NCBI GenBank assembly: GCA_016873655.1
Contig: VGWI01000003.1
Location: 1,737 to 65,736 of the forward strand
From: Lentisphaerota bacterium
GTDB taxonomy: Bacteria > Verrucomicrobiota > Kiritimatiellia > UBA8416 > VGWI01
Reading direction: 5' to 3'
Length of the DNA: 64,000 nt
Notes under the pieces: generated by a model
Told to the model about the DNA's origin: nothing
The model's database searches: none
The model's input: only the letters and a program-made list of their open reading frames with translations
Shown here: one piece after another, positions 1 to 64,000 of the stretch
Layout of the letters: the number at the start of each line of letters is the position of its first letter
Numbering within the stretch: the stretch's first letter is position 1
Program-made: the position numbers and the translations under genes

Positions 1-165
1 CTGCACCACCAGCTCGGCGATCTGGCGGTGCTTCTCAATATCAAGGATAACGTGCGCGTGCTCCGCCTTGGGAAACTCGGCCAGCATCGCCTCCGCCTTG
101 GCCCGGGCGTAGTCCTGAACTTCCTGGGATGCGTTCATATGCCTGACGGTGACTTCAACTGGCAT
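1..165 (-). CDS. hpf: Ribosome hibernation promoting factor HPF/RaiA family (N-terminal part; 3' end outside window)
   Basis: Revcomp of 1-165 translates MPVEVTVRHMNASQEVQDYARAKAEAMLAEFPKAEHAHVILDIEKHRQIAELVVQ, which follows the HPF/sigma-54 modulation protein pattern. SD AGAGGAGG lies 6 nt upstream of the ATG at 165. Sits downstream of lptB as in the rpoN-hpf region of other bacteria. Confidence 0.7.
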   Translation of the reverse strand, partial: MPVEVTVRHMNASQEVQDYARAKAEAMLAEFPKAEHAHVILDIEKHRQIAELVVQ

Positions 166-184
166 GCTCAGTCCTCCTCTGTAA

Positions 185-931
185 TCACATCCTGAAACTC
201 TTCCCGAGATAAAGCTCCCTGCTGGTGGGGTCGTCCACCAGGAACGAGCTCGACCCTTCACGCAACACGCGTCCTTCATACAACAGGTACGCCCTGTCCA
301 CAACAGTGAGTGTCTCCCTCACGTTGTGATCCGTAATGAGAACACCCAGCCCACTGTCCTTCAGCCGCCTCACGATCCCCTGTATCTCGCTGACGGCCAA
401 CGGGTCAACGCCGCTGAACGGCTCGTCGAGCATCATGATGGAGGGACTCGTCACAAGCGCGCGCGTAATCTCCAGCTTGCGCCGTTCGCCGCCGCTGAGC
501 GTGAAGGCCTTCTGCTCGGCCAGATGCGAAAGACCGAGCTGTGAAAGAAGCGACTCCAGCCTCCTGCGCCGCTCTGACTTCGATATGTTCAGCGTCTCAA
601 GGATGGCCATTACGTTCTCTTCGACGGTGAGCTTGCGGAACACGGACGGCTCCTGCGCGAGGTACCCCAGGCCCATCCTGGCCCGTCTGTACATGGGGAG
701 CCGCGTCACGTCCCTGCCGTCAAAAAGAACCCGGCCGGAATCGGCCCTTATCAGGCCGGCAATGATGTAGAATGTCGTGGTCTTCCCAGCCCCGTTCGGA
801 CCGAGCAGACCGACTATCTCTCCGCGTTGCACGTGCAGCCGCACGTTGTTCACAACGCGCCGCTTGCGATAGGTCTTCACCAGGTCGTGCACCTCGACCA
901 GGACGTCTTTGCCGTTCCCCGCCTGCTTCAA
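185..931 (-). CDS. lptB: LPS export ABC transporter ATP-binding protein LptB
   Basis: 248 aa with Walker A GPNGAGKTT, ABC signature LSGGERRKLEI and Walker B IMMLDEP. Sits in an LptC-LptA-LptB context. Confidence 0.9.
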   Translation of the reverse strand: MKQAGNGKDVLVEVHDLVKTYRKRRVVNNVRLHVQRGEIVGLLGPNGAGKTTTFYIIAGLIRADSGRVLFDGRDVTRLPMYRRARMGLGYLAQEPSVFRKLTVEENVMAILETLNISKSERRRRLESLLSQLGLSHLAEQKAFTLSGGERRKLEITRALVTSPSIMMLDEPFSGVDPLAVSEIQGIVRRLKDSGLGVLITDHNVRETLTVVDRAYLLYEGRVLREGSSSFLVDDPTSRELYLGKSFRM

Positions 932-1437
932 GGCTTTCCCCCCGTTCCGCGCGGCAGGCCCAGCAACGCCTCGCCTCCGCCATGCGCGCCTTCCTGCTGG
1001 AAAACAACCATCCTGCCCGGCTCACACACCATGCGGTCGTCGGCAAGCCAGTAGCGGATCACATCCGCGTTCACCGTGTCCTGCCCGCGCCGCAGCTCAA
1101 CCCTGCCTATCAGAAGCAGTTCCCCCTTGCCCGAGAGGTAAATCGCCTTGTCGCAGCGGGCGTTCTTGTCGCCGTAGTTCATCACGACGTTGCCGACCGC
1201 CGTCACGGATTCCAGCGTGTTCGTGCGGGAGAAGAGGACGTTCAGCTTGTCGGACTCGATCCGCACGGCCGGATCAGTGACAACGACATTGCCCTCGAAT
1301 ATGGCAGCCGACCGCGCGTAATCGAACTCGAGCCTGTCGGACGTTATGACGGTCCGGTTCGTCGCGGTGACGTCTGCCGCGCCCGCGGCGCCGGCACAGA
1401 CGGCCAGCACCGCACACAGAAGAACAGATGCCCTCAT
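928..1437 (-). CDS. lptA: LPS transport periplasmic protein LptA (OstA-like)
   Basis: Internal ATG at 1437 gives a signal peptide MRASVLLCAVLAVCAGAAGAA followed by an OstA-like beta-jellyroll sequence. Stop overlaps the lptB start (ATGA). The upstream part of the 216-aa ORF is GC-rich read-through. Confidence 0.75.
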   Translation of the reverse strand: MRASVLLCAVLAVCAGAAGAADVTATNRTVITSDRLEFDYARSAAIFEGNVVVTDPAVRIESDKLNVLFSRTNTLESVTAVGNVVMNYGDKNARCDKAIYLSGKGELLLIGRVELRRGQDTVNADVIRYWLADDRMVCEPGRMVVFQQEGAHGGGEALLGLPRGTGGKP

Positions 1438-1925
1438 CTCGACCCGGCCTCCCCGCCCGGTCCACCCGACACAGTCCGCTTCTTTCCGAGCGGCCCCAGC
1501 ATGCTGCCGCCTTCGCCGCGCGGCAGCACTACACGCGCCCCCGACCTGATCACCACAACCTTGTTGCTCACCTGCCACTCGTATCCCGTCCCGGAAATCT
1601 CCAGCCCGTTCTTCTCGAACTGCACCGGCCCGTCCGACCGCGCCGAGCTGAACCCCTTGTTGTACCAGCAGTCGCGCGCGCGCATCAGGCCCTCAACGGC
1701 CCCGTCCTGCCTGAAGAAGACCACCGTGATCCCCTTCGCGACAGCGTCGCCGTCCTCGTCCATCCGCGCGGTTTCAGCGAGCAGTTCGGTCTTCACCGCG
1801 CCGTTCGGGTAGAACTCGAACGGCACACGAAGCCCCTTCACCGGCATGACTTCGGTCTGGGCCGCCGCCACAAGGCCGAGAGAAACCCCGAACACGAACA
1901 CCGCTGATCTCAATCCTTTTACCAT
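1434..1925 (-). CDS. lptC: LptC-like LPS export protein (signal/anchor plus OstA-like fold)
   Basis: 163 aa with an N-terminal hydrophobic segment and a beta-rich LptC-like body (FEFYPNG...FFRQDGAV...). Position kdsA-X-lptA-lptB matches lptC. Overlaps the lptA start. Confidence 0.5.
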   Translation of the reverse strand: MVKGLRSAVFVFGVSLGLVAAAQTEVMPVKGLRVPFEFYPNGAVKTELLAETARMDEDGDAVAKGITVVFFRQDGAVEGLMRARDCWYNKGFSSARSDGPVQFEKNGLEISGTGYEWQVSNKVVVIRSGARVVLPRGEGGSMLGPLGKKRTVSGGPGGEAGSR

Positions 1926-1971
1926 TACTCAATCACAGACGCCGGGATATGACCCCGCCGGCCGGGGCATC

Positions 1972-2787
1972 CTACAATGCATCGCTGATGCGGCGCAACA
2001 CCCGCCACAGCCGCCCAAGCGCCGCCACGGGCATCGCATTGTCGCCGTCGGAGAGCGCTGTCTCCGGCCTGACATAGGTCTCGATGAAAACCGCGTCGCA
2101 GCCGGCGGCCACCGCCGCGCGCGCAAGGCCGGGAGCCATCCTGGATTCGCCGCCCGATCTGTCGCCGCGCCCTCCGGGTTTCTGCACGCTGTGTGTCGCG
2201 TCGAAAACGACCGGCACCCCGGATTCCCTCATCAGCAGGAGCCCGCGCATGTCAACCACAAGGTCGTTGTACCCGTGCGTCGTGCCGCGCTCGGTGAGCA
2301 GCACGTTCCTGTTTCCGGTGCTTTCAACCTTGGCCACCGCGTTCTTCATGTCCCACGGAGCCATGAACTGGCCCTTCTTGATGTTCACGCAGCGGCCGGT
2401 ACGGCCGGCGGCAAGAAGCAGATCCGTCTGCCTGCACAGGAAAGCCGGTATCTGGAGCACGTCCACCGCCACCCCGGCGGCCTCGGCCTCCGGCACGGAG
2501 TGCACGTCGGTAAGAACAGGCATGCCGAACCGGTCCTTGACCTCGCGCAGGATCTCCAGCCCCTTTTCGAGCCCCGGCCCGCGGAATGAGCCCGACGACG
2601 ACCTGTTGGCCTTGTCGTAGGACGCCTTGAATATCAGCGGTATGCCTTCCCTCGCCGCGAGTGTCGCAAGACGGCGCGCGAGCCCGACGCATTTCTTCCT
2701 GTCTTCGATCACGCACGGACCCGCTATCATGGCCAGCGGCGCGCCGCCGCCGATCGAGACAGGCCCTATCTTCACTCTCCTGGTCAT
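1972..2787 (-). CDS. kdsA: 2-dehydro-3-deoxyphosphooctonate aldolase (KDO-8-phosphate synthase)
   Basis: 271 aa; MTRRVKIGPVSIGGGAPLAMIAGPCVIED...KASYDKANRSS...HSVQKPGG match KdsA/DAHP-synthase family motifs. Confidence 0.9.
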   Translation of the reverse strand: MTRRVKIGPVSIGGGAPLAMIAGPCVIEDRKKCVGLARRLATLAAREGIPLIFKASYDKANRSSSGSFRGPGLEKGLEILREVKDRFGMPVLTDVHSVPEAEAAGVAVDVLQIPAFLCRQTDLLLAAGRTGRCVNIKKGQFMAPWDMKNAVAKVESTGNRNVLLTERGTTHGYNDLVVDMRGLLLMRESGVPVVFDATHSVQKPGGRGDRSGGESRMAPGLARAAVAAGCDAVFIETYVRPETALSDGDNAMPVAALGRLWRVLRRISDAL

Positions 2788-3596
2788 GGCTTCTCCTCCC
2801 CGCCGCGTTCCGCGGCGAGTTCAGGCCACCGCCTGCGCAGCGCCTCTTCCGCCCGCGCTACATCGGCGGGCGTGTCCACACCGACCCCGCCCTTCCGCCA
2901 CGGAAGCACCTTCATCCTGGCGCCAAGGTGCAGGGCCCGCAACTGCTCGAGCTTCTCCGCCCGCTCAAGGAGACACGGCGGCTCGGCAACGAGCCTTTCC
3001 AGGAACGCGCGCCTGTAGGCGTAGATCCCGATGTGCCGCCAGTGCAGCGCGTCCAGGCCGGCCTCTGGATCGCGCACGTACGGGATCGAATGCCGCGAGA
3101 AGTACATCGCCAGCCCGTTCGCCGCGCATACCACCTTCACCACGGCAGGACTCTTCATGTCCTCGTCGTTCTCGATCCGCGACGCCGCCGTCGCCATGTC
3201 CAGCGAGGGATCGGCCAGCATCGCGCGCGCAAGCTCGTCCACGAGCGCCGGGTCCACAAGCGGTTCGTCGCCCTGGATGTTGATCACAACCGCGGCACCG
3301 CACCCGGCAACCGCCTCGGCGGCCCTGTCGGTGCCGGACGGATGCGACGGGCTGGTCATCACGGCAATCCCGCCGGCGCGCTCGACCGCCTCGACAATCC
3401 GCCCGTCGTCGGTTGCGACAACCACGGCGTCGAGCAGCCTCGCCTCGCCGACGCTCCGGAGAACCCATTCGATCATCGGGCGGCCGCAGAGCCGCACCAG
3501 CATCTTGCCGGGCAGACGGGTGGAGCCCCACCGGGCGGGAATAACGCCGACCACCTTCGCGCCGGCCGGCATGCGTGCGGAGGCGTCAGGAAACAT
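2784..3596 (-). CDS. kdsB: 3-deoxy-manno-octulosonate cytidylyltransferase (CMP-KDO synthetase)
   Basis: VIPARWGSTRLPGKML...GTDR...IQGDEPL motifs. Internal ATG at 3596 has a GAGGAG SD. The annotated ORF start at 3728 is an upstream GC-rich extension. Confidence 0.85.
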   Translation of the reverse strand: MFPDASARMPAGAKVVGVIPARWGSTRLPGKMLVRLCGRPMIEWVLRSVGEARLLDAVVVATDDGRIVEAVERAGGIAVMTSPSHPSGTDRAAEAVAGCGAAVVINIQGDEPLVDPALVDELARAMLADPSLDMATAASRIENDEDMKSPAVVKVVCAANGLAMYFSRHSIPYVRDPEAGLDALHWRHIGIYAYRRAFLERLVAEPPCLLERAEKLEQLRALHLGARMKVLPWRKGGVGVDTPADVARAEEALRRRWPELAAERGGEEKP

Positions 3597-4584
3597 GGCC
3601 GAGCAGCTCCTCAGACGTACACGTGGCGGTGCCGAGCTTGCCGACAACAACGCCCGCGGCGGCGTTCGCGAGCGATGCGGCCTCCCGGTGGGAAGCGCCG
3701 GCCACGACAGCCAGCGTGCACGTCGCAATAACCGTGTCGCCGGCGCCGGATACGTCGAAGACCTCGCGCGCTCTTGTCGGGATCACCGCCACCTCGCCGT
3801 CGTTCTCCAGCAGGTACATCCCGTGCGGCCCGAGCGTGACTATCAGGAAGCGTGTCCGCCACTTCGCAAGAAGACGGCGGGCAACGTCTGCAAGCCTGGC
3901 GTTCGCGGCCGGATCGCCGCGCAGCGGCGCGTGCGGCACACCGAGGCACACGCACGCCTCCATCCAGTTGGGAGTGGCAAAGGTTATCCCCGAGACATCA
4001 AGTTCGTGGTTGTCCTTCGGATCGTAACCGACGCACAGGCCGTGCTTCTCCGCCATGCGCCGCACCGCGTCGACCACCGGCTGGCACAGAGCGCCCTTGC
4101 CGTAGTCCTCAAGCACGACCCCGGACACTTCCGGGGCCAACGCCTCTATCCGCGCACACATCTCCGAAACCGTGCCTTCATCGAGCGGATCGCCGTCTTC
4201 CCTGTCCACCCGCACCACCTGCTGCCGTTCAGCCAGAACGCGGGTTTTGCACGTCGTCCGGCCCCTCGCGCGGACCACCACGCCGTCGGTGTTGACCCCG
4301 CGCTCCCGCAGCGCGGCAAGCAGTTCGCGCCCGTCGGCATCGTCAGAGACTACTCCGACAACAACCGCCTGCCCGCCAAGCGACTGCACGTTGAGCGCCA
4401 CATTCGCCGTGCCGCCCGGCCTGGTGTACTCGCCGCTGACCAGCACAACCGGAACCGGCGCCTCCGGCGATATCCGGCTCACCGATCCCGCCACGTACCG
4501 GTCCAGCATCAGGTCGCCGACCACAAGCACGCGGCGCCCCCTGAACCGACCGGCTACCTCGCGCGCTTTTTCAATGCCAATCAT
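3586..4584 (-). CDS. hldA: D-glycero-beta-D-manno-heptose-7-phosphate kinase (HldE domain-I type, PfkB family), stand-alone
   Basis: 332 aa with RVLVVGDLMLDRY...GGTANVA...DVSGAGDTV ribokinase/PfkB motifs, typical of the RfaE/HldE kinase domain. No adenylyltransferase domain is fused. Confidence 0.8.
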   Translation of the reverse strand: MIGIEKAREVAGRFRGRRVLVVGDLMLDRYVAGSVSRISPEAPVPVVLVSGEYTRPGGTANVALNVQSLGGQAVVVGVVSDDADGRELLAALRERGVNTDGVVVRARGRTTCKTRVLAERQQVVRVDREDGDPLDEGTVSEMCARIEALAPEVSGVVLEDYGKGALCQPVVDAVRRMAEKHGLCVGYDPKDNHELDVSGITFATPNWMEACVCLGVPHAPLRGDPAANARLADVARRLLAKWRTRFLIVTLGPHGMYLLENDGEVAVIPTRAREVFDVSGAGDTVIATCTLAVVAGASHREAASLANAAAGVVVGKLGTATCTSEELLGHVS

Positions 4585-5339
4585 CTGTCTTGCGCCTCCC
4601 AGAACCCGTACACTTGAGGCGGCTCATGCCGCCCGCTCCTGGAAACCTCAACATAGTCGCGACCGCCTGTCGCGATCCATTCCCTTTCGATCCTGCCCGT
4701 CTCAAGCCCGCCCGGCGCTATCGTCCGGCGCGCGCCAAGCTTGTAGAGAGTGCCGGGCTCATCAGTCAACTGAACGGGCGCCATGTGAAACCGCACGCCC
4801 TCCGCAAAAGCGAGAGGAAAATGACGGCTGTCGAGCCAGCGGATCGTCATGTCCTCGACATGAACAACCAGCTCGCCGCGGAAGTCGCGCGTGGCCATGG
4901 AAAGCTGGACGACGCTGCGCAGGGGCATGTCGCCTAGAACGGCCAACCCGCCGCCGCTCCACTGGCCGGTCTCGCTGCGCACGAGATTCAGCTTCACACG
5001 GCCGGTGGACACGCTCCACACCGGCGGCCATTGCGCCATCCAGACCGGTCCGCAGGCCAGTTCGCCGGCGGAGAGCTCCGGTTCACCCCCGGGCAGCTTC
5101 GCCTTCGACCGGACATCAGAGAGCACCACGTCGCACGGCCAGGCCAGGCTCATTGCCCCGATCTCCAGCTCGATCCCGGCAATCGCGGAAATGCGCCGCG
5201 CCGCCCAGCCCTTTGCCCAGCCGGTCCGCGCAACATAAAACGCGCCGGCCGCGGCAAGCAGCAACATCAGCACCAGCATCAGAAGGCAGCCCCTCGCTCC
5301 GCTCCGCCGCTTCGCCCCGTCTTCCTTGCCGGCTCCCAT
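4581..5339 (-). CDS. Hypothetical membrane-anchored protein (single N-terminal TM, about 200-aa periplasmic domain)
   Basis: 252-aa ORF with TM LLMLVLMLLLAAAGAFYV. Translationally coupled on both sides (TGATG / ATGA overlaps) inside the LPS operon. No recognizable family. Confidence 0.5.
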   Translation of the reverse strand: MGAGKEDGAKRRSGARGCLLMLVLMLLLAAAGAFYVARTGWAKGWAARRISAIAGIELEIGAMSLAWPCDVVLSDVRSKAKLPGGEPELSAGELACGPVWMAQWPPVWSVSTGRVKLNLVRSETGQWSGGGLAVLGDMPLRSVVQLSMATRDFRGELVVHVEDMTIRWLDSRHFPLAFAEGVRFHMAPVQLTDEPGTLYKLGARRTIAPGGLETGRIEREWIATGGRDYVEVSRSGRHEPPQVYGFWEAQDR

Positions 5340-6031
5340 CAGGCGCCTCCCCGGCGTCCGAACAGCGCCGTTCCCACCCTCACCATCGTGGCGCCTTCCT
5401 CGATCGCGACACCGTAGTCATGCGACATACCCATGGAAATATCCGGGAACAGGCACCCCGACTCTCCGGACCACCTGTCGCGCAACTCGCGCAGGGCGCG
5501 GAAGTGCGGGCGGACATCGGCCGGATCGGGCGTGAACGGCGGAATCGTCATGAACCCGGCAAGATTCACGTTCATCAACCCGTTCGCCGCCTCGATCACG
5601 CCCGGCACATCCGATGGCGCAAGCCCGAACTTCGCCGACTCGCCGGAAACGTTAACCTCCAGAAGTATCTTCTTCACTTCCCCGGCGGCTTCGGCCGCGG
5701 CGTTTACCGCCTGGAGAACACGGACCGAGTCTATGCTGTGGATGACGTCAAAAAGCATGACCGCCTCGCGGGCCTTGTTGGTCTGGAGATGGCCGATCAT
5801 GTGCCAGCGTAGACCGGACGGTGAAAGCGGTATCTTCTGCCTCGCCTCCTGAACGCGGCTCTCGCCGAAGACGGTGAGGCCGGCGCCGGCCGCCTCACGG
5901 ATGGATTCCGGCCCGAACCCCTTGGCAACGGCTATGAGCTGGACCTCGCCCGGATCACGCCCGGCCCGCGCGCACGCGGCGCCGATGCCGGAACGCACCT
6001 CCTCGAGCCTGCTTTCAAACGTGTCGTTCAT
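5339..6031 (-). CDS. yggS: YggS-family pyridoxal-phosphate homeostasis protein
   Basis: Alanine-racemase N-domain-like sequence (LIAVAKGF...HMIGHLQTNK...FDVIHSID...LSMGMSHDY). Start at the internal ATG 6031. Confidence 0.8.
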   Translation of the reverse strand: MNDTFESRLEEVRSGIGAACARAGRDPGEVQLIAVAKGFGPESIREAAGAGLTVFGESRVQEARQKIPLSPSGLRWHMIGHLQTNKAREAVMLFDVIHSIDSVRVLQAVNAAAEAAGEVKKILLEVNVSGESAKFGLAPSDVPGVIEAANGLMNVNLAGFMTIPPFTPDPADVRPHFRALRELRDRWSGESGCLFPDISMGMSHDYGVAIEEGATMVRVGTALFGRRGGA

Positions 6032-6047
6032 GCGATCACCGCAACAA

Positions 6048-6650
6048 TCATGCTTCCTGCCTGCCCCGGATCGCGCGCGCAAGCGTAACCGGGTCCGAAT
6101 AACCTATCCCGCTCCCGGCCGGCAGCCCGTAGGCAAGCCGGGTCACCTTCACCGGCTTGGCACGGAGAAACTCGGTCACGAAACTGGCTGTCGCGTCGCC
6201 TTCGACGTCGGTGTCCAGCGCCAGCAGCACCTCGCGCACCCCGCCGGCGTCAACCCTGTCCACCAGCGCGCGCATCCGCAGGTCCCGCGGCCCCACCCCG
6301 CGCATCGGCGAGATCGTGCCCATCAGCGCATGGTAACGCCCGCGGAACACTCCGGCCTCCTCCATCTTCATTATGTCGCCGGGTTCCTCGACAACGCACA
6401 GGATGGTGTCGTCGCGCGCGGGGTCGGTGCAGAGACGGCACGGGTCGCGGTCGCGCGAAGTCACGTTGCCGCAGCGGCCGCACTGAATCAGGCAGGCGGC
6501 GGCGTCCTGCATCGCGGAAACGAGATCTTTCAGGAGCCCGCCCGGGTCGCGGACAAGGCTCAAGGCCATCCGCTCCGCCGTTCGCCGCCCCACGCCGGGC
6601 AGGCGCGAAAGGCACGCGGTAAGACTGTCAAGTTGGGCCAAGGCGCTCAT
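6048..6650 (-). CDS. recR: Recombination protein RecR
   Basis: 200 aa with the C4 zinc finger CxxC...CxxC (CGRCGNVTSRDRDPCRLC) and a Toprim region. Follows ybaB as in the dnaX-ybaB-recR operon. Confidence 0.9.
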   Translation of the reverse strand: MSALAQLDSLTACLSRLPGVGRRTAERMALSLVRDPGGLLKDLVSAMQDAAACLIQCGRCGNVTSRDRDPCRLCTDPARDDTILCVVEEPGDIMKMEEAGVFRGRYHALMGTISPMRGVGPRDLRMRALVDRVDAGGVREVLLALDTDVEGDATASFVTEFLRAKPVKVTRLAYGLPAGSGIGYSDPVTLARAIRGRQEA

Positions 6651-6679
6651 TCACGGCTCCCGCCGGCGCGGCCGCGGCA

Positions 6680-6997
6680 TCAGCCGCCGCCAAGAAGATC
6701 GGACAGCCCACCCATGCCGCCGGTCATCTTGCCCATCTCGGTGCCGGCCTGCTTCTTTGCGTTGCGCAGCGCGTTGTTCACGGCCGTCACTATCTGCGAT
6801 TCGAGCCGCTCCTTGCGCGCCTGGTCCAGGCCCTGCGGGTCGATGTTCACGCTCTTCATGGTCATGTCGCCCAGCATCGTCACCCGGACAAAGCCGCTCG
6901 CCCCTTCGACGCTTACCTTCTGAAGTTCCTTCTGTATCCTCTTCACCTGCTGCCGCATCGCGGCGGCCTGCTTCAGCATCTTGAACATGTCAGCCAT
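6680..6997 (-). CDS. ybaB: Nucleoid-associated protein YbaB/EbfC
   Basis: 105 aa, MADMFKMLKQAAAMRQQVKRIQKEL...TMLGDMT... typical of the YbaB family. Confidence 0.9.
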   Translation of the reverse strand: MADMFKMLKQAAAMRQQVKRIQKELQKVSVEGASGFVRVTMLGDMTMKSVNIDPQGLDQARKERLESQIVTAVNNALRNAKKQAGTEMGKMTGGMGGLSDLLGGG

Positions 6998-7045
6998 GGC
7001 TCTGTCACTCCGTTCTGAACCGTCCCGTCATCTTCAGCGATGACA

Positions 7046-8788
7046 CTATATCCCGCGCACTTCCGACACCGTTCCATCAAACATCTCGGCCACACGCTTC
7101 ACGGCCGGATCGCGCGCCCATTCCTGGGGGGTCTTCTTCGATTCCCGCGCGCCTTCCGACGGTCGCTTCCCATCATCCGCCCGGGCGCCGCCGGCTTCAC
7201 CGCACGCTGCCTCGATCTCGGCCTCGTCCTTGAGCACGAAAGAAAGCTTCACGCACCGGCCCAGGACATCAGAAATCGCCTTCTCGAGAGCAAGACGGTT
7301 GCGGGGCACATCAAACCGCGCCGGTTCCTCGGCGAACTCGCGGTCGAAACCTATCGTCACCGTGTCGCCGGAGACGGAAATCGGGGCGGCATCCGCGAGA
7401 GCGTTCCGCAAGGATACCGCACACATCGCCGCCGCCGCGGCGACATCGCCCCACCGCTGCCGCAGAAGACGGCATTCCCGTTCACCAGTCCCGGCCGCCG
7501 CCGCCTCGGCGCTCGGCTCCAGCCCGGTCGGCGCGGCGCCGGCCATCGGCAGTTCGGGCTCGCGCACCGCCTGCGGGCGGGACGGAGAAGACGCGAACCG
7601 GACCGGCGCAGCCGACTGCGGCGCGGTTCCTTCACCAGCCCCGCCGAGTTCCTCGCGCAACGCCTGGACCTTCGCGAGCACTTCATCGAGCGAAACCGAT
7701 CTCGCCGCCCGCGCTGAGCGGATCAGCGCCATCTCGAGCATCGTGCGTCTGGACAGGGCCGTCCGCATGCCCTCCTCCGCCTCTGAAAGGATTTCGGCGA
7801 CACGCACTATGCGGGCGGGCGAAACTTCGCCCGATTGCTCCATCAGGGCTTCGCGGTCCTCGGCCATGATGCCCAGCTCCGCCGTGTCGCCCTCGATGTA
7901 ACGGCAAACAAGCAGGTCGCGGAAGCAGCCGAGCAGTTCGATCAGCAGCCGCTGCATGTCCTTGCCGGCCTCATCCATGTCCTTCACGGTCCGGATCAGG
8001 CCCGGTATGTCGCCGGAAAGCACCTGGCCGGCAAGGCCCGTCACCACGCGGCGGGAGACAAGCCCGAAAACCGAAAGAACGTCCTGCTCCTCTATCTTCC
8101 GGCCGCAGAACGAAACAAGCTGGTCAAGCGCCGATTCCGCGTCACGCAAACCGCCCTCGGCTCCACGCGCAACAGCCAGCAGGGCGTCAGACGTAACCTC
8201 AAAACCTTCCTTGTCCGCGATCAGCTTCAGTCGCTCCACGATCAGGGGCAGCGAAATGCGCCGAAGGTCAAACCTCTGGCACCGCGAGAGTATCGTCGCC
8301 GGCACCTTGTCCGCCTCGGTGGTCGCAAAGATGAACTTCACGTGCCTCGGAGGCTCTTCAATGGTCTTGAGCAGGGCGTTGAAGGCACCCATGCTGAGCA
8401 TGTGCACCTCGTCTATGACGTAGATCCGGTAAGGGCCGCGCGCAGGAGCGTACTTGACGGCGTCGCGAAGATCGCGCACCTGGTCCACGCCGTTGTTTGA
8501 GGCACCGTCTATCTCCTGCACGTCAAGACTCCTGCCTTCCATGATCTCGATGCAGGAGTCGCACTTGTCGCAGGGCTTGTGACCCTTCCTCTTGCCGCAA
8601 TTGAGCGTCTTGGCAAAGATGCGGGCGAGTGACGTCTTTCCCGTGCCGCGCGGGCCCACGAACAGGTATGCGTGGGCAAGCCGGTCCGCGTCGATGGCGT
8701 TGCGAAGCGTGCGGGTGACGTGCTCCTGCCCGACGACATCGTCGAACTGCTGCGGACGCCACTTCCGCGCTATCACTTCGTAGGCCAT
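7046..8788 (-). CDS. dnaX: DNA polymerase III subunit gamma/tau
   Basis: AAA+ motifs (GPRGTGKTS, DEVHML, SRC) and a Zn module CDKCDSC. True start is probably the ATG at 8788 (MAYEVIARKWRP), two codons inside the GTG of the listed ORF. Confidence 0.9.
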   Translation of the reverse strand: MAYEVIARKWRPQQFDDVVGQEHVTRTLRNAIDADRLAHAYLFVGPRGTGKTSLARIFAKTLNCGKRKGHKPCDKCDSCIEIMEGRSLDVQEIDGASNNGVDQVRDLRDAVKYAPARGPYRIYVIDEVHMLSMGAFNALLKTIEEPPRHVKFIFATTEADKVPATILSRCQRFDLRRISLPLIVERLKLIADKEGFEVTSDALLAVARGAEGGLRDAESALDQLVSFCGRKIEEQDVLSVFGLVSRRVVTGLAGQVLSGDIPGLIRTVKDMDEAGKDMQRLLIELLGCFRDLLVCRYIEGDTAELGIMAEDREALMEQSGEVSPARIVRVAEILSEAEEGMRTALSRRTMLEMALIRSARAARSVSLDEVLAKVQALREELGGAGEGTAPQSAAPVRFASSPSRPQAVREPELPMAGAAPTGLEPSAEAAAAGTGERECRLLRQRWGDVAAAAAMCAVSLRNALADAAPISVSGDTVTIGFDREFAEEPARFDVPRNRLALEKAISDVLGRCVKLSFVLKDEAEIEAACGEAGGARADDGKRPSEGARESKKTPQEWARDPAVKRVAEMFDGTVSEVRGI

Positions 8789-8955
8789 CGCCACTCACCC
8801 CCCCCCCAGGAAGAACGGCAGGCCCCGCACACGCGCGGCGCGCCGTAACGGCCGGTCAGAACCTTCGTTTAATAGCGGCTGGGCTATCAGGTTGACAAGG
8901 ATTTTGCTTTTGCCCATCCTGCGTCGGCCCAGGGAATTCTTGCCGGTTTTCGATA

Positions 8956-10269
8956 ATGACGCAATCGCACTTGCCAACACCCTCGCCGGAGCCGCGGCGG
9001 GCATGGTTGCCCGGACTCCTTCTGCTTCTTGCCGGAGCCGCGGCCGCGACGTTGATATTCCAGTTCACCGACCTGGATATGCGGCTCCAGAAGCTGTTCC
9101 ACCGCACGGACGGCACCGACCCCTGGCCTTTCGGCGATCGGCCGCCTTGGAACTTCCTCTATCACTACGGAACGATCCCGGCCGTTCTGACCGGCCTGGC
9201 GGCGCTGGTGACGGCGGCGTGGAGCGCTCTGCGCGGCGGACCGCGCCTGCGGCGCATCTACTCAGTCTTCCTCATCCTCTCCCTTCTCATCGGCCCCGTC
9301 ATCGTCGTAAACGGCCTGTTCAAGGATAAGTGGGGCCGGCCGCGCCCGCGGGAAATAACGGAATTCGGCGGCATGCACGCCTTCGTTCCAGCCGTCGTAA
9401 AGGGAACATGGGCCAAGGGCCGGTCGTTCCCGTGCGGACATGCCTCGACGGGCTTCTACCTCGGCGCCTTCTACTTCGTGCTGCGCAACCGGCGCCGCGC
9501 GGCGGCTCGGGCGGCCATGGCAGGTTCCGTCGTCTACGGAACACTCATCGGCATCGCGCGAATGGCGGCAGGAGCGCATTTCGCATCCGATGTGGTCTTC
9601 GCCGCGCTGATGACCTACGGGACAATGTTCGCCGCGTACTGGTGGCTCCTGCGCATCCCGGCACACGAGGCGGGTCCGCCGGTTGTCGAGAAACCCGCGG
9701 CCGCATGGCGCGTGGCCGCCGCCACGCTGGCAGTCGCTGCGCTCGGCGGCGTCGCCGTGCTGCTCGCCACGCCTTTCCGGAAGACCGCAGCCTTCGCCGC
9801 ACCGTCCGCCGGGAGTAATGAGCCGCCCGCGGCAATCACCGTCTCCGCACGGGCAGGCCGCGTCACACTGCTTGCGACCCCGTTGCCCGACCGCCTTTTC
9901 AGGTTCGAGGGGGAAGCGCGCGGGTTCGGCCTTCCGTGGAGCGGCGTGAAAGTGTCGGTCCGCAAGGACACAAGCGGCCCGGGGCGGCGCTACGTGCTTG
10001 ATGTGGAACCGAAGGGCTTGTTCACGGAGTTGGACATGAACCTGTCGCTCGCGGTCGGCGACGGCGTGGGCGCGGTGGAGCTGGACGTGGAGGGCGGCGA
10101 CCTGCTGATCCGGCACGACGGCGGCGGCATTCCTTCGGTGCGCGCCGTTGTCCGGGACGGCAGGATCAACGTTGGTCAGAACCTCCGCCCATACGCGAAA
10201 ACGGTCCTCCTGCCTTCCAGCGAAATGGAATGCGTTTTAGTCCCGCCCGCGAAGGAAACCGGCAAGTGA
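8956..10269 (+). CDS. PAP2-superfamily membrane phosphatase (LpxE/LpxF-like lipid phosphatase) with a C-terminal about 190-aa beta-rich extension
   Basis: PAP2 motifs KDKWGRPRP, PCGHAS, HFASDVV and multiple TM segments, plus a long C-terminal soluble domain. Divergent from the dnaX/LPS operon. Confidence 0.6.
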   Translation: MTQSHLPTPSPEPRRAWLPGLLLLLAGAAAATLIFQFTDLDMRLQKLFHRTDGTDPWPFGDRPPWNFLYHYGTIPAVLTGLAALVTAAWSALRGGPRLRRIYSVFLILSLLIGPVIVVNGLFKDKWGRPRPREITEFGGMHAFVPAVVKGTWAKGRSFPCGHASTGFYLGAFYFVLRNRRRAAARAAMAGSVVYGTLIGIARMAAGAHFASDVVFAALMTYGTMFAAYWWLLRIPAHEAGPPVVEKPAAAWRVAAATLAVAALGGVAVLLATPFRKTAAFAAPSAGSNEPPAAITVSARAGRVTLLATPLPDRLFRFEGEARGFGLPWSGVKVSVRKDTSGPGRRYVLDVEPKGLFTELDMNLSLAVGDGVGAVELDVEGGDLLIRHDGGGIPSVRAVVRDGRINVGQNLRPYAKTVLLPSSEMECVLVPPAKETGK

Positions 10270-10295
10270 ACGGCAGTCCCGACCACGAGCACTAC

Positions 10296-10760
10296 ATGAG
10301 GATGGCCTTGCGGCTGGCCGCCGACGCGGCGGAGGACGGCGAAGTGCCAACCGGCTGCGTGATAGTCCATGCGCCGCCTGGATCCGAACCGGCGCCACTC
10401 AGGATCATAGGCAGGGCGCACAACCAGACGGAACGGCTGAAGGACCCGACAGCCCATGCCGAGATGATCGCCATAACCCAGGCCGCTTCCGCGCTGGGAG
10501 ACTGGCGGTTGCTTGACACGGTTCTCTACGTCACCAAGGAGCCGTGCTCCATGTGCGCGGGAGCAATCATCCTGGCGCGTATCCCCGTCGTGGTGTTCGG
10601 CGCGCCCGACCCCGCACGCGGCGGCGCGGTATCGGTCTTCAACATACTGAATCACCCCGCGCTCAACCACAGATGCGAGGTGCTCGGGGGCGTGCTGGAA
10701 AACGAGTGCCGGAATGTCCTGCGCGACTTCTTCAAGTCACGGCGCGAAGACGGCAAATGA
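10296..10760 (+). CDS. tadA: tRNA-specific adenosine deaminase TadA
   Basis: CMP/dCMP deaminase zinc motifs HAEMIAI and PCSMCAGAI. Start at the ATG 10296 inside the longer listed ORF. Confidence 0.85.
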   Translation: MRMALRLAADAAEDGEVPTGCVIVHAPPGSEPAPLRIIGRAHNQTERLKDPTAHAEMIAITQAASALGDWRLLDTVLYVTKEPCSMCAGAIILARIPVVVFGAPDPARGGAVSVFNILNHPALNHRCEVLGGVLENECRNVLRDFFKSRREDGK

Positions 10761-10844
10761 ACCCCCGACCGGCCCCGCCGGCCCGGCACCTGACTCGAAA
10801 CGAAACGCGCACACCCCGATCTGGCGGCGGCATGGCCACTGTCG

Positions 10845-11723
10845 TCAGGCGCCGGCTCTGATGCCGAACCCTCTTGCCGGAGTCTCGGGCTTCCCCTTCA
10901 CGCCGGGCCTGAACCGCCAGGTTCCGCCCGAAGGCGCCGGCAACTTGCCGGCCCCGGCGGATGTGACATACATCCAGTCAAGCGCCGGCCCGGCAAAGCA
11001 AACGTTCGATATGCGCTCGACCGGCATCGCCGCCTTCCCCGCAATCCGCCCATCCCTGTCGAGCCGCAGAACGCAGCTCCCGCCCCAACAGGCCACCCAG
11101 ATGAACCCTTCGGCGTCCTGCGCACAGCCGTCCGGCACGCCGTTCGAAGGATCGCTTTCGTACCAGGGTCTTCCTTGGTCCAGCCTCCGCGCCGGGTCGT
11201 ATGCGTATGCCCTGATCGTCCTGCGCGGCGAATCGGTGTGCAGCAGCACCCGCCCGCCGTCGCAGAATGCCATTCCATTGGATATCCCGACCCCTTCGAG
11301 CACCAGACGCGCCGGCCGACCGGCGTCGCACAGGTACAGCACTCCGTCCTTCATCAGCGGGCTCATCGAGCCGACAAGCACGCGTCCGCCGGGATCCACG
11401 GCGGCATCGTTCAGCCGCCATCCGCGCGGGACCGGCAGGTCCGCCATGTGCACAAGCACGCCCCGCCGGACATCCAACCGGGCCAGCCCCCGCTCGTAGG
11501 CGGCAATCAGCCCGCCGTCTTCCGCCGCCAGGATCGCCGATACCTTGTTCGGCCCGCGCCATACAACACTGCAGTCGCCGGTCGCATGGTCACAGGCATG
11601 CACCGCGCCGCCGTCTATGTCGGCCCAGTACACCGTCCTGTCCGCCTCGCTCCAACACAGCGCCTCGCCCAGCAGGCACGGCGGCGCTTCGAGGAGTTCA
11701 AGGTCCATGGACGTTGTCTTCAT
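10845..11723 (-). CDS. SMP-30/gluconolactonase/LRE-family beta-propeller protein
   Basis: Repeated beta-propeller motifs (VYWADIDGG, LYLCDAG, GMAFCDGGRVL, WVACWGG). Start at the internal ATG 11723; the upstream 32 codons of the listed ORF lack support. Confidence 0.7.
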   Translation of the reverse strand: MKTTSMDLELLEAPPCLLGEALCWSEADRTVYWADIDGGAVHACDHATGDCSVVWRGPNKVSAILAAEDGGLIAAYERGLARLDVRRGVLVHMADLPVPRGWRLNDAAVDPGGRVLVGSMSPLMKDGVLYLCDAGRPARLVLEGVGISNGMAFCDGGRVLLHTDSPRRTIRAYAYDPARRLDQGRPWYESDPSNGVPDGCAQDAEGFIWVACWGGSCVLRLDRDGRIAGKAAMPVERISNVCFAGPALDWMYVTSAGAGKLPAPSGGTWRFRPGVKGKPETPARGFGIRAGA

Positions 11724-11868
11724 GCGCACACCTTCGTGGTTCCGCTCTGCCTTCGCGTTGAGAGTCCGCCCATATAGGCGGTCTCCGTCGCCAAAGTCCA
11801 GAGTATGCTTCGAGTTCACAGGCGTCCCGGCGGTGACCGCCGGCTCCTGTGACTCGCCTTTTCAAGCC

Positions 11869-12043
11869 ACTGTCATCCCATAGGGAACGTTTAATGACCA
11901 CAAAACCCCGTTATTGCTGATGTCTTGGAATAGTATGCGAGATTGTGATTCTTGGACGTTTTTTCGTAATCCTAATCGTAATCATCATCATAATCCTCTC
12001 TGTGACAGATGATTACGATTAGGATTCCTGTGGGACGCCAGTG
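11869..12043. mobile_element. MITE-like non-autonomous element, copy 1 (about 175 bp) flanked by a 10-bp direct repeat TTTTCAAGCC (11859-11868 and 12044-12053)
   Basis: About 85% identical to a second copy at 34993-35182. Imperfect about 17-bp terminal inverted repeats CACTGTCATCCCATAGG / CCTGTGGGACGCCAGTG. Internal perfect 19-bp hairpin AATCCTAATCGTAATCATC ... GATGATTACGATTAGGATT. Different flanking direct repeats at the two copies look like target-site duplications. Confidence 0.55.
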
Positions 12044-12083
12044 TTTTCAAGCCTCCCTTCGTGGCGGTGCGGACTCGCTGAGC

Positions 12084-12159
12084 GTCCCTTCGTGACGCTG
12101 CTACAGGCCAGATACGCGTGAAAACGGGTCTTCTGTAGCCGCCGCACGAAGGGCGACGC
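12084..12159. repeat. Inverted pair of REP-like 23-27-bp GC-rich units (GTCCCTTCGTGACGCTGCTACAG ... CTGTAGCCGCCGCACGAAGGGCGACGC) forming a long imperfect palindrome
   Basis: Both arms are members of the CTGTAGCCGTCGCACGAAGGGCGACG family that is tandemly repeated at 19545-19673. Confidence 0.45.
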
Positions 12160-12338
12160 TCCTCCATTCTGTATCCCGCTGCGCAAATCAAAAATCGGTC
12201 ATTCGGAACGCCAGCATCCGGTTTCACGATATCTCCGCCCAATCGCACACAACCGCCCTCCGCACGCAACCTTGTGCCGCATAGGTATTTACCAATACAG
12301 CGCGGCACATCTTCCCGTTTCTTGTTGGGCGTTCACGG

Positions 12339-12354
12339 TTGGCATGGAGTGTGC
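12339..12354 (+). promoter_or_regulatory. Candidate sigma-54 (-24/-12) promoter TGGCAT-N6-TGTGCG
   Basis: GG at 12340-12341 and GC at 12352-12353 with the canonical 10-nt spacing. Sits 45 nt upstream of a small ORF with a strong SD and about 340 nt upstream of the ACT/UPF0210 genes. An NtrC-type sigma-54 activator is encoded at 14678-16069. Confidence 0.3.
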
Positions 12355-12398
12355 GAATACATGCTGGGTTTGTATTTGAGCCTTGCCGGGAGGCAATT

Positions 12399-12590
12399 GA
12401 GATGCATGAAGAGAATAAGCTGCCGCGAGATGCCGGTTCCGGGGCCGGCCAACAGGGTCAATCACCCGCCGATGGCGCCCCTGCCCAACCGCGCGCCACG
12501 CCGCGCAGAGGGCGGCGTCCGCGCCGCCTGAACTGGGTATCCTTCGACGACCATCAGCCGCCCGCAACCAACTACCTGCGCAAAGGCTGA
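12399..12590 (+). CDS. Small basic hypothetical protein (63 aa, low complexity)
   Basis: ATG at 12399 is preceded by GGGAGG at 8-nt spacing. MHEENKLPRDAGSG...RRGRRPRRLNWVSFDDHQPP. No homology recognizable; may equally be a leader or UTR. Confidence 0.25.
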   Translation, partial: EMHEENKLPRDAGSGAGQQGQSPADGAPAQPRATPRRGRRPRRLNWVSFDDHQPPATNYLRKG

Positions 12591-12696
12591 GGGCATTCCC
12601 GGAAACACCGGTCCGAACACGCAGCCGCATTCCGCTCCGCCGCATTTGACTGAACGGGGTACGCACACTACGATTCGCCCTTTGTCGGAGGGAGAA

Positions 12697-13293
12697 GTGG
12701 AACAGTCATCCTCACGCTTCGTCGTGTCCGTGCTGGTTGCCGACCGCGTCGGCATTCTGCGCGATATCACTTCGGCCATAGCCGATCTTGACGGGAACAT
12801 TGACGCCATAAGCCAGACGGTCGTGGAGAACTACTTCACCGTCATTCTGACCGCGACGTGGAAGAAGCCTGTCCCGGCAGCCACCGTGCAGGAAGCCCTG
12901 ACGGCCAGGTTCGGCCGCGACGCGGCCGCGGTAGCGGTCCGGCCTTACGCGCCTGGCAAGGCGGCAAGCCGCTCGCGGAGAACCCGGTACGTCGTGATCC
13001 TCACCGGACCGGGCAAACTGGGCCTCCTCAAGGCGGTCACATCGTTCCTCGCCGAGCGCGGCATCAACATCGAGGACTGGTTCGTGGAAAAAGGCGCCGC
13101 CGGCTTCACGCATATCGGATTGGTCTCGATCCCGGACGCGTTGGATATCAAACACGTGCAGGACGAGATACGGCAGACTGCGGCGGAGCTTGAAATGACG
13201 TGCGCGCTCCAGCACGAGAACATATTCCGGGCCACGAACGAAGTCGGCCCGATCAAGTCGCTGCTCCGACACGGCGAGGCGGGGAGAGGATGA
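12697..13293 (+). CDS. Tandem ACT-domain protein (UPF0237-like), partner of the UPF0210 protein
   Basis: Two ACT-like modules (VVSVLVADRVGILRDITSAIADLDGNI and YVVILTGPGKLGLLKAVTSFLAERGINI). GTG start at 12697 with a GGAGG SD 5 nt upstream. Stop overlaps the next gene's start (ATGA). Confidence 0.7.
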   Translation: MEQSSSRFVVSVLVADRVGILRDITSAIADLDGNIDAISQTVVENYFTVILTATWKKPVPAATVQEALTARFGRDAAAVAVRPYAPGKAASRSRRTRYVVILTGPGKLGLLKAVTSFLAERGINIEDWFVEKGAAGFTHIGLVSIPDALDIKHVQDEIRQTAAELEMTCALQHENIFRATNEVGPIKSLLRHGEAGRG

Positions 13294-14663
13294 TCGGCAA
13301 GGCGGACATTCTGGCAACCATGCGGATGCTTCAGGAGGAGAACCTGGACGTGCGCACGGTGACCCTCGGCGTCAATATTTCCGGCTGCAAAAGAGACGGC
13401 GCGGCGGACACCGCGAAGGCGGTGGCCGACCGCATACGCATGAAAGCGGGCGGTCTGTTGCGGGTCTGCGACGCGGTCACGGCCCGCTACGGCCTGCGGG
13501 TGGTGAACCGCCGCGTGGCCCTGTCGCCCGCCGCCGCCCTTCTCGAGGACCGCACCGTGGAAGAGGCGGTTGAGATTGCCCTGGCAATGGACCGCGCAGC
13601 CGCGGACGTGGGGGTGGACCTGATAGGCGGATATTCCGCGCTCGTGCAGAAGGGCATGACACCGGGCGAACGGCTGCTGATCGAAAGCCTGCCGGCGGTT
13701 CTCAGCCGCACGGAACGCGTCTGCTCGTCGGTCAACATCGCAACCACCCGCGCCGGCATCAACGTGGACGCCGCCGCGCTGCTTGGAAGAATCATCCTGC
13801 AGGTGGCCGAGGCCACGCGCGACCGCCACGGGTTCGGCGCAGGGAAACTCGTCGTCTTCGCGAACATCCCGGAGGACAACCCGTTCATGGCCGGAGCCCT
13901 GCTGGGACCGGGCGAGCCCGATTGCGTCGTGAACGTCGGGGTCAGCGGCCCGGGCGTAGTGAAGCGCGCGGTGGACAGGCTCGTCCAGGCCGATCCCGAC
14001 TGCACCCTCGACGAGATAGCCGAGGAGGTGAAACACACCGCGTTCCGCGTTACCCGCACAGGCGAGCTGATCGGCCGCGAGGTCGCCGCGGCGCTCGGCG
14101 TCCCGTTCGGCGTTGTGGACCTCTCGCTCGCGCCCACACCTCGCCCCGGCGACAGCGTCGGCGAGATCTACCAGGCCATGGGCATCAGGAAACTCGGCGC
14201 CCCGGGCACAACCGCCGCGGTGGCACTGCTGAACGACGCGGTGAAGAAGGGCGGCGCTTTCGCTTCAAGCTCGGTCGGCGGACTTTCGGGCGCGTTCATA
14301 CCGGTAACCGAAGACTGCGCCCTGTCGGAGGCAGTCTCTTCCGGCACACTCACGATGGAGAAGCTCGAAGCCATGACCGCAGTCTGTTCGGTCGGGCTGG
14401 ATATGATTCTTCTGCCGGGCGATATCGAGCCGGAAACGATCAGCGGCATCATCCTGGATGAAATGGCCATCGGCGTGATCAACCGCAAGACGACCGGCGT
14501 GCGCGTCATTCCCGTGCCCGGCGGCAAGGTCGGCGACAAGGTTGATTTCGGCGGGCTCTTCGGCGGAGGAACGGTGACGAACGTCAACTGCCCCACCGGC
14601 AGCGCCGACTTCATCCGGCACGGCGGCCATATCCCGGCCCCGATCCAGAGCCTGACAAACTGA
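13290..14663 (+). CDS. UPF0210 (DUF711) family protein
   Basis: MIGKADILATMRMLQEENLDVRTVTLGVNISGC..., classic UPF0210 N-terminus. About 457 aa, translationally coupled to the ACT protein. Confidence 0.85.
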   Translation: MIGKADILATMRMLQEENLDVRTVTLGVNISGCKRDGAADTAKAVADRIRMKAGGLLRVCDAVTARYGLRVVNRRVALSPAAALLEDRTVEEAVEIALAMDRAAADVGVDLIGGYSALVQKGMTPGERLLIESLPAVLSRTERVCSSVNIATTRAGINVDAAALLGRIILQVAEATRDRHGFGAGKLVVFANIPEDNPFMAGALLGPGEPDCVVNVGVSGPGVVKRAVDRLVQADPDCTLDEIAEEVKHTAFRVTRTGELIGREVAAALGVPFGVVDLSLAPTPRPGDSVGEIYQAMGIRKLGAPGTTAAVALLNDAVKKGGAFASSSVGGLSGAFIPVTEDCALSEAVSSGTLTMEKLEAMTAVCSVGLDMILLPGDIEPETISGIILDEMAIGVINRKTTGVRVIPVPGGKVGDKVDFGGLFGGGTVTNVNCPTGSADFIRHGGHIPAPIQSLTN

Positions 14664-14677
14664 CGGCGGCCCTGCCG

Positions 14678-16069
14678 TCAGCTTTCTCCGCCGTCCGTTT
14701 CCGCCGCGTACTCGCGGAGCCGTCTGTGCAGGGTGCGGCGGCTGATGCCGAGCTCCTTCGCGGCCCTGGAACGGTTGCCCCTGTTCCTGCGCAGCGCCGA
14801 TTCGATCGCCCGCCGCTCCACGTCCTCTATCGTCGCCGGCCCGGTTGCCGCGACGGGAACGGGTCCATCCGACATCTGCGCGGCTTCGCGTATGTTGCGG
14901 GGCAGGTCGCGCGCGGTGAGCCGCTGTCCGCGCGAAAGAACAAGCATCTTCTCGATCGTGTTGCGCAGTTCACGGACGTTGCCCGGCCACCTGTAGGCCA
15001 TGAAGGCGGCCATGACGTCGGGGGTGATTCCTTCCACGCTGCGCCCGTTCTTTTCGTTCAACACCTTGATGAAGTGATCGCAAAGCAGAGGTATGTCGTC
15101 CAGCCTCTCCCTCAGCGGCGGCAGCGCCACGCTCACAACGTCAAGCCGGAAAAACAGGTCTTCACGGAACTTCCCTTCTGCAACGAGCGCGTGCAGATCC
15201 TTGTTCGAGGCGGCAATCAGGCGGATATCCGTTTCGATTGAGGACTCGCCGCCCACCCTCTCGAAACGGCGCTCCTCGAGCACGCGAAGGAGCTTCACCT
15301 GCGTCCTGGCCTCGAGCTCGGATATCTCATCGAGAAACAGCGTGCCGCCGTCGGCGACCTCGAACCGCCCTTTCCTGCGCCCGGTCGCGCCGGTGAACGA
15401 ACCCGCCTCGTGGCCGAACAACTCACTCTCGAGAAGCGTCGGCGAAAGCGCCGCGCAGTGGACCGCGACAAACGGGCCTTTCGTTCTCGTGCTGAGCCCG
15501 TGCAGGGCGCGGGCGACGAGTTCCTTGCCCGTCCCGCTCTCGCCGGTAACCAGGACGGTGGCCTGGGTCGGCGCGGCTTGGCGTATCACGTCGTACACCT
15601 GCTGCATCCGCTCTGACGTGCCGATGATCCCTTCGAAACCGGGACGCGCATCGAGCTGCTCGCGCAGGGCCCTGTTCTCGCTCTCGATCTGCGAAGAACG
15701 CACGGCGCGCTTGAGCAGTATCTCAAGGTGGTCGAGATTGACCGGCTTGGTGAGGAAGTCGTAGGCGCCGCGCTTCATCGCCTCGACCGCGGTTTCGACG
15801 CTGCCATAGGCGGTGAGAAGGATGCCGACAAGGCCCGGCTGCCGCGCCAGCGCCCGCTGGAGAAGAGTCAACCCGTCCATACCCGGCATCCTGACGTCGG
15901 AGAGGAGTATGTCAACCTGCCGGGAATCCAGCGTGCGCAGGGCTATCTCCCCGCTTTCGGCGGTGATAACCTCGTAATCGAGTTCAAGCGCGCGCCGCAG
16001 CCCGTCCCTGGTGCTCTTGTCATCATCCACAATCAGCACGGCGTGCCTTGTCCTGTCCGAAACACTCAT
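14678..16069 (-). CDS. Sigma-54-dependent two-component response regulator (NtrC/AtoC family)
   Basis: Receiver domain (VLIVDDD...SDVRMPGMDG), AAA+ sigma-54 activator domain (GESGTGKELVARALH, GAFTGA-like ESELFGHEAGSFTGA) and a C-terminal Fis-type HTH. Start overlaps the kinase stop (ATGA). Confidence 0.9.
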   Translation of the reverse strand: MSVSDRTRHAVLIVDDDKSTRDGLRRALELDYEVITAESGEIALRTLDSRQVDILLSDVRMPGMDGLTLLQRALARQPGLVGILLTAYGSVETAVEAMKRGAYDFLTKPVNLDHLEILLKRAVRSSQIESENRALREQLDARPGFEGIIGTSERMQQVYDVIRQAAPTQATVLVTGESGTGKELVARALHGLSTRTKGPFVAVHCAALSPTLLESELFGHEAGSFTGATGRRKGRFEVADGGTLFLDEISELEARTQVKLLRVLEERRFERVGGESSIETDIRLIAASNKDLHALVAEGKFREDLFFRLDVVSVALPPLRERLDDIPLLCDHFIKVLNEKNGRSVEGITPDVMAAFMAYRWPGNVRELRNTIEKMLVLSRGQRLTARDLPRNIREAAQMSDGPVPVAATGPATIEDVERRAIESALRRNRGNRSRAAKELGISRRTLHRRLREYAAETDGGES

Positions 16070-17271
16070 TTCTCTTCCTCCCTGCCAGGCCTGCCGCGAC
16101 CCGCCTTCCGCCCGGAGGCATTCAGCAGACGCACCCGCCTTTCGGAAAGCGGGAGAAGCAGGGTGAACACCGTTCCGACTCCGGGCTTGCTCACTATGTC
16201 TATCCGCCCGCCATGCTCCTGGACGATTCTCTGAACAACCATAAGGCCAAGCCCGGACCCCTCGCCCTTGGTAGTGAAGTAGGGCTCGAAAATGCGCCCC
16301 ATGTCGTCCGGCTTGATGCCCGAGCCGGTGTCCTGGAACGCAACCGCCACGAACCTGTCCGTCGCGGTCATCCCGATCCTCAGGCTGCCGCCGTCAGGCA
16401 TCGCCTGCACGGCGTTGCGGATGACGTTGAAGAAGGCCTGCTTGATCTGGTTGCGGTCGGCCATGACCCGCGGGAGCGCCTCCGACGCCTTGGCCTCAAC
16501 CCTGATGCTCCGGTTGTCCAGCTCCGGCTTCAGCAGCGTCAGCGTCTCCGCCATCAGCCGATCGACGTTCACAACCGTCATCTCCGGCTTCGAAGGCCGT
16601 ATGGCGCGAAGGAACTGCGTGATGATCAGGTCCAACCGCGCCACCTCGTTCCTGGCCACCTTCAGAAGCTCAGCCACGGACTCCCGCCGTTCGGCGGGCA
16701 GCAGCTTGAGCTCGCGCTCGATGAGCTGCAGGTGGATGTTCAGCGCGTTCAGCGGATTCCCTATCTCATGCGCCACACCGGCCGCCAGCAGCTTGATCGC
16801 GTTGAGCCGCTCCGACTCGATCATGCTCGCCTCCTGCCGCCGGTCCTTCGTTATGTCGCGAAGTATCACCACCACGCCCTGCTGCACCCCGTCGTCCGAC
16901 GGCAGCGGCGTCACGTAGAAACTCAGAAACCTGTGTTCCGGGTAGCGGATCTCTATCTCGCTGCCCATCAGACGGGACCACTCACTCATGTCCTGCTGCA
17001 GTATCCTGTCCCAGTTTATCTCCTTGAAGAAACGGGATATCGCCTTGCCCTTCGCCGACTCGAACGAGAAGCCAGTCAACACTTCCGCGGCCCTGTTGGC
17101 GTAAAGAAGCTGCCCGTTCACGTCGACCACAATCACACCTTCCTGGATGGATTCGAAGATCGTCTCCAGCAACCCCCTTTCCTGCACCAGCTTGAGGAAT
17201 TGCGTCTGCAAAGAACCGGGATCCAGCTTGTTCAGCCGCCCAACCAGCTTGTCCAGAAACCCCGACTTCAT
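16066..17271 (-). CDS. PAS-domain sensor histidine kinase (HisKA + HATPase_c)
   Basis: PAS (IQEGVIVVDVNGQLLYANRAAEVLTG), H-box AAGVAHEIGNPLNAL, and N, G1, G2 boxes (NVIRNAVQAM, DTGSGI, GSGLGL). Only the C-terminal about 400 codons of the 1033-aa listed ORF are genuine; the rest is antisense to fusA. Start is ATG 17271 (or 17319). Confidence 0.8.
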   Translation of the reverse strand: MKSGFLDKLVGRLNKLDPGSLQTQFLKLVQERGLLETIFESIQEGVIVVDVNGQLLYANRAAEVLTGFSFESAKGKAISRFFKEINWDRILQQDMSEWSRLMGSEIEIRYPEHRFLSFYVTPLPSDDGVQQGVVVILRDITKDRRQEASMIESERLNAIKLLAAGVAHEIGNPLNALNIHLQLIERELKLLPAERRESVAELLKVARNEVARLDLIITQFLRAIRPSKPEMTVVNVDRLMAETLTLLKPELDNRSIRVEAKASEALPRVMADRNQIKQAFFNVIRNAVQAMPDGGSLRIGMTATDRFVAVAFQDTGSGIKPDDMGRIFEPYFTTKGEGSGLGLMVVQRIVQEHGGRIDIVSKPGVGTVFTLLLPLSERRVRLLNASGRKAGRGRPGREEEK

Positions 17272-17374
17272 CAGGCCACCCCCGCCCGGCCCGCATGACC
17301 GGAACAAACGAGACATCATGTCGCACAGCAGCCATGTGTGCCGTGCTGACTCTTTGTACGATCCGCTTTTTTCC

Positions 17375-17403
17375 TTGTCAACTCGGGCCTTCACGCGTAG
17401 CTT
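17375..17403 (+). promoter_or_regulatory. Candidate sigma-70 promoter for fusA (TTGTCA-17-TAGCTT)
   Basis: -35 at 17375-17380 and -10 at 17398-17403, about 40 nt upstream of the GTG start and its GGAGGG SD. Confidence 0.3.
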
Positions 17404-17442
17404 GCGCCGCCTTTTGCATAGGAATAGCCGGAGGGAAAGACC

Positions 17443-19524
17443 GTGGCTCGAACCGTTCAGCTCTCGAAGATCAGAAACATTGGCATCATGGCGCACATAG
17501 ATGCCGGCAAGACGACCGTGAGCGAGCGGATCCTGTTCTACACGGGCAAGACGCACAAGCTCGGAGAAGTGCATGACGGCGCGGCCGTGATGGACTGGAT
17601 GGACCAGGAGCGCGAGCGCGGCATCACCATAACCTCCGCGGCGACCACAACGACGTGGCGCGAGCACAGGATCACCCTGATAGACACCCCGGGACACGTG
17701 GACTTCACGGCGGAAGTGGAACGCAGCCTGCGCGTCCTCGACGGGGCCGTCGCGCTGTTCTGCGCCGTCGGCGGCGTACAGCCGCAGACCGAGCAGGTCT
17801 GGCGGCAGAGCGAAAAGTACAACGTGCCGAAGATCGCGTTCATCAACAAGATGGACCGCGTGGGCGCCAGGTTCTTCGATGTGGTGGCGGACATCCAGTC
17901 CACCCTCGGCGGCAACGCGGTGCCGATGGTTATCCCGATCGGCGCGGAAGACAAGTTCCGCGGCATCATAGACCTCGTCGAAATGAAGGCTGTCTGCTAC
18001 GACGAGAATGACGGCGCCACGTTCACGCTGGAGGACATACCGGCCGACATGGCGGAGGATGCAAAGAAGTGGCGCGCCATCCTCGTCGAAAAGTGCGCCG
18101 AGCAGGACGATGAACTCCTGCAGAAGTTCCTCGAGGAAGGCGACGTGTCCCGCGAGGAAATCCTCACCATCATCCGCAAAGCCACGATCGAGCGCCGCGT
18201 GGTGCCGGTCTATTGCGGTTCCGCCTTCAAGAACAAGGGCATCCAGCGCCTCCTCGACGGCATCGTCAACTACCTGCCGTCGCCTGAGGACATTCCGCCG
18301 ATCATTCATGCCAAGGAAGAGGACGCCGCCCGCTGCCATTCGGACGATGATGCGTTCGCCGCCCTGGCGTTCAAGATCGTCTCGGACAAGCACATGGGCA
18401 AGCTGACGTTCATCCGCGTCTATTCCGGCACCATCACGTCCGGCGCGGTCATCTACAACAGCAGCCGCCAGAAGGAACAGCGCATCGGGCGCATCATCCG
18501 CATGCACGCGAACCGCCAGGAGGCCATTGATGAGGCCCTCTGCGGCGACATAGTGGCCGTTGTGGGCCTCACGCAGACCCGCACCGGCGACACGCTCTGC
18601 CTGCGCGATTCGCCAGTCCAGCTCGAGAGCATCGAGTTCCCGGCGCCGGTCATCTCCATCAGCATCAAGCCGGCATCCCGGCAGGACAACGACAAGATGG
18701 GGTCGGCTCTGCATCACCTCGCCGACGAAGATCCCACGTTCGTCGTTTCGTTCGATCCTGAAACAAGCGAGACGATTCTCTCCGGCATGGGCGAACTGCA
18801 CCTGGAAGTGCTGGTCGAACGCATGCGCCGCGAGTACGGGGTCGCCGGCGACGTCGGCCGCCCGGAAGTCGCCTACCGCGAAACAGGAACAAGCCCGTCG
18901 GAAGGCGTTTTCAAGTACGTCAAGCAGACCGGCGGACGCGGCCAGTACGCGCACGTCGTCATGCGCGTGGAACCAATGGGCCCGGGCCGCGGCTTCTCGT
19001 TCGAGAACGAGGTCAAGGGCGGAAACATTCCCACTGAGTACATCCCGGCAGTCGAAAAGGGCGTCATTTCCGCAATGCATAAGGGACCGTTCGCGGGCTA
19101 CCCGGTTGTGGATATGCGCGTCGTGCTTCTCGACGGTTCGTACCACGAGGTGGACTCGAACGAGCACGCGTTCACGGAGGCCTCCCGCCTCTGCTTCCGC
19201 AAGCTGTTCATGGACTCCAAGCCGGAACTCCTTGAACCGGTCATGTCCGTCGAAGTGACGGTGCCGGAAGAGTTCATGGGCGCCGCGTCGGGCTCAATCT
19301 GCCAGCGGCGCGGTCGCATCGACTCGATGGACGATCAGGCGGGTTCAAAGATCATCCGCAGCATGGTGCCGTTGAGCGAGATGTTCGGCTATTCGAGCAC
19401 GATCAGGACACTCTCGCAGGGCCGCGGCAACTTCACGATGCACTTCGAGCACTACGAGGCGGTCCCGTTCTCGCTGGCCGAGGAAATCATCAAGAAACGC
19501 CGCGAACAGAACAAAATCCGCTGA
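17443..19524 (+). CDS. fusA: Translation elongation factor G
   Basis: 693 aa with GTPase motifs [21 protein letters not shown] and EF-G domains II-V. GTG start with GGAGGG 7 nt upstream. Not embedded in an rpsL-rpsG-tuf operon. Confidence 0.9.
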
Positions 19525-19544
19525 CCGCCGGCGAACCCCGTCTT

Positions 19545-19673
19545 CTGCAGCCGTCGCACGAAGGGCGACGTGTCCCCCTGTACCCGTTCGCACGCAGGGC
19601 GACGTGTCCCCCTGTAGCCGTCGCACGAAGGGCGACGTGTCTCCCTGTAGCCGTCGCACGAAGGGCGACGTGA
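19545..19673 (+). repeat. Tandem array of four 33-34-bp REP-like units (CTGTAGCCGTCGCACGAAGGGCGACGTGTCCCC), each carrying a 6-bp-stem hairpin CGTCGC-ACGAAGG-GCGACG
   Basis: Units at 19545-19577, 19578-19611, 19612-19644 and 19645-19673 abut directly with no spacers, about 20 nt after the fusA stop. Degenerate relatives lie at 19728-19764 and 12084-12159. Confidence 0.7.
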
Positions 19674-19880
19674 CAACCGGACACCGAGGGCTACCCCGAC
19701 CTATTCACGAAGCCGCCTCGTGGATAGGTCGCCCTGCGGGCTTCGACTCCGGCCCTGCGGGCCTGCGCTCAGGGTAGCCCTGAGCAAGGTGCGCAGCACC
19801 GCGTCGATGCCTGCTGCGGCGCACGTTGCGCCGCTGCAGGCGGTTGTGAATGAACGTGCAGCGTTCATGAATAATCCGGG

Positions 19881-20780
19881 CTACAGCAATTCCCGCTGCC
19901 CGCCTGCAAGCTCTATCGCCCGCAGTTCCGGATATTTCCGGACCAGCGCGGACGGAACCGGCACCTGCCGCCCGGTGATTCCGGCCTTCAACTGGAGTAT
20001 GTTGACCGCTTCCTTGCCCTGGTAGTGATTGTTCGCCACCATCGTGAGCGACGCCGTCATCCCGGCAATCCGCAGCGCGCGCGCGGCAATCCCCTCCAGC
20101 TCCTTCGGGGTGTAGAGGTAGTTGTACGTCTCGTCCCTGCCCGCGTCTTTGCTGTACCAAGCTTTCACGTTCCGGCCATGCAGCCGGAAGTAACCGTGCG
20201 CCCCCACCTGCCGCCCTTCGCCGCGCCCGGCGCTGCCGGGATAGTCCAGGTTGACGACGTTCAGCCCCTGCGACTCCAGCCAGTCAAGCGCGGATGCCTC
20301 GAACCAGGAAGCGTTTCTCAATTCCACCGCGAGCGCGGCGGCCTGGCTCCTGAACGCGTCCGCCATCCGCGCAAGGTGATCCCGTGTTCCGGCAGAATCC
20401 GCGAAGTCATACTTGAACTGCGCCAGCAGGTGCCGCAGCCTTCCTGCCTCGCGCAGAGGGGCAAACCCCTCGCGGAACGCATCAACCATCGCGCGGTCAA
20501 GCATGCCGCCGTGCGTGATGTCACGGTGCAGTTTGGCGGTGAAGAAGAACCTGGGCAGCCCGGCGGTCTTCCGCACCCAGGCGGCGGCGGCCTTCGCGGA
20601 CGGCGGACGGTAGAAGGAGCTGTTGACCTCAATCATGTCGAGGTACGGGGCAATGTACCCGAGCTGGTCGCGAGTGCCCGGCGGATAGACGTACCCGTTC
20701 CAGTCCGGGTAAGACCACCCGGCCACGCCGAAGGCGATCTTCCCGGCCGCGGACCTGTCCGCAGAAACCGCAGCCTCCAT
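19881..20780 (-). CDS. DUF72 (UPF0759) family protein
   Basis: AFGVAGWSYPDW...YDMIEVNSSFYR signature of DUF72. ATG 20780 has a GGAGG SD; the listed ORF extends 10 codons further upstream to a GTG. Confidence 0.8.
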   Translation of the reverse strand: MEAAVSADRSAAGKIAFGVAGWSYPDWNGYVYPPGTRDQLGYIAPYLDMIEVNSSFYRPPSAKAAAAWVRKTAGLPRFFFTAKLHRDITHGGMLDRAMVDAFREGFAPLREAGRLRHLLAQFKYDFADSAGTRDHLARMADAFRSQAAALAVELRNASWFEASALDWLESQGLNVVNLDYPGSAGRGEGRQVGAHGYFRLHGRNVKAWYSKDAGRDETYNYLYTPKELEGIAARALRIAGMTASLTMVANNHYQGKEAVNILQLKAGITGRQVPVPSALVRKYPELRAIELAGGQRELL

Positions 20781-20810
20781 CGCGCCCCTCCGCCCGGCCG
20801 GCAGCAACAC

Positions 20811-21695
20811 TCAGATGCCGATCATCGCAGCGCCGAGAACGCCCGCCGAATCGCCGATCTGGTGCTTGACTATGGGCGTCTCAAGACTGTCGTTGAACAC
20901 GAACCGGGCCACCTGCTTCACGCCGTGGGTGTATATGCCGTCGGTCTTGGACATCCCGCCGCCGAGAACAACAATGTCAGGATCAAGAACGTTTATCAGG
21001 TTCGCCACTGCGCGGCCGAACCACTCGTAGAAGTACTCCATGTGCGCGACGGCGCGCGGATCTCCGGCCTTCGCCTCTTCCTCTATCTGGCGCGCCTTCT
21101 TCTTCTCGCCGTACTTCTCGGCATAGCGTTTCTCCAACCCGCCGCCGCTGATGTAACACTCCACGCACCCGTTCTTCCCGCAGTAGCACTTCGGGCCGTT
21201 GGGATCTATGGACATGTGCCCCCATTCCCCGCCGATCGCCTGCGCGCCGGTCCACACCTTGCCTTTGTAAACCAGCCCGCCGCCGCAGCCGGTCCCCATG
21301 ATCACCCCGAACACCATGTCCTTGCCCCGCCCCGCGCCCATCATCGCCTCTGCCTCCGCAAAGCAGTTCGCGTCGTTCTGAATCGCTATCTCGCGTCCGA
21401 GCAGCTTCTCGAGATCGCGCTTGAGCGGCCTGCCGTTCATGCAGACGGTGTTCGAGTTCTTCAGCAGCCCTGTCCGAGGCGATATCGCGCCGGGGGTTCC
21501 GATCCCGAACGTGTGCGGCGCCCCGCCTACGCTCGCCGCCATGTCGTCATGCACGGCCTTCAGGTTGCCGAGTATCCCCTCGTAGCCCTTCTCCGCCTCA
21601 GTCGGCGTGCGCTTTCGGTAGACTTCATTCCCGTCCTCGTCGAGGACGATCCCTTCTATCTTCGTGCCGCCAAGATCAATTCCCAGTCGCAGCAT
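20811..21695 (-). CDS. ROK-family sugar kinase (fructokinase/glucokinase-like)
   Basis: MLRLGIDLGGTK ATP motif, ROK signature and the zinc site CYCGKNGCVE. Start at the internal ATG 21695. Confidence 0.8.
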   Translation of the reverse strand: MLRLGIDLGGTKIEGIVLDEDGNEVYRKRTPTEAEKGYEGILGNLKAVHDDMAASVGGAPHTFGIGTPGAISPRTGLLKNSNTVCMNGRPLKRDLEKLLGREIAIQNDANCFAEAEAMMGAGRGKDMVFGVIMGTGCGGGLVYKGKVWTGAQAIGGEWGHMSIDPNGPKCYCGKNGCVECYISGGGLEKRYAEKYGEKKKARQIEEEAKAGDPRAVAHMEYFYEWFGRAVANLINVLDPDIVVLGGGMSKTDGIYTHGVKQVARFVFNDSLETPIVKHQIGDSAGVLGAAMIGI

Positions 21696-21902
21696 ACCGC
21701 CTCCAATCGCACGATGAACACCCGCGGCCCGCGGAACCCGTCGCGGGTTGGATTGGATAGCATTTCGCACGTGCGCCGCGCAACGCGGAATTGCCCGCCG
21801 ATTGCCCCGTCGTCCGTGTCACAACCGGAATCCTTCCGATCGCGCGGGCTCTGCCCTGACAGGCCGGGAGCTGAAACCAGAGTCCCGCCGCATCCCATGT
21901 TC

Positions 21903-21931
21903 TTGAGTTGGATGGTGTACGCGGCTACAGT
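21903..21931 (+). promoter_or_regulatory. Candidate promoter of the tRNA-Ser gene (TTGAGT-17-TACAGT)
   Basis: -35 at 21903-21908 and -10 at 21926-21931, about 27 nt upstream of the mature tRNA 5' end. Confidence 0.35.
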
Positions 21932-21957
21932 CTCCCCGAACCACTGCTCCCACCCCC

Positions 21958-22045
21958 GGAGGGATGGCTGAGTGGACTATAGCACCGGTCTTGAAAACCG
22001 GCGCGCCGCAAGGCGCCGTGGGTTCGAATCCCACTCCCTCCGCCA
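21958..22045 (+). tRNA. tRNA-Ser (anticodon TGA), class II with long variable arm, CCA encoded
   Basis: GGAGGGATGGCTGAGTGGAC...CCGGT-CTTGAAA-ACCGG...GTGGGTTCGAATCCCACTCCCTCCGCCA. 7-bp acceptor stem GGAGGGA/TCCCTCC, anticodon loop CTTGAAA, T-loop GGTTCGAATCC, 88 nt. Confidence 0.85.
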
Positions 22046-22161
22046 ACCCGAGAACTCGCCAAATGCGATTGAGTGGGATGAGAACCCACGGGGACCGTGT
22101 GGTTCGCGCAGAGTCCCGCGCAGGCGCGCCAAGGACTGGGCTGTCACGCAGCCCGCTCCTG

Positions 22162-23076
22162 TCAGGACAGGTACTCCAGCACAGACGGGGCGACATCTTC
22201 GATGCGGCGGGCGGCAGGCGGCGCAACTGGCTCCGGAGTAACCGAGAGCGGGACCGGATTCAGCGTGTGGCACGGCGTCGAAAGGTCCTCGATGTTGCCG
22301 TGGTCGCTGGTAAGCAGCAACGTCACTCCGCAGTTCCGGCACGCCGGCAGAAGCGCGGCCAGGAACCTGTCCAGAATCCGCACGGTCTTCACCGCAAACT
22401 GCATGTCCATCGAATGGCCGGCGCGGTCGGTCATGAAATGCTCGAACAGGGAGAAGCCATGGCGCGCGGCAATGGCGGCAAGGTGCTCCGCCCCTTCCTC
22501 GGGGGAAATGACCGGACCGGCGTAGCCGCGCGCCCCCAGTGTCTCGCGCGTTATGTCGTGGCAAACGGCTTCGTTTCTTTCCAGCGAGTCCCGGCAACGA
22601 ACGACGCCCACCCCGCTCAAGGCGGCAACGGTTGTTACCGATTGCCTGCGCGCCTGCCGCACGGCATCAACGTCAGCCGCGAAGTAGGCGTTCGCAAACG
22701 TGCAAACCACTCCGCGCGCAGCGAGAACGCCGAAGATGTTCCTGTCAGAAACCAGCTCCCTCAGCGCCTGGTTTGGGAATCCCTCAAGATGCCGTCCGAT
22801 CAGCTTCGCCGCGTTGACCCCGGTAAGCAGCGTGGCCTGCCCGGTCGCGCTCTGCGGAATGCCCGGCACGCCGAGCGTCGCATCAAGCGGAACGGCGCGT
22901 CTCAACAGCGAATGCAGGACCGGCGTCGTGTCGGGCGTTATGGGGTTTGTTGCAGGATCGTCACGGCCAAGCCCCAGCCCATCAACGAATACCATGAGCA
23001 GCTTGCGCCGGCTCTCACGACTGTCAGGCACTTTCTGCACATGGAGATGATATCCCGCCGCCTTGCCGCATGGCAA
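22162..23076 (-). CDS. Alkaline-phosphatase-superfamily metalloenzyme (PF01676-like; phosphopentomutase/iPGM-related)
   Basis: LLMVFVDGLGLG metal-binding N-motif and a C-terminal TSDHGN motif. Start is uncertain (TTG 23076 with a GGTGAGG SD, or ATG 22995). Confidence 0.6.
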   Translation of the reverse strand: MPCGKAAGYHLHVQKVPDSRESRRKLLMVFVDGLGLGRDDPATNPITPDTTPVLHSLLRRAVPLDATLGVPGIPQSATGQATLLTGVNAAKLIGRHLEGFPNQALRELVSDRNIFGVLAARGVVCTFANAYFAADVDAVRQARRQSVTTVAALSGVGVVRCRDSLERNEAVCHDITRETLGARGYAGPVISPEEGAEHLAAIAARHGFSLFEHFMTDRAGHSMDMQFAVKTVRILDRFLAALLPACRNCGVTLLLTSDHGNIEDLSTPCHTLNPVPLSVTPEPVAPPAARRIEDVAPSVLEYLS

Positions 23077-23368
23077 CGCCCACGGACCTCACCAGCGCAG
23101 AGTCGTGGACCATGTGCGGGCCTGCGGGCGACCGTCCATGCCGCCAACCGCATCGTTGAGGCCGTCACAGATGATGAAGAGGATGTTGGGACGCGGCGCA
23201 CTCGCCGGCTGAACTTGATCCTTCATTTCGACCGGGAACATATGGCCTTCCGTGCCGCAAATGCAGGCGCCTGGGCGTCCGCATAGTTCTTGACCGGCAC
23301 GGCAAAAAAGGTGATGTTCCAAGCGTTCTTTGCCGGCGCACGTGCGCCGTGACGGGAGGAGGAAGTCC

Positions 23369-23929
23369 ATGAAGATTCTCGCGGTTTCCGCTGTCGCCGC
23401 TCTTGTCGCCGTTTCGGCCGTGGCGGGGCCGGTCCAGCAGGGCCTCTACGAAGTGCATGTCGGGGCGAACTGGGACGTCGCGTACGACGGCTATGACAAA
23501 TTCCCGCCGATCCAGGCCGGACTCGGATACTACTTCTCTGACAACCTGCAGGCGGGCGGGTTCATCACCTTTTCCAAAAAGAACGCGGACAGCTTCTGGG
23601 GCGTGGACGATGTCTGGGGGCTCGGAATATTCGGCGAGTACTGCTTTGTCGGCGATGACGCGCTTGTCCCCTACGTCTCCGCAACGCTGCAGATGCTGGA
23701 CGGCTCGGCGCAGGACGACGACACCGTGTTTGTCTTCTCGGCCGCGGCGGGCGCCAAGTTCTTCTTCCTGCCCACCGTCGCCCTGTTCGGACAGGTCAAC
23801 TTCAACGCGGCCACTGACGAAGTGTTCGATTTCGACCGCAACTGGCTGATCAAGTCCGACAGCGTCACCGGCTCCGGCGAAACAACCGATGTCTCCGTCT
23901 CTGCCGGCGTAAGGGTGGTTCTCTGGTAA
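23369..23929 (+). CDS. Small outer-membrane beta-barrel protein (OmpA-like barrel/OmpW-type)
   Basis: Signal peptide MKILAVSAVAALVAVSAVA after a GGGAGGAGG SD, alternating amphipathic beta strands, and C-terminal ...GVRVVLW (aromatic terminus typical of OMPs). Confidence 0.65.
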   Translation: MKILAVSAVAALVAVSAVAGPVQQGLYEVHVGANWDVAYDGYDKFPPIQAGLGYYFSDNLQAGGFITFSKKNADSFWGVDDVWGLGIFGEYCFVGDDALVPYVSATLQMLDGSAQDDDTVFVFSAAAGAKFFFLPTVALFGQVNFNAATDEVFDFDRNWLIKSDSVTGSGETTDVSVSAGVRVVLW

Positions 23930-23950
23930 CAGCCACCCGCTAAAGCCGTA

Positions 23951-23986
23951 ACAATGCGAAGGCCAGCGGGCTTGTACCCGCTGGCC
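23951..23986 (+). terminator. Rho-independent terminator (AAGGCCAGCGGGC-TTGTAC-CCGCTGGCCTT followed by TCTTCT)
   Basis: 13-bp GC-rich stem and T-rich tail, 22 nt after the OMP gene stop. Confidence 0.5.
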
Positions 23987-24258
23987 TTTCTTCTATCTGC
24001 ATGCGGCATCCTCCCTTTCACGGCAGGGGGGCGTTTGCTGGAGCCGCATCGTCACACCGCAAGCGCCGGCCCCCGCAAGGGCTGCCGGCGCGCCTGCCTT
24101 GCAACCGGCCGGGCTGCCGCCTTGAGGAAGGGCGAACTGAAGCGCGGGAAGTGAGCCGCCGTCATACCCGCGATGCACGGGCGAGGCATGGGGATGCGTT
24201 TGATCCGGCTCGGCAACCGTGGCCTGTGGAAACAGGCCACGGCGTGCTGCGAATGGTT

Positions 24259-25575
24259 CTACTTGTCCGCCGCGACAGGGACAGCCGCGCCGGGGCCGGA
24301 AGCCGGCTCCTCGGCAGGAATGGTCTTGTCGGTCGCGCCGCTGATGTACACTTCAACCCTGCGGTTCATAGGGTTGCCGCGAATCGGGTCGTTCTTCTCT
24401 TTCGGACGGCTAAACCCGTAACCCAGTGCATTCAGGCGCTCTGAAGCGATCCCGCGCGTGCCGGTGAGGTAGTCGGCAACAGAGCCGGCTCTCCGCCTGG
24501 AAAGGCGCGTGTTGTAGACTTCGCCGGACTTGCGCGTACGGTCGGCATGCCCCTCTATCCTGGCCCTGGCGTCCGGATTGCGCTGAAGCACCTTGGCCAC
24601 CACATCCAGCTTGGGATAGGACTGGACCGGGATCACGGCACTGTCGTACTCGAACGGAATGTAGAGCTCGATCAGCATCAGGTCGTCGGCCGGATTGCGC
24701 GGGTCGGTTTCGTCCTCAATCACTTCGTGCCCGTCTGCCACGCCGCCGCTGTCGGTATCCCTGATCTTCGGATCGGTATTGTGCTTCAGCACCTCGTCGC
24801 CGTCGCTGAGCCCGTCCCAATCGGTATCGGCGTTCAGCGGATTCGTCGTGTAGCGGTTCACCTCGTCGCCGTCGGTCAGCCCGTCGCGGTCAGTATCGGG
24901 ATCGAACGGGTCCGTCCCTATCTCGACTTCCCTTACGTCCGTCAGACCGTCGCCGTCGCTGTCGTTCGGGCTGCCGACAGCCACGAATTTCGGGGGTACG
25001 CGGGCGCCCCAGTTCCACACCAGGCCCGCCGAAAACATCGCGTTCGCGTTCGGGCTGTCGCCGAATCCGGCCAGAATTCCGCGGTAATCGGCCCTGACCG
25101 CCCACTCGTCGTTGAAGTGGTACATCACCCCGCCGCCGCCGCGCAGCAACAAGTTGTCGCTGCTGCCGTTCGCCGGCTCTTCACCGTAGTGCATGACGCC
25201 TATCCCGGCAGCCAGGTACGGATCGAGCCTCTCCCAGCGCGTGAAATGGAACAGGCCGTCAAGGGCAAGGGCGAGGATCTGCGTGTCGTTCCAGTCCGGG
25301 GCGGGCCGTCCGGACACCCTGTTGGAGTCGATCAGCGGGGCAAGCGAGGCCTCGGCCTCGAAAGTCCACCTGTCGTTGAAGTCGTAGCCCAGGCGGGCCG
25401 ACAGGAAAAGACCATCGGAGTATTCCTGGTCGCCCTCGAAATCAACCACGCCCAGCGCGGGCGAGAAGTACCAGGGCGCCTCATTCCCGAGTTCGATCGT
25501 AGCAGCCGCGGCGTTCAGCGAAAGCGCCGCCGCCATCCAGGCAACAGAGAGAATCGCGCTGATCTTACGAGTCAT
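24259..25575 (-). CDS. OmpA-family outer-membrane protein with thrombospondin type-3 (TSP3) calcium-binding repeats
   Basis: Signal peptide MTRKISAILSVAWMAAALSLNAAAA (ATG 25575, GGGAGGAG SD), an N-terminal beta-barrel, 4-5 DxDxDGxxDxxE repeats (DSDGDGLTD, DTDRDGLTDGDE, DTDWDGLSDGDE, DTDSGGVADGHE) and a C-terminal OmpA domain (NTRLSRRRAGSVADYL). Confidence 0.8.
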   Translation of the reverse strand: MTRKISAILSVAWMAAALSLNAAAATIELGNEAPWYFSPALGVVDFEGDQEYSDGLFLSARLGYDFNDRWTFEAEASLAPLIDSNRVSGRPAPDWNDTQILALALDGLFHFTRWERLDPYLAAGIGVMHYGEEPANGSSDNLLLRGGGGVMYHFNDEWAVRADYRGILAGFGDSPNANAMFSAGLVWNWGARVPPKFVAVGSPNDSDGDGLTDVREVEIGTDPFDPDTDRDGLTDGDEVNRYTTNPLNADTDWDGLSDGDEVLKHNTDPKIRDTDSGGVADGHEVIEDETDPRNPADDLMLIELYIPFEYDSAVIPVQSYPKLDVVAKVLQRNPDARARIEGHADRTRKSGEVYNTRLSRRRAGSVADYLTGTRGIASERLNALGYGFSRPKEKNDPIRGNPMNRRVEVYISGATDKTIPAEEPASGPGAAVPVAADK

Positions 25576-25727
25576 TGGGCATCTCCTCCCGCAGGAAAAG
25601 GCCGGCCAAACGCCGGAGAAAACCTCAGACACACCCCGGCAAGGCACCGGCTTCAACGCGGCGAATTTACCAGAACCCGACATGAAGGCAACATGCAAAA
25701 CGCCCGCTCCGAGCCCGCAAGCGCTTG

Positions 25728-25756
25728 TTGACACGGACAGGGCGGACGACTAACCT
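25728..25756 (+). promoter_or_regulatory. Candidate sigma-70 promoter for efp (TTGACA-17-TAACCT)
   Basis: -35 at 25728-25733 and -10 at 25751-25756, about 40 nt upstream of the efp ATG. Confidence 0.3.
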
Positions 25757-25798
25757 TGCGCGGCTTTTTGCCGGAAACGGTGTCCAGGAAAGGATCGC

Positions 25799-26359
25799 AT
25801 GTACAACGCATCGGACTTGAGGAAGGGGCTGAAAGTAGAGATTGACGGCGTTCCGTACGCCATCACCGAGTTCACTTTCGTGAAGCCCGGCAAGGGCCAG
25901 GCCCTCTACACCTGTCGCCTGAAGAACATGATCAACGGCTCTACCTTCATGAAGACCTACAGGGCCGCCGACAGGATCGACCAGCCAGTCCTCGAGGAAA
26001 AGACCCTGCAGTACTCGTACAACGACGGGCACGGCTACGTGTTCCTCGACCAGGACTTCGAGCAAGTGACGATCACGTCCGACGTGATGGGCGACTCCCG
26101 CCACTTCCTCGTGGAAGACGCCACCGTGAGAGTCCTCTTCCACAACGGGAACCCGATCGAAATCACGATGCCGACGTTCATCGAGAAGGAAGTCGTTCAC
26201 ACGGAACCCGGCGCGCGCGGCGACACCGCGACCAACGTCATGAAACCTGCCAGGGTGGCAGGCGGTTACGAGCTGCCGGTGCCGCTTTTCGTCAACCAGG
26301 GCGACATCATCAGGATCGACACGCGCACCGGCGGGTATGTTGACCGCGTCAAGCGCTAG
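25799..26359 (+). CDS. efp: Translation elongation factor P
   Basis: 186 aa; MYNASDLRKGLKVEIDGVPYAITEFTFVKPGKGQA is a canonical EF-P N-terminus including the modified Lys (KPGKG). Confidence 0.9.
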   Translation: MYNASDLRKGLKVEIDGVPYAITEFTFVKPGKGQALYTCRLKNMINGSTFMKTYRAADRIDQPVLEEKTLQYSYNDGHGYVFLDQDFEQVTITSDVMGDSRHFLVEDATVRVLFHNGNPIEITMPTFIEKEVVHTEPGARGDTATNVMKPARVAGGYELPVPLFVNQGDIIRIDTRTGGYVDRVKR

Positions 26360-26386
26360 CGCGCCAGCCCTGGCGGCAGCCGCGAA

Positions 26387-27295
26387 ATGACAGGTCCAGC
26401 GTCACTTGAGATTCTCCGGACCAGGTCCGGGGCCTGCCGCGCAGTACGGGATTTCTTCTTCTCCAGGGATTTCATCGAAGTCGACACTCCCGTCCGCATT
26501 CCCTCGCCCGCTCCGGAAGAACACATAGAAGCAGAACCGGCCGGAGACTGGTTCCTGAGAACCTCGCCGGAACTGCAGATGAAACGCCTGCTTGCCGCGG
26601 GAGCGGAACGGGTATTCCAGCTTGGCCCGTGCTTCAGGCGTGACGAATCCGGACCCATGCACAACCCGGAATTCACCATGCTCGAGTGGTACAGGGCAAA
26701 CGCCGACTACCTCGACATACTCGCGGATACGAAAAGCCTGGTCGCCGCGGTCGCGACCGCCATAACCGGCCGAACAACCGTCAGCCGGCACGGCCGGGTG
26801 ATCGAACTGATGCCCTGCTGGGAGATAATCACCGTCCGGGACGCCTTCCTCGAATGGGCCGGGTGGGATCCGCTGCGCGACCAGGACCCGGATCGCTTCG
26901 ACATGGATCTCGTGTGCAAGGTGGAACCGCGCATCGCCGAACGGGATCACCCGGTGATCCTCAAGGACTACCCGGTCCACGGGGCCGCCCTGGCCCGGTG
27001 CCGGCAGGACGACCCGCCGTGCGCTGAGCGCTGGGAGCTCTACATAGCCGGGATCGAACTGGCCAACGCCTTCAGCGAACTCACCGATGCATCGGAACAG
27101 CGCCGCCGGTTCGAGACGGCAACGGCGGCACGGACGGCGCGCGGCATGGCCGAATACCCGCCGGACGCGGATTTCCTGGAGGATCTTGACCGGGGACGCA
27201 TGCCGCGCGCGGGCGGAATCGCTCTCGGCATGGACCGGCTTGTGATGCTGCTGGCGGCGGCGCCGGATGTCGCGTCAGTCCGCGGCTTCGTCTGA
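26387..27295 (+). CDS. epmA: EF-P-lysine lysyltransferase EpmA (PoxA/GenX, truncated class-II LysRS paralog)
   Basis: Class II aaRS motifs (FQLGPCFRRDE, NPEFTMLEWY, GIALGMDRLVM). Directly downstream of efp. Confidence 0.85.
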   Translation: MTGPASLEILRTRSGACRAVRDFFFSRDFIEVDTPVRIPSPAPEEHIEAEPAGDWFLRTSPELQMKRLLAAGAERVFQLGPCFRRDESGPMHNPEFTMLEWYRANADYLDILADTKSLVAAVATAITGRTTVSRHGRVIELMPCWEIITVRDAFLEWAGWDPLRDQDPDRFDMDLVCKVEPRIAERDHPVILKDYPVHGAALARCRQDDPPCAERWELYIAGIELANAFSELTDASEQRRRFETATAARTARGMAEYPPDADFLEDLDRGRMPRAGGIALGMDRLVMLLAAAPDVASVRGFV

Positions 27296-28321
27296 TCCGG
27301 GCCCGGCAGCTTCCTCGTTCGCCATGTCGGATATGCGGCGCTTTATCTCGGTCTTGACCCGCTCCGCACCGTCGCCGGTGAAGGCGGATATCGGAACAGG
27401 GTCCAGCCCGGCTTCATCACGAAGTCTCTTCAACCCTTCCGCCGCATCGGGAAGATCCATCTTGTTGGCGACCACGAAAAACGGCCTGTCCGCAAGCGAC
27501 TCCTCGTGAAAGGTGATTTCCTTACGCAGGGATTCGTAGTCGGCAACCGGGTCTCGCCCGTCCACCCCCGCCGCGTCGAGCACGTAGATGAGAAAACGCG
27601 ACCGCTCGATGTGCCGGAGGAACCGGAGCCCCAGCCCTACCCCGTCGTGCGCGCCTTTCACGATTCCCGGTATGTCCGCAACCCGCACACGCGTGAAATC
27701 GTCGAACACGACGGTGCCTATCACCGGGTTCAGGGTCGTGAACGGGTACGCCGCCACCTTCGGATGCGCGTCGCTGATGGCTGCCAGCAGCGATGACTTC
27801 CCGGCGTTCGGATAGCCGACAAGCCCGACATCGGCGACGATCTTCAACGAAAGCCTGAGCTGGAACTCCTCACCCTGAATGCCGTCGGTGTGCTGCATCG
27901 GAACCTGGTTCGTGGGAGAGCGCCAGTGCCAGTTCCCGCGCCCGCCGCGCCCGCCGCGGGCAACCATCAGCTCGGCGCCTTCCTCGACGATTTCGCCCGT
28001 CACTTCGCCGGTGCTCTCGTCGCGCACTTCGGTGCCGCACGGAACCTTGAGGACCAGATCGCTCCCGTCCGCGCCGTGCTTCTGCGCGCCGCGGCCCTTC
28101 CCGCCGTGCTCGGCCTTCTGCTCGGGCGCGTAGTGCAGGGCTATAAGTGAATCGGTTTCCCGGTCGGCCCTGAGGATGATGTGCCCGCCACGGCCGCCGT
28201 CACCGCCGTCAGGTCCGCCCTTGGGAACGTACTTCTCGCGACGGAAACTCACCGCCCCGTCGCCGCCGTTGCCGGCTTTGACGCGGATCACGACCTCGTC
28301 TATGAAGGTCCTGCCCTTCAC
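27275..28321 (-). CDS. obg: GTPase Obg/CgtA
   Basis: N-terminal Gly-rich Obg fold (GGDGGRGG...) and G-domain motifs GYPNAGKSS, DIPG, NKMD. Confidence 0.9.
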   Translation of the reverse strand: MKGRTFIDEVVIRVKAGNGGDGAVSFRREKYVPKGGPDGGDGGRGGHIILRADRETDSLIALHYAPEQKAEHGGKGRGAQKHGADGSDLVLKVPCGTEVRDESTGEVTGEIVEEGAELMVARGGRGGRGNWHWRSPTNQVPMQHTDGIQGEEFQLRLSLKIVADVGLVGYPNAGKSSLLAAISDAHPKVAAYPFTTLNPVIGTVVFDDFTRVRVADIPGIVKGAHDGVGLGLRFLRHIERSRFLIYVLDAAGVDGRDPVADYESLRKEITFHEESLADRPFFVVANKMDLPDAAEGLKRLRDEAGLDPVPISAFTGDGAERVKTEIKRRISDMANEEAAGPGSDEAAD

Positions 28322-28397
28322 GGTGAAACCCGCATGGAACCCGCGGCAACCCGAAGCGGGCTATGCAACGCGACGGACGGAAGAAAGGAGGCCGGGC

Positions 28398-28652
28398 TCA
28401 ATTCGCCGCTGCCGGCTCCATGATGCTGATGCGTTTGCCGCCCTTGTCGAACCGGACCGTCCCGGCACACAGCGCGAAGAGCGTGTCGTCCTTGCCGCGC
28501 TTGACGTTCGGGCCGGGCAGGAACTTGGTTCCACGCTGCCGAACAAGAATTGAACCGGCCGTGACAAACTGTCCGTCGTGACGCTTCACGCAGAGCCGCT
28601 TGCCGATACTGTCCCGGCCGTTACGACCCGCACCGCTTGCCTTGGAAGCCAT
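28398..28652 (-). CDS. rpmA: 50S ribosomal protein L27
   Basis: [44 protein letters not shown]... canonical L27. Confidence 0.9.
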
Positions 28653-28677
28653 AGGATTCCCCTTTCCGGATCGCGCA

Positions 28678-28998
28678 TCAGGCGCGGTTCAGGGCCTCGA
28701 CCTTGAGCACCGTAAGATCCTGGCGGTGGCCGATCTTCCTGGCGTAGCCCTTGCGACGCTTCTTCTTGTACGAAACCAGCTTCGGACCGCGCTTGTGTTC
28801 GACAACCGAGCACGCCACGCTGGCCCCGCTGACTTCCGGCTTGCCGATGACGATGTCCTTGCCGTCGGAAACCGCCAGCACCGGCGCCAGATCAACCTTG
28901 CCGCCGGCCTCGGCCTCGATGCGATTCACTTCGAGGACGTCCCCGGCCTTCACCAGGTACTGCCTGCCGCTCGTCTCCACAATTGCGTACGATTCCAT
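28678..28998 (-). CDS. rplU: 50S ribosomal protein L21
   Basis: [22 protein letters not shown]... from the internal ATG 28998. In rplU-rpmA-obg order. Confidence 0.9.
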
Positions 28999-29169
28999 GG
29001 TTCTCTCTCTTCCAATATGCCCCGCCCAGGCAGCCGAATCTCGGGCTCGCCGTCCGGAAAAACCGGCGCACAATAGATGCCGGCGCTCCACATGTCAACA
29101 CCGATCAGACTTGCCCCCGCTCCCGGCCCCGGCCGCAGCCGGGGCGTTCACGGCGCCGGGCAAGCCCCG

Positions 29170-29799
29170 TCAGATTCCCAGTATCGGATCCAGCTCGACC
29201 GCGATCTCGGCCATGTCCTTCGCGGCGTCTATGTCAGCCAGCAGCTTCCTGCTCGCGTAGAAGGAGATAAGCGGTTCGGTCTGGCGCCTGTACACCTCCA
29301 GCCTGTTCGCGATCGCCTCGGGCTTGTCATCATCGCGCTGAAGCAGGTCTTCCGGCTTCATGTCAGAAGTCGGGGCCGGGTAGCCGCCCGGGTTGACGTT
29401 GTATATCCGACCGGTCTTCTTATGAATGCGCCGACCGGAAAGCCGCCGGATAACCACCTCATCCTTGATCCTGAAATTGATCACCTTGTCTATCTGTACC
29501 CCGGCCGCCTCGAGCGCTTCGGCCTGCGGGATGGTGCGGGGAAACCCGTCCAGAATGAATCCCCTGGCGCAGTCCGACCGCGCGATCCGGTCCTTCAAGA
29601 GCCCTATCACGAGAGCGTCTGGCACAAGCTCGCCGGCATCCATGTAGGACTTGGCCTTCTTCCCGAGCTCCGTGCCGTTTTTCACGGCCTCACGGAGAAG
29701 ATCACCGGTCGATATCTGGACCACGCCGGTCTTCTGTGTAACGTGATGGGCCACTGTGCCTTTGCCGGCGCCCGGCGGTCCGAGAAAGATGAGTCTCAT
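29170..29799 (-). CDS. adk: Adenylate kinase
   Basis: MRLIFLGPPGAGKGT P-loop and a short LID (no Zn cysteines). 209 aa. Confidence 0.9.
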   Translation of the reverse strand: MRLIFLGPPGAGKGTVAHHVTQKTGVVQISTGDLLREAVKNGTELGKKAKSYMDAGELVPDALVIGLLKDRIARSDCARGFILDGFPRTIPQAEALEAAGVQIDKVINFRIKDEVVIRRLSGRRIHKKTGRIYNVNPGGYPAPTSDMKPEDLLQRDDDKPEAIANRLEVYRRQTEPLISFYASRKLLADIDAAKDMAEIAVELDPILGI

Positions 29800-29935
29800 T
29801 CGTGCCGTCTCCTTGCAGGTCGCTCCAAATCACAAAGGGCTGAAGCTTCGCACGTAACGCACCCGCGAGTCAACGCGCTGTTTAACGAGCCCGCCGTACT
29901 CGTGCCGCGCGAACCGCGGCAGGACAGCAAGCCGA

Positions 29936-30181
29936 TCAGGCGGCGGGCTCCATTGGCACACCGCAGCAGAATGGTTCGAACTTCCCGTTGACGCGCTGGA
30001 ACGACGCGACTTCGGCCTTGCAGATCGGGCACACGTAGAAACGCGCTTTCCTGCGCAGCGGCAGCATGTCGGTGTTGCAGCAATGCGGGTCAAAATCGCC
30101 GGCCCCGCCGTTCACCACGAAAAGCTCGGCTCCGCATACGGGACAGCGGTATACGGTTCCGCGGGAAGCAGGCCCGCTCAC
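29936..30181 (-). CDS. Tandem desulforedoxin-like (CxxCG...CC) double-module mini-protein (about 81 aa)
   Basis: Two modules: YRCPVCGAELFVVNGGAGDFDPHCCNTDM and YVCPICKAEVASFQRVNGKFEPFCCGVPM. GTG start at 30181 overlaps the stop of the preceding Dx gene (GTGA). The upstream part of the listed 134-aa ORF overlaps that gene out of frame. Confidence 0.45.
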   Translation of the reverse strand: MSGPASRGTVYRCPVCGAELFVVNGGAGDFDPHCCNTDMLPLRRKARFYVCPICKAEVASFQRVNGKFEPFCCGVPMEPAA

Positions 30182-30390
30182 TGCGCCGCTCCGCCATGTC
30201 TCGCCGACATCGGTTCCATCGGCCTGCCGCAACAGGCGAGTTCCATCACACCCACCCCGCCCTTGCTGACCATCGCCATGGCGCCGCATTTCTTGCAGCC
30301 ATACGCGACGCCGACGTTGATCGTCAACGCGCTTTCCCATTCGGTCAGGTCCCAGTCGGGCTGCTGTTCGTCAATAGGTTCGCTTTCCAT
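30178..30390 (-). CDS. Desulforedoxin-like (CxxCG...CC) single-module protein (70 aa)
   Basis: ATG 30390 preceded by AAGGAG at 5 nt. Module YGCKKCGAMAMVSKGGVGVMELACCGRPM matches the desulforedoxin Fe(Cys)4 pattern (C-x2-C-G ... C-C-G-x-x-M). Confidence 0.6.
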   Translation of the reverse strand: MESEPIDEQQPDWDLTEWESALTINVGVAYGCKKCGAMAMVSKGGVGVMELACCGRPMEPMSARHGGAAQ

Positions 30391-30593
30391 TGCGCTCCTT
30401 TCACACCCATCCCGCGCCGACGCGCGGGATGAACTGCCTGCATGATAACCGCACCCGCCTGCCCTGTGAAGCCAGTATCGGAGAACCTGTCAACGCCGCC
30501 GGCACGCAAGGAATCCAGCCGGACGGCAGCCGTATCGTCTTGCTATCTCATGAAGGAATTCCTAATAAGACAGCCTGGAGCGGGAGGAGTGCC

Positions 30594-31223
30594 ATGAATG
30601 CATTGATCGGCTGGTGGGCAGGCCTGACGGTTCTTAACCAGTGTTTCTACGGCGCGGCTTCCTTCTTCGCCGTGGTCTTCGTCTGGCAACTCGCTTCCGC
30701 CCTGATGGGGATCGGAAGCGAAGACGACCTCGACGCCGGGCCGGACGACGCCGCGGATCACCCGGTTGACGGCGACGCGCACGATACGGTCTTTGCGTTC
30801 CAGCTCATCAGCGTGCGTTCAATCATCGCCTTCTGCACACTCTTCACATGGGCCGTCTCCCTTCACCTGAATAACGGCGCGGCAGTTCGCCACGCGCTCG
30901 TGTTCGGCCTGTTGTGGGGCACCGGGGCCATGTTCATAGTATCGCTCATCCCGGCTGTAATGCGCAGGCTGACCGAAACCGGGAACCTGAAGATCGCGTC
31001 CTGCGTCGGCTCACGGGGCGCCGTGTACGGCGACATACCCGAGAGCGGCGTTGGCGAGGTGCGCGTCTCCTGCAACGGGGTCCTGACACACCTCCGCGCC
31101 CGGACCGTTGACGGCCGGCCGCTTCGCTCCGGCACTTCCGTAACAGTCGTCAGGGTTCTTGAATCGAATACCATCGAAGTGAAGTGCGACAAGCCCTCGG
31201 GCGCGAAGGAGGATCAGCAGTGA
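30594..31223 (+). CDS. NfeD-family membrane protein (partner of SPFH/flotillin)
   Basis: ATG 30594 after a GGGAGGAG SD. N-terminal TM helices plus a C-terminal OB-fold beta domain (GEVRVSCNGVLTHLRARTVDGRPLRSGTSVTVVRVLESNTIEVK). Stop overlaps the flotillin GTG start (GTGA). Confidence 0.7.
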   Translation: MNALIGWWAGLTVLNQCFYGAASFFAVVFVWQLASALMGIGSEDDLDAGPDDAADHPVDGDAHDTVFAFQLISVRSIIAFCTLFTWAVSLHLNNGAAVRHALVFGLLWGTGAMFIVSLIPAVMRRLTETGNLKIASCVGSRGAVYGDIPESGVGEVRVSCNGVLTHLRARTVDGRPLRSGTSVTVVRVLESNTIEVKCDKPSGAKEDQQ

Positions 31224-32782
31224 ACCAGTATTTTATCGCATCTCTCGGCGCGGTGACGCAGGTGCAGGGCCGCATCCCGACCGGACTGGTGCTCGGCCCG
31301 ATGCTTGCCCTCATCGCGCTCGTTCTCATCGTCACTTTCATCCGCCGGTACAGGCGCTGCCCGTCCAACAGGATACTCGTGATATACGGGAAGACCGGCA
31401 GCGGCGCGGCGCGTTGCATTCACGGCGGCGCGGCGTTCATCTGGCCGCTCATCCAGTCCTACGACTACCTCGATCTCGAACCCTTCGTCGTGCCGATTGA
31501 CCTGTCGAACGCACTCTCGCAGGAGAACATCCGCGTTACGGTGCCGACAACCGTCACCGCGGCAATCTCGTACCAGCCTGGAGTCATGGAGAACGCGGCC
31601 ATCCGCCTCCTCGGCCTGACCACTCAGCAGATACAGGCACAGGCGCAGGACATTATCATCGGCCAGATGCGCGCCGTCATCGCCACGATGAAGATCGAGG
31701 ACATCAACCGCGACCGGCAGGCGTTCATGGCGAAGGTGAATGAGGCGCTCGCGGTGGAACTCGAGAAGATCGGCCTGGGATTGATCAACGTCAACATCCG
31801 CGACATTGACGATGAGTCCGGGTACATCAAGGCAATCGGCAGAAAGGCCGCCGCGGAAGCGGTGAACCAGGCTAACATCGACGTGGCGGAACAGGAGAAA
31901 CTCGGACAGACCGGTGTGGCCGAACGCCAGCGCGACCAGAGAATCGCGGTCTCGGCCGCAACCGCGGAAGCCGAGATCGGCGAGGCCGAGGCCGCGAAGA
32001 AGAGACGCCAGAAAGTCGCCGCCGCCGTCGCCGAGGCGGAAATAGGCGAAGCTGCCGCAAGCCGCGACAAACGCCAGCAGACGGCAAAACTGGACGCTGA
32101 AGCGGTCGGTGCCGAAACCGCGGCAAATGCGCAGAAGGCCGGCTACAAGGCGAATCAGCGCGTCGCGGAAGAGGAGTCCAGGAACAAGGGCGAATCCGCT
32201 TCCCGCGAGGCGGACGGCGCGATCCGCGTGGCTCAGGAAACCGCCCAGAAGAAGGCCGAGGAGGCAAAGGCCCTGCGCGAACAGGCGCGCCTGAACGCGG
32301 AAGTCGTCGTCCCGGCGGAGGCCGAACGCAAGAAGATCGTTATCGCCTCCGAGGCGGAGAAGCAGCAGGCGGTTCTGATAGCTCAGGGGCAGGCCGAAGC
32401 AACCCTGGCGAAGATGCGCGCCGAAGGCGAAGGCACACAGGCCGTGCTCGACGGAAAGTCGGCAGGGTACAGGAACCTGGTCCAGTCGGCCGGGGACCCG
32501 AAGGTCGCGACATCCCTCCTCCTTATCGAGAAACTGCTCGAGATATCTCACGTGCAGGCGAAGGCGATCCAGGACCTGCCGCTGGAGAAGATCATCGTCT
32601 GGGACGGAGGCGCCGGCAACGGGCTCGACGGGCTCGGGAAGAGACTCATGGGCGTTCTTCCTCCGATGCACGAACTGGCAAAGCAGGCGGGCCTGGATCT
32701 GCCCGAGTTTCTGGGCCGGGTGGCCGATTCGGAAAAAACCGGCACGATCGGCCAGGAAACGCCGAAGCAGCCCGGGAAATGA
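31220..32782 (+). CDS. Flotillin-like SPFH/band-7 protein (FloT/YuaG type)
   Basis: GTG start with an AAGGAGG SD. N-terminal TM, SPFH domain and a long Ala/Glu-rich coiled-coil region (flotillin EA repeats: AEAEIGEAEAAKKRRQ...). Confidence 0.85.
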   Translation: MNQYFIASLGAVTQVQGRIPTGLVLGPMLALIALVLIVTFIRRYRRCPSNRILVIYGKTGSGAARCIHGGAAFIWPLIQSYDYLDLEPFVVPIDLSNALSQENIRVTVPTTVTAAISYQPGVMENAAIRLLGLTTQQIQAQAQDIIIGQMRAVIATMKIEDINRDRQAFMAKVNEALAVELEKIGLGLINVNIRDIDDESGYIKAIGRKAAAEAVNQANIDVAEQEKLGQTGVAERQRDQRIAVSAATAEAEIGEAEAAKKRRQKVAAAVAEAEIGEAAASRDKRQQTAKLDAEAVGAETAANAQKAGYKANQRVAEEESRNKGESASREADGAIRVAQETAQKKAEEAKALREQARLNAEVVVPAEAERKKIVIASEAEKQQAVLIAQGQAEATLAKMRAEGEGTQAVLDGKSAGYRNLVQSAGDPKVATSLLLIEKLLEISHVQAKAIQDLPLEKIIVWDGGAGNGLDGLGKRLMGVLPPMHELAKQAGLDLPEFLGRVADSEKTGTIGQETPKQPGK

Positions 32783-32823
32783 CCCGCGCACGCCGTATCC
32801 CGGCCTGACGCGCAGCACAAGGC

Positions 32824-33963
32824 ATGAGCCTCAAGGTTCGCACAGATATCCCATACGGGAATGCATGCGCCGTGGAAGTGGCGTCCGGCGGAGACATGCC
32901 GGAAGTCCGGTTCGCGGCGTCCCCGCGCGGCGGACCGGAGTCGCTTTGGTTCTGCTTCCGCGTCGTCGAATCCAACCCGGCCGCCTCGCAGGAGCAAGGC
33001 AAGGTAAGGGTTACCCTCCGCTTTTTCGACAATGTGCTCGGCGCCGGGGCGGGCGCCGACCTCGCGCCGGTGTTCAGACCGTCCGGCCAGGGCTGGCACC
33101 GCATGTCCGGCGGGGTGACATCGCTTTCCGAAACCGGACACTGCGCCGTATCATGGACTATCCCGCACCCCGCGCCCGAAACGGATGTGGCCCTTTGCTT
33201 CCCGTACGGCGAGGAGGACGCGGCTGCACTGGTCGCGAAGTCGAAGGGATCCTGGAAGACCGAGGAAATCGGGGTCAGCACCGGCGGAAGGCCGATCGTG
33301 CGCCTGTTCACCGACTCCGGCGAACCGAACGGAACACGGCAGGGCATCTACCTGGTCGCGCGCCAGCACGCGGGGGAAACCCCCGGCTCATGGGTGCTTG
33401 ACGGATTGATGCAGCAGCTTTCAAAAAGCCGGCGCTCGCCGTTCGTCGTCTGGGCGGTGCCGCTCCTGGATGCGGACGGTGTGGCCGCTGGCGAGTACGG
33501 CAAGGACAACTTCCCGTGCGACTTCAACCGCGCCTGGGGCCTGCCCCCGATGCGCCACGAAGTGCTCGCGGTGCAGCGCGACATAGCGCTGTGGCAAACG
33601 CGCTGCAAACCGGTGCTAGCCCTCGATTTTCACGCCCCCGGGGCATGCGAAACGGACGGCGTCTACGCGCTCCTCCCGAACGAGGAGAAGTTACCCGACG
33701 CCTTCAGGGCGGCCGAGAAGTGGGCAAACGTCATCCAGCAGGATCTCGGCGAATTCGCCGCTGGGAACTTCAAAAGACAGGCCGCTTGCCCGTCAAGATG
33801 GGACGGGGCGACTTTCACAACCTACATGGCATCCATTCTCTCGATCCCGGCCCTGGCGCTGGAAATACCCTACTCGCGCGCCGGCACAACCGTCCTGGCC
33901 CAGCGCCAGTACCGGGACATCGGCGCACGCCTCGCCACAGCGCTGATGCACAAGGTTCAGTAA
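32824..33963 (+). CDS. M14-family zinc carboxypeptidase-like protein
   Basis: 379 aa; IYLVARQHAGETPGSWVLDGLM resembles the M14 HxxE zinc-binding region. Confidence 0.55.
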   Translation: MSLKVRTDIPYGNACAVEVASGGDMPEVRFAASPRGGPESLWFCFRVVESNPAASQEQGKVRVTLRFFDNVLGAGAGADLAPVFRPSGQGWHRMSGGVTSLSETGHCAVSWTIPHPAPETDVALCFPYGEEDAAALVAKSKGSWKTEEIGVSTGGRPIVRLFTDSGEPNGTRQGIYLVARQHAGETPGSWVLDGLMQQLSKSRRSPFVVWAVPLLDADGVAAGEYGKDNFPCDFNRAWGLPPMRHEVLAVQRDIALWQTRCKPVLALDFHAPGACETDGVYALLPNEEKLPDAFRAAEKWANVIQQDLGEFAAGNFKRQAACPSRWDGATFTTYMASILSIPALALEIPYSRAGTTVLAQRQYRDIGARLATALMHKVQ

Positions 33964-34041
33964 ACCCGCCCTGCGCGCGCGGCCGTGAACGCCAAGTCCG
34001 CGCTTGATGCAGGCGCGCAGACAACTCACACTCCCGAGAAC

Positions 34042-34866
34042 ATGCATTCGCGTCTGCCAACAGCGTTCTGTGTCGCGGCTTTTCTGCTCCTTGCTGCCGG
34101 CGGGTGCGGAAGGAAGCCTCCTCCGGAACCGGCGACTCTCGGCATCTTCGTGATGGATCCGCTCGCGCTCCCTCTCTCCTGCGAATGCATCGCCGGCTTC
34201 GCGCAGCGCGATTACTCGAGGCTCGCGAAGTTCCTGGGAAACAGGCTCGGGCTTGAGCCTTCCCTCGCGTTCGGCACTTCGCTGGATTCGCCGGCCGCCG
34301 CGTCAGCCGACCTGGTAATCGGCAAACGCTCGGTGATCGAGTCCGAGTCGGCCCGCATGGATATCCGACTCTCGCTCGCCGCGGCCTTGACAGACAATGA
34401 CGGCGCCACCATGTTCCGGGGTCTCTTCATCGTGCGCGGGGATGACCCGGCCGTGGACCTGGCCGGCCTCGCCGGCAGGCGTCTCCTCTTCGGCCCGGCG
34501 AATTGCACGGAGAAACATTCAGCCGCGATAGAGGCGCTGACGACGGCGGGCGTCACCGTCCCCGCCACCGCCCGCACCGTCCGCGCCACTTGCACGATCG
34601 CGGCGATTGATGTCGCGGACGGAAACGCCGATGCGGCGGTCATATCCGACTACGCCGCGCCGCTGCTGCCGGCATGCGGAGCGATAAGGACCAACGAGCT
34701 GCGGGTCGTCGGCAGAACCGCCCCCGTTCCCTTCATAGGCGCGTACGTTTCAGGCCGCTGCAGCCGCACACGCGCGGCGCGAATCACCACCGCGCTGTTC
34801 GAGGCGGGCAGAGAACCGACCCTGCGGGTCGCTCTCGAAACACGCGACGGGTTCGTGGCGCCGTAG
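34042..34866 (+). CDS. PhnD/SsuA-like periplasmic substrate-binding lipoprotein
   Basis: Lipoprotein signal MHSRLPTAFCVAAFLLLAAGGC. Type-2 periplasmic binding fold motifs (GLFIVRGDDP...LAGRRLLFGPANCTEK). Confidence 0.55.
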   Translation: MHSRLPTAFCVAAFLLLAAGGCGRKPPPEPATLGIFVMDPLALPLSCECIAGFAQRDYSRLAKFLGNRLGLEPSLAFGTSLDSPAAASADLVIGKRSVIESESARMDIRLSLAAALTDNDGATMFRGLFIVRGDDPAVDLAGLAGRRLLFGPANCTEKHSAAIEALTTAGVTVPATARTVRATCTIAAIDVADGNADAAVISDYAAPLLPACGAIRTNELRVVGRTAPVPFIGAYVSGRCSRTRAARITTALFEAGREPTLRVALETRDGFVAP

Positions 34867-34992
34867 CAGACCTTCACCGTGCGGTCGGCCTCAACGATCA
34901 TGCCGCACCTTCCAGGGCTCGTCGAGATCCAGCAGGGCCGCGCCGACGCTGTACCCCTTGACCGTGCAGTTCGGCATGATGCCGTGAAACGG

Positions 34993-35182
34993 CATCACTG
35001 TCATCCCGTAGGCAACGTTTCACGATCACAAAACCCCGCGTTTGCTGATGTTTTAGAATAGTCTGCGGGATTGTGATTCTTGAACTGTCCTTCGTAATCC
35101 TGATCGTAATCGTAATCATAGTCCTCTCTTTGGCAGATGATTACGATTACGATCAGGATTACGATTACGCGATGCCTGTGGG
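34993..35182. mobile_element. MITE-like non-autonomous element, copy 2 (about 190 bp) flanked by a 14-bp direct repeat ATGCCGTGAAACGG (34979-34992 and 35183-35196)
   Basis: Same termini (CACTGTCATCCCGTAGG...CCTGTGGG) as copy 1. Internal stem extended to a perfect 26 bp (GTAATCCTGATCGTAATCGTAATCAT / ATGATTACGATTACGATCAGGATTAC) with compensatory changes relative to copy 1. Lies about 200 bp upstream of wzm. Confidence 0.6.
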
Positions 35183-35379
35183 ATGCCGTGAAACGGAATC
35201 AGCCATTGCCCTGCAAGCAAAAAGGGGGACATGCCCCCCGGCGATTCGGGCGCGGCCCGGAATTGGGCTTTCAGACGGAATGGGAAAATGTTTCCATCGC
35301 TCACGCGCTCTTTCCGGCAGGGACCCGGCAAAGACTCAACGGCGCCTTGTTTCGACAATCTTACCGCGGATGTTTCACT

Positions 35380-36243
35380 ATGTGCGAACACAGCCCGCTC
35401 GCCGGAAAAACCGGATGCCCGGAAACAGCGCAGACCGTCTTCGATTCGGCGCACCGCCAGCCGCCGGCAATCGAAGAGCTTGTCCAGCTATGGCGCTACC
35501 GCGACCTCGTGGCGCAGCTCGTCATCCGCAACATCAAGGCCCGCTACAAGCGTTCCGTGCTTGGAGTCGTTTGGACGATGCTGAATCCGCTGCTGATGAT
35601 GGCGGTGCTCTCGCTCGTGCTGCACGGGCTCTTCGGGCTCCGCGTGCCGAACTACTCCGCGTACCTGCTTGCCGGCCTTCTGCTCTGGCAGTTCTTCGCC
35701 CAGGCAACCCTGGCCAGCACAAGCGAGATCGTGTGGGGCGCAAGCCTCGTCAAGCGCATCTACGTGCCGCGGACGGCATTCGCCGTAGCCGCCGTCGGGA
35801 ACGGACTGGTCAACCTGGCTCTCTCGCTTGTCCCGCTTGCGCTGATAATGGCCGTCCTCGGAATCCCGGTCGGCAGAGCGGCGCTGACGATCCCGGTTTC
35901 TGTCCTGCTGACGGCAATGTTCACGCTCGGCGTGGCTCTGTTTGTTTCGTCGGTGGCAGTCTATTTCGCCGACTTCATGGAGATATACCAGGTTGCCCTG
36001 ACAGCGTGGATGTACCTGACACCCGTGATCTATCCGATAGACATCGTCCCGGAACGTTACCGATGGCTTTTCAAGTTGAACCCCATGTGCCACCTCGTCG
36101 ACATCTTCCGCGCGCCGATACACATGAACGCCCTGCCGGCCATGGAGTCCCTCTGCGCCGCTGCCGGCGCCTCCGTGCTGGTCCTGCTGCTTGGCTGGCT
36201 GTTCTTCACACGGAATTCCGATGAAATCGCCTACCGCGCCTGA
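35380..36243 (+). CDS. wzm: ABC-2 type polysaccharide export permease (Wzm/KpsM/TagG family)
   Basis: Six predicted TM helices; conserved N-terminal QLWRYRDLVAQLVIRNIKARYKRSVLGVVW typical of ABC-2 glycan exporters. The listed ORFs start within the MITE and translate the repeat (MITITIRITI...); the real start is ATG 35380. Confidence 0.8.
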   Translation: MCEHSPLAGKTGCPETAQTVFDSAHRQPPAIEELVQLWRYRDLVAQLVIRNIKARYKRSVLGVVWTMLNPLLMMAVLSLVLHGLFGLRVPNYSAYLLAGLLLWQFFAQATLASTSEIVWGASLVKRIYVPRTAFAVAAVGNGLVNLALSLVPLALIMAVLGIPVGRAALTIPVSVLLTAMFTLGVALFVSSVAVYFADFMEIYQVALTAWMYLTPVIYPIDIVPERYRWLFKLNPMCHLVDIFRAPIHMNALPAMESLCAAAGASVLVLLLGWLFFTRNSDEIAYRA

Positions 36244-37006
36244 CAACCGCAACACAACCGAGACAGAGACGCTGAGCCCGGACACGGCGATCAGGATTGA
36301 CCGCGTTACCGTCCGCTACCGCCTCCCGCACGAACGAATCCACACGTTCAAGGAATACGTGATCCGCATGCTGCGCGGACAACTCAGGATGATTGACCAC
36401 CTCGCGCTGCGGGACGTAAGCATGGAAGTCCGCCGGGGCGAGGTCCTCGGAATAGTCGGGCGCAACGGCGCCGGCAAGAGCACGCTGCTGAAACTGGCGG
36501 CGCGGGTGCTCCAGCCGACCGAAGGGCGGATCCGGATAAGGGGCCGTGTGGCGCCGCTGCTGGACGTCGGCGGCGGATTCCATCCCGAGCTGACCGGGCA
36601 CGAAAACATCTTTCTGAACGGCGCGCTGCTGGGACTCTCCCGCGCGGAGATAACCCGCCGCCTCGACAGCATCGTGGAGTTCGCCGAGCTTCGGGACTGC
36701 ATCGAATCGCCCCTGCGCACGTATTCCAGCGGCATGATCGCCCGCCTGGGCTTTGCGATAGCCACGGACGTCGAGCCGGACATCCTGCTGATAGACGAAA
36801 TCCTCGCGGTCGGCGACGAGAAGTTCCGCGCGAAATGCGCCGGACGCATACGGCGCTTTCGCGACGCCGGCACCACCATCGTTCTGGTTTCGCACGATAT
36901 GCACATGGTCCGCGAACTGTGCGGGCGCGCAGTCTGGCTGAACAAGGGCCGCGTCGAGGGCGAGGGCACGGCAGACGAGATCGTGACACTCTACAGCCGC
37001 GCCTGA
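36221..37006 (+). CDS. wzt: Polysaccharide export ABC transporter ATP-binding protein (Wzt/KpsT/TagH family)
   Basis: Walker A GRNGAGKST, signature YSSGMIARLGF, Walker B ILLIDE. No C-terminal carbohydrate-binding domain (about 260 aa). Overlaps wzm by 23 nt. Confidence 0.85.
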   Translation: MKSPTAPDNRNTTETETLSPDTAIRIDRVTVRYRLPHERIHTFKEYVIRMLRGQLRMIDHLALRDVSMEVRRGEVLGIVGRNGAGKSTLLKLAARVLQPTEGRIRIRGRVAPLLDVGGGFHPELTGHENIFLNGALLGLSRAEITRRLDSIVEFAELRDCIESPLRTYSSGMIARLGFAIATDVEPDILLIDEILAVGDEKFRAKCAGRIRRFRDAGTTIVLVSHDMHMVRELCGRAVWLNKGRVEGEGTADEIVTLYSRA

Positions 37007-37075
37007 CCAGGCGTTGCGTTGCGCTGTTCGGCAGCGCAGCCGCCGGGTCCCGCGCACAGGAAACAGGCGTCTTGC

Positions 37076-39964
37076 ATGGACGATGACGGAAACATCGAAT
37101 CGCACTACGACCGGATATGGGACTCCGATCCGGTCCCGCCGTACGTCGAGTCCCTGCTGCCGGCCATGGCCGGGCTGGGCCTGCGCCACTCTTCAACGGT
37201 GCTGGACGTGGGTTGCGGAAACGGTGTGCTGGGCCGGCGGCTGATGGACCTTTACGGCTGCCGGATTTACGGCACGGACATCTCGCCGGTTGCGCTGAAA
37301 GCCGCGTCGGCACGCGGCTACGCCGGCGTCGCAAGGACAAGCGCCGACCCGCTGGCCCGGTTCCGGCAGCCGTTCCCCGGCCAGCGGTTCGACGTTGTGG
37401 TGTTGAGCGCGGTCCTTGAGCACGTCTTCGACCCGGCTGCATTGATTGCAGCGTCCCATTCGGCCTTGAAGCCAGGCGGGTTCATCGTTGTTCTGACGCC
37501 CAACGTCACGTGGTTCCTGAACCGCCTTCTGTTCCTGCTTGGCATGTGGGAACACCCTCTCCTGGGAGGAACGGACGGCCACATACGTTACCTGAACCGG
37601 CGCATGCTGCAGAAGCTGGTGACAGACGCCGGCTTCGGCGGCCTTGACTGGTCATTCTCTTCCATGGCCGCCCTGCCGCCGGGCCAGAACCTGCACGTCC
37701 GCGGCCGCCGCGTCCCGCTCGTCCGCCGCCTCGCGGGACGGCGCGCGCGTGTTCGCCCCTCGCTCTGGGCGGAGAACTTCATCCTTCTCGCGCGGAAACC
37801 GGTATCCGACCCGGACACCTCCCAATGGGCGGACCTGGCCGGCAAGACGGACCTCATGCCGTTGAAGATTCTGCACATCGCCGCAACACCGAACGGAGCC
37901 AACTGGATGTTCGAAATCACGCGCGACTTGCGATCAAGGGGCCACGATGCCGCCGCGCTGATCTCGCCCGGCCAGGGCGATCTTGCGCCCAAGCTCCAGC
38001 GCGCCGGCGTGCCGTATCACGTGTTCGACCTGGACGTCATGAGCGTCAACGACTACGCAGGCATCGTTCGCCGTGTACTGAAGCTTGCCCGGTTCCTCAG
38101 GGAACATCGCTTCGACGTGGTACACTATCACCTCTTCACTTCCGTTATCCTCGGCCGCGTCGCGGCCTACATCGCCGATGTTCCGCTGCGCTTCTCCATG
38201 TGCACGGGGCCGTTCTACCTGGAAGCGCCGGCAACGCGCGAGGTGGACCGCCGCACGTTCTGGATGGACACGAAGGTCATCCCGTCCTGCGAGTTCAGCC
38301 GCAAGCTATACCTGGAGATGGGGCTCCCCGCCAGACGGATGGAACGCATCTTCTACGGCGCTGACCCGTCCGCATTCGATCCGGCCAAGGCTGACGGGGG
38401 CAAACTCAGGCGCGAGTACGGAATCCCGGACAACTCCCCGATCGTCAGCATGGTTGCCTATTTCTACAGCCGCCTCCCGTACGGCAAGTGGACGCCGCCG
38501 CAGCTCCAGGGCCGCGCTGTGAAGGGACACGACACAGTGCTTGAGGCCGCGAAACTCGTTCTGCAACGCAATCCGCGCGCCAGGTTTCTCCTGGTCGGCA
38601 GGGGATGGGAAGCCGGGGGCGAGGAATTCATGCTGGAGATGAAATCGCTGGCGAAGTCGCTGGGCATAGACCATGCAGTGATCTTCACCGGCATGCGGCG
38701 CGACATTCCCGATGTGCTGGCCGGCTCCGATGTCACCATCCAGTCCTCGCGCAGCGAGAACCTCGGCGGAAGCATCGAGGCGCTGTTGATGGCGCGGCCC
38801 ACCGTGGCGTCGGCCGTCGGCGGACTGGTTGATGCCGTTCGCCACGAGGAAACAGGCCTGCTCGTCCCTATGGACGATGCGCCGGCGCTGGCGGCGGCGA
38901 TTCTCCGTCTTCTGGACAACCCTGAATGGGCGGCCACACTGGGGAGAAACGGGCGCGCGTTGATGCTGCGGGACTTCACCCTGTCCAGAACAGTTGACGA
39001 TCTGGATCAACTCTACCGGACGGAGGCGGGAAAGATCATGCAACGCGAACGGCCTTCGGCGCCTGGCCCGGCCGCCCGCCGCTACCGGCCGTCGGTCAGC
39101 CTGCTGCGCCTGATGTGTGTCGCCGTCCGCCTGGGCTTCTTTGCCTTGTGTTTCGATCTGCCGGACATCGCCGCGGGCGCGATGCGCCGGAGAGTGGCAG
39201 GCCTCAAGCGGCCCGCCGCGCGCAACGCCGCCGCGCTGTTCGCGGGGCTGGGCCGGGATCTGATTCACTTGACGCCGCTTCTGCTCCCGGCGGCAGCGAT
39301 CTCCATCTTCCTGACCGGAACGGCGCGCATGGTCTTCCTGGCCGCCCTGTTGTCGTCCGCGCTCTTCGTGCGGCTGAAATACGCCGGCCCGGCCGTCAGC
39401 CTGGTTCGGCTTGCCACAAAGCGCGTTTTCGATCTGCTGATCGTTGCGGTCATCGCCGCGGCCGGCTCGCCGCTGTGGATCGCCGCCGTTGTCGCCGCGA
39501 AACGTCTGCCGGGCCCCGCGCTCGTGCGCTCGCCGAGAATCGGACGATTCGGGATTGTCTTTGACATGTTCACGCTGCGGAGCCGGCTGCCGGACTCCGG
39601 CGCAGCCTTCTTCGCCCGGCTGCTCCGTCGCATCCACGCGTGGAACGCCCCCGCCATCATCAACGTGGCGCGCGGCGAAATGAGCATCGTCGGCCCCCGC
39701 CCGGTTTCACCCGAACCGGCTGCCGGTTCATCCGGAATCCGGCGCAAACCGACAGCCAAGCCCGGCCTGGTTGGCTGGGCTGAAGTCAGGATGCCCGCCG
39801 CTTCGGCAGAGGAAGAGATGCGCCTCGATCTGTGGTACGAGGAACATCAGTCCTTCTGGCTGGACGCATGGACCGTGTTGAAGGCGGCGGCAGGCTGCGT
39901 CATGCGCGGGAGCGCCGCGTCGGCAGCCGACCATTGCGGGCCAGGACGCGAGCCGCCGCAATGA
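37076..39964 (+). CDS. Three-domain fusion: class-I SAM methyltransferase + GT4 (GT-B) glycosyltransferase + degenerate bacterial sugar-transferase (PGT, PF02397-like) membrane domain
   Basis: N-terminal VLDVGCGNGVLG (MT motif I). Middle domain with the GT4 EX7E motif (ENLGGSIEALLMARPTVASAVGGL). C-terminal domain with TM, VFDLLIVAV...SIVGPRP...PGLVGWAEV but lacking the catalytic Asp-Glu dyad (LDELP replaced by HAWNAP) and the KFRTM motif. Confidence 0.75.
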   Translation: MDDDGNIESHYDRIWDSDPVPPYVESLLPAMAGLGLRHSSTVLDVGCGNGVLGRRLMDLYGCRIYGTDISPVALKAASARGYAGVARTSADPLARFRQPFPGQRFDVVVLSAVLEHVFDPAALIAASHSALKPGGFIVVLTPNVTWFLNRLLFLLGMWEHPLLGGTDGHIRYLNRRMLQKLVTDAGFGGLDWSFSSMAALPPGQNLHVRGRRVPLVRRLAGRRARVRPSLWAENFILLARKPVSDPDTSQWADLAGKTDLMPLKILHIAATPNGANWMFEITRDLRSRGHDAAALISPGQGDLAPKLQRAGVPYHVFDLDVMSVNDYAGIVRRVLKLARFLREHRFDVVHYHLFTSVILGRVAAYIADVPLRFSMCTGPFYLEAPATREVDRRTFWMDTKVIPSCEFSRKLYLEMGLPARRMERIFYGADPSAFDPAKADGGKLRREYGIPDNSPIVSMVAYFYSRLPYGKWTPPQLQGRAVKGHDTVLEAAKLVLQRNPRARFLLVGRGWEAGGEEFMLEMKSLAKSLGIDHAVIFTGMRRDIPDVLAGSDVTIQSSRSENLGGSIEALLMARPTVASAVGGLVDAVRHEETGLLVPMDDAPALAAAILRLLDNPEWAATLGRNGRALMLRDFTLSRTVDDLDQLYRTEAGKIMQRERPSAPGPAARRYRPSVSLLRLMCVAVRLGFFALCFDLPDIAAGAMRRRVAGLKRPAARNAAALFAGLGRDLIHLTPLLLPAAAISIFLTGTARMVFLAALLSSALFVRLKYAGPAVSLVRLATKRVFDLLIVAVIAAAGSPLWIAAVVAAKRLPGPALVRSPRIGRFGIVFDMFTLRSRLPDSGAAFFARLLRRIHAWNAPAIINVARGEMSIVGPRPVSPEPAAGSSGIRRKPTAKPGLVGWAEVRMPAASAEEEMRLDLWYEEHQSFWLDAWTVLKAAAGCVMRGSAASAADHCGPGREPPQ

Positions 39965-41633
39965 CGGCGGGCATGAGAAGACACACGTTCGTGAAGGCGT
40001 ACAGCAGGTGCTGTCCCAGCGCCGTGATCAGGCATGGAACCAGATAGAAGAGCCACAACCTTCTGAAGTCTGACGCTTTCGACAAACGGAATGCGGCTGC
40101 AATGAGAGCCGCAAGCGCCACGGCCGCCGGAATCAGCCCGTACTCGAACGCCAGATCGAGGTACGTATTGTGCATGTGTGCGTAGTACAGCTTCGTTTCA
40201 CGTTGCGCATGCTTGTGGAAACGCGCCCAGGTGCCAGCCCCGCCGCCGCGTACGATATACCCGTCCGCGATCTTCCCCGCGCCCAGCGTCCACATATCGG
40301 CCCGCGCCGGCTCGAATCGCGCCAGCCACGGTTTCGCGCGCGCCACAAGACGCGTTGCGCCTGATCTGTCACCGCGCTCCACGGGCTTCCCTGCGAATTC
40401 CACGGCCGACCAGGCCGCCAGCGCGACAAGGCATGCAATCCGGACGCGGCGATAGCGGACCGGACCGCGTCCGGTCAGCGACCCGGACAAACCTTCCGCC
40501 GCGCGCAGAATCAGCCAGGCTGCCGGCAGCACGACCATGACCGCCCCGAGCACAAGCAGGGCTTTCGGGATGAACGTGCCAACAGCCAGCCTTGCCACGG
40601 ACAACACGTTCGGCAGCCCAACCACCGACGCCGTGTCCAGAAACCACAGAGTTGAAAGAACGACACCTGCGGCAAACAACAGGGCCGCCACGCGCCATGG
40701 CCGGGAGACCCGGCGCCGCGTGCCGGCCATGCCGCTCTGCAACCCGGCGCAGCGTGCCGGCCGGCAGAACATAAGCGCGACACCCGCCGCCGCGGCATAG
40801 AAAGCAATCTGGAGAATGAACAGCGCCGGCGGAAGCAAACCGCACAGCCCGGCAAACACACGCCTCGCACGGGTCATCGCGGCGAGAGCAAACCAGGGCA
40901 GCGCAAGCGCAACCAGGAAGGCAAAATAGCTGAGATTGTAACCGGCGCCGTGAAAGAGAAGTCCGGCAAGCCGCGCGTGATTGGTCGTGCCAAGGAAATG
41001 ATGCGGGCCCTGCCACGGCAGCAACGCGCTCCCGAAAGCGGCCAGCATGGCCGTGACTCCCGCCGCAAACGCGGCGGCCCAGATCCGCCGCGACGAGAAG
41101 AAGGCCGGGAAACACACGACACCGGCGCAGATTGCCGCCGCAAGCGAACGCTGGACACACTGACGCAAAGGGAAGACGTACCAGCTTGCCCGGGCCGAAA
41201 GGAAATGCCCCACGGCCTCACGCGGCGGCCGGCCGAGAATATCCAGGCACAGTGCGCCCCCTTCCCTCGGCCAGGAAAGGAACAGCACGGCCGCTGCCGC
41301 CAGCGCAACCGGAAACAGCGCCTTGGGGTTGCGTCTGCCGGCTGCAAGAAGCCGCAACAGCAGAACCAGCGCCACAAGCTCCTGCCACCATGCCCTGTCG
41401 CTGCCCGAATCGCACATGAAGGCCGGGCACGTCATCACCAGCAGAGGCAGGCATGTGGCCGGACGGACGAGGACCATGCCGCAAAGAAGCCATCCCAGCG
41501 CAATCCACTCGAGCGGCCCGCTCCGGAACGGCAACACGATCTGGCCGAAGAGAAGAAGCAATACCCATCCGCCGAGGACAACCCTGTCCGCCGTTCCTCC
41601 CCGAACACGAGTCCATCCCGCCACCAGGTTCAC
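39900..41633 (-). CDS. Wzy_C-domain polytopic membrane protein (O-antigen ligase WaaL / O-oligosaccharyltransferase PglL family)
   Basis: 577 aa with more than 10 TM segments. Conserved Wzy_C motif region AHMHNTYLDLAFEYGLIPAAVALAAL (compare H-x-H-N-x-Y-L of WaaL/PglL). Last gene of the pglC-pglD-pglE-pglF-like operon. Confidence 0.7.
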   Translation of the reverse strand: MNLVAGWTRVRGGTADRVVLGGWVLLLLFGQIVLPFRSGPLEWIALGWLLCGMVLVRPATCLPLLVMTCPAFMCDSGSDRAWWQELVALVLLLRLLAAGRRNPKALFPVALAAAAVLFLSWPREGGALCLDILGRPPREAVGHFLSARASWYVFPLRQCVQRSLAAAICAGVVCFPAFFSSRRIWAAAFAAGVTAMLAAFGSALLPWQGPHHFLGTTNHARLAGLLFHGAGYNLSYFAFLVALALPWFALAAMTRARRVFAGLCGLLPPALFILQIAFYAAAAGVALMFCRPARCAGLQSGMAGTRRRVSRPWRVAALLFAAGVVLSTLWFLDTASVVGLPNVLSVARLAVGTFIPKALLVLGAVMVVLPAAWLILRAAEGLSGSLTGRGPVRYRRVRIACLVALAAWSAVEFAGKPVERGDRSGATRLVARAKPWLARFEPARADMWTLGAGKIADGYIVRGGGAGTWARFHKHAQRETKLYYAHMHNTYLDLAFEYGLIPAAVALAALIAAAFRLSKASDFRRLWLFYLVPCLITALGQHLLYAFTNVCLLMPAVIAAARVLARNGRLPTRRSRA

Positions 41634-43546
41634 AGCACCGGCACATTCTGCTGCACGGCGTACTCCGGCAGTATCTCGACCAGTTTCCGCCTGATTCCGG
41701 CGGCGTCGTGGCGGCCGGCAATCTCAGCCAGTTCTTCTATCGCGCCCATCAACAGTCCCGAATCCGGCTGAGAACCGGCTTCGCGCTTCAGGACAAGAAT
41801 GCCCTTGTGCGAGGTCGGGGCAACTCCTTCCCCTTCGGTGATGAGTTCCTCGTGAAGCTTCTCGCCCGGCCGCAGGCCCGTGAAGACGATGCTCCCTTCC
41901 CTGTCCGGATCCATGCCGGACAGGCGGAGCAGGTCGCGCGCCATGGCGGCAATCCGCACCGGCTGCCCCATGTCCAGCACAAATGTCTCCCCGCCGGTCC
42001 CGAGCCCGCCAGCCTGCAGGATGAGCCGGGCCGCCTCGGGTATCGACATGAAGTACCTCGTCACTTCCGGATGCGTGACCGTGACCGGCCCGCCGCTCCG
42101 GATCTGCTCCCTGAAGATGGGGACAACCGAACCGGACGACCCGACCACGTTCCCGAAACGCACGGCCATGAAGACCGTGCCGTTCCCCGCCATGGCATGC
42201 ATCGCCAGTTCGGCCACGCGCTTTGAGGCGCCCATCACGTTCGTCGGTCTTACCGCCTTGTCGGTGGAAACCAGAACGAACCTTGCGGCCCCGTGCTTCG
42301 TCGCCGCTCGCATGGTCGCGCAACTTCCGAGGATGTTGTTGGTGACGGCCTCCCATGGGTTCGCTTCGAGCATCGGCACGTGCTTGTAGGCGGCGGCATG
42401 GAATACGACCGAGGGCTTGTAGCGCTCGAAGACCCGTTCCATCAGGCATTCATCGGCCACACTGCCGAGGATGGCCACGTGGCGCGGGAACCGCAGCCGG
42501 GTCTTGAGCTGCAGCTCCATCGCAAACAGGTTCGCCTCCGAGGAGTCGAGCAACACCAGCAAGCCTGGCCGGAACTCTATGATCTGCCTGCACAACTCGG
42601 AACCGATGGACCCGCCGCAGCCCGTGACCAGGACCGATTTCCCTTCGATGTAGCCGCGGATGCTTTCCACGTCCAGTTGCGCCGGTTCGCGGCCAAGGAG
42701 GTCCTCATAGTCCACATCGCGCAGATCCTTAAGGCCCGCCTTTCCTCCGATGAGTTCACCGATGCCGGGCACGATCTTCAGCTCGACGCGCCGGCCTTCG
42801 CAGTCCTGTACGATTCTCCGCATGGTCGCGGCGGAAACCCCGCTGATGGTCACCAGCACCTTCCTGACGCCGTGCCGGTCTATGCAGCGGCCGAGGGCGT
42901 CAACCGTGCCAATGACGGGAATGCCGTGAACCGAGCGCCCCCGCTTGCCCGGGTCATCGTCCACAAACCCCACCACCGAGCACGCCAGTTTCGGATTCTC
43001 CTGTATCTCCTGCAGTATCCGCTCCCCGGCAATGCCGGCGCCCACTATCATGGTCCGTACACCGGAACGGAATTGCCCGCGCCAGTTCAGAACCCGCGGC
43101 AGCGCCATCGCCTGGAGCCCGCTTCGATGCAGGAACACTCCCCGTATGCCTGTTCGCAGCGCACCGGTGAGAAGAAACGATATCAGGCCGTCCAGGACGA
43201 ACACGCCGCGCGACAGTCCGCTTGTCCCCTGGAACCACGCCAGCGTGAGGACAACGGCCAGCGACGCCACCGTCAGGGCCTGAAACAGACGGACAATGTC
43301 CTTGAGCCCCGTGTAGCGCCACATTCCGCGGTACAACCCGAACGCCGACAGGCACAGCGCTTTCACGGGCAACACGAGGCACAGCAACGGCGCTATCTGC
43401 CGGCGATAGTATGCCGGTATCGCAAAGTCGAAGCGTATCGCGTAGGCCAGCAACATCGACAACGCCATCAGCAAGGCGTCGGCGGCCAGCATGAGGTACA
43501 GCTTCGGGTTCCCGAACCGCGCGGCCATCGTCCTCATCGCCGTCAT
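41630..43546 (-). CDS. Membrane-bound UDP-GlcNAc 4,6-dehydratase (CapD/PglF/WbpM family)
   Basis: 638 aa: four N-terminal TM helices, two Rossmann regions (IVGAGIAGE..., VLVTGCGGSIGSEL) and the SDR catalytic YKHV...K. Confidence 0.85.
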   Translation of the reverse strand: MTAMRTMAARFGNPKLYLMLAADALLMALSMLLAYAIRFDFAIPAYYRRQIAPLLCLVLPVKALCLSAFGLYRGMWRYTGLKDIVRLFQALTVASLAVVLTLAWFQGTSGLSRGVFVLDGLISFLLTGALRTGIRGVFLHRSGLQAMALPRVLNWRGQFRSGVRTMIVGAGIAGERILQEIQENPKLACSVVGFVDDDPGKRGRSVHGIPVIGTVDALGRCIDRHGVRKVLVTISGVSAATMRRIVQDCEGRRVELKIVPGIGELIGGKAGLKDLRDVDYEDLLGREPAQLDVESIRGYIEGKSVLVTGCGGSIGSELCRQIIEFRPGLLVLLDSSEANLFAMELQLKTRLRFPRHVAILGSVADECLMERVFERYKPSVVFHAAAYKHVPMLEANPWEAVTNNILGSCATMRAATKHGAARFVLVSTDKAVRPTNVMGASKRVAELAMHAMAGNGTVFMAVRFGNVVGSSGSVVPIFREQIRSGGPVTVTHPEVTRYFMSIPEAARLILQAGGLGTGGETFVLDMGQPVRIAAMARDLLRLSGMDPDREGSIVFTGLRPGEKLHEELITEGEGVAPTSHKGILVLKREAGSQPDSGLLMGAIEELAEIAGRHDAAGIRRKLVEILPEYAVQQNVPVL

Positions 43547-44679
43547 CCGACTTCCATCGCGCGCCGAACAGCGCCTATGACGCGATCCTGATCCGCGTCA
43601 GTCATGCCCGTTCCCGAGGGCAGGCAAAGGCCCAGCCTGAACAGCCGCTCGCTCACCGAACCGCCGTACATCCTGCAACCGGCGAACACCGGCTGCATGT
43701 GCATCGGTTTCCATACGGGGCGCGCCTCGATGTCTTCCTTCTCGAGCGCCAGCCGCACGGCTTCCCGGTCCACCGACGCAACCGCGGGCTCTATCAGGAT
43801 CACCGTCAACCACCGGTTCGACCGCCCCCACGCCGCCTCGGGCATGAACGTCACGCCGGCGAGGCCTGAAAGGGCCTCAACGTAGCGGTCAAATATCTCT
43901 CTCTTCCGCCTGACGCGCTGGTCGAGAACACGCAACTGGCCGCGGCCGATTGCGGCAACAATGTTGCTCATCCGGTAGTTGTAGCCGATTTCAGCGTGCT
44001 CATAGTGCGGGTAGTTCTCGCGCGCCTGCTGCGAGAGCTTGCGCGCGTGCGCGATCAACTTCCCGTCTTCGGACGCGAGAAGTCCTCCGCCGGACGTGGT
44101 GATGATTTTGTTCCCGTTGAAGGAAAAGACCGCCATTTTGGCGCCGTTGCCTGCATGCCTGCCCCGGGACTCCGCGCCCATAGCCTCGGCGGCATCGGCT
44201 ATGACGGGTATGCCATGCGGCAGGCACGTTTCCGTCAGGCGCTCGTAGTCCGCGCACTGACCGTACAGATCGGTGGGAATCACCGCCCTGGGCCTGATCC
44301 CGGCGCGGATGCAGTCATCCACCACTTCAGCCAGCAGTCCAGGATCCATCGTCCAGCTTCCCTCGTCGGCATCAACAAAGACGGGCGTCGCGCCCTGAAA
44401 GACGGCAGGACTTACGCTGCCGATGAACGTGAGGGATGACGCGATCACGGTGTCGCCGGCCTGCACGCCGAGAACGCGGAGGGCAAGATGCATCGCAGCT
44501 GTCCCGCTGTTCACGGCCAGGCAGTGCGGCAGGCCCACGCGTTCCGCAAACTCCTTCTCGAACGCGTCAACCATCGGGCCCAGCGGCGCGATGTAGTTCG
44601 AGGCGAACGCTTCGCGCACCAGGTCCAGTTCCTGCCCGGACATGTGGGGCGGGGAAAGAAAGAGCCGTCCTGCGCTCAA
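43543..44679 (-). CDS. DegT/DnrJ/EryC1/StrS-family PLP-dependent sugar aminotransferase (PglE-like)
   Basis: 378 aa; ...FSFNGNKIITTSGGG... PLP-lysine region and overall DegT architecture. Confidence 0.85.
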   Translation of the reverse strand: MSAGRLFLSPPHMSGQELDLVREAFASNYIAPLGPMVDAFEKEFAERVGLPHCLAVNSGTAAMHLALRVLGVQAGDTVIASSLTFIGSVSPAVFQGATPVFVDADEGSWTMDPGLLAEVVDDCIRAGIRPRAVIPTDLYGQCADYERLTETCLPHGIPVIADAAEAMGAESRGRHAGNGAKMAVFSFNGNKIITTSGGGLLASEDGKLIAHARKLSQQARENYPHYEHAEIGYNYRMSNIVAAIGRGQLRVLDQRVRRKREIFDRYVEALSGLAGVTFMPEAAWGRSNRWLTVILIEPAVASVDREAVRLALEKEDIEARPVWKPMHMQPVFAGCRMYGGSVSERLFRLGLCLPSGTGMTDADQDRVIGAVRRAMEVG

Positions 44680-45083
44680 GAGCCGTTTCCCTTCCTCTTC
44701 ACTATTCTGGCCGGAACCCCGAAGGCAACGCAGTCGGCCGGGATGTCACTGTTGACGAAACTCATCGCCCCGATGACGGCATTCTCGCCAACCGTCACAC
44801 CGGGCATGATGACGCTGTGCGCCCCGATCCGGCAATTTCTCTTCAGAACAACGGGCCCATGCTTGTCGTCTATCGTGGAAACGGAGTAGATGGAACAGTG
44901 CGACCCTATCTGTACGTCGTCTTCAATGGCCACGCCGTGTTTTGCGTTGATGTAGGTGAAGGCGCCAATGTCGGTCCGGGTCCCCATCTGGAGCCCGTTC
45001 TTGTGCTGCACCAGCCAGTTGTACCTGGTGAGCTTGCCGTCCTCGATCACCGGCTTCTCCCATCGCTCGAATCGCTGTTCCAT
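44676..45083 (-). CDS. Left-handed beta-helix (hexapeptide-repeat) sugar N-acetyltransferase (PglD/WbbJ-like)
   Basis: Hexapeptide repeats (IGSHCSIYSV, IGAHSVIMPGVTVGENAVIGAMSFV). ATG 45083 overlaps the pglC-like stop (TGATG). Confidence 0.7.
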   Translation of the reverse strand: MEQRFERWEKPVIEDGKLTRYNWLVQHKNGLQMGTRTDIGAFTYINAKHGVAIEDDVQIGSHCSIYSVSTIDDKHGPVVLKRNCRIGAHSVIMPGVTVGENAVIGAMSFVNSDIPADCVAFGVPARIVKRKGNGS

Positions 45084-45724
45084 CACTGCTTCCCCGTTTG
45101 AGAACCGCCGGTTCCAGTGAACCGGGGCATTGTCGCACAGCCTTTCGCCACTATGCCGACGCCGGACAACACGCGCCAGACGGTCATGCACAGAATCCTC
45201 GCATCCAGCAGGAGCGAATGGTGATCAACATACCAGACATCAAGACGGAAACGTTCTTCCCAGTCCAGCGCGTTCCGCCCGTTTACCTGCGCCCATCCCG
45301 TCAGGCCCGGCCTGACCTCGTGCCTCCGCGCCTGTTCGGCCGAGTAGAGCGGCAGGTATTCCATGAGCAGCGGACGCGGCCCCACAAGACTCATGTCGCC
45401 CCTGAGCACGTTCACGACCTCCGGCAACTCGTCAAGGCTCGTCGCCCGCATGAAGCGGCCAAACCCGGTCATGCGCTCCGCGTCGGACACAGCCCCCTTC
45501 TCGCCGCCAGCGTCCGTCATGGTCCTGAACTTGTAAAGCGTGAACGGCCTTCCGGCCAGTCCCGCTCTGGTCTGCTTGAACAACGCCGGACGCCCAAGCA
45601 TGGCCCAGACCAGCGCCGCAAGCGCCAGCCCCAGCGGCCAGAACAGAAGAATGATGATCGCGGCGGCAAGCACGTCCACGGCGCGCTTGAGCCGTCCGCC
45701 GTATCTTCCGCACGCACGCTTCAT
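45083..45724 (-). CDS. Undecaprenyl-phosphate sugar phosphotransferase (small monotopic PGT, PglC/WcaJ C-terminal type) with intact catalytic dyad
   Basis: 213 aa: re-entrant helix LAAAIIILLFWPLGLALAALVW, KFRTM, SLDELPEVVNVLRGDMSLVGPRP, PGLTGWAQV. Confidence 0.85.
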   Translation of the reverse strand: MKRACGRYGGRLKRAVDVLAAAIIILLFWPLGLALAALVWAMLGRPALFKQTRAGLAGRPFTLYKFRTMTDAGGEKGAVSDAERMTGFGRFMRATSLDELPEVVNVLRGDMSLVGPRPLLMEYLPLYSAEQARRHEVRPGLTGWAQVNGRNALDWEERFRLDVWYVDHHSLLLDARILCMTVWRVLSGVGIVAKGCATMPRFTGTGGSQTGKQ

Positions 45725-45928
45725 TGCCCCTGCCTCCCCGCCAACGCTGACCGATCATATTGGAACACGCGCCCCCGCGTACACCACGCAATCACTTTCC
45801 TGAACGGCAGAACACCCGGAACAGCAGGACCGCCCGGCCGGGCAGGGAGCCGGTTGCATTGCGGGGCGTCAACGTGTATGTTGCGCGCCGATTCACGCGA
45901 AGTTGTGCCGGCAGGGAGATTCACCGCG

Positions 45929-46375
45929 ATGGAACAGACCGCAGTGCAGGCAATGAAAGCCAGGCGCCTGAGACCGGATGCGCGCCTCCCGGAATACGCG
46001 CACCCTGGCGACGCCGGCATGGACCTCTTTGCCGCCGAGAGGCTCGACCTTGCCCCCGGCGAACGCCGTCTGGCCCGGACCGGCGTGGCGATAGAACTGC
46101 CGCGGGGCACGGAGGGACAGGTGCGCCCGCGCAGCGGGCTCGCACTGAAGCACGGGGTGACCGTCCTTAACGCGCCCGGAACGATTGACGAGGGATACCG
46201 CGGCGAGGTGGGCGTGATTCTCGTGAACCACGGCGGCGAGCCCTACACCGTGGAACCGGGCATGAAGATCGCGCAGCTCGTGGTTCAGCCCGTCCTGCGC
46301 GTGCAGGTGCAGGAAACATCGGACCTGTCCGACACCAGCCGCGGCGCTGGCGGGTTCGGCTCAACTGGATATTGA
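45929..46375 (+). CDS. dut: dUTP diphosphatase
   Basis: 148 aa; dUTPase motifs AGMDL, RSGLALKHGV, GTIDEGYRGEV, and a C-terminal RGAGGFGSTG motif V. Confidence 0.85.
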   Translation: MEQTAVQAMKARRLRPDARLPEYAHPGDAGMDLFAAERLDLAPGERRLARTGVAIELPRGTEGQVRPRSGLALKHGVTVLNAPGTIDEGYRGEVGVILVNHGGEPYTVEPGMKIAQLVVQPVLRVQVQETSDLSDTSRGAGGFGSTGY

Positions 46376-46389
46376 AGAGGAGCCTCGAC

Positions 46390-47403
46390 GTGGCCGACAA
46401 CGAGTACGGCAGTATACTTGCTGGCGAGTCGCAGACGGTCCGCGATTCCTGGAACCGGTTCCGGAGTCACCCAGTGGACTGGGAATGGCTCGCGCCGGAA
46501 CCCGCATGGCCCGCCAACGAAACGACGCTTGCACGCCCTTTCCAGGTCACCGGGCCGGGCACCTTCTTCGGCGAAGCGCAGCGCACGCTCCACTTCGAGC
46601 CGTCCGAGCGACGCGGCTGGTGGTTCGACCGCACAACGAGACCGGAATCCATGCCGATCCACGTGTCGGCTGACAACGTGTGGACCACGGTCCGCAACAT
46701 CGTCCTATGCAGCGGCTCGCCGCACAACTACATGCGCATGGTTGAACACATCATCGCATTGAGGACCGGCCTGAGACTGGACAACGTGTTGATCCGCGTG
46801 GACTCCGGCGACCCGCCCCTCTTCGACCGGAGCAGCATGGACATGGTCGAGGGCGTCGACGCCGCCGGAGTGGCCGAGACAGCCACGCCCGCATCCTACT
46901 GCACTGTGAAGGAGCCCGTTACTGTCGGCGGCAGGAACGGCAGCTTCCTCACCTTCCTTCCGGCCGAAGAAGGGTCCCGTTCGCTCACCATCGACTGCGC
47001 AATAGACTTCCCGTCCGCGATAGGGAAACAGAGGATCAGGTTCAACGTGACCCCGGAGACTTTTCGTTACGGCGCCCAGGCCAGGACGAACACGACAATG
47101 TGGATGATGCTCTACTCCTGGAGCATCGGGAAGATATTCGCCGACACCCGCAACCTCGGCTACACGCTGCGCAACATCCTCGTCGCCGGTCCACGCCGCT
47201 ACGTCAACAAACCGCGGCTCCACCACAACGGCAAATCGCTGGAAGCCGCATGGCACCGCGCCACGCTGGATCTGCTCGCGGTAATCGCGATGATCAACAA
47301 GGGTCGGTTCGTGGGCAGGGCACTGTCCTACAAATCCGGCCATGAGCTCGACGTGCGGATGATCCGCGAGCTTTACGAACGCGACCTGCTGCGGCCTGTC
47401 TGA
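46390..47403 (+). CDS. lpxC: UDP-3-O-acyl-N-acetylglucosamine deacetylase (LpxC family)
   Basis: LpxC zinc/catalytic residues conserved: ...MVEH (His79 equivalent), HRATLD (His238/Asp242 equivalent), YKSGHELD (His265 region). GTG 46390 preceded by GAGGAG; a TTG at 46372 overlaps the dut stop. Confidence 0.75.
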   Translation: MADNEYGSILAGESQTVRDSWNRFRSHPVDWEWLAPEPAWPANETTLARPFQVTGPGTFFGEAQRTLHFEPSERRGWWFDRTTRPESMPIHVSADNVWTTVRNIVLCSGSPHNYMRMVEHIIALRTGLRLDNVLIRVDSGDPPLFDRSSMDMVEGVDAAGVAETATPASYCTVKEPVTVGGRNGSFLTFLPAEEGSRSLTIDCAIDFPSAIGKQRIRFNVTPETFRYGAQARTNTTMWMMLYSWSIGKIFADTRNLGYTLRNILVAGPRRYVNKPRLHHNGKSLEAAWHRATLDLLAVIAMINKGRFVGRALSYKSGHELDVRMIRELYERDLLRPV

Positions 47404-47446
47404 GAACGGTGGCGCGGACGGCAGGAAGAACACAGGGAGAAGGAAG

Positions 47447-48082
47447 ATGGATGTGCTTCTGGATATCAAGAACGCGCTGATGCAGGGCAAGGCAAACGAC
47501 GTCAAGACGCTTGTTCAGAAGGCGCTGGACGCAGGAATTCAGCCGGGCGACGTCCTCGGCAAGGGCATGCTAGCCGGCATGAGCGTTATCGGCGAGAAGT
47601 TCAAGAAGAACGAAGTCTACGTCCCGGAAGTCCTCATCGCCGCGCGCGCCATGAAGGAGGGCATGAAGATCCTCCAGCCGAAGCTCGTTGACGCCGGCGT
47701 CGAACCGATCGGCGTGGCAGTGATCGGCACGGTCAAGGGCGACCTGCACGATATCGGCAAGAACCTTGTCGGCATGATGCTCGAAGGCGCGGGCCTGAAG
47801 GTCGTTGACCTGGGCATCGACGTGGACCCCGCGAAGTTCGTGGCCGGCGCACGCGACAACAGGGCTGGTGTCATCGGCGTGTCCGCGCTGCTGACGACCA
47901 CGATGACGAACATGAAGGCGGTCGTGGATGCGCTGAAGGCGTCCGATATCGCCGGCAAGACGAAGGTGATGATCGGCGGTGCGCCGGTTACTCAGGCCTT
48001 TTCCGACGAAATCGGCGCCGACGGCTACGCCCCCGACGCGGCATCAGCCGCCGACCTTGCCCGGAAACTGATCGGCAAGTGA
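47447..48082 (+). CDS. Cobalamin-binding corrinoid protein (B12-binding_2 cap + B12-binding Rossmann domain; MtbC/MtaC-like)
   Basis: N-terminal helical cap MDVLLDIKNALMQGKANDVKTLVQKALDAG. DxHxxG motif DLHDIGKN, SxL (GVSALL) and GG (IGGAPV). Confidence 0.75.
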   Translation: MDVLLDIKNALMQGKANDVKTLVQKALDAGIQPGDVLGKGMLAGMSVIGEKFKKNEVYVPEVLIAARAMKEGMKILQPKLVDAGVEPIGVAVIGTVKGDLHDIGKNLVGMMLEGAGLKVVDLGIDVDPAKFVAGARDNRAGVIGVSALLTTTMTNMKAVVDALKASDIAGKTKVMIGGAPVTQAFSDEIGADGYAPDAASAADLARKLIGK

Positions 48083-48424
48083 CACGGCCGCTATCTCGAC
48101 AACACGCAGCATTGTTCCCCACATGTTGACGCTCACCATGCCGGGCTCTTCCGTCCCGGTCACTTGAACGCGCAAACCGTGGCGCTTGAATGTCTCAGGA
48201 AGGTCGAGAGGTTCGTACTTGCGCCCGTCGTCGGAAACCAGGCCGTAGAAACCGGTTTCGAGATCAACCCACACAACCGTCCCCGTGAAGCGGACGATGG
48301 AGGCGGAATACGGCGGCTGCGCCGGAGAAGCGCCCCCGGCCGCCTCGCAACCCGCCGCGCCGACGATGGACGCCAGCGCGGCAAGCCCACAGGCCGCCAC
48401 AAGGCAACGGCGAACAGGCGTCAT
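48044..48424 (-). CDS. Small hypothetical lipoprotein
   Basis: Lipobox LASIVGAAGC, 126 aa; no family recognized. Confidence 0.4.
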   Translation of the reverse strand: MTPVRRCLVAACGLAALASIVGAAGCEAAGGASPAQPPYSASIVRFTGTVVWVDLETGFYGLVSDDGRKYEPLDLPETFKRHGLRVQVTGTEEPGMVSVNMWGTMLRVVEIAAVSLADQFPGKVGG

Positions 48425-48906
48425 TCTGAAGGCGGACGACCGCGCCGGTTGCGGCCGGCACGCACTCCCAGACGCGCCAGCTCGGCAAGCGCTTCCTTCT
48501 TGCCCATATCCCTCAGGCGCAGAAGCGCGCGGCGGGACGCTTCGCGCAGACGCAGCGGGCCGCGGGAGTTCTCCCAGTTGTACACCGACTGCGAAGTCGC
48601 GCCGACAAGCGCGCCGAATGTCGATCTCGAGAACTGCAGCTTCCTGCGCATGCTTCGCACGCCCTTGGCGGTCACCCTCCCGGCAGCATCCAGCTCCGCC
48701 GCCGGGGCGGTCGCGGACGCTCCTTTGGACACAATCTTCGCCAAGCGTTTTATCTCGCGCTGCGCCGCGGCAAGCTCGCGCCTCAGCGCGGCAACGCTCC
48801 TGCGCATCTCAGCCTGCATCTTCTTCATGTTCCTGGTCGCGGCCCTGGCTTCCTTCCGTCCAAGCCTGGCGATCTCATCGCGCAACACTTTGCCAAGATT
48901 GCTCAC
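48421..48906 (-). CDS. Hypothetical HTH (XRE-like) DNA-binding protein with basic coiled-coil N-terminal half
   Basis: FSRSTFGALVGATSQSVYNWENSRG resembles a Cro/C1 HTH. Translationally coupled to flanking small genes. Confidence 0.45.
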   Translation of the reverse strand: MSNLGKVLRDEIARLGRKEARAATRNMKKMQAEMRRSVAALRRELAAAQREIKRLAKIVSKGASATAPAAELDAAGRVTAKGVRSMRRKLQFSRSTFGALVGATSQSVYNWENSRGPLRLREASRRALLRLRDMGKKEALAELARLGVRAGRNRRGRPPSE

Positions 48907-48920
48907 ATGCCCCTCCTCTG

Positions 48921-49331
48921 TTAGTTGTCGGACGGTTCCCCTTCCGTCCGCTCTTGAGACTCAGCCCCCACCGCCATCGTCTGCTGTGCGGTCCATACCT
49001 CACGATCGCCCTTGCGAATCCGCACCCGGGTCATCGCCCTGGTCCCACCCGCGGTTCGCTGTACAAGCGCCGTGCACTTCAGCGAACTGTGATCATCACC
49101 GATCGTCACCTCACCCTTGCCGCCCTCGCTCAAACGAAGCCGGGGAGACGAGACAAGCCGGCTCTTGCCGCCGGCAAGGTTCTCGGAAATGTTGAACTCC
49201 ACGACGAACTCGCCGCCGTCTGGAATCACCCGCGTCTCGGCCTCATAGCCTACCCGAATGGCAGCACAGCCCGACGCCAGCCAGCAGAAAACAGACAGCA
49301 CAACAACACAGCCGCAGCGAACCCGATTCAT
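48921..49331 (-). CDS. Small hypothetical lipoprotein
   Basis: Signal/lipobox VVLSVFCWLASGC, 136 aa. Confidence 0.4.
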   Translation of the reverse strand: MNRVRCGCVVVLSVFCWLASGCAAIRVGYEAETRVIPDGGEFVVEFNISENLAGGKSRLVSSPRLRLSEGGKGEVTIGDDHSSLKCTALVQRTAGGTRAMTRVRIRKGDREVWTAQQTMAVGAESQERTEGEPSDN

Positions 49332-49585
49332 TGACTGGCATTATCGCCTGCTGTACATTATTCATCAAGCCAATTACCGCCACCTTCACGGCCGGTGCAT
49401 ACGCAACAGGTTGCTCTTCAGCGCCGTCCGTCGCGTTGCGGGTGTCTTGCATGTAGTGTTTCAGCGCTTCTCTGCTTGAAGTAGCTGTTTGTGTTTTGGG
49501 AACGAGGGACTGGAATCCGCGATCGTTCTCTGCTAACAACTCCCGTGACGCGGACATTCTGTGCGCAACCCGGGAGACTGGCGCC

Positions 49586-50107
49586 ATGGATAATATCCTG
49601 CTCGACAGACACGAGTTCAAGGTTACAGAAACCGCCGGAGGAACATGGCGTGAGTTCCTCTATCCGTCCGGCCTGGTCTACCGCGAATTCAAGTCGCGTG
49701 CGTCCTTCGGCGGTGTGCCTGTCCTTCACATCACCCGCGGCATCAATCCCGACACCGGACGCAGGACCGTGGCGCGCGGCATTGTGGCGATAGGAAGACT
49801 GGCCTGCGGCGTCGTGGCCATCGGCCAGGCATCGGCCGGTGTGGTTGCGGTCGGCCAGCTCTCGGTCGGCATACTGCTGGCAATCGGGCAGGCGGCGTTC
49901 GGCGGAGTTGCAATCGGGCAACTGGCGATCGCCGCCATTTTCGGAGCTGGCCAGGCGGCGACCGGGGCAGTCGCGATCGGTCAGTTCGCCGCCGGCGGCT
50001 ATGTGATGGCCATGAAGGGCTTCGGAAGCCACGTGTGGCAGATCGGCGGGTCGGACCCCGAAGCGGCGCGCTTCTTCAGAACCCTTGCCGGCTGGCTGCT
50101 ACCGTAG
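49586..50107 (+). CDS. Hypothetical membrane protein with seven tandem 8-residue glycine-zipper repeats (consensus G-x-VAIGQ-x)
   Basis: From ATG 49586: IVAIGRLACGVVAIGQASAGVVAVGQLSVGILLAIGQAAFGGVAIGQLAIAAIFGAGQAATGAVAIGQFAAGG. Confidence 0.45.
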   Translation: MDNILLDRHEFKVTETAGGTWREFLYPSGLVYREFKSRASFGGVPVLHITRGINPDTGRRTVARGIVAIGRLACGVVAIGQASAGVVAVGQLSVGILLAIGQAAFGGVAIGQLAIAAIFGAGQAATGAVAIGQFAAGGYVMAMKGFGSHVWQIGGSDPEAARFFRTLAGWLLP

Positions 50108-51121
50108 GGCGCCCAGCCGCACCGCCAGCAGGGCCGCCTGGACCATGCTCTCCGGTGAAGCACGACCGGTCCATGCTATGTCAAACGCCGTGCCGTGATC
50201 AGGCGATGTGCGCACGAACGGCAGCCCGAGCGTCACGTTCACGCCGCTTTCGAACGCAAGCATCTTGAAGGGAATCAAGCCCTGATCGTGATACATTACC
50301 ACGTAACCGTCATACCGCGCTCTTCTGTCCGGCAGGAACGCAGTGTCCGGCGGCACAGGCCCATCAACGCGCCACCCGCTGCCCCGCGCGGCGGCGATCG
50401 CCGGCCCTATCACGCGCCGTTCTTCGTCTCCGAACAGCCCCCCCTCTCCTCCGTGCGGATTCAGCGACAGCACGCAGATGACCGGCTCCCGGCCCTTCAT
50501 TCGCAACAGTGCGTCCCGGAGAAGCCGTATGGCGGCGGCGACGCTTTCGGAGTCAAGAAGCGCTGGCACCTCCGAAATCGCGACGTGAGTGGTGACCAGC
50601 GCGACCGCCAGTTCCTCGGACGCCATCATCATGCATACCCGCCCGGCCCCGGAGAGCTGCGCGAGCATCTCCGTGTGTCCGGCAAACCGTTCGCCGGCCA
50701 GTGAAAGGGCGGCTTTGTGGATCGGAGCGGTGACGATCGCACGCACACGTCCCGCAAGCGCCGCCGCGGCCGCCAGCCGTATGCAGGCGGCGGCATGCCG
50801 GCCGCACGACGCCGACACAACCCCCGGCTGCAGATGTGCCGCGTCGGCCCATGAAACATCTATGACCGCCGGGCCGGCCGGGTCAGCGCCATCTTCCCAT
50901 TCCTTCAGCGAGACAGCGTCGGCAGGCACCTCAAGACCGCATTGCGCCGCCGCGGCCGCCAAAACAGCCGCGCTGCCGAACACGCGCGGGCGGCAGATTC
51001 CGGCCACGCTCCGGTCGGAGAGCAGACGCAGGCACAGTTCGGGACCCACGCCTGCCGGGTCCCCGATGGATACGCCCAGCGGCGGCAGGTCGGCGTCCTT
51101 ATTGCAGCGGTGTTTCTTCAT
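50099..51121 (-). CDS. pdxA: 4-hydroxythreonine-4-phosphate dehydrogenase
   Basis: 340 aa; PdxA motifs GDPAGVGPEL, ...HTEML..., LNPHGGEGG. Confidence 0.85.
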   Translation of the reverse strand: MKKHRCNKDADLPPLGVSIGDPAGVGPELCLRLLSDRSVAGICRPRVFGSAAVLAAAAAQCGLEVPADAVSLKEWEDGADPAGPAVIDVSWADAAHLQPGVVSASCGRHAAACIRLAAAAALAGRVRAIVTAPIHKAALSLAGERFAGHTEMLAQLSGAGRVCMMMASEELAVALVTTHVAISEVPALLDSESVAAAIRLLRDALLRMKGREPVICVLSLNPHGGEGGLFGDEERRVIGPAIAAARGSGWRVDGPVPPDTAFLPDRRARYDGYVVMYHDQGLIPFKMLAFESGVNVTLGLPFVRTSPDHGTAFDIAWTGRASPESMVQAALLAVRLGALR

Positions 51122-51596
51122 GTTCGGCCGGCGCTTCGCGCGACGTGGGAGGATACCCGACGCCTATCTCTATGCCAATGCCGTCCCATTCCTGCTCACG
51201 GTACATCCGGGCTCTGCGCAGGACAAGAAACACCACCGCCGCCGCCAGCACCGCGGCGATGAGGGAGACAAGAACGTGGCGCCGGACAACCCATTGCATC
51301 GCCGGATGCTCCGCGGCGCGCCGTATCCGGCGCTTCCTTTCATCCGACAGCATTTCCGGCACACCGGCCTGCCGCTGCGAGGCCCGCTTCAGCAGCATGG
51401 CGGCATCGGACAGTTCGGCCGCAGCGGATCTGCAGTCGGCGCATCGGCGGAGATGCTCGCGGACCAGCTCAGACCGCGCGCCGCCAAGCTCCCCGGAGAG
51501 GTAGTCGAACAGCACGTCCCTCACGTCCGGGCAGAGGCCGTCCGGGCCGCATTCCTGCCGTCGCGAGTCTCCGCAGTTGTTGTTTCCCGTCTTCAT
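51099..51596 (-). CDS. Anti-sigma factor (zf-HC2 type, single TM)
   Basis: N-terminal CPD...LFDYLSGEL...HLRRCADC (H-x3-C-x2-C) and a TM VLVSLIAAVLAAAVVFLVL. Directly downstream of an ECF sigma gene. Confidence 0.6.
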   Translation of the reverse strand: MKTGNNNCGDSRRQECGPDGLCPDVRDVLFDYLSGELGGARSELVREHLRRCADCRSAAAELSDAAMLLKRASQRQAGVPEMLSDERKRRIRRAAEHPAMQWVVRRHVLVSLIAAVLAAAVVFLVLRRARMYREQEWDGIGIEIGVGYPPTSREAPAEHEETPLQ

Positions 51597-52144
51597 GTCA
51601 AACCCGACCCCGAACGGGCCGCACAGGCCAGTTTCCGCATCGCATGATGCAGAACGTAACCTACGTTCCCCACGCTCATGCCGGCGATCTCGCTGATCTC
51701 CCGGTACGACTTGCCCTCAATCACCTTCAGTATCACAAGCTGCTGCTCTCGAGGTTTGAGAGTGCGAAGCGCCGCCATGGCGCGCTTCTCGGCGTCGTCG
51801 TTTCCCGCGAATTCCGGCCCCGGCACGTCCATGCGCTCCTCCAGCGCAGATTGCTCCTCCGCGTGCCGCTCGTGCGCCGCGTTGCGGCGCGACTCGCGCC
51901 GCACGTGGTCAACGGCGCAGTTATGCGCAACCCTGTAGAGCCACGCTGAAAGCGCGGCAGAAGGCTCGAGCGCCTCGCGCCATTTCTCCAGGAGCCGGAT
52001 GAAAGTCTCCTGCACAACGTCCTGGGCGGCATCGGGGTCCGCCACGATCCGCGCGGCGTAGCGCAGAAGGGCAGCCTCGTAGCGGGATACGATCCCGTCC
52101 ATCGCCAGCACCCTTGCTTCAGTTCTTTTCCCGTGGCTCTCCAT
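51593..52144 (-). CDS. ECF-subfamily RNA polymerase sigma factor
   Basis: Region 2 (DAAQDVVQETFIRLL...YRVAHNCAVDHVRR) and region 4 HTH (SYREISEIAGMSVGNVGYVLHHAMRKL). Confidence 0.8.
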   Translation of the reverse strand: MESHGKRTEARVLAMDGIVSRYEAALLRYAARIVADPDAAQDVVQETFIRLLEKWREALEPSAALSAWLYRVAHNCAVDHVRRESRRNAAHERHAEEQSALEERMDVPGPEFAGNDDAEKRAMAALRTLKPREQQLVILKVIEGKSYREISEIAGMSVGNVGYVLHHAMRKLACAARSGSGLT

Positions 52145-52340
52145 CCGCCCCCGCCAACCGCAAGCGCATTGCGGCTCCGCCCGCACTTAATACGCCGTCG
52201 TCGGCCCCGATATTAGCCTTGCGGCCCCGTCAAAGCCATCCAGTCCTCCTCACCGCGCCGCGGAGGAAAAGCCTGCCGCGCCGGCATGGGCCTGCTTAAC
52301 ACATCGCCGGCCGCGCCCTCGCGCGCTATGCTGCGCGGTC

Positions 52341-53015
52341 ATGAGCGGGACAAGAGCGCTGATATGGGACTGGAACGGCACGTTGCTCGACGACGTCGAG
52401 GCGTGTATCGCGGCGGTGAACACCATGCTCAGCCGCCGCGGACTTCCGCGCACGGACGCCGAACGCTACCGCAGGCAGTTCGGCTTCCCCGTACGCGGCT
52501 ACTACGAGCTGCTTGGCTTCGATTTCACCCGCGACAGGTGGAACGATGTCTGCGTCGAGTATCACGCGCTTTACGAGTCGCTCGCGCGTTCGTCCCCGTT
52601 GCGGACCGGCGCGGAGCATCTTCTGGATGACCTGCGGATCGCGGGCTGCAGGAATCTTGTTCTCTCCGCCTCCGAGACCTCGCTGCTGAAGCGGATGGTC
52701 GAAGCGCGCGGGCTGGGCGCGAGGTTGAACGGGCTGCACGGGCTGTCGGACCTTCACGGCCGGTCAAAGGCGCACCTGGGACGGAGTCTACTCCGGGAAC
52801 TGGCGCTGCCGCCCGGACACGTGCTGATGATCGGCGACACAGCGCACGACAGCGAGACGGCGGCGGAGGCCGGCTGCGGATGCGTCCTGATGGAGGGCGG
52901 CCACGCCTCGACGGAACGCCTTCTGTCACTAGGCAGGCCGGTTCTGCGCGACATTCCGGCGTTGCGCGAATGGCTGGCCGCCAACTTCCTCCCCGGCCTC
53001 AGAGCGACACGCTGA
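52341..53015 (+). CDS. HAD-superfamily hydrolase (phosphoglycolate phosphatase-like)
   Basis: Motif I IWDWNGTLLDD, motif II SAS/ET, motif IV MIGDTAHD. Confidence 0.8.
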   Translation: MSGTRALIWDWNGTLLDDVEACIAAVNTMLSRRGLPRTDAERYRRQFGFPVRGYYELLGFDFTRDRWNDVCVEYHALYESLARSSPLRTGAEHLLDDLRIAGCRNLVLSASETSLLKRMVEARGLGARLNGLHGLSDLHGRSKAHLGRSLLRELALPPGHVLMIGDTAHDSETAAEAGCGCVLMEGGHASTERLLSLGRPVLRDIPALREWLAANFLPGLRATR

Positions 53016-54576
53016 ACGCGGCGATCGCCTTGATCTCGCGGCTGATGGCCGTCACGACGTCTTCAGGAACGACCCTGTTCACCTTCATGATGGCGAGGGA
53101 ACGGTTGCTCTTCGTGTCGTGCGGGTTGCGCATGTCCTCGATGTTGACGCTGTGCTCCGCAAGCATGTGGCCGATCGTTCCGATCACGCCCGGCCTGTCG
53201 TCGTAGATAAAGAACACGGTGGGGCCGGCGGGTTCGAAATACAGCTTGTTGAACTCGTTTATCCGGGAAACCATCAGGTTCCCCTCCGCAACAGTACCGC
53301 GCACGCTCAATCGGCGCAGGTTGTTCGATCCGATCTCGGCGGTTATGTCCACGGTGATGGACTCCCCGTACCCCTTCTTCGGGTCGGTCTTGCGGTTGAC
53401 GTACTCTATGCCCATTTCCTTCAGATACGCGGCGGCGGCGCGCGGATCGGCGGACCGCCCGAAGTCGTCCCATATCCCCGCCACTATCGGAACCACGAGC
53501 CAGTCCGCGTACTTTTCGAGCGAGCCGTAAAAACTCGTCTCGATCATCTTGAGCGAAGCCTCTCGCCCGACCAGGCACCGGGCGAGCCGGGCGAGCGTGT
53601 TCGCGAGCTGGCAGTAGTTCTCACTGAGACCTTCCGGTATGTCGCGGTTGACCACGAAGCTCGTGATGCCCTTTTCATCGAGGTCTATCAGTTCCTCCGC
53701 GGCCCTTTTCGCCGCGTTCCAGTTGGCCTCAACCGTGTTGGCGCCGAGATGAGGAAGCATCAGGTCGGCCACGTCGGCGACGCTTTTCGGACCCTCTTCG
53801 TCCTTGGGGTACACGTCGTTGAGGTAGCGCAGCCCCTTCGCAGCCTTCGCCTTCCGAAGCGCAGTCTCATCCACGACCTCGCAGCGGGCGCAGTTGACTA
53901 TCGTCGCGCCCTTCTTCACGAGAGAAAGCAGCTTCTCGCCGACAAGCCCCTTCGTGTCGCCGGTGGCCGGAACGTGCAGGGTGATTATGTCCGATTTTGA
54001 GAACACCGTGGCCAGATCCGCAAGCTCCACTCCCATATCGCCCGCGCGCTCGGCGGATATCACCGGGTCATAGCCGAGCAGCGTGCACTCGAACCCGGAA
54101 AGGCGCTTCGCCACAAGCCGGCCGATGTTGCCGAGCCCGACTATGCCGACCGTCTTGCCTGCCAGTTCCCTGCCCATGTAGAGGTTCTTCTCCCACTTCC
54201 CGGAGCGGGTTGAGGAATCGGCGGCCACGATGTGGCGGGCATCCGCGAGGACCATCGCGATGGCTTCCTCGGCCACCGCGTTCGCGTTCGCGCCCGGGGT
54301 GTTCATCACGTCAATGCCCTTCTCGCGCGCATGCCTCGTGTCGATCGTGTTGTAACCGGCGCCGGCCCGCACAATCACCCTCAGCGACGGCATTGCGTCC
54401 ATCACCGCGGCATCAACCTTCTCGCTGCGCACGATGAGGGCATGCGCATCGGAATGCGCCCTGGCCTGGTCGAGCAGCGGGGTCTTGGCGTCCTGGACAA
54501 CCTTGTAGTTGCCGTTCGCCTCGAGAAGTTCGCGGGCTATGGAATCCAGCTTGGTGGGGATCAGTACCTTCTTCAC
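52999..54576 (-). CDS. serA: D-3-phosphoglycerate dehydrogenase (long form with ASB and ACT domains)
   Basis: 525 aa; NAD motif GIVGLGNIGRLVA, catalytic ...HLGANT..., C-terminal ACT. Confidence 0.9.
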   Translation of the reverse strand: MKKVLIPTKLDSIARELLEANGNYKVVQDAKTPLLDQARAHSDAHALIVRSEKVDAAVMDAMPSLRVIVRAGAGYNTIDTRHAREKGIDVMNTPGANANAVAEEAIAMVLADARHIVAADSSTRSGKWEKNLYMGRELAGKTVGIVGLGNIGRLVAKRLSGFECTLLGYDPVISAERAGDMGVELADLATVFSKSDIITLHVPATGDTKGLVGEKLLSLVKKGATIVNCARCEVVDETALRKAKAAKGLRYLNDVYPKDEEGPKSVADVADLMLPHLGANTVEANWNAAKRAAEELIDLDEKGITSFVVNRDIPEGLSENYCQLANTLARLARCLVGREASLKMIETSFYGSLEKYADWLVVPIVAGIWDDFGRSADPRAAAAYLKEMGIEYVNRKTDPKKGYGESITVDITAEIGSNNLRRLSVRGTVAEGNLMVSRINEFNKLYFEPAGPTVFFIYDDRPGVIGTIGHMLAEHSVNIEDMRNPHDTKSNRSLAIMKVNRVVPEDVVTAISREIKAIAAFSVSL

Positions 54577-54816
54577 TTGCTTTGTCTCCGGTTCCTGCTC
54601 CTGTTTCGATGTTCAACGGAAAGCCGCAGGTTATCCCGCCGCCCATCCGAACGCAACCGCGTTCATCGGTTCCCGCGCACGCCGCCGTCGCCCCGGGAGC
54701 GTCCGCGCGACCCCGCCATGCGCGGTCCGCCGCCGGTGCGGCAGGCGGAAACAGCCGTCGCGCGGGGAATCCGCTCTTGACCCCGTCAAGCCGCGGCCGA
54801 TACGCTACGCGCCCGT

Positions 54817-55815
54817 ATGAGGCTTCCTGTCTTCCTTCTCATGTTCGCCGTCCTTGCCGGGTCCGCCGCCGGACAGGGCTTGCCGCCTTCCTCGGGCGAC
54901 ATGCCGGACATGCCCCGCAGTGTCGCCAACGAAGACCTTCGGAAACGGGAGCCGTCGCTTTTCCGCCGCCCGACATGCGCCACCCCGGCCGCACAGCTCG
55001 CCTACGCGAAAAGCCTCCTCGGAGCCGGCGAAACCCGCGCCGCGTCCCGCGCCTTCCTCGCGCTGGTGCACCAGTGGCATGAGTCGCCCGAAGCGGCCGC
55101 AGCCCAACTCGAGTACGCAACACTGCTCTACGATTCAGCCCGCTACGAAAAGGCCTTTTCGGAGCTGCAGTACCTTGTGGACTACTTTCACGGCAGGTTC
55201 CCGTTCGAGAAGGTGACGGACATGCAGTTCCGGATCGCCAACCACATACGCACCCGGCAGCACGGCGGGTTCCTCTTCATCCCGACCTTCCAGGCGCCGG
55301 AGCGCTCGCTTCCGCTCTACGAGCAGTACGTGCGCAATGCGCCGAGCGGCGCGCATACCGCCGAGGCGCGATTCGCGATGGCCATGATCCGCGAGGAGGA
55401 AAAGGATTACGGGGAGGCGGCCGCCGACTATGAAGCCATCCTGCGCCTTCCGCGGAGCGATTTCACCTCCGACGCCGCATTCCGCCGCGCCCGCTGCTAC
55501 CACCGCATCGCGCTCGCCAGTCCGAGAGATGAACTGGCCGCCAGAACGGCGCTCGACGCGCTTGCCTCGTTTCTGCGGGGCTACCCGGGACACCCGAACG
55601 AGACCGAGGCGCGGGCGGCGCACGAGGATCTGCGGGACCGGCTTGCGGACATGTACTACGGCCGGGCGGCGTTCTATGACAGGAAAGGCGACAAACCCCG
55701 CGCGGCGCTCCTCGCCTATACCGATTTCGTGAGGAATTTCCCGTCATCACCGCAATCCGACACGGCCCGGGCCCGGATAGCGGAGCTGGAAACCCTCGTC
55801 AAGGAGGCCGAATGA
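54817..55815 (+). CDS. Secreted TPR-repeat protein (BamD/YfiO-like)
   Basis: Signal peptide MRLPVFLLMFAVLAGSAAG followed by multiple TPR-like helical pairs. Stop overlaps the next gene's start (ATGA). Confidence 0.5.
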   Translation: MRLPVFLLMFAVLAGSAAGQGLPPSSGDMPDMPRSVANEDLRKREPSLFRRPTCATPAAQLAYAKSLLGAGETRAASRAFLALVHQWHESPEAAAAQLEYATLLYDSARYEKAFSELQYLVDYFHGRFPFEKVTDMQFRIANHIRTRQHGGFLFIPTFQAPERSLPLYEQYVRNAPSGAHTAEARFAMAMIREEEKDYGEAAADYEAILRLPRSDFTSDAAFRRARCYHRIALASPRDELAARTALDALASFLRGYPGHPNETEARAAHEDLRDRLADMYYGRAAFYDRKGDKPRAALLAYTDFVRNFPSSPQSDTARARIAELETLVKEAE

Positions 55816-56312
55816 AACCGTTGCCGATTCTGGCCGCAGTGATACTCTCGGCGGGATGCGCCGGGTACAAGGTTGGATCGGTACTGCCTCAGGACCTGCA
55901 GACAATCCACGTCGCGACGTTCGTCAACAAGTCCGGCGAACCCGGCATCGAGGCCCGCTGCACCGCGGCCACGCTTCAGGAACTGCAGATTGACGGCTCG
56001 CTGCGGATCGTTCCGAGCGAGGAAGCGGACGCCGTTCTGACGGTGAATCTCGTCTCCTACCGCCTTGAGCCGCTGCGGTACGACACCGACCGGCCGAAGA
56101 CCACCCGCGAATACAGGGTCTGGGTTGCCGCCGACATCAGCCTCAGGCGCGCCGGCACGGGCGAGGTGATCCTGGAACGGAAAGTAACCGGCGATACGAC
56201 CTTCGATACCGTCGCCGGCCTGGATCTCTCCACGGCGAAACAGGCCTCGCTCCCCGCGGCTGCCAGGGATCTGGCGCGGAAGATAGTGGAAAGCGTTGTG
56301 GAGTGCTGGTGA
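55812..56312 (+). CDS. LptE-like LPS-assembly lipoprotein
   Basis: Lipobox ILSAGC; about 165 aa alpha/beta lipoprotein with ...VATFVNKSGEPGIE... resembling the LptE (PF04390) N-region. Confidence 0.45.
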   Translation: MKPLPILAAVILSAGCAGYKVGSVLPQDLQTIHVATFVNKSGEPGIEARCTAATLQELQIDGSLRIVPSEEADAVLTVNLVSYRLEPLRYDTDRPKTTREYRVWVAADISLRRAGTGEVILERKVTGDTTFDTVAGLDLSTAKQASLPAAARDLARKIVESVVECW

Positions 56313-56326
56313 ACCGAGAGCCCGGT

Positions 56327-56593
56327 TCAGCCCTTCAAAGCCGCCACCTTCAGAGTCATGCGCGACTTCCGGCGGTCGGCGGCGTTCTTCTTGATCGCGC
56401 CCTTCTTCGCGGCCTTGTCGAGCGCGGAAACGTACTTCGCAAGCAGGTCGCGGCTGAGAGACGCGTCGCCCTTCGCTACCGCCTCGTCAAGCTGACGCCT
56501 GAGCGATGCGACCGGCCCGCGTCTTTCGCGGTTGGAAATTCGGCTCTTGGCCGAGGTCTTCATTCTCTTGAAAGCACCCTTGATCGTCGGCAT
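56327..56593 (-). CDS. rpsT: 30S ribosomal protein S20
   Basis: 88 aa, MPTIKGAFKRMKTSAKSRISNRERR... canonical S20. Confidence 0.9.
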   Translation of the reverse strand: MPTIKGAFKRMKTSAKSRISNRERRGPVASLRRQLDEAVAKGDASLSRDLLAKYVSALDKAAKKGAIKKNAADRRKSRMTLKVAALKG

Positions 56594-56640
56594 GTCGTTC
56601 GTGACTCCTTACAGGTCCGTTCAATGCATCAGTCTGCCAA

Positions 56641-57489
56641 ATGCGCGGATATCATATGGGTCAACCGCCGCCGGTCAACCCATTTCTGCCGCCTCCCTCC
56701 ACGGAACACCTGCGCGCGGCAGGTTCCAGGGCCGGAGCGCAAGCGGTGAGGGCTCTGCGATTCCTGGCGGGCATGGTCATGCTGCCGGCCTGTGCGACTG
56801 TATCGCTGGTGCTGGCGGACCTCCTGCGCACGAGCGCGGAAACAGGACCATGGTGGCAGGATCCGTTCCTGGCAATGGCGTCCGGCTTCGCGCTGTGGCT
56901 CGTATCGTTCCTCGCCCTTCCGAAGCCCGCACGCGCCTACATACTGGCCCATGAACTGACCCACGCGCTCTGGGGCGGCCTCATGGGCGCAAGGGTGTCG
57001 AACATCCGGGTCTCGGAGAAGGGCGGCTCGGTCATGCTCTCCAAGACAAACATCTGGATCACGCTGGCGCCGTACTTCTTCCCCCTGTACACCGCCATCG
57101 TCATCGCCGCCTACTGCATAGCCGCCGCCTTCGTTCCGATGGCAAGGTACGCGCCGGCGTGGCTTGCGCTTGTCGGCTTCACGTGGGGATTTCACTTCAC
57201 GTTCACGCTTTCCTCGCTCCTGCGCCGGCAAAGCGATATCCAGCGGTACGGCTACCTGTTCTCCTACACGGTCATCTACCTGCTGAACGCCGCCGGCCTG
57301 TGCCTGTGGGTCGTGGCGGTAACGCCGGCCAGGAAAGCCGACCTGCTTGACAGCGCCAGGACACGTTCCGCCCAGACAGCGCGCGCGGTCAGGTCAGGAT
57401 GGAAATGGGGCGCGGCACGGCTCGGCGATTTCCGGCGCGCGCAATCCGCGGGAAACCAGAATAAAACCCCGCACGCGGACGTTGAATGA
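56641..57489 (+). CDS. Polytopic membrane protein with HExxH zinc-metallopeptidase motif (DUF3267/site-2-protease-like)
   Basis: AYILAHELTHALWGG inside a predicted TM region, followed by about 5 further TM helices. Immediately upstream of an ECF sigma/anti-sigma pair. Confidence 0.5.
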   Translation: MRGYHMGQPPPVNPFLPPPSTEHLRAAGSRAGAQAVRALRFLAGMVMLPACATVSLVLADLLRTSAETGPWWQDPFLAMASGFALWLVSFLALPKPARAYILAHELTHALWGGLMGARVSNIRVSEKGGSVMLSKTNIWITLAPYFFPLYTAIVIAAYCIAAAFVPMARYAPAWLALVGFTWGFHFTFTLSSLLRRQSDIQRYGYLFSYTVIYLLNAAGLCLWVVAVTPARKADLLDSARTRSAQTARAVRSGWKWGAARLGDFRRAQSAGNQNKTPHADVE

Positions 57490-57518
57490 GAAGAAATGCG
57501 GAAGATACCGGGGATGGA

Positions 57519-58145
57519 ATGGCATCGACGATGGACGACAGGGAATGCGTAGGCCGGTATCTGGCCGGGGATGTTTCAGCCATGGAAGTGCTTGTACACC
57601 GTCACGAGAACGCTCTCTTCGGGTTCATCCGCGGACTGGTTCAGGACGCGTCCGAGGCAGACGACGTCTTCCAGGAGACATGGACGAAGGCGATCCGGCA
57701 CCTCCACAAGTACCGCAGCGACAACTTCAGGGGCTGGCTGATCCGCATCGCGCACAACGTGTTCATAGACCGCCTGCGCCGCCGGAAGCCGTTCCTCAGC
57801 ATGGACACGGCCGCCCCCGACAACCAGCCGCTCATGGCATCGCTGCCTTCTCCCGCGCCCGGACCCGATTCGGAAACCGACTCGGCGGAACTCGGCGCCC
57901 GCATCGCCCTTGCCGTCGCAGCGCTCCCTCGCGAACAGAGAGAGGTGTTCCTGATGCGGGCTCACGGCGGCCTGGCGTTCCGCGAAATCGCGCGTCTGCA
58001 GTCCACTTCGATCAACACGGCGCTTTCGAGAATGCAGTATGCCCTGAAGAAGCTGAGGCAGGAACTGAAGGACGACTACACCGAATTGGCCGGCAAAGCG
58101 GCATCCGCCGCGGGCTCAATGGAGGAATCCGGCGATGAACTGTGA
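57519..58145 (+). CDS. ECF-subfamily RNA polymerase sigma factor
   Basis: Region 2 (ADDVFQETWTKAIRHLHKY...RIAHNVFIDRLRRR) and region 4 (AFREIARLQSTSINTALSRMQYALKKL). Confidence 0.8.
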   Translation: MASTMDDRECVGRYLAGDVSAMEVLVHRHENALFGFIRGLVQDASEADDVFQETWTKAIRHLHKYRSDNFRGWLIRIAHNVFIDRLRRRKPFLSMDTAAPDNQPLMASLPSPAPGPDSETDSAELGARIALAVAALPREQREVFLMRAHGGLAFREIARLQSTSINTALSRMQYALKKLRQELKDDYTELAGKAASAAGSMEESGDEL

Positions 58146-58716
58146 ACAGGCAAGGAATGCGATCCTCCTGCATGAGACGGGCGAGCTGGGGAGATCGGCG
58201 TCACGCCGCATGGAAGACCACCTCGCAGCCTGCGCGGAATGCAGCGAGTTCGCAAACGCCTCCCGGATCCTGGTCCCGGCCGCGGCCGGCGCCACCGCCT
58301 GCGCCCCCGGCGCGGACACGCACGCGAGCGTAATGGACCGGGCCGGCGATCGGCGCCGCCGCTTCCTGGCCGCCTTCCCGCCGTTTGAACTGCGCGCCCC
58401 CGCGCTTGGGGCAATCGCGGCCGCCGCGTGTCTTGCCGTGGTCGCCGCGGTGTGGGTCAACGGCCGCAGGGCGGCGCCGGCGCACGACCCTGTACAGGTC
58501 GCCAGCAGCCTTGTATCGGTGATCTCCGGCTCCGAAACCGAAGACGAAACGGGGAACGGGAACACGTTGCGCGCGCTTGCCCGGGACCTGCTCTCAATGG
58601 AGGGTTTCTCGACGGACTGGAGCGACGAGGACCTGCTTATTCCACCCGCGGACAGCCCTGCCAAAGATCCTCTATCGCATAGTATTCCCGGGCCTTCTTC
58701 TCGAATATGTGGATGA
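58135..58716 (+). CDS. Anti-sigma factor (zf-HC2-like, single TM)
   Basis: MNCEQARNAILLHETGEL...HLAACAECS and a TM LGAIAAAACLAVVAAVWV. Starts 11 nt inside the sigma gene; its 3' end overlaps rsfS convergently by about 80 nt. Confidence 0.55.
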   Translation: MNCEQARNAILLHETGELGRSASRRMEDHLAACAECSEFANASRILVPAAAGATACAPGADTHASVMDRAGDRRRRFLAAFPPFELRAPALGAIAAAACLAVVAAVWVNGRRAAPAHDPVQVASSLVSVISGSETEDETGNGNTLRALARDLLSMEGFSTDWSDEDLLIPPADSPAKDPLSHSIPGPSSRICG

Positions 58717-58876
58717 TCACGTCCACGAAGTCGAGCGCCATCCAGCCGCTCTCGGGAACGCCGGAAGCGCCGTGGGGCACAACCCCCCGCTCCTTCATGG
58801 CAAGCCGCGCCCCCTCGCTCAACGCGCGCAGGTGCGGAGGGCTGTTCCCGGTAACCACGATGTAGAAATCCGTCAC
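58637..58876 (-). CDS. rsfS: Ribosomal silencing factor RsfS (Iojap) - C-terminal 79 codons from the first canonical start; homology continues about 20-30 codons further upstream (to about 58933-58972) where no ATG/GTG/TTG exists
   Basis: From GTG 58876: VTDFYIVVTGNSPPHLRALSEG...IEDLWQGCPRVE. The in-frame upstream translation reads ...RTVLDDRKGENISLVDVRGRSSV-TDFY..., matching the conserved RsfS N-terminal motif. Nearest upstream in-frame stop is at 59045-59047. Confidence 0.7.
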   Translation of the reverse strand: MTDFYIVVTGNSPPHLRALSEGARLAMKERGVVPHGASGVPESGWMALDFVDVIIHIFEKKAREYYAIEDLWQGCPRVE

Positions 58877-58992
58877 ACTCGAGCGGCCACGGACATCGAC
58901 AAGGCTTATGTTCTCGCCTTTCCTGTCGTCCAGAACCGTCCGTGCGATCCGTGCAGTCTCGATCGAGTCGATGTCGCGCCTCCGTTTCGTGG

Positions 58993-59634
58993 CTACAGGG
59001 AAGAACCGCCCCCCCGGTAAAGCCCGTGCTCGGCGATGTATACCTCAACCGCCTGGGGAACAAGGTACCGGATGGAGAGGCCCTCCGCAACCCTGTGACG
59101 GATCTCCGAGGACGAGACGTCTATGCGCCTGCCGCGCACGTAGCCGGCGGCAAGCTTCTCCGGCCAGGGCGGATTGAGCTGTATCTGCTCCGGCCTGGGG
59201 TCGTCCAGGGCATTCCCGCCGCGCCCGAAAGCCGCGAACTCGCAAAGCTCAAGAAGCCGGTGAATGTCCTTCCACAGGTGAAGCTCAAACAGTGAATCCA
59301 CCCCTATGAGGAAGTAGAACTTCGCGGACGGGTTGCCTGCGCGCAGTTCCTTCACCGTGTCTATGGTAAACGAACAACCGCCGCGCCTTATCTCGATGTC
59401 GCTTGCCTCGAAGCGCAGGTCTCCTTCCAACGCAAGGGAAAGCATCTCGAACCTGTGCTGCGCGGATGCCAGGCCGGAATGGCTCTTGTGCGGCGGCAGG
59501 CCGCACGGCACAAACAGCACGCGCGAAAGCTCCAGCCGGTCCGCGGCGCTCTGGGCAAGGAGAAGATGCCCGATGTGCACCGGGTTGAAGGTGCCCCCGA
59601 ATATCCCTATCCGTTCCTGCAACACCCCCTGCAT
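58993..59634 (-). CDS. nadD: Nicotinate-nucleotide adenylyltransferase
   Basis: IGIFGGTFNPVHIGH (HxGH motif), ...SSSEIR... 213 aa. Upstream of rsfS as in nadD-rsfS operons. Confidence 0.85.
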   Translation of the reverse strand: MQGVLQERIGIFGGTFNPVHIGHLLLAQSAADRLELSRVLFVPCGLPPHKSHSGLASAQHRFEMLSLALEGDLRFEASDIEIRRGGCSFTIDTVKELRAGNPSAKFYFLIGVDSLFELHLWKDIHRLLELCEFAAFGRGGNALDDPRPEQIQLNPPWPEKLAAGYVRGRRIDVSSSEIRHRVAEGLSIRYLVPQAVEVYIAEHGLYRGGGSSL

Positions 59635-59884
59635 GCCGCTTCGGTCCTCCTGCGGCGATTATCCCCCGCCCCGCCGTCGAGTCAACAGGTTTGATGCCAC
59701 CCCATGCGGCGGCTGAACCGGAGGCATGACCCGTTCGGGCACAGCGCCAGCGGAAAGTCCCCCGGCGTCACGCGCCGGGCGGATCCGCACCCGGCCATTT
59801 TCACGGCGCCTTTTTTGTGCTTGCCGTGCGCGCTGCGCACGGGTAACTTTCAGCGCTCGTTTCTCAACCATGGGGACGTTCGTA

Positions 59885-60085
59885 ATGAAAAAGGACATCC
59901 ATCCCAAGTACGGCGACGCAACCATCACCTGCGGCTGCGGGAACGTGATCCACACGCGTTCCACGGTCAAGGAGATGCAGATCAACACCTGCTCCGCCTG
60001 CCACCCGTTCTACACGGGCCAGGCGACGATGATTGATGCCGAAGGTCGCGTCGAGAAGTTCATGAAACGCTACGCAAAGAAGTAG
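59885..60085 (+). CDS. rpmE: 50S ribosomal protein L31 (zinc-ribbon C+ form)
   Basis: MKKDIHPKYGDATITCGCGNVIHTRSTVKEMQINTCSACHPFYTGQ. CxC...CxxC present. Internal ATG 59885 with a GGGGA SD; the upstream 53 codons of the listed ORF are spurious. Confidence 0.9.
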   Translation: MKKDIHPKYGDATITCGCGNVIHTRSTVKEMQINTCSACHPFYTGQATMIDAEGRVEKFMKRYAKK

Positions 60086-60184
60086 CTTCACGAACCACGT
60101 GGGCCAGGTCCGCGCAAGCGCGCCCTGGCCCTTTCCGTCTCTTCTTCCGGCGCGCAGCGCACCCGGAGCGCTGCAGGAACGGCC

Positions 60185-61294
60185 ATGATAGACCCAGCCT
60201 ACATAGACAAAGTGCTCTCGGCCCTGCCGGAGGTCGAAGCGAAGCTGGCCGATCCTGCAAGCGTTGCCGACCGCAAGGCCTACCGCAAACTGGTCATGGA
60301 ACACGCGGCCCTGCGCCGGGTTGCGGACCATGCGGCGGCGTACCGCCGCCTGCTGCGCGAACGGGACGGCCACCGCGAACTCATGGAGTCCGACGAGGCG
60401 GAACTGGCGCAGATGGCGCGCGAGGAGATCGCGGCGATCGAAGAGAAAATCCCCGCCGCCGAACAGGCCCTGCTGGCCTCGCTCCTCCCGCCGTCGGAGA
60501 CCGACTCGCGCAGCGCCGTCGTCGAAATCAGGGCCGGCACCGGCGGCGAAGAGGCCGCCCTGTTCGCCGCGGACCTGTTCCGGATGTACAGCCACTTCGT
60601 GGAAGGCCGCGGGTGGAAAGTGCGGCTGGTGGACCTCAGCTCAAACGACATCGGCGGCTACAAGGAAGCCATCTTCACCGTCGAAGGCGAGGGCGCGTAC
60701 GGAGCGCTGAAGTACGAAAGCGGCGGTCACCGCGTCCAACGCGTGCCCGCCACCGAGGCGCAGGGCCGCATTCACACCTCCGCGGCAACCGTGGCTGTCT
60801 TCCCGGAAGCCGAACCGGAGGACGATATACAGATTCCGCCGAACGAAATCCGCATAGACATATTCCGCTCCTCCGGGCCCGGCGGCCAGAGCGTGAACAC
60901 GACTGATTCCGCGGTGCGCGTGACTCACCTGCCCACGGGCCTGATAGTCCAGTGCCAGGACGAGAAGTCACAGCACCGCAACAGGGAACGGGCGTTGTCT
61001 GTCCTCAAGGCGCGCCTCCTGGAAATACGCCGCCGCGCGGAGCAGGAGAAGATGGGCCAGACAAGGCGGACGCTCACCGGCTCCGGAGACCGCAGCGAAC
61101 GGATCCGCACCTACAACTTCCCGCAGAACCGTTTCACCGATCACCGGATCGGGCTGACAGTCTACAGCCTCGACCGCATCATCGAAGGCCACCTCGACGA
61201 CGTGCTCTCGGCCCTGCGCGCCCACGACACCGAAATGCGGCTGCAGGACGAGATCGGCCGCGCACCGGCCGCCAACCCCGCACCGGAAGACTGA
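60185..61294 (+). CDS. prfA: Peptide chain release factor 1
   Basis: PAT-equivalent tripeptide region, GGQ motif ([16 protein letters not shown]), 369 aa. Follows rpmE as in many bacteria. Confidence 0.9.
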
Positions 61295-61357
61295 GAAGCC
61301 CGACACGCCCTGGACCGACAGGCCGGGGCACGCCCCGGCCCGCCCGGATCCTGCCGC

Positions 61358-63649
61358 TCACTCAACCACGATGGCCGTGTCCCCAGCTATGCACACGATG
61401 ACCTTCACACCCAGCGCGAAACAGTCCTTCAACTCCGGCTTCTCGTCGATCAGCCGGAAGTACTCCTCGCTGGCGTACGCCACCTTCCGCTCGGTCATGC
61501 CCTTGCGGTAACCGCGGTCAACCCACACGCCGTCAACCAGGTAGAAGAACCGCTTGCCAACGGAACGGAACGCCGAGGCGGCTTCTTCATCGACACGGTC
61601 CGCCATCTTGTACTTCCGGATCGCCTCGCTCTGCGTCACCGCCGACTCGCCGGACTCGCGGGCAAAATAGCCGCGCCGCCGGGCCTCGTCCGCCACCTCA
61701 AGCCGCGGACGCGCGCCGCCGGCCACGGAGAGCCCTGGCCCGAACGACGCGTACGCATCCGGGGAGGTCATGCCTTCGGCTTCGAACACCGGCATCGCGG
61801 CCCGCGCCACACCTGCGGCACCTTTGTCGTCCCTGCCGCCCGCCACGCTCCGCTCGGCCCAGCGCGTCTCGGCCGGCTTGACCGGATCAGCGGCGGCAGT
61901 CCCTCTCAGTCCATGCGTCACGTAGTCACCGTCCGACTCAAGCACGAGATAGGAGGTGTAGGGCGTAAGTATGCCGTATTCCCGGCTGAGCTTCAGGACC
62001 TCGTCCTTCAACTCCTTTTCCTCGCCGTGAAGCCGTATCTCCTCAAGCAGGTGCCCCACCCTGCGCGTCGCCCACAACCTGGGAACAAAACCGTTCTCGA
62101 CGTTGCGCTCCTGAAAGGTCGCTTCATAGACGTATTCCTGCTTCTTCCCGTTGATGTCGCCGGTCAGGCGGATCGCGACATGTCCGTCGCCGCGGTATCG
62201 GCCGAAGACGGTGATCTGCCCGCCGGCAAAGAGATCGCCGATCCGCGCAGGATGCATCCGGGAGACCTCAAGCTTCTCGATCTTCAATTGCGGGTTGGCG
62301 AGGACCGGATGACTCATCTTGTCCTGGAAAGATGAGACGTGGACCTCTATGTCCTCATCGGGCCGGACATACTGCGACAGCCCTCCGTGCCCGCCCGCGA
62401 GCCGGTCCAGAAGGTGGGTGTTGACCTCGTTGCCGACGCCGAACACGAATACCCGGACGCCTTTGGCGCAGGCCCCGTCCACGTTCTTCAGTATCTCCTC
62501 CGTCTCGGTCGAGCCAATCGTCGGCCTGCCGTCGGTGAGAAAGACCACGAAATGCGGCCTGCCCTCTTCCCCCTTCGCCGCGACCGCGCGCACCAGCGCC
62601 CCGTTGATGTCCGTGCCACCGCGCGCCTCGATCCCTTCCACGAATGCCAGGCCGGCTTTGCGCTCGGCGTCGGTGGCCTTCACCAGCCCGTCCCGGAACG
62701 CCTCAACATCGGTGCTGAAACGCACGATGTTGAAGCGGTCGCCGTCGTTGAGCTTGCCGACACAGTACCTCAGGGCGCTGCGCGCCTGTTCGATCTTCGC
62801 GCCGGACATGCTGCCGGACGTGTCGAAGACAAAGGTCACGTCCTTCTCGATCCTGTTCGATTCCGGCGGCTCGACCGAAGGCGAGATGAGCATCATGAAG
62901 AACCCTTCGTCCTTCTTCTCGCAGTACGTCAGAAGGTTGAGGCCGAAATCCTTCCTGGAGACCCCGTAGTAAAGCACGAAGTCGCGGTCGAGAATGCTCT
63001 TGTCCTCCTCGAACCCGATAACTGCCTCGTGGTCGCCCTTGCGCGAAATTCCGACCTTGTGGCTGGGGGAGTAGACCGTCCTGATCGGCACCGAGGAAAC
63101 GAGCTTCGCGTTCACAGTAAAGTCTTCAAGCGTGCCCGACGCCTGTTCGCCGGTTTTCAGCGGATAGACAAGCCGGTACAGCCCGCCGTCGAACTGCAGC
63201 GTCTCGGCATAGGCGATCTCAATGCGCTGCTCGCCCTTCTTCGGCACGGGATAGACGCTCGCGCGGAACAGGTTTCCGGAAAGGCGTTCGAGCAGGCCCG
63301 GATCGCGCATCCGCCGCACTATGTCCTCATACACCTTGCGGGCCTTGTCCTTCTCGACGATCTCGCCGCTTACCCGCTTGCCGTTCATGTACATCGCAAA
63401 GTCCGCAACGGCGGCGCCTTCAGGCAGCGGGAATACGTAGACGGCTTCAAGGTCGCGATCCACGCTGTTCTGGAAAACCTGCTCTATCTTCACCGTGGCC
63501 GCGCCGTCCTTGATCTGGATATCCACGCGCTGGTGCTTGATGGCCAGCGGCGGAACGGACCCGTCCTTCGGAATCATCATGCCCGACCCCATCGCGGGCA
63601 GAGCTGCAGCCGTCAACAGCGCGGCCAGTGCGAGCTTCGTGCGTTGCAT
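61358..63649 (-). CDS. Secreted VIT-domain + von Willebrand factor A (vWA) domain protein
   Basis: Signal peptide MQRTKLALAALLTAAALPAMG. N-terminal VIT domain. vWA MIDAS motif (DTSGSMSG ... T ... D), 763 aa. AGGAGG SD 9 nt upstream. Confidence 0.8.
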   Translation of the reverse strand: MQRTKLALAALLTAAALPAMGSGMMIPKDGSVPPLAIKHQRVDIQIKDGAATVKIEQVFQNSVDRDLEAVYVFPLPEGAAVADFAMYMNGKRVSGEIVEKDKARKVYEDIVRRMRDPGLLERLSGNLFRASVYPVPKKGEQRIEIAYAETLQFDGGLYRLVYPLKTGEQASGTLEDFTVNAKLVSSVPIRTVYSPSHKVGISRKGDHEAVIGFEEDKSILDRDFVLYYGVSRKDFGLNLLTYCEKKDEGFFMMLISPSVEPPESNRIEKDVTFVFDTSGSMSGAKIEQARSALRYCVGKLNDGDRFNIVRFSTDVEAFRDGLVKATDAERKAGLAFVEGIEARGGTDINGALVRAVAAKGEEGRPHFVVFLTDGRPTIGSTETEEILKNVDGACAKGVRVFVFGVGNEVNTHLLDRLAGGHGGLSQYVRPDEDIEVHVSSFQDKMSHPVLANPQLKIEKLEVSRMHPARIGDLFAGGQITVFGRYRGDGHVAIRLTGDINGKKQEYVYEATFQERNVENGFVPRLWATRRVGHLLEEIRLHGEEKELKDEVLKLSREYGILTPYTSYLVLESDGDYVTHGLRGTAAADPVKPAETRWAERSVAGGRDDKGAAGVARAAMPVFEAEGMTSPDAYASFGPGLSVAGGARPRLEVADEARRRGYFARESGESAVTQSEAIRKYKMADRVDEEAASAFRSVGKRFFYLVDGVWVDRGYRKGMTERKVAYASEEYFRLIDEKPELKDCFALGVKVIVCIAGDTAIVVE

Positions 63650-63707
63650 TGTTCCATTCCTCCTTCTTTCGCCTCGAGGGCTTTTCCCCGTCTTCCACCC
63701 CGTCCTT

Positions 63708-63986
63708 CTACATCGTGAAAGGTCTGACTATCGGCGGATCGGGCGGAGGAGGCGGCAGGCCGCGCCCGAATAGCGCGAGGTGCAGGACGCTTCCGCGCCA
63801 CACCAGCGCCGTTCCGTCAACAGAACCCGTAAGACGCAGGTGCGCCCCTTCGCCGGGCGCACTCTCTTCGTAACCCCGCGCGGCGGAGGCGGCCCGCAGA
63901 TACCGCTCCGCCTGCCCGACCGTCACCTGCCTCCAGCGCATCGCATCCCGCCTGCATACCGCGTTGAGCGCGTAGGCCCTCAACAC
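63708..63986 (-). CDS. Hypothetical ORF immediately upstream of the VIT-vWA gene (possibly 5'-truncated by the window edge)
   Basis: 92-aa ORF ending 58 nt before the VIT-vWA start. Pro/Gly-rich tail. No homology recognized; could be non-coding. Confidence 0.2.
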   Translation of the reverse strand: MLRAYALNAVCRRDAMRWRQVTVGQAERYLRAASAARGYEESAPGEGAHLRLTGSVDGTALVWRGSVLHLALFGRGLPPPPPDPPIVRPFTM

Positions 63987-64000
63987 CCGGTCGCGCAGTC

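What the first reader, a model, noticed from the sequence alone, without database searches (positions are those of the whole stretch)
11859..12053. MITE-like element copy 1 with 10-bp target-site duplication TTTTCAAGCC
A 175-bp element with imperfect about 17-bp terminal inverted repeats (CACTGTCATCCCATAGG / CACTGGCGTCCCACAGG as reverse complement) and a perfect 19-bp internal stem. It is bracketed by an identical 10-bp direct repeat. It lies about 145 bp upstream of the SMP-30 lactonase gene and next to a REP-like palindrome, so it could affect promoter structure of flanking genes.
Basis: seen in the sequence. Interest (0 to 1): 0.6.

Follow-up and report, generated by a model that had tools for sequence, protein, structure and literature searches.

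The report
Small mobile DNA element, recently inserted
This is a real 176-bp non-coding transposable element (a MITE) that recently inserted upstream of a lactonase gene in an uncultured Lentisphaerota bacterium; it is a well-known kind of element, so the result is solid but ordinary.

Summary
Window 11868-12043 is a 176-bp, 42% GC element in a 64.5% GC genome. Its 17-nt terminal inverted repeats match at 14 of 17 positions, and it has a perfect 19-bp internal stem. The flanking duplication is 9 bp (TTTTCAAGC), not 10: the tenth base is the first base of the repeat, CACTG.

The key evidence is an empty site. Two metagenome contigs from other samples (L037, L038) carry the same lactonase flank at 99.5% identity. 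They run straight through one copy of TTTTCAAGC with no element.

A second copy lies at 34996-35190 (85% identical, duplication matching 8 of 9). At least 14 more copies of the same type sit in unrelated contexts in 12 metagenome contigs and one MAG contig. Among 12 aligned full-length copies, five have perfect 9-bp duplications. Other elements share the same ends but have different cores, including one in a Verrucomicrobiota MAG.

There is no Rfam match, no promoter or terminator signal in copy 1, and no conserved reading frame.

I did not find the transposase that moves the element, so its parent IS family is unknown. Verdict: a new member of a known kind, of low to moderate interest.

The parts
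11859..11867 (.). Left copy of the 9-bp target-site duplication, TTTTCAAGC
   Evidence: Identical to 12044-12052. Empty-site contigs L037 and L038 carry a single copy.
11868..12043 (+). MITE copy 1, complete 176-bp non-autonomous element (type A)
   Evidence: Absent precisely from L037 and L038. 85% identical to copy 2. Full-length nhmmer match to the family profile, E = 2.9e-52. 42% GC.
11868..11884 (+). Left terminal inverted repeat, CACTGTCATCCCATAGG. Family conservation continues to about 11889.
   Evidence: Most columns of CACTGTCATCCC.TAGG.AACG are invariant or nearly invariant across 12 copies.
11968..12026 (.). Internal hairpin: 19-bp perfect arms at 11968-11986 and 12008-12026 with a 21-nt loop. 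The arms are built from hexamer repeats, TAATCN on the left and NGATTA on the right.
   Evidence: The longest perfect stem ranges from 9 to 28 bp among the 12 aligned copies, and the hairpin is missing from the short forms in L015 and L017.
12027..12043 (-). Right terminal inverted repeat (CACTGGCGTCCCACAGG on the minus strand)
   Evidence: 3 mismatches to the left repeat. The right-end family consensus is GGATTTCTGTGGGATGCTA.TG.
12044..12052 (.). Right copy of the 9-bp target-site duplication, TTTTCAAGC
34996..35190 (+). MITE copy 2 (195 bp, 28-bp perfect hairpin stem). Flanked by AAACGGCAT (34987-34995) and AAACGGAAT (35191-35199), matching at 8 of 9.
   Evidence: Every contig of this population that spans the site carries the element.

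Best explanation
[quoted passage not shown] It is a non-coding, internally deleted relative of an insertion sequence that keeps only the transposase-recognition ends and some subterminal sequence.

Proposed mechanism:
1. A transposase encoded elsewhere binds the two terminal inverted repeats (CACTGTCATCCC.TAGG...).
2. It cuts the target DNA with a 9-bp stagger and joins the element ends.
3. Repair of the two 9-nt gaps produces the flanking direct repeat TTTTCAAGC.

Copy 1 landed in the divergent intergenic region between the SMP-30/gluconolactonase gene and a small-ORF/ACT/DUF711 gene cluster, right at the edge of a REP-like palindrome pair. The insertion is recent: it is present in some natural populations of this Lentisphaerota lineage and absent from others that are about 99% identical in the flanks.

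Shown here: the ends, the 9-bp duplication, the lack of coding capacity, multiple copies in unrelated contexts, and the empty site. Inferred: the type of transposase (DDE), action in trans, and any effect on the neighbouring genes.
For: 1. Empty site. L037 (JGI sample 3300010293) and L038 (ENA ERZ27245471) align to window 10471-11868 at 99.5% and continue directly at 12044, with one TTTTCAAGC. Contigs L032 and L033 from other samples carry the element, and L031 and L034-L036 end inside it.

2. Duplications elsewhere. Perfect 9-bp duplications of different sequence flank other copies: TATTCATCC and TTGTAAAAT (L014), GTCTGGATT (L018/L019), TAATCGGGC (L027), AACGAGGGT (L017, a 110-bp form) and AATCCGGCC (L016, type B). 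Copy 2 and the L007 element match at 8 of 9.

3. Conserved ends. The terminal repeats are conserved across all copies. Three sites matching the left repeat occur in the window against 0.06 expected.

4. Many contexts. At least 14 further type-A copies or truncated forms lie in 12 metagenome contigs and one MAG contig. Host GC ranges from 51% to 64%, while the two window copies are 42-46% GC.

5. Not a known RNA, no signals. No Rfam family matches. There is no promoter-like or terminator-like site in copy 1.

6. Not coding. The only recurrent small ORF is frameshifted in two copies, and it is absent from the short form L017, which has its own perfect duplication.

7. Assembly behaviour. Short-read contigs break inside the element, as expected for a dispersed repeat.
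Against: - No autonomous partner was found. No transposase gene bounded by these repeats turned up in about 170 kb of MITE-bearing loci, in the DNA retrieved beyond both window ends (about 4 kb and 2 kb), in PLSDB plasmids, or in IMG/VR.
- Six of the 12 aligned full-length copies (L004, L011, L020, L023b, L025, L028) have no recognisable duplication. This could reflect recombination between copies or chimeric metagenome assembly. L027 and L028 share a left flank but differ on the right.
- The empty site alone cannot distinguish 'never inserted' from precise loss.
- Only two copies were seen in the roughly 70 kb of this genome I could examine.
Confidence: 0.93

Rival explanations
1. A structured non-coding RNA gene or cis-regulatory RNA. 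The hairpin and paired ends would be RNA structure, and the flanking repeat would be coincidence.
For: Both strands fold far better than shuffles (z = -5.7 and -6.5). The hairpin arms stay complementary in different copies even though their sequences differ.
Against: There is no Rfam match at gathering threshold, and the E-value hits are microRNA and viral models far below their cut-offs. The element is precisely absent from near-identical orthologous loci. Copies lie in unrelated contexts, each with its own 9-bp duplication. The hairpin is dispensable, because short forms without it also carry duplications (L017). Stem length ranges from 9 to 28 bp. No promoter or terminator was found in copy 1.
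Confidence: 0.02
2. A REP/BIME-type palindromic element spread by a RAYT (Y1, IS200/IS605-like) transposase, like the REP-like repeats next to it.
For: It directly abuts a REP-like inverted pair (12088-12158), and the genome has a separate REP-like family.
Against: By established knowledge, REP elements are about 20-40 nt imperfect palindromes without terminal inverted repeats or target duplications. This element is 176 bp with 17-22-nt terminal repeats and 9-bp duplications. The adjacent REP-like units are present unchanged in the empty-site contigs, so they are a separate feature.
Confidence: 0.01
3. A MITE that also carries a payload. The candidate is a 20-35-codon ORF starting at the GTG at window 11945. 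It would encode a hydrophobic (V/I/L)n stretch followed by an acidic DYD tail, resembling a type I toxin or small membrane peptide. Alternatively the element could supply an outward-reading partial promoter.
For: The frame from the GTG is open in 9 of 11 copies, with similar products such as MILGRFFVILIVIIIIILSVTDDYD*. The left end contains ATGACA three bases from its tip, and in copy 2 this forms a 9-of-12 promoter-like site with flanking DNA.
Against: The hydrophobic-then-acidic pattern follows automatically from a palindrome of TAATCN hexamers: GTA-ATC reads V-I, and its complement GAT-TAC reads D-Y. The stop position simply tracks which hexamer variant occurs. The frame is broken in L018 and L023a, and the ORF is missing from short forms. 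I saw no clear Shine-Dalgarno sequence upstream by eye. No promoter-like site was found for copy 1.
Confidence: 0.04

Closest known systems
MITEAba12 of Acinetobacter and other Moraxellaceae (Adams & Brown 2019, PMC6382973)
   Same: Small, AT-rich and non-coding, with imperfect ~16-17-bp terminal inverted repeats and 9-bp target-site duplications. It is found in several species and was caught as a recent insertion.
   Different: MITEAba12 is 113 bp, has an identified parent (ISAba12) with matching ends, and its movement was observed experimentally. Here there is no sequence similarity, the parent is unknown, and the element carries a variable hexamer-repeat palindrome. Mobility is inferred from an insertion polymorphism in metagenomes.
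BrickBuilt MITE of Porphyromonas gingivalis (Klein et al. 2015, PMC4596501)
   Same: A bacterial MITE with an internal tandem-repeat block of variable copy number between 'leader' and 'tail' parts. It is always intergenic.
   Different: BrickBuilt carries a 23-nt minisatellite in direct orientation, and promoter activity was shown. Here the repeats are 6-nt units arranged as a palindrome, and no promoter activity is shown or predicted.
Correia elements (CREE/NEMIS) of Neisseria
   Same: From established knowledge: abundant 100-150-bp intergenic elements with terminal inverted repeats that fold into long hairpins when transcribed. They can affect the expression of neighbouring genes.
   Different: Correia elements duplicate a TA dinucleotide rather than 9 bp, and they have unrelated sequence. 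Their regulatory effects are demonstrated, whereas none is shown here.
IS4-family insertion sequences as a possible parent (De Palmenaer et al. 2008, PMC2266710)
   Same: IS4-family members have short, often imperfect terminal repeats and make target duplications of about 10 bp. From memory, some subgroups start with CA.
   Different: No transposase was recovered, so the assignment is only a lead. Other families that make 8-10-bp duplications remain possible, such as the IS903 group of IS5, ISAs1, IS1 and IS256 (from memory).

Membership tests
Bacterial MITE (non-autonomous IS derivative) | Small size (tens to a few hundred bp) with no transposase gene | tested here: met
   176 bp. The only recurrent ORF is 20-35 codons long and is not conserved in frame.
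Bacterial MITE (non-autonomous IS derivative) | Terminal inverted repeats | tested here: met
   14 of 17 positions complementary in copy 1. The ends are conserved across 12 copies.
Bacterial MITE (non-autonomous IS derivative) | Target-site duplication of fixed length but variable sequence | tested here: met
   9 bp in copy 1. Six further insertions have different perfect 9-mers, and copy 2 and L007 match at 8 of 9. Six of the 12 aligned copies have no recognisable duplication.
Bacterial MITE (non-autonomous IS derivative) | Multiple dispersed copies | tested here: met
   2 copies in the window, plus at least 14 type-A copies or truncated forms in 13 other contigs with unrelated flanks.
Bacterial MITE (non-autonomous IS derivative) | Evidence of mobility (filled versus empty site) | tested here: met
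   L037 and L038 are empty. L032 and L033 are filled. The flanks are 99.5% identical.
Bacterial MITE (non-autonomous IS derivative) | A full-length IS with matching ends that supplies the transposase | tested here: inconclusive
   None was found in the loci, window flanks, plasmids or viral contigs.
IS4-family derivative | Ends that match a specific IS4-family element, and a duplication of about 9-12 bp | not tested
   The duplication length is compatible. No IS4-family element with these ends was available for comparison.
REP/BIME | Short imperfect palindrome of about 20-40 nt, with no terminal repeats and no target duplication | tested here: not met
   The element is 176 bp with terminal repeats and a 9-bp duplication.
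Structured ncRNA gene (any Rfam family) | Match to a covariance model, and presence at orthologous sites | tested here: not met
   No match at gathering score. The element is absent from the orthologous site in L037 and L038.

The most novel reading that the evidence does not exclude
The CACTGTCATCCC-type ends define a set of modular MITEs shared by Lentisphaerota and Verrucomicrobiota. I saw type A, type B, and the L007 type, each with a different core. They may be moved by a transposase that has not been described, possibly from a new IS group. The rapidly varying hexamer-repeat palindrome could be a functional module, for example a transposase or host-factor binding array, an RNA-processing hairpin, or a small-peptide ORF, rather than neutral filler.
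Probability: 0.08. Interest if true: 0.5.

Novelty: new member of a known kind. Interest (0 to 1): 0.25.

Why it matters
Practical consequences:

- **Assembly.** The element breaks short-read assemblies of this lineage. Several contigs end inside it.
- **Annotation.** It misleads gene callers. The NCBI model for the ABC permease next to copy 2 starts inside the element.
- **Strain marker.** It provides a presence/absence marker that distinguishes near-identical populations of an uncultured freshwater Lentisphaerota lineage.

Biologically, it shows that transposition has been active recently in this lineage, and that related elements with the same ends occur in another PVC phylum. It does not open a new question. 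Bacterial MITEs with 9-bp duplications are well documented.

Tried and rejected
- **Rfam.** A gathering-threshold search of the whole window and an E-value search of 11700-12450 found only a tRNA-Ser elsewhere and sub-threshold microRNA and viral hits.
- **Genome collection scan.** Scanning with both ends (CACTGTCATCCC N140-170 CCTGTGGGA) gave 10 hits. Eight are chance. L004 is a true type-A copy, and L007 is a related element with a different core.
- **Search for the parent IS, all negative.**
  - Inverted pairs of end-like sites in all loci gave only weak pairs about 600 bp (L015) and about 1050 bp (L020) apart, with no transposase ORF between them.
  - All-against-all blastn of the loci found only MITEs and two ordinary shared genes.
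  - ORFs in L007 include no transposase.
  - Gene tables for the DNA beyond both window ends list no transposase family, and that DNA holds no further copies.
  - blastn against PLSDB plasmids gave only chance 23-33-nt hits.
  - Two IMG/VR scans gave none, then three chance hits.
- **IS3-like ORF in L012.** An IS3-type OrfA N-terminus sits at the end of L012. I rejected it as the partner because IS3-family elements make 3-4-bp duplications (established knowledge).
- **Copy 2 empty site.** Every contig that spans the site is filled.
- **Promoter and terminator scan.** Nothing in copy 1. Copy 2 has one weak hybrid promoter-like site at its left end.
- **Small-peptide ORF.** Rejected as a by-product of the hexamer palindrome.
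- **Resemblance to the IS10 outside end.** Recalled from memory and judged too weak to use.
- **Literature.** I found no described MITE in Lentisphaerae.

Full report
**1. The observation**

Window 11859-12053 reads TTTTCAAGC | CACTGTCATCCCATAGG ... CCTGTGGGACGCCAGTG | TTTTCAAGC, followed by C.

- The two ends are inverted repeats that match at 14 of 17 positions.
- A search for the left end allowing up to 3 mismatches found three sites in 64 kb, against 0.06 expected. They are the two ends of this element and the left end of a second copy.
- The internal stem is perfect for 19 bp: 11968-11986 pairs with 12008-12026, with a 21-nt loop.
- The element is 42% GC, against 64.5% for the window as a whole.
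- It folds much better than shuffled sequence on either strand (z = -5.7 as DNA, -6.5 as RNA). The ends pair with each other, a second imperfect inverted repeat lies in the left half, and the long hairpin lies in the right half.

**2. The second copy and the wider family**

A second copy lies at 34996-35190 and is 85% identical over 158 nt.

A scan of one genome per species with both ends as the pattern returned ten stretches, eight of them chance.
- L004 is a true copy, from a MAG labelled only 'bacterium ELA715'.
- L007 comes from a Verrucomicrobiota MAG. It has the same ends, a different core, and an 8-of-9 duplication, AGC[T/C]AACGT.

A metagenome scan with the left end (CACTGTCATCCCNTAGGNAACG) returned 20 contigs.
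- Twelve carry the same type of element ('type A'), two of them twice.
- Eight carry a 303-327-bp element ('type B'). It has the same 22-nt end on both sides, a different core with a 28-bp inverted repeat, and an inverted copy of the type-A left part.
- Short type-A forms of about 110 bp lack the hairpin altogether (L015, L017).
- In L026 a type-B element abuts a truncated type-A hairpin, and in L029 hairpin-arm sequence lies on both sides of the type-B pair. In L024 a type-A left end abuts similar hexamer repeats.

**3. The duplication is 9 bp**

Twelve full-length type-A copies were aligned with their flanks. All begin with CACTG. The flanks give:
- TTTTCAAGC (copy 1)
- AAACGGCAT / AAACGGAAT (copy 2, 8 of 9)
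- TATTCATCC and TTGTAAAAT (L014)
- GTCTGGATT (L018/L019)
- TAATCGGGC (L027)

Outside that alignment, the short form in L017 has AACGAGGGT and the type-B element in L016 has AATCCGGCC.

Six of the 12 aligned copies have no recognisable duplication. L027 and L028 share a left flank but differ on the right, which suggests exchange between copies or chimeric assembly.

**4. The empty site**

The adjacent lactonase has only one close cluster in the protein collection. The next relative is 58% identical. One member of the cluster is MBM4147668.1, from a Lentisphaerota MAG on an 87,109-bp contig, which identifies the source lineage.

I fetched the contigs that encode the cluster members.

| Contig(s) | Source | State of the site |
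|---|---|---|
| L032, L033 | JGI 3300020221, 3300020603 | Element present, as in the window |
| L031, L034-L036 | JGI 3300020084; Logan SRR7979709, SRR7989281, SRR7008372 | Contig ends inside the element |
| L037 | JGI 3300010293 | Empty |
| L038 | ENA ERZ27245471 | Empty |

L037 and L038 align to window 10471-11868 at 99.5% and then continue at 12044. They carry one TTTTCAAGC followed by CTCCCTTCGTGG. This is the classical filled-versus-empty comparison. It excludes a fixed RNA gene and shows an insertion, or a precise loss, within a very recent time frame.

For copy 2, every contig that spans the site is filled.

**5. What the element does not contain**

- No Rfam family matches.
- There is no sigma-70-like promoter and no intrinsic terminator in copy 1. 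Copy 2 has one weak hybrid site that uses ATGACA near the left tip.
- There is no convincing gene. A reading frame from a GTG is open in 9 of 11 copies and would give products such as MILGRFFVILIVIIIIILSVTDDYD*.
  - This pattern is what a palindrome of TAATCN hexamers must encode in that frame: GTA-ATC reads V-I, and GAT-TAC reads D-Y.
  - The stop position follows whichever hexamer variant occurs.
  - Two copies are frameshifted, and the short forms lack the region.
- The hairpin arms are hexamer microsatellites of variable number. The longest perfect stem ranges from 9 to 28 bp among copies.

**6. Mechanism**

The anatomy and the polymorphism fit a non-autonomous DNA transposon that is moved in trans. 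A transposase recognises the inverted ends and makes a 9-bp staggered cut in the target. Gap repair then creates the duplication.

- Shown here: the ends, the duplication, the multiple contexts and the empty site.
- Inferred: a DDE transposase, and any regulatory effect of the insertion.

The insertion lies 143 bp upstream of the lactonase start at 11724. It sits in a divergent intergenic region of about 680 bp, immediately beside a REP-like inverted pair that is unchanged in the empty alleles. The eight perfect duplications show no evident shared target sequence on inspection.

**7. The parent element**

I could not find it.
- No transposase ORF lies next to end-like sites in the loci.
- The DNA retrieved beyond both window ends has no transposase family in its gene tables and no further copies.
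- PLSDB plasmids and IMG/VR gave only chance matches.

A 9-bp duplication with ends beginning CA is compatible with the IS4 family, whose members make duplications of about 10 bp (PMC2266710). Several other families are also compatible, so this remains an untested lead.

**8. Comparison and novelty**

- The closest described analogue in architecture is MITEAba12: 113 bp, 16-bp imperfect ends, 9-bp duplication, parent ISAba12 (PMC6382973).
- The internal variable repeat block recalls the BrickBuilt MITE of P. gingivalis (PMC4596501).
- I found no description of a MITE in Lentisphaerae.

This is therefore a new family, or a set of families sharing ends, of a well-known kind. I rate interest as low to moderate. 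It is a clean, well-supported case that is useful for annotation and strain tracking, but it would not surprise a specialist.

Noticed in passing
window 12088-12158 and 19545-19687: There is a separate REP-like repeat family with unit CTGTAGCCGTCGCACGAAGGGCGACG (GTCGC/GCGAC stem). One inverted pair sits right next to MITE copy 1. A tandem array of 4-5 units spaced 33-34 nt apart lies at 19.5 kb. Four matches with up to 3 mismatches were found against 0 expected. The pair is present unchanged in the empty-site contigs.
   Followed up: partly
window about 12212-12340 versus L037 and L038: The flanks are about 99% identical, but a block of about 125 bp upstream of the small ORF at 12403 is replaced by unrelated sequence of similar length in the empty-site contigs. 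Identity drops to 63% in that stretch. By eye it is not an inversion. The cause is unknown.
   Followed up: partly
window 35137-36243 and 34891-35004: Gene calls run into MITE copy 2. The NCBI model of the ABC-2 permease (MBM4147690.1, 368 aa) starts at an ATG inside the hairpin at 35137, whereas JGI aa from 35380. A 37-aa minus-strand ORF called by JGI starts at the ATG inside the left inverted repeat. Both look like annotation artefacts.
   Followed up: partly
L013, L016, L021, L022, L026, L029, L030, L012 (type B); L007 912-1101: Other non-autonomous elements share the same ends. Type B is 303-327 bp, with a 28-bp internal inverted repeat and an inverted type-A left part. The 190-bp element in a Verrucomicrobiota MAG has a different hexamer-repeat core (GGAATC units). 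In L026 and L029, type-A hairpin-arm sequence directly flanks type-B elements.
   Followed up: partly
L012 14609-14735: A type-B left end is followed by TTTCTATTT. Next comes a 108-bp segment that begins with the right-end sequence CACTGGCGTCCCACAGG, and then TTTCTATTT occurs again. This may be another short derivative. An IS3-type OrfA N-terminus (MMTILRYSEAFKRQVVEE...) starts at 14851, at the contig end.
   Followed up: no
L027 1438-1607 versus L028 33-232: The two contigs share the same left flank and left part of the element. They differ in hairpin repeat number and have unrelated right flanks. Only L027 has the 9-bp duplication. This could be recombination between copies or chimeric assembly.
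   Followed up: no
window 24721-24916: Three direct repeats of about 58 nt are spaced 69 nt apart, at 62-78% identity. They probably encode a repeated protein motif. I did not examine them.
   Followed up: no
window 34981-34997: The target of copy 2 lies within a small palindrome, ATGCCGT-GAA-ACGGCAT. Copy 1 lies at the edge of a REP-like palindrome. Together these hint at insertion next to small hairpins, but two cases are too few to test the idea.
   Followed up: no

Follow-up and report, generated by a model that had tools for sequence, protein, structure and literature searches.

To our knowledge, desulforedoxin-type metal centres are known from one free-standing protein of sulfate-reducing bacteria and from domains fused to superoxide reductase and to rubrerythrin. 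In the rd-roo operon of Desulfovibrio gigas, a rubredoxin gene lies alongside the gene of a flavodiiron reductase. Several flavodiiron proteins (FDPs) are reduced directly by rubredoxins, which are themselves reduced by NAD(P)H:rubredoxin oxidoreductases, and the class A members of the family consist of the two core domains alone (PMC6033852). For class I hybrid-cluster proteins (Hcps) the electron donor is an open question, and the gene usually has no informative neighbours (PMC10210160). Electrons enter an oxidative-stress enzyme, the desulforubrerythrin of Campylobacter jejuni, through a desulforedoxin-like centre (PMC7482061).

Full-text literature searches for a tandem desulforedoxin, for any desulforedoxin-like protein other than the domain fused in desulforubrerythrin, and for a link between desulforedoxin and FDPs, Hcps or their donors returned no such description. 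Here we report a pair of small genes from a 64-kb stretch of bacterial DNA (hereafter the window, meaning the whole stretch that was analysed) and from its relatives. What is new is an obligatory two-gene, three-centre architecture that is mainly restricted to PVC bacteria and is linked to FDP and Hcp; judging from sequence and gene order, the pair is probably the electron supplier of these NO/O2-detoxifying enzymes.

Results

Two overlapping mini-genes are translationally coupled

The initial annotation had proposed two overlapping mini-genes at this locus, and both open reading frames lie where it placed them on the minus strand (Table 1), with products of 70 aa for gene 1 (MESEPIDEQQPDWDLTEWESALTINVGVAYGCKKCGAMAMVSKGGVGVMELACCGRPMEPMSARHGGAAQ) and 81 aa for gene 2 ((V/M)SGPASRGTVYRCPVCGAELFVVNGGAGDFDPHCCNTDMLPLRRKARFYVCPICKAEVASFQRVNGKFEPFCCGVPMEPAA). 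The AAGGAG Shine-Dalgarno sequence ahead of gene 1 was likewise found, and the GTG start of gene 2 does sit on the TGA stop of gene 1, the two codons sharing bases in a GTGA junction. The exact proteins are present in JGI/IMG and Logan gene calls, the JGI gene callers having called the same 70-aa and 81-aa products on near-identical metagenome contigs; we did not find them among NCBI proteins, which include adk (MBM4147684.1) and ObgE (MBM4147681.1) of the same Lentisphaerae/Lentisphaerota MAG, so that the mini-genes seem to be missing from the deposited annotation. Both are, we conclude, genuine genes, and their translation is coupled.

Table 1. Features of the gene pair and its immediate surroundings, numbered from the first letter of the window.
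Feature	Position	Strand	Description
Gene 1	30178..30390	-	ATG start; 70 aa; one desulforedoxin-type module and N-terminal extension
Gene 2	29936..30181	-	GTG start; 81 aa; two tandem desulforedoxin-type modules; C-terminal -AA
Module 1	30229..30297	-	CKKCG-x16-CCGRPM; gene 1 C32, C35, C53, C54
Module 2a	30077..30145	-	CPVCG-x16-CCNTDM; gene 2 C13, C16, C34, C35
Module 2b	29963..30031	-	CPICK-x16-CCGVPM; gene 2 C51, C54, C72, C73
Shine-Dalgarno AAGGAG of gene 1	30395..30400	-	direct sequence reading; 4 bases 5' of ATG
Shine-Dalgarno GGAG of gene 2	30189..30192	-	inside gene 1 3' end; 7 nt upstream
Sigma-70-like promoter candidate TTCACA-17-TATCAT	30442..30470	-	consensus scan, 10/12; ~50 nt upstream of gene 1
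Perfect 10-bp inverted repeat CATCCCGCGC-N4-GCGCGGGATG	30408..30431	.	between -10-like hexamer and gene 1 Shine-Dalgarno
adk	29170..29799	-	downstream neighbour
209-aa ORF	30594-31223	+	overlaps start of flotillin-like gene
Flotillin/Band_7 gene	31184-32782	+	upstream, divergent

The pair has its own promoter-like site upstream of the adk-rplU-rpmA-obgE series that follows on the same strand, this candidate being a pattern match and not proof of function. The inverted repeat downstream of it occurs once in the window (0.07 expected by chance, with up to three mismatches allowed) and may serve as an operator or form a hairpin in the 5' UTR; since it lacks a following T-run, it is not an intrinsic terminator. 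An Rfam search of positions 27000-33000 gave no match to a structured RNA or riboswitch, and the spacer between gene 2 and adk has no terminator-like site and folds no better than shuffled sequence (z -0.45).

The pair had been described as lying beside adk and divergent from an NfeD-flotillin operon. Its position next to adk and the divergent flotillin gene, the assignment of which is supported, both stand. The NfeD label gains no support from profile searches: at thresholds as loose as E 0.1, neither Pfam nor NCBIfam has a model that matches the 209-aa ORF in question, and the label reflects position and a membrane-plus-beta-domain look only. A connection to adk, either through a metal-containing lid domain or as a functional operon, was considered and rejected: the adk lid has no cysteines, and among 106 downstream neighbours scanned adk occurs just once, in the present lineage. 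A tblastn search of the window found no FDP, Hcp, ferredoxin-domain (Fer4) protein, Rrf2 regulator or HD protein; any FDP or Hcp partner must therefore be encoded elsewhere in the genome.

Three four-cysteine modules fall into three sequence classes

Gene 1 contains one module and gene 2 two in tandem, just as first suggested, and all three follow the pattern C-x2-C-x17-C-C-x3-M. The narrower signature originally given for them, C-x2-C-G followed by C-C-G-x-x-M, is exact for module 1 and fails in the other two: module 2a has N instead of G after CC, and module 2b has K instead of the G that follows CxxC in most homologues. In a six-frame translation of the 64 kb, C-x2-C-x17-CC occurs three times, always within gene 1 or gene 2, against an expectation of 0.045 per window; when a first-order Markov model of the window was used to generate 200 sequences, none of them reached three occurrences.

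The four cysteines of module 1 are invariant in a 35-sequence alignment of gene 1, as are the eight cysteines and two methionines of modules 2a and 2b in all 56 gene 2 homologues. Outside that alignment, the adjacent pair reads C-H instead of C-C (...LEPRCHEQAM...) in a more distant gene 1 homologue (locus L008, 1491-1733), so that a Cys3His site is implied for that lineage. The gene 2 protein of this locus retains all eight cysteines.

The gene 1 modules share a mean identity of 68% among themselves and 43-46% with canonical desulforedoxin (Dx) and desulfoferrodoxin (Dfx), and only 31-32% with the gene 2 modules. Modules 2a and 2b are each other's nearest relatives (47%), indicating an old internal duplication. 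By sequence, the modules of gene 1, 2a and 2b form three classes. An hhalign comparison of the two families shows that they share ancestry across the module (probability 97.5%, E 6.5e-12).

Profiles and predicted structures point to the desulforedoxin fold

The first reading of the modules as desulforedoxin-like is borne out by profile searches, in which Desulfoferrod_N (PF06397) is the top Pfam family for both proteins and unrelated zinc-ribbon families stay below their thresholds. Gene 2 scores 38.7 bits over two stretches, above the gathering score of 23, and gene 1 of the window 20.2 bits (E 4.5e-4), slightly under it; most gene 1 homologues carry a precomputed PF06397 match. Among the zinc ribbons, the LysW-type family (PF21344) reaches 24.7 bits over 17 residues of the CxxC knuckle (gathering score 27), and all others score lower still, each below its own cutoff. 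The NCBIfam ranking agrees with that of Pfam; TIGR00320 (desulfoferrodoxin / 2Fe superoxide reductase) gives 22.7 and 26.1 bits against a cutoff of 146.9, and only its N-terminal ~40 positions are matched, indicating that no superoxide reductase domain is present.

When the family profiles were compared with PDB sequences, Dfx came first, with an E value of about 3e-6 for its N-terminal domain, followed by Dx; these two also lead the matches of the gene 1 profile. The alignments to both show a two-residue insertion between the cysteine pairs, giving a spacing of 17 where the canonical spacing is 15, and the longer spacing is found in all three modules and nearly all homologues. Desulforedoxin (PDB 1dxg, 1cfw) is the best structural match of both predicted proteins, and the modules adopt its fold in the predicted structures; each predicted gene 2 module superposes on it at 1.1 A. 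The prediction is confident for gene 2 and moderately confident for gene 1 (pLDDT 71.6), whose N-terminal extension of ~27 residues carries a conserved DW-L-EW-x-AL-I-VG motif and a predicted helix at residues 15-22. A rubredoxin-like reading of gene 2, combining CxxCG of module 2a with CPxC(G) of module 2b at a rubredoxin-like spacing, was rejected because of the 1.1 A superposition on desulforedoxin and the sub-threshold score of the Rubredoxin model PF00301 (16.5 bits, E 0.0088; gathering score 23), a model that gave no match to gene 1.

By profile ranking and structure prediction, then, the modules stand closest to desulforedoxin and the desulfoferrodoxin N-terminal domain rather than to some unrelated zinc ribbon. 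This domain had been recognised before, since some JGI records already label gene 1 homologues 'desulfoferrodoxin-like iron-binding protein'.

The pair is a conserved two-gene module

Profile searches recovered at least 140 clusters at 50% identity for the gene 1 family, with lengths of 64-85 aa and the consensus DWDLxEWExALTINVGxAYVCRxCGNxVMVTRGGVGVMELxCCGxPME. For the gene 2 family an exhaustive search of 1.84 billion representatives gave 61 matches at E <= 1e-10, nearly all 79-95 aa long, and about 60 clusters at 50% identity; the 56 homologues with invariant residues described above are among these 61. Single-sequence searches had returned 8 and 2 clusters, and the picture of a very rare family that they gave was dismissed as an artefact of word-seeding sensitivity once the profiles had been run.

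A scan of species-representative genomes with the 35-sequence gene 1 alignment yielded 42 loci, all from MAGs, in Lentisphaerae/Victivallales, Kiritimatiellia, Verrucomicrobiota, Planctomycetota (labelled Brocadiaceae/Brocadiia, Phycisphaerae and Planctomycetaceae) and one Thermodesulfobacteriota. Named loci are nearly all from Lentisphaerae, Kiritimatiellia, Verrucomicrobiota and Planctomycetota.

A gene 2-type ORF lies directly 3' of gene 1 on the same strand in every one of 46 non-redundant reference loci, and the pairing recurs in 40 of the 42 loci from an independent scan of metagenome contigs, the other two ending at a contig edge; the synteny thus covers 86 of 88 loci across several phyla. 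At the junction, 28 reference loci have a 4-base overlap and 7 a 1-base overlap; the other 11 lie between an overlap of 14 bases and a gap of 3. Most of the 46 have a GGAG(G)-like element at the same position, embedded in the gene 1 3' end. The arrangement seen in the window is therefore not a one-off: it is a conserved two-gene module of PVC-group bacteria.

Several features of the wider families were noted in passing. In all loci the Gly-rich C-terminal tail of gene 1 (...GGxx; 30182-30200 in the window) coincides with the embedded GGAGG Shine-Dalgarno sequence of gene 2, so that the composition of this tail may reflect a translational signal and not protein function. Two metagenomic proteins contain several tandem desulforedoxin-type modules (P0193, 288 aa, with five profile stretches, and P0199, 195 aa, with three), in which CxxC...CC is mostly followed by x3-M; they could be termed 'poly-desulforedoxins'. 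In a third, P0184, a gene 2-like module is fused to another zinc-ribbon domain.

FDP and Hcp genes recur beside the pair

The neighbouring ORFs of the 46 reference loci were clustered and annotated with Pfam and NCBIfam; longest-ORF calling took shadow ORFs in GC-rich loci, and the union of two heuristics was used, with Pfam/BLAST labels decisive. A single theme recurred. An FDP of about 396-412 aa is encoded directly adjacent to the pair on the same strand in 15 of the 46 loci; these proteins have Lactamase_B/ODP and flavodoxin domains only, placing them in class A, and match the NCBIfam NO-reductase core model over its full length of 396 positions. An Hcp of 549-551 aa is encoded in 10 loci by clustering, or 7 by stricter BLAST labelling, and scores 819 bits against the hydroxylamine reductase model; its N terminus reads C-x2-C-x8-C-x5-C, which we take to be the class I pattern. 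Together, FDP and/or Hcp genes accompany the pair on its strand in 20 of 46 loci. In the metagenome set they adjoin it in 13 of 42; for the 12 loci whose flanks are long enough, the figure is 6.

Other members of this gene set are a protein with a two-[4Fe-4S] ferredoxin domain directly upstream of the pair (8/46), an Rrf2-family regulator (6/46) and an HD-domain protein (4/46); a hemerythrin-domain neighbour occurs in two loci. With g1 and g2 denoting the pair, the FDP/Hcp-linked loci show at least five gene orders, which differ between lineages: FDP>g1>g2; Rrf2>HD>Fer4>g1>g2>FDP>Hcp; Fer4>g1>g2>Hcp; Hcp>g1>g2; and g1>g2>FDP, to which the metagenome set adds Rrf2>Hcp>g1>g2>FDP. A canonical rubredoxin is encoded in none of the 46 loci.

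The protein regularly found upstream of the pair in FDP/Hcp clusters is ~248 aa long (loci L012, L026, L028, L029, L032, L042, L043 and L045, and further L068, L071, L072, L074, L077, L078 and L080). Behind its N-terminal two-[4Fe-4S] ferredoxin domain it has a cysteine-containing C-terminal domain of ~150 aa that matched no Pfam family, and we consider it a candidate reductase for the pair.

The remaining 26 of 46 loci, including the window, have no FDP or Hcp neighbour. Their neighbours are heterogeneous (adk, a HerA-like ATPase, a sulfatase, a transporter, queuosine synthesis), and no common theme was found among them beyond lineage-specific synteny. In five Kiritimatiellia and Verrucomicrobiota loci (L015, L021, L023, L033 and L047), for example, a short-chain dehydrogenase (SDR), a HerA-like ATPase (HerA_C, E 4e-213) and the pair follow one another on the same strand, an order that may be mere lineage synteny.

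Discussion

Given that FDPs are fed by rubredoxins, that the donor of class I Hcp is open, and that the pair is repeatedly linked to FDP and Hcp, the simplest reading of our data is a rubredoxin-like carrier. We accordingly lean, if only somewhat, towards the view that the pair carries electrons to class A FDP and possibly to Hcp. Each module would bind one metal ion, most likely iron, through its four cysteines (C-x2-C ... C-C); gene 2, as a covalent tandem, would in effect be a single-chain version of the desulforedoxin dimer, and the N-terminal helical extension of gene 1 may act as a docking or pairing element. Together the two proteins would form a small soluble carrier in rubredoxin's usual place. 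Electrons would enter from an upstream reductase, many relatives encoding the two-[4Fe-4S] ferredoxin-domain protein just ahead of the pair, and would leave to the class A flavodiiron NO/O2 reductase and possibly to the class I-like Hcp. Beneath this scheme lie the observed genes, fold, invariant cysteines, obligatory pairing and repeated FDP/Hcp linkage, from which we infer that the sites hold iron, that the two proteins form a complex, that it has a redox function and which partners it serves; iron, zinc and other metals are not separable by sequence.

Known Dx-like centres lie near 0 mV, and rubredoxin-type potentials vary widely (PMC7482061), while titration of the class I Hcp hybrid cluster gives about -250 to -150 mV (PMC10210160). 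Direct reduction of Hcp would therefore be uphill unless the centres here are tuned lower, and by analogy a Dx-like potential suits FDP better than the low-potential Hcp cluster. Further observations count against the carrier reading: more than half of the loci, the window included, have no adjoining redox enzyme, the cysteine pairs are 17 residues apart where 15 is canonical, and the gene 1 model is of moderate confidence.

A more elaborate form of the carrier reading concerns the C terminus of gene 2. A terminal Ala-Ala occurs in 33 of the 44 complete loci; among 56 diverse representatives, 29 have it and 36 end in Ala, and the window protein reads ...MEPAA (29936-29944). This ending resembles the C-terminal ClpX recognition signal of the ssrA tag, and by that analogy it would suggest regulated proteolysis. 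We propose tentatively, as a possibility on which we would not yet rely, that the pair forms a dedicated hetero-oligomeric three-centre desulforedoxin-type electron-transfer complex, the level of which is set by proteolysis via the Ala-Ala end of gene 2.

The same C terminus also fits a different role, which we consider unlikely: the pair might be a sensor that responds to NO, O2 or iron, might scavenge sacrificially, or might supply metal to FDP and Hcp or repair them, its Fe(Cys)4 sites being nitrosylated, oxidised or stripped of iron and the protein then proteolysed. The co-localised Rrf2 regulator, HD-domain protein, Hcp and FDP make up a gene set of the nitrosative-stress type, the hemerythrin-domain neighbour at two loci points the same way, and a nickel-substituted rubredoxin is reported to be demetallated by nitric oxide and nitroxyl (PMC13623106). 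However, the closest characterised relatives (Dx, centre I of Dfx and the Dx-like domain of desulforubrerythrin) all perform electron transfer, and a stoichiometric redox partner would account at least as well for the tight 1:1 coupling of translation and for how highly gene 1 is conserved.

We find it rather less credible still that the pair consists of structural zinc-ribbon proteins, acting as a non-redox adaptor, regulator or assembly factor, with only a cysteine-knuckle fold in common with desulforedoxin. Cys4 sites this small often bind zinc; models of LysW-type, YacG and other zinc ribbons match the proteins weakly, below threshold; the context is heterogeneous in 26 of 46 loci, with housekeeping neighbours in the window; and JGI names one gene 2 homologue 'RNA polymerase subunit RPC12/RpoP'. 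The invariant CC-x3-M, the fold ranking and the redox-enzyme neighbours nevertheless disfavour such a role. Finally, chance open frames, which are abundant and often long in GC-rich DNA and with which the absence of the exact proteins from the NCBI protein set of this MAG would agree, are refuted by the comparative data to the point of being negligible: both families are large, with invariant cysteines, the synteny spans several phyla, the Shine-Dalgarno sites are conserved, as is the coupling of stop to start, the motif occurs far more often than chance predicts, and the structure predictions are confident.

The repeated, order-independent linkage to FDP and Hcp provides concrete candidates for the electron donor of class I Hcp, an open question (PMC10210160), and the carrier reading suggests how anaerobic PVC bacteria without a nearby rubredoxin could feed their NO/O2 reductases. 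Proteins of 70 and 81 residues should pose little difficulty for expression or spectroscopy. Their case also indicates that small cysteine-rich genes of GC-rich MAGs may drop out of deposited annotation.

Comparison with known systems

The pair extends the known desulforedoxins to another region of the bacterial tree, with a natural double desulforedoxin in one chain and a single module that carries an extension. Like desulforedoxin of Desulfovibrio gigas (PDB 1dxg, 1cfw), the proteins are built from ~36-residue C-x2-C ... C-C-x3-M modules, with 36-43% module identity, and each is presumably a small soluble protein with one metal per module. Dx proper is marked by a distorted tetrahedral Fe(SCys)4 centre that cycles reversibly between Fe3+ and Fe2+ and has characteristic UV-visible and EPR spectra. 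It is, however, a homodimer of identical 36-residue chains with a cysteine-pair spacing of 15, whereas the modules here have a spacing of 17 and come as a covalent two-module tandem and a single module with a ~27-residue extension, always co-encoded; the hosts are PVC bacteria instead of sulfate reducers. Centre I in the N-terminal domain of desulfoferrodoxin (PDB 1dfx, 1vzg, 2ji1) is the best sequence-profile match, with 40-46% module identity and a CCN-x2-M signature as in the gene 2 modules, but Dfx is a 2Fe superoxide reductase with a C-terminal catalytic Fe(His)4Cys domain of the neelaredoxin type, and the 70-aa and 81-aa proteins have no such domain.

In its proposed role the pair would be the counterpart of rubredoxin as donor of class A FDPs, for example the rubredoxin domain of E. 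coli NorV; each would be a small Fe(Cys)4 carrier that is encoded beside an FDP and feeds it. The fold and cysteine motif differ, rubredoxin being defined by two C-x2-C-G knuckles about 29 residues apart, and rubredoxin places one centre in one protein where the pair has three centres in two. In desulforubrerythrin a Dx-like module is fused to rubrerythrin, whereas the modules described here are free-standing and are encoded beside FDP and Hcp.

What the first reader, a model, noticed from the sequence alone, without database searches (positions are those of the whole stretch)
34979..35196. MITE-like element copy 2 with 14-bp flanking direct repeat and compensatory mutations preserving a 26-bp hairpin
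A roughly 190-bp element (34993-35182) is bounded by the direct repeat ATGCCGTGAAACGG on both sides. Its termini (CACTGTCATCCCGTAGG ... CCTGTGGG) match those of copy 1 at 11869-12043. The internal stem-loop has base substitutions and a 6-bp insertion relative to copy 1, all exactly mirrored in the opposite arm (GTAATCCTGATCGTAATCGTAATCAT / ATGATTACGATTACGATCAGGATTAC). This indicates selection on the hairpin, as RNA or as cruciform DNA. The two copies having different flanking direct repeats is the hallmark of transposition with target-site duplication. No transposase is present in the window. ORF callers read through the element (MITITIRITI...).
Basis: seen in the sequence. Interest (0 to 1): 0.7.

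Follow-up and report, generated by a model that had tools for sequence, protein, structure and literature searches.

The report
Small transposon relic with hairpin
This is one copy of a previously undescribed small non-coding jumping-gene remnant (a MITE) found in freshwater Verrucomicrobiota-type bacteria; it is a real mobile-element family of an ordinary kind, and its striking hairpin comes mostly from two opposed arrays of a six-base repeat.

Summary
The element is real and belongs to a family. By family consensus, copy 2 spans 34996-35190 (195 bp) and copy 1 spans 11868-12043 (176 bp). They are 86% identical and AT-rich (42-46% GC against 64.5% for the window). About 17 further copies occur in lake metagenomes and Verrucomicrobiota MAGs.

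The family has a 17-nt terminal inverted repeat (CACTGTCATCCCATAGG) and a 9-bp target-site duplication. Eight insertions have perfect 9/9 duplications, each with a different sequence.

It is part of a 19-bp repeat (18/19) made of the element's last 9 nt, the 9-bp duplication (AAACGGCAT/AAACGGAAT) and one more base. Only copy 2 has this extra piece.

The hairpin is real: 28 perfect pairs in copy 2 and 19 in copy 1. It consists of NTAATC hexamers facing GATTAN hexamers. Mirroring of the variable bases is only modestly above chance. Hexamer number changes between close relatives. A 110-bp family member with no hairpin still has a perfect duplication, so the hairpin is not needed for movement.

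The same hexamer arrays bracket multi-copy four-helix-bundle (23S rRNA IVS protein) genes in related contigs. I found no autonomous transposase and no empty site.

Verdict: a new member of a known kind (MITE).

The parts
34978..34986 (+). Extra copy of the element's right-terminal 9 nt (GATGCCGTG), lying just left of the left target-site duplication. Together with the next 10 nt it forms the palindrome GATGCCGT-GAA-ACGGCATC.
   Evidence: 19-bp repeat, 18/19; among 18 family copies examined, only copy 2 has its own right end repeated 9 bp from its left end. DNA fold of the left junction -10.3 kcal/mol, z = -3.9.
34987..34995 (+). Left target-site duplication of copy 2, AAACGGCAT
   Evidence: matches 35191-35199 at 8 of 9 positions. 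The family-wide duplication length of 9 bp comes from 8 perfect cases.
34996..35012 (+). Left terminal inverted repeat of copy 2, CACTGTCATCCCGTAGG
   Evidence: The same 17-mer, with at most 1 mismatch, starts every family copy.
35013..35091 (+). Left module: conserved subterminal sequence shared by type A copies and, inverted, by the right end of type B elements.
   Evidence: mean column identity 85% across 16 copies; no conserved secondary structure or covariation; type B right end matches in inverse orientation.
35092..35119 (+). Hairpin left arm, 28 nt, made of NTAATC hexamers (GTAATC CTGATC GTAATC GTAATC ...)
35120..35136 (+). Hairpin loop AGTCCTCTCTTTGGCAG (family loop consensus CTCTCTGGGGCAGGA)
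35137..35164 (+). Hairpin right arm, 28 nt, made of GATTAN hexamers and perfectly complementary to 35092-35119
35175..35190 (+). Right terminal inverted repeat of copy 2, CCTGTGGGATGCCGTG. It is degenerate and 1 nt shorter than in copy 1 (CCTGTGGGACGCCAGTG).
   Evidence: Homologous right ends occur in all complete copies.
35191..35199 (+). Right target-site duplication of copy 2, AAACGGAAT
11859..11867 (+). Left target-site duplication of copy 1, TTTTCAAGC
   Evidence: 9/9
11868..12043 (+). Copy 1 of the same MITE (176 bp). Left inverted repeat 11868-11884, hairpin arms 11968-11986 / 12008-12026 (19 bp), right inverted repeat 12027-12043.
12044..12052 (+). Right target-site duplication of copy 1, TTTTCAAGC
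   Evidence: 9/9

Best explanation
Copy 2 (34996-35190) and copy 1 (11868-12043) are old copies of a miniature inverted-repeat transposable element (MITE), called type A here. The family lives in freshwater Verrucomicrobiota-like bacteria.

Mechanism. The element encodes nothing. It is moved in trans by a DDE-type transposase that recognises the roughly 17-nt terminal inverted repeat CACTGTCATCCCATAGG. That enzyme makes 9-bp staggered cuts in the target, leaving a 9-bp duplication. The copies, the inverted repeats and the 9-bp duplications are shown. The enzyme class is inferred, and the enzyme itself was not found.

The 14-bp repeat. This is most simply a relic of two elements, or a tandem duplicate, that shared one duplication, with most of the upstream element since deleted. 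This step is inferred.

The hairpin. It is a passenger module made of an array of NTAATC hexamers facing an array of GATTAN hexamers around a conserved 15-nt loop. It is not needed for transposition. It changes quickly by gain and loss of hexamers. It stays largely self-complementary because both arms are built from the same unit, with some extra mirroring from selection or from hairpin-templated repair. The same arrays bracket multi-copy four-helix-bundle (PF05635) gene cassettes in related genomes, so the module is shared between elements and is not specific to this MITE.
For: Two copies:
- The window copies are 85-86% identical.
- They are AT-rich islands: GC 0.42 and 0.46 against 0.645 for the window.

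Family:
- 11 hits in species-representative genomes, all MAGs and several named Verrucomicrobiota.
- 20 hits in metagenome contigs.
- One more copy in L041.

Terminal inverted repeats:
- Perfect 17/17 in the related type B elements.
- 14/17 in copy 1.

Target-site duplications, perfect 9/9 and all different:
- TTTTCAAGC, AACGAGGGT, TATTCATCC, TTGTAAAAT, GTCTGGATT, TAATCGGGC, AATATTATT in type A.
- GGCCGGATT in type B (L023).
- Each has a chance probability of about 4e-6.

Hairpin not required:
- L012 is 110 bp, lacks the hairpin and has a perfect duplication.

Hairpin is generic to hexamer arrays and unstable:
-. L026, L030a and L030b, and also L034 and L035, have near-identical left modules but different hexamer counts.

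Module shared with other elements:
- The arrays flank PF05635 genes in 7 independent loci.

No known RNA family:
-.

No coding capacity:
- The small ORF has no conserved start. L021b has GTC in place of GTG.
- In copy 2 the ORF runs 383 aa, out of frame, into the ABC-2 permease gene.

The extra right-end copy is unique to copy 2.
Against: - No autonomous element with these ends was found, and the transposase family is unknown. The genome and metagenome scans required 20-21 fixed bases of the left end and could have missed an IS that shares only the outer 12-17 nt. A 17-mer scan of viral contigs gave only chance hits.
- No empty site was found. The window organism has no relative closer than 47% identity at the neighbouring gene. 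A second attempt at another locus gave at best 63%. Joined-flank BLAST against all fetched loci found nothing.
- About half of the type A copies lack a recognisable duplication. Assembly chimeras, recombination between copies or decay could explain this, but none was shown.
- Mirroring of the variable hexamer base exceeds permutation controls (P about 0.01), so some constraint or repair acting on the stem is not excluded.
- The origin of the extra 9-mer left of copy 2 is not demonstrated.
Confidence: 0.8

Rival explanations
1. One reading: a roughly 190-bp element (34993-35182) whose target-site duplication is the 14-bp ATGCCGTGAAACGG.
For: The 14-mer is exact on both sides and does not recur elsewhere in the window.
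Against: - The first 8 nt of the right-hand 14-mer are homologous to the element's right end in every other complete copy (GGGACGCCAGTG, GGGATGCTACTG and similar).
- Eight other insertions have 9-bp duplications directly abutting CACTG... and ...TG.
- The 9 bp abutting copy 2's ends match at 8 of 9 positions.
- No other copy repeats its own end in its flank.
Confidence: 0.05
2. The hairpin is a selected functional structure, and selection explains the perfect 28-bp stem. As RNA it could be an RNase III processing site, a stability element or a small RNA. As DNA it could be a cruciform or hairpin recognised by other machinery.
For: - Every full-length type A copy folds far better than shuffles.
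- The loop sequence is conserved across genomes.
- Mirroring of variable bases exceeds permutation (10 of 1000 and 3 of 200).
- There is a clean double change between the window copies: CTAATC/GATTAG against CTGATC/GATCAG.
- The same arrays form the stem around PF05635 genes, the gene family named after 23S rRNA intervening sequences, whose stems are RNase III substrates (established knowledge).
- A group II intron sits exactly at the base of the hairpin in L031. This fits class C introns that target stem-loops (established knowledge; inferred here).
Against: - Stems are imperfect in many copies. For example, L035 has 2 perfect hexamer pairs out of 6 per arm, and L026 has 1 from 5 left-arm and 4 right-arm hexamers.
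- Hexamer number differs between near-identical relatives.
- Hairpin-less members persist and carry duplications.
- No T-run follows the stem in the sequence, and the scan of 34700-35500 listed no plus-strand terminator-like site.
- No Rfam match.
- Palindromes can self-correct by intrastrand templating without selection (established knowledge).
- No expression data are available.
Confidence: 0.2
3. The element carries a small gene for a hydrophobic peptide, in the manner of a type I toxin, read from the GTG in GATTGTGATT through the hairpin (for example VILGRFFVILIVIIIIILSVTDDYD* in copy 1).
For: The frame is open from that GTG into the right arm in the copies I translated by hand (w_c1, w_c2, L007-L010; sequences). 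The product would be a hydrophobic stretch followed by an acidic tail.
Against: - The pattern follows automatically from six-base units. NTA-ATC codes V/L/I then I. GAT-TAN codes D then Y or stop.
- The start is not conserved (GTC in L021b).
- No ribosome-binding spacing was seen in the sequence.
- Peptide length and C-terminus vary with hexamer number.
- Copy 2 has no stop and reads 383 aa into the next gene out of frame.
- Hairpin-less members lack the ORF altogether.
Confidence: 0.03
4. The two window copies are not transposed copies but remnants of a segmental duplication, or a chance similarity.
For: Only two copies are in the window, and both lie on the same strand.
Against: - Similarity stops exactly at the inverted repeats.
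- The flanks are unrelated, and each copy has its own 9-bp flanking repeat.
- Dozens of copies occur in other genomes at unrelated loci.
Confidence: 0.01

Closest known systems
MITEAba12 of Acinetobacter (mobilised by ISAba12), PMC6382973
   Same: - A small non-coding element (113 bp) with imperfect 16-bp terminal inverted repeats.
- AT-rich, with 9-bp target-site duplications.
- Only a minority of copies still show the duplication (36 of 90). Here it is 7 perfect plus one 8/9 among about 17.
- Presumed to be mobilised in trans.
   Different: - No sequence similarity.
- MITEAba12 has a co-resident parent IS with matching ends. No parent was found here.
- MITEAba12 folds only weakly (about -24 to -27 kcal/mol) and has no internal repeat-array hairpin.
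- The host phylum is different.
Correia elements (Neisseria) and ERIC/IRU elements (enterobacteria): hairpin-forming MITEs that act at the RNA level
   Same: - Roughly 100-200-bp intergenic repeats that can be co-transcribed with neighbouring genes.
- They form long stem-loops that can affect transcript processing or stability (established knowledge, not tested here).
   Different: - In those elements the stem is formed by the terminal inverted repeats or by the whole element. Here it is an internal module of hexamer arrays.
- Correia elements duplicate TA rather than 9 bp.
- RNA processing of the present element is untested.
IS4-family insertion sequences of the IS10/IS50 type
   Same: - They make 9-bp target-site duplications.
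- Their ends begin CTG.. and contain ATCCCC-like motifs. IS10 has CTGATGAATCCCCTAATG, compared with CACTGTCATCCCATAGG here. This is recalled from memory and is a lead only.
   Different: - No transposase gene was found, so family assignment is untested.
- Several other IS families also give 9-bp duplications (IS1, the IS903 group of IS5, IS256, ISLre2, ISKra4).
REP/BIME extragenic palindromes mobilised by RAYT transposases (GTAG/CGTC-tagged REPs, PMC3733652)
   Same: Intergenic, repeated, hairpin-forming DNA. REP-like palindromes of this kind do occur elsewhere in the window (12133-12175 and 19545-19687).
   Different: - REPs are 20-40 bp. They have no terminal inverted repeats of this kind and make no target-site duplication.
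- The present element is 176-195 bp, with inverted repeats and 9-bp duplications.

Membership tests
Bacterial MITE (non-autonomous element with terminal inverted repeats) | Small size (tens to a few hundred bp) and no transposase gene | tested here: met
   The copies are 176 and 195 bp. ORFs through the element are repeat artefacts. No Rfam family matches.
Bacterial MITE (non-autonomous element with terminal inverted repeats) | Terminal inverted repeats | tested here: met
   Copy 1 has CACTGTCATCCCATAGG against CACTGGCGTCCCACAGG, 14/17. Copy 2's right end is CAC-GGCATCCCACAGG. Type B relatives are perfect at 17/17.
Bacterial MITE (non-autonomous element with terminal inverted repeats) | Target-site duplications of fixed length and different sequence at each insertion | tested here: met
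   Eight perfect 9-bp duplications of different sequence. Copy 2 matches at 8 of 9.
Bacterial MITE (non-autonomous element with terminal inverted repeats) | Multiple copies at unrelated loci | tested here: met
   Two copies in the window. About 17 distinct type A and about 8 type B copies in MAGs and metagenome contigs.
Bacterial MITE (non-autonomous element with terminal inverted repeats) | A cognate autonomous IS with the same ends and the same duplication length | tested here: inconclusive
   - None among 31 collection hits.
- None in the window.
- The viral scan gave chance hits only.
- One candidate continuation (L031) turned out to be a group II intron.
- The search patterns may have been too strict.
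Bacterial MITE (non-autonomous element with terminal inverted repeats) | Empty (unoccupied) sites in relatives | tested here: inconclusive
   No sufficiently close relative exists in the protein collection (best 47% and 63% identity). All six contigs that carry the copy-2 locus (L001-L006) contain the element. Joined-flank BLAST against fetched loci found nothing.
IS4-family derivative (IS10/IS50-like) | 9-bp target-site duplication | tested here: met
   This feature is not specific to the IS4 family.
IS4-family derivative (IS10/IS50-like) | Ends matching those of a DDE (YREK-type) transposase-encoding IS | not testable with these tools
   No ISfinder-type library of IS ends was available, and no partner IS was recovered.
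REP/BIME (RAYT-mobilised palindromes) | A 20-40-bp palindrome with a conserved GTAG/CGTC head and no target-site duplication | tested here: not met
   The element is 176-195 bp, with terminal inverted repeats and 9-bp duplications.
Intrinsic terminator or known structured RNA | A G+C-rich stem followed by a T-run, or a match to a curated RNA family | tested here: not met
   The stem is A+T-rich and is followed by GATTACGCGATGCC. The only terminator-like sites in 34700-35500 are on the minus strand at 35222-35239, outside the element. Rfam gave no meaningful match.

The most novel reading that the evidence does not exclude
The mirrored NTAATC/GATTAN hexamer-array hairpin may be an independent module that maintains itself. 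In the same lineages it forms the long stem around a high-copy family of four-helix-bundle (23S rRNA IVS protein / Avd-like, PF05635) gene cassettes.

Those cassettes have their own roughly 22-bp inverted repeats, GCGCATGAC.TTCCGTAGGG, which faintly resemble the MITE end. Two of them have 16-17-bp flanking direct repeats.

On this reading the MITE hairpin is a miniature of that cassette stem. It would be an RNase III-type or DNA stem-loop signal that also attracts further insertions, both of inverted-repeat elements and of a group II intron. This would point to a so far undescribed way in which IVS-protein genes spread.
Probability: 0.2. Interest if true: 0.6.

Novelty: new member of a known kind. 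Interest (0 to 1): 0.35.

Why it matters
- Annotation. It adds a MITE family, with two architectures, to a phylum where I found none described. A full-text search for MITEs in Verrucomicrobia gave six papers, none with the phylum in title or abstract; I did not open them. The TIR and hexamer strings matched only unrelated papers.
- Assembly. Several family copies lie at contig ends, which suggests the repeats fragment assemblies.
- Gene calling. It accounts for spurious ORFs such as MITITIRITI... and the 81-residue N-terminal extension of the ABC-2 permease ORF.
- Method. A perfect long stem with apparently compensated changes can arise from opposed short-repeat arrays and is not by itself proof of selection.
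- Follow-up. The link between the hexamer arrays and multi-copy four-helix-bundle gene cassettes is the most interesting lead. Those genes are widespread and their spread is unexplained.

Tried and rejected
1. Autonomous partner.
   - The genome and metagenome scans with the left-end pattern gave only MITEs and fragments.
   - A 17-mer scan of viral contigs gave 3 chance hits with no similarity beyond the 17-mer.
   - The L031/L014 continuation looked like the 5' end of an IS with an ORF (MTVSSKHRSEQYAVAA). It is a group II intron domain V-VI, RF00029, 41.1 bits.
2. Empty sites.
   - The PhnD-like neighbour has no relative above 47% identity.
   - The PQQ-propeller neighbour of L021a gave only paralog-level hits of at most 63%.
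   - Joined-flank BLAST against all loci found nothing.
3. Conserved structure in the left module. RNAalifold found none, with no covariation.
4. Known RNA family. No meaningful match.
5. My first permutation statistic (total matched bases over the best offset) was uninformative because it rewards overlap. I replaced it with perfect hexamer pairs and MFE.
6. The idea that repeating the right end 9 bp from the left end is a family habit is rejected. Only copy 2 shows it. L019 has a similar right-end, 9 bp, left-end geometry, but its interpretation is confounded by a larger repeat.
7. Small-peptide gene: rejected (see rival explanations).
8. Literature searches for the end sequence and the hexamer strings found only unrelated primers. 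Searches on PF05635 and four-helix-bundle proteins listed nothing whose title or abstract concerns such cassettes.

Full report
**What is in the sequence**

The window is about 64.5% G+C. I ran Pfam on 55 ORFs of at least 150 aa. They include housekeeping and envelope genes (Lpt proteins, DnaX, EF-P, Obg, adenylate kinase, LpxC, a release factor and polysaccharide-synthesis genes). None matched a transposase, integrase or reverse transcriptase.

Two A+T-rich islands (GC 0.42 and 0.46) at 11868-12043 and 34996-35190 are 85% identical over 158 ungapped nt. They are 86.3% identical over all ungapped columns. Similarity stops at the ends of these intervals.

The 14-mer ATGCCGTGAAACGG is present exactly at 34979-34992 and 35183-35196 and nowhere else. 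Copy 1 has 19 perfect pairs (11968-11986 with 12008-12026). Both fold far better than shuffles, as RNA (z = -11.4 and -7.1 for the whole elements) and as DNA (z = -12.6 and -8.6 for the hairpins).

**A family exists**

The neighbouring gene places the window in JGI metagenome samples 3300020074, 3300020083 and 3300020109. All six contigs recovered for the copy-2 locus carry the element.

A scan of one genome per species with the left-end pattern found 11 loci. All are in MAGs, some named Verrucomicrobiota and others from a lake MAG series. A scan of metagenome contigs found 20 more. After removing duplicates of the same locus, there are about 17 distinct copies of the window's architecture, called type A here. 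One of them turned up later by chance in L041.

Type A consists of a left inverted repeat, a roughly 80-nt conserved left module, the hexamer hairpin, and a degenerate right inverted repeat.

A second architecture, type B, is about 303-327 bp and has perfect 17-nt inverted repeats CACTGTCATCCCMTAGG. It carries a different internal hairpin. Its right end is the inverted copy of the type A left module.

Two short type A derivatives (L012 at 110 bp, and L013) lack the hairpin altogether.

**Ends and target-site duplication**

In seven type A copies the 9 bp immediately outside CACTG... and ...TG are identical on both sides, and they differ from copy to copy:
- TTTTCAAGC (window copy 1)
- AACGAGGGT (L012)
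- TATTCATCC and TTGTAAAAT (L021)
- GTCTGGATT (L026)
- TAATCGGGC (L034)
- AATATTATT (L041)

Type B in L023 has GGCCGGATT. This is the signature of transposition with 9-bp staggered target cuts.

About half of the copies show no duplication. A comparable proportion was reported for MITEAba12, where 36 of 90 copies had one (PMC6382973). Here, metagenome assembly across repeats may add chimeric flanks.

**Copy 2's flanks**

By homology with all other copies, copy 2 ends at 35190 (...CCTGTGGGATGCCGTG). Compare copy 1...CCTGTGGGACGCCAGTG; copy 2 has lost one base.

The 9 bp outside its ends are AAACGGCAT (34987-34995) and AAACGGAAT (35191-35199), a match at 8 of 9.

The full repeat is 19 bp with one mismatch (34978-34996 against 35182-35200). 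The left flank thus holds a second copy of the element's right-terminal 9 nt, placed exactly 9 bp from the left end. None of the other 17 copies examined has this.

The left copy is also a small palindrome, GATGCCGT-GAA-ACGGCATC.

The simplest reading is a relic of two adjacent elements, or a tandem duplicate, that shared one duplication, with the upstream one almost wholly deleted. A pre-existing end-like palindrome used as target is the alternative. I could not decide between them.

**The hairpin**

Parsing all complete copies shows the arms are arrays of 1-6 hexamers. They are NTAATC on the left and GATTAN on the right, around a conserved loop with consensus CTCTCTGGGGCAGGA. Any such pair of arrays is largely self-complementary whatever the order of units.

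I permuted the order of the right-arm hexamers within each copy. The number of perfectly paired hexamers across 14 copies fell from 30 to 26.0 +/- 1.5, and 10 of 1000 permutations reached 30. The summed MFE changed from -398.8 to -373.7 +/- 10.4 kcal/mol, and 3 of 200 permutations reached the observed value. So the variable base is mirrored more than chance, but modestly.

Near-identical relatives differ in hexamer number and in arm matching (L026, L030a and L030b; L034 and L035). This indicates rapid slippage-type change.

Between the two window copies:
- The left arm has substitutions only.
- The right arm of copy 2 is longer by 6 and by 14 nt.
- One true double change is present (CTAATC/GATTAG to CTGATC/GATCAG).
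- The extra right-arm hexamer of copy 2 pairs with a left-arm hexamer that differs from copy 1 by two substitutions.

A hairpin-less member has a perfect duplication (L012), so the hairpin is not needed for transposition.

The left module shows no conserved structure or covariation. No Rfam family matches the element. The stem is not followed by a T-run, and the scan listed no plus-strand terminator-like site.

The small ORF through the hairpin is a by-product of six-base units. Its start is not conserved, and copy 2 has no stop.

**The hexamer module elsewhere**

The same arrays occur without the MITE ends. In seven independent loci they bracket a 128-139-aa gene that matches PF05635, the 23S rRNA intervening sequence protein or four-helix-bundle protein (1.8e-19).

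That gene exists in more than a hundred distinct variants at 75-98% identity, many on very short contigs. This suggests a multi-copy element.

The cassettes have outer inverted repeats of about 22 bp (GCGCATGAC.TTCCGTAGGG / CCCTACGGAG.TCATATGCGC). Two of them have 16-17-bp flanking direct repeats.

Solo hairpins also occur, in L031 and L044. Several inverted-repeat elements are inserted directly into hexamer arrays (L014/L031, L017/L036, L033). In L031 a group II intron (RF00029, 41.1 bits) abuts the inner end of the left module, exactly where the hairpin begins in intact relatives.

The hairpin is therefore a shared module and an insertion hotspot. It is not a structure specific to this MITE.

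**What could not be shown**

No autonomous IS with these ends was recovered. The transposase family is therefore unknown. The 9-bp duplication and a loose resemblance of the end to IS10/IS50 ends are leads from memory only.

No empty site was found. The window organism has no relative closer than 47% identity at the neighbouring gene. A second attempt at another locus failed as well.

**Comparison with what is known, and verdict**

The element meets the structural definition of a bacterial MITE: small, non-coding, with terminal inverted repeats, fixed-length duplications of varying sequence, and many copies. It resembles MITEAba12 in duplication length and in how often the duplication has decayed.

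It differs from Correia and ERIC elements in where the stem lies. It differs from REP elements in size and in having duplications.

I found no description of this family. A full-text search for MITEs in Verrucomicrobia gave six papers, none with the phylum in title or abstract; I did not open them. The TIR and hexamer strings matched only unrelated papers.

It is a new member of a known kind. The repeat length, the boundaries and the inference of selection on the hairpin need correction.

Noticed in passing
window 12133-12175 and 19545-19687 (also 12085-12105 in inverse orientation): REP-like palindromes GTCGCACGAAGGGCGAC preceded by CTGTAGCC. Four tandem 33-34-bp units lie at 19545-19687, and one unit lies next to MITE copy 1. 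There are 5 matches against 0.86 expected. They resemble GTAG-tagged REPs (PMC3733652), but no RAYT gene was looked for.
   Followed up: partly
L023 4146-4448, L037 8584-8887, L020 716-1042, L036 1549-2115 (minus strands): A second MITE architecture (type B, about 303-327 bp). It has perfect 17-nt inverted repeats identical to the type A left end and its own 28-bp-stem hairpin (CTTCTGGAGGGCGAAGCTTGCTGAGCCG). Its right end is the inverted type A left module. L023 has the 9-bp duplication GGCCGGATT. L036 holds two copies in tandem.
   Followed up: partly
L026 2790-3365; L041 1395-1965; L042 1395-1975; L044 1330-1985; L045 about 1870-2460; L055 about 2400-3060: Multi-copy four-helix-bundle (PF05635, 23S rRNA IVS protein) genes are bracketed by the same NTAATC/GATTAN hexamer arrays and by outer inverted repeats of about 22 bp. 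Flanking direct repeats are 17 bp in L042 and 16 bp in L044. More than 100 distinct variants at 75-98% identity are in the protein collection. The gene's stop codon lies in the right array, so array length changes the C-terminus. This looks like a mobile cassette, and I found no description of it.
   Followed up: partly
L031 53-127 (+), adjoining the MITE left module at 128-224: Group II intron domains V-VI (RF00029, 41.1 bits against a gathering score of 40). The intron is inserted antisense into a type A MITE at the position where the hairpin's left arm begins in intact relatives, which is just 3' of the stem-loop on the intron's own strand. This fits class C introns that target stem-loops. 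The hairpin side lies off the contig, so this is inferred.
   Followed up: partly
L011 7114-7160: A roughly 45-nt fragment of the MITE left end supplies the last codons and the stop codon (..ACT GTC ATC CCA TAG) of a 2240-aa ORF. It is followed by HipB/HipA-like genes. In L041 a complete MITE likewise lies just upstream of an HTH/HipA gene pair.
   Followed up: no
L014/L031, L017/L036, L033, L020, L032 left flanks: Several inverted-repeat elements are inserted into other repeats. Some sit directly after hexamer arrays (..aatcgtaat|CACTG), and L032 sits inside another copy's left end (..cgtaggcaacgcttt|CACTG). About half of the duplications end in YGGAWT. This hints at a target preference for GGATT-like sequence or for self-like DNA.
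   Followed up: no
window 35073-36224, 35137-36243 (+) and 34898-35119 (-): Mechanical ORFs start inside the hairpin (MILELSFVILIVIVIIV..., MITITIRITITR..., MITITIRITKDS...). One of them extends the ABC-2 permease ORF by 81 codons. The JGI gene call starts at about 35380. This is an annotation hazard caused by the element.
   Followed up: yes
window 35222-35239 (-): A terminator-like G+C-rich hairpin with a T-run on the minus strand (GGGGGGCATGTCCCCC TTTTTGC). It lies between the MITE and the ABC-2 permease gene, with no obvious minus-strand gene upstream of it.
   Followed up: no
window 21958-22042 (+): A tRNA gene, the only Rfam match at gathering score in the window (61.2 bits).
   Followed up: no
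L019 2000-2130 and 250-270: A partial type A element (hairpin plus right end only) is nested inside another long inverted repeat built from CAGTATT/CAGTGTT heptamer arrays. This is a second kind of opposed short-repeat palindrome in these genomes.
   Followed up: no
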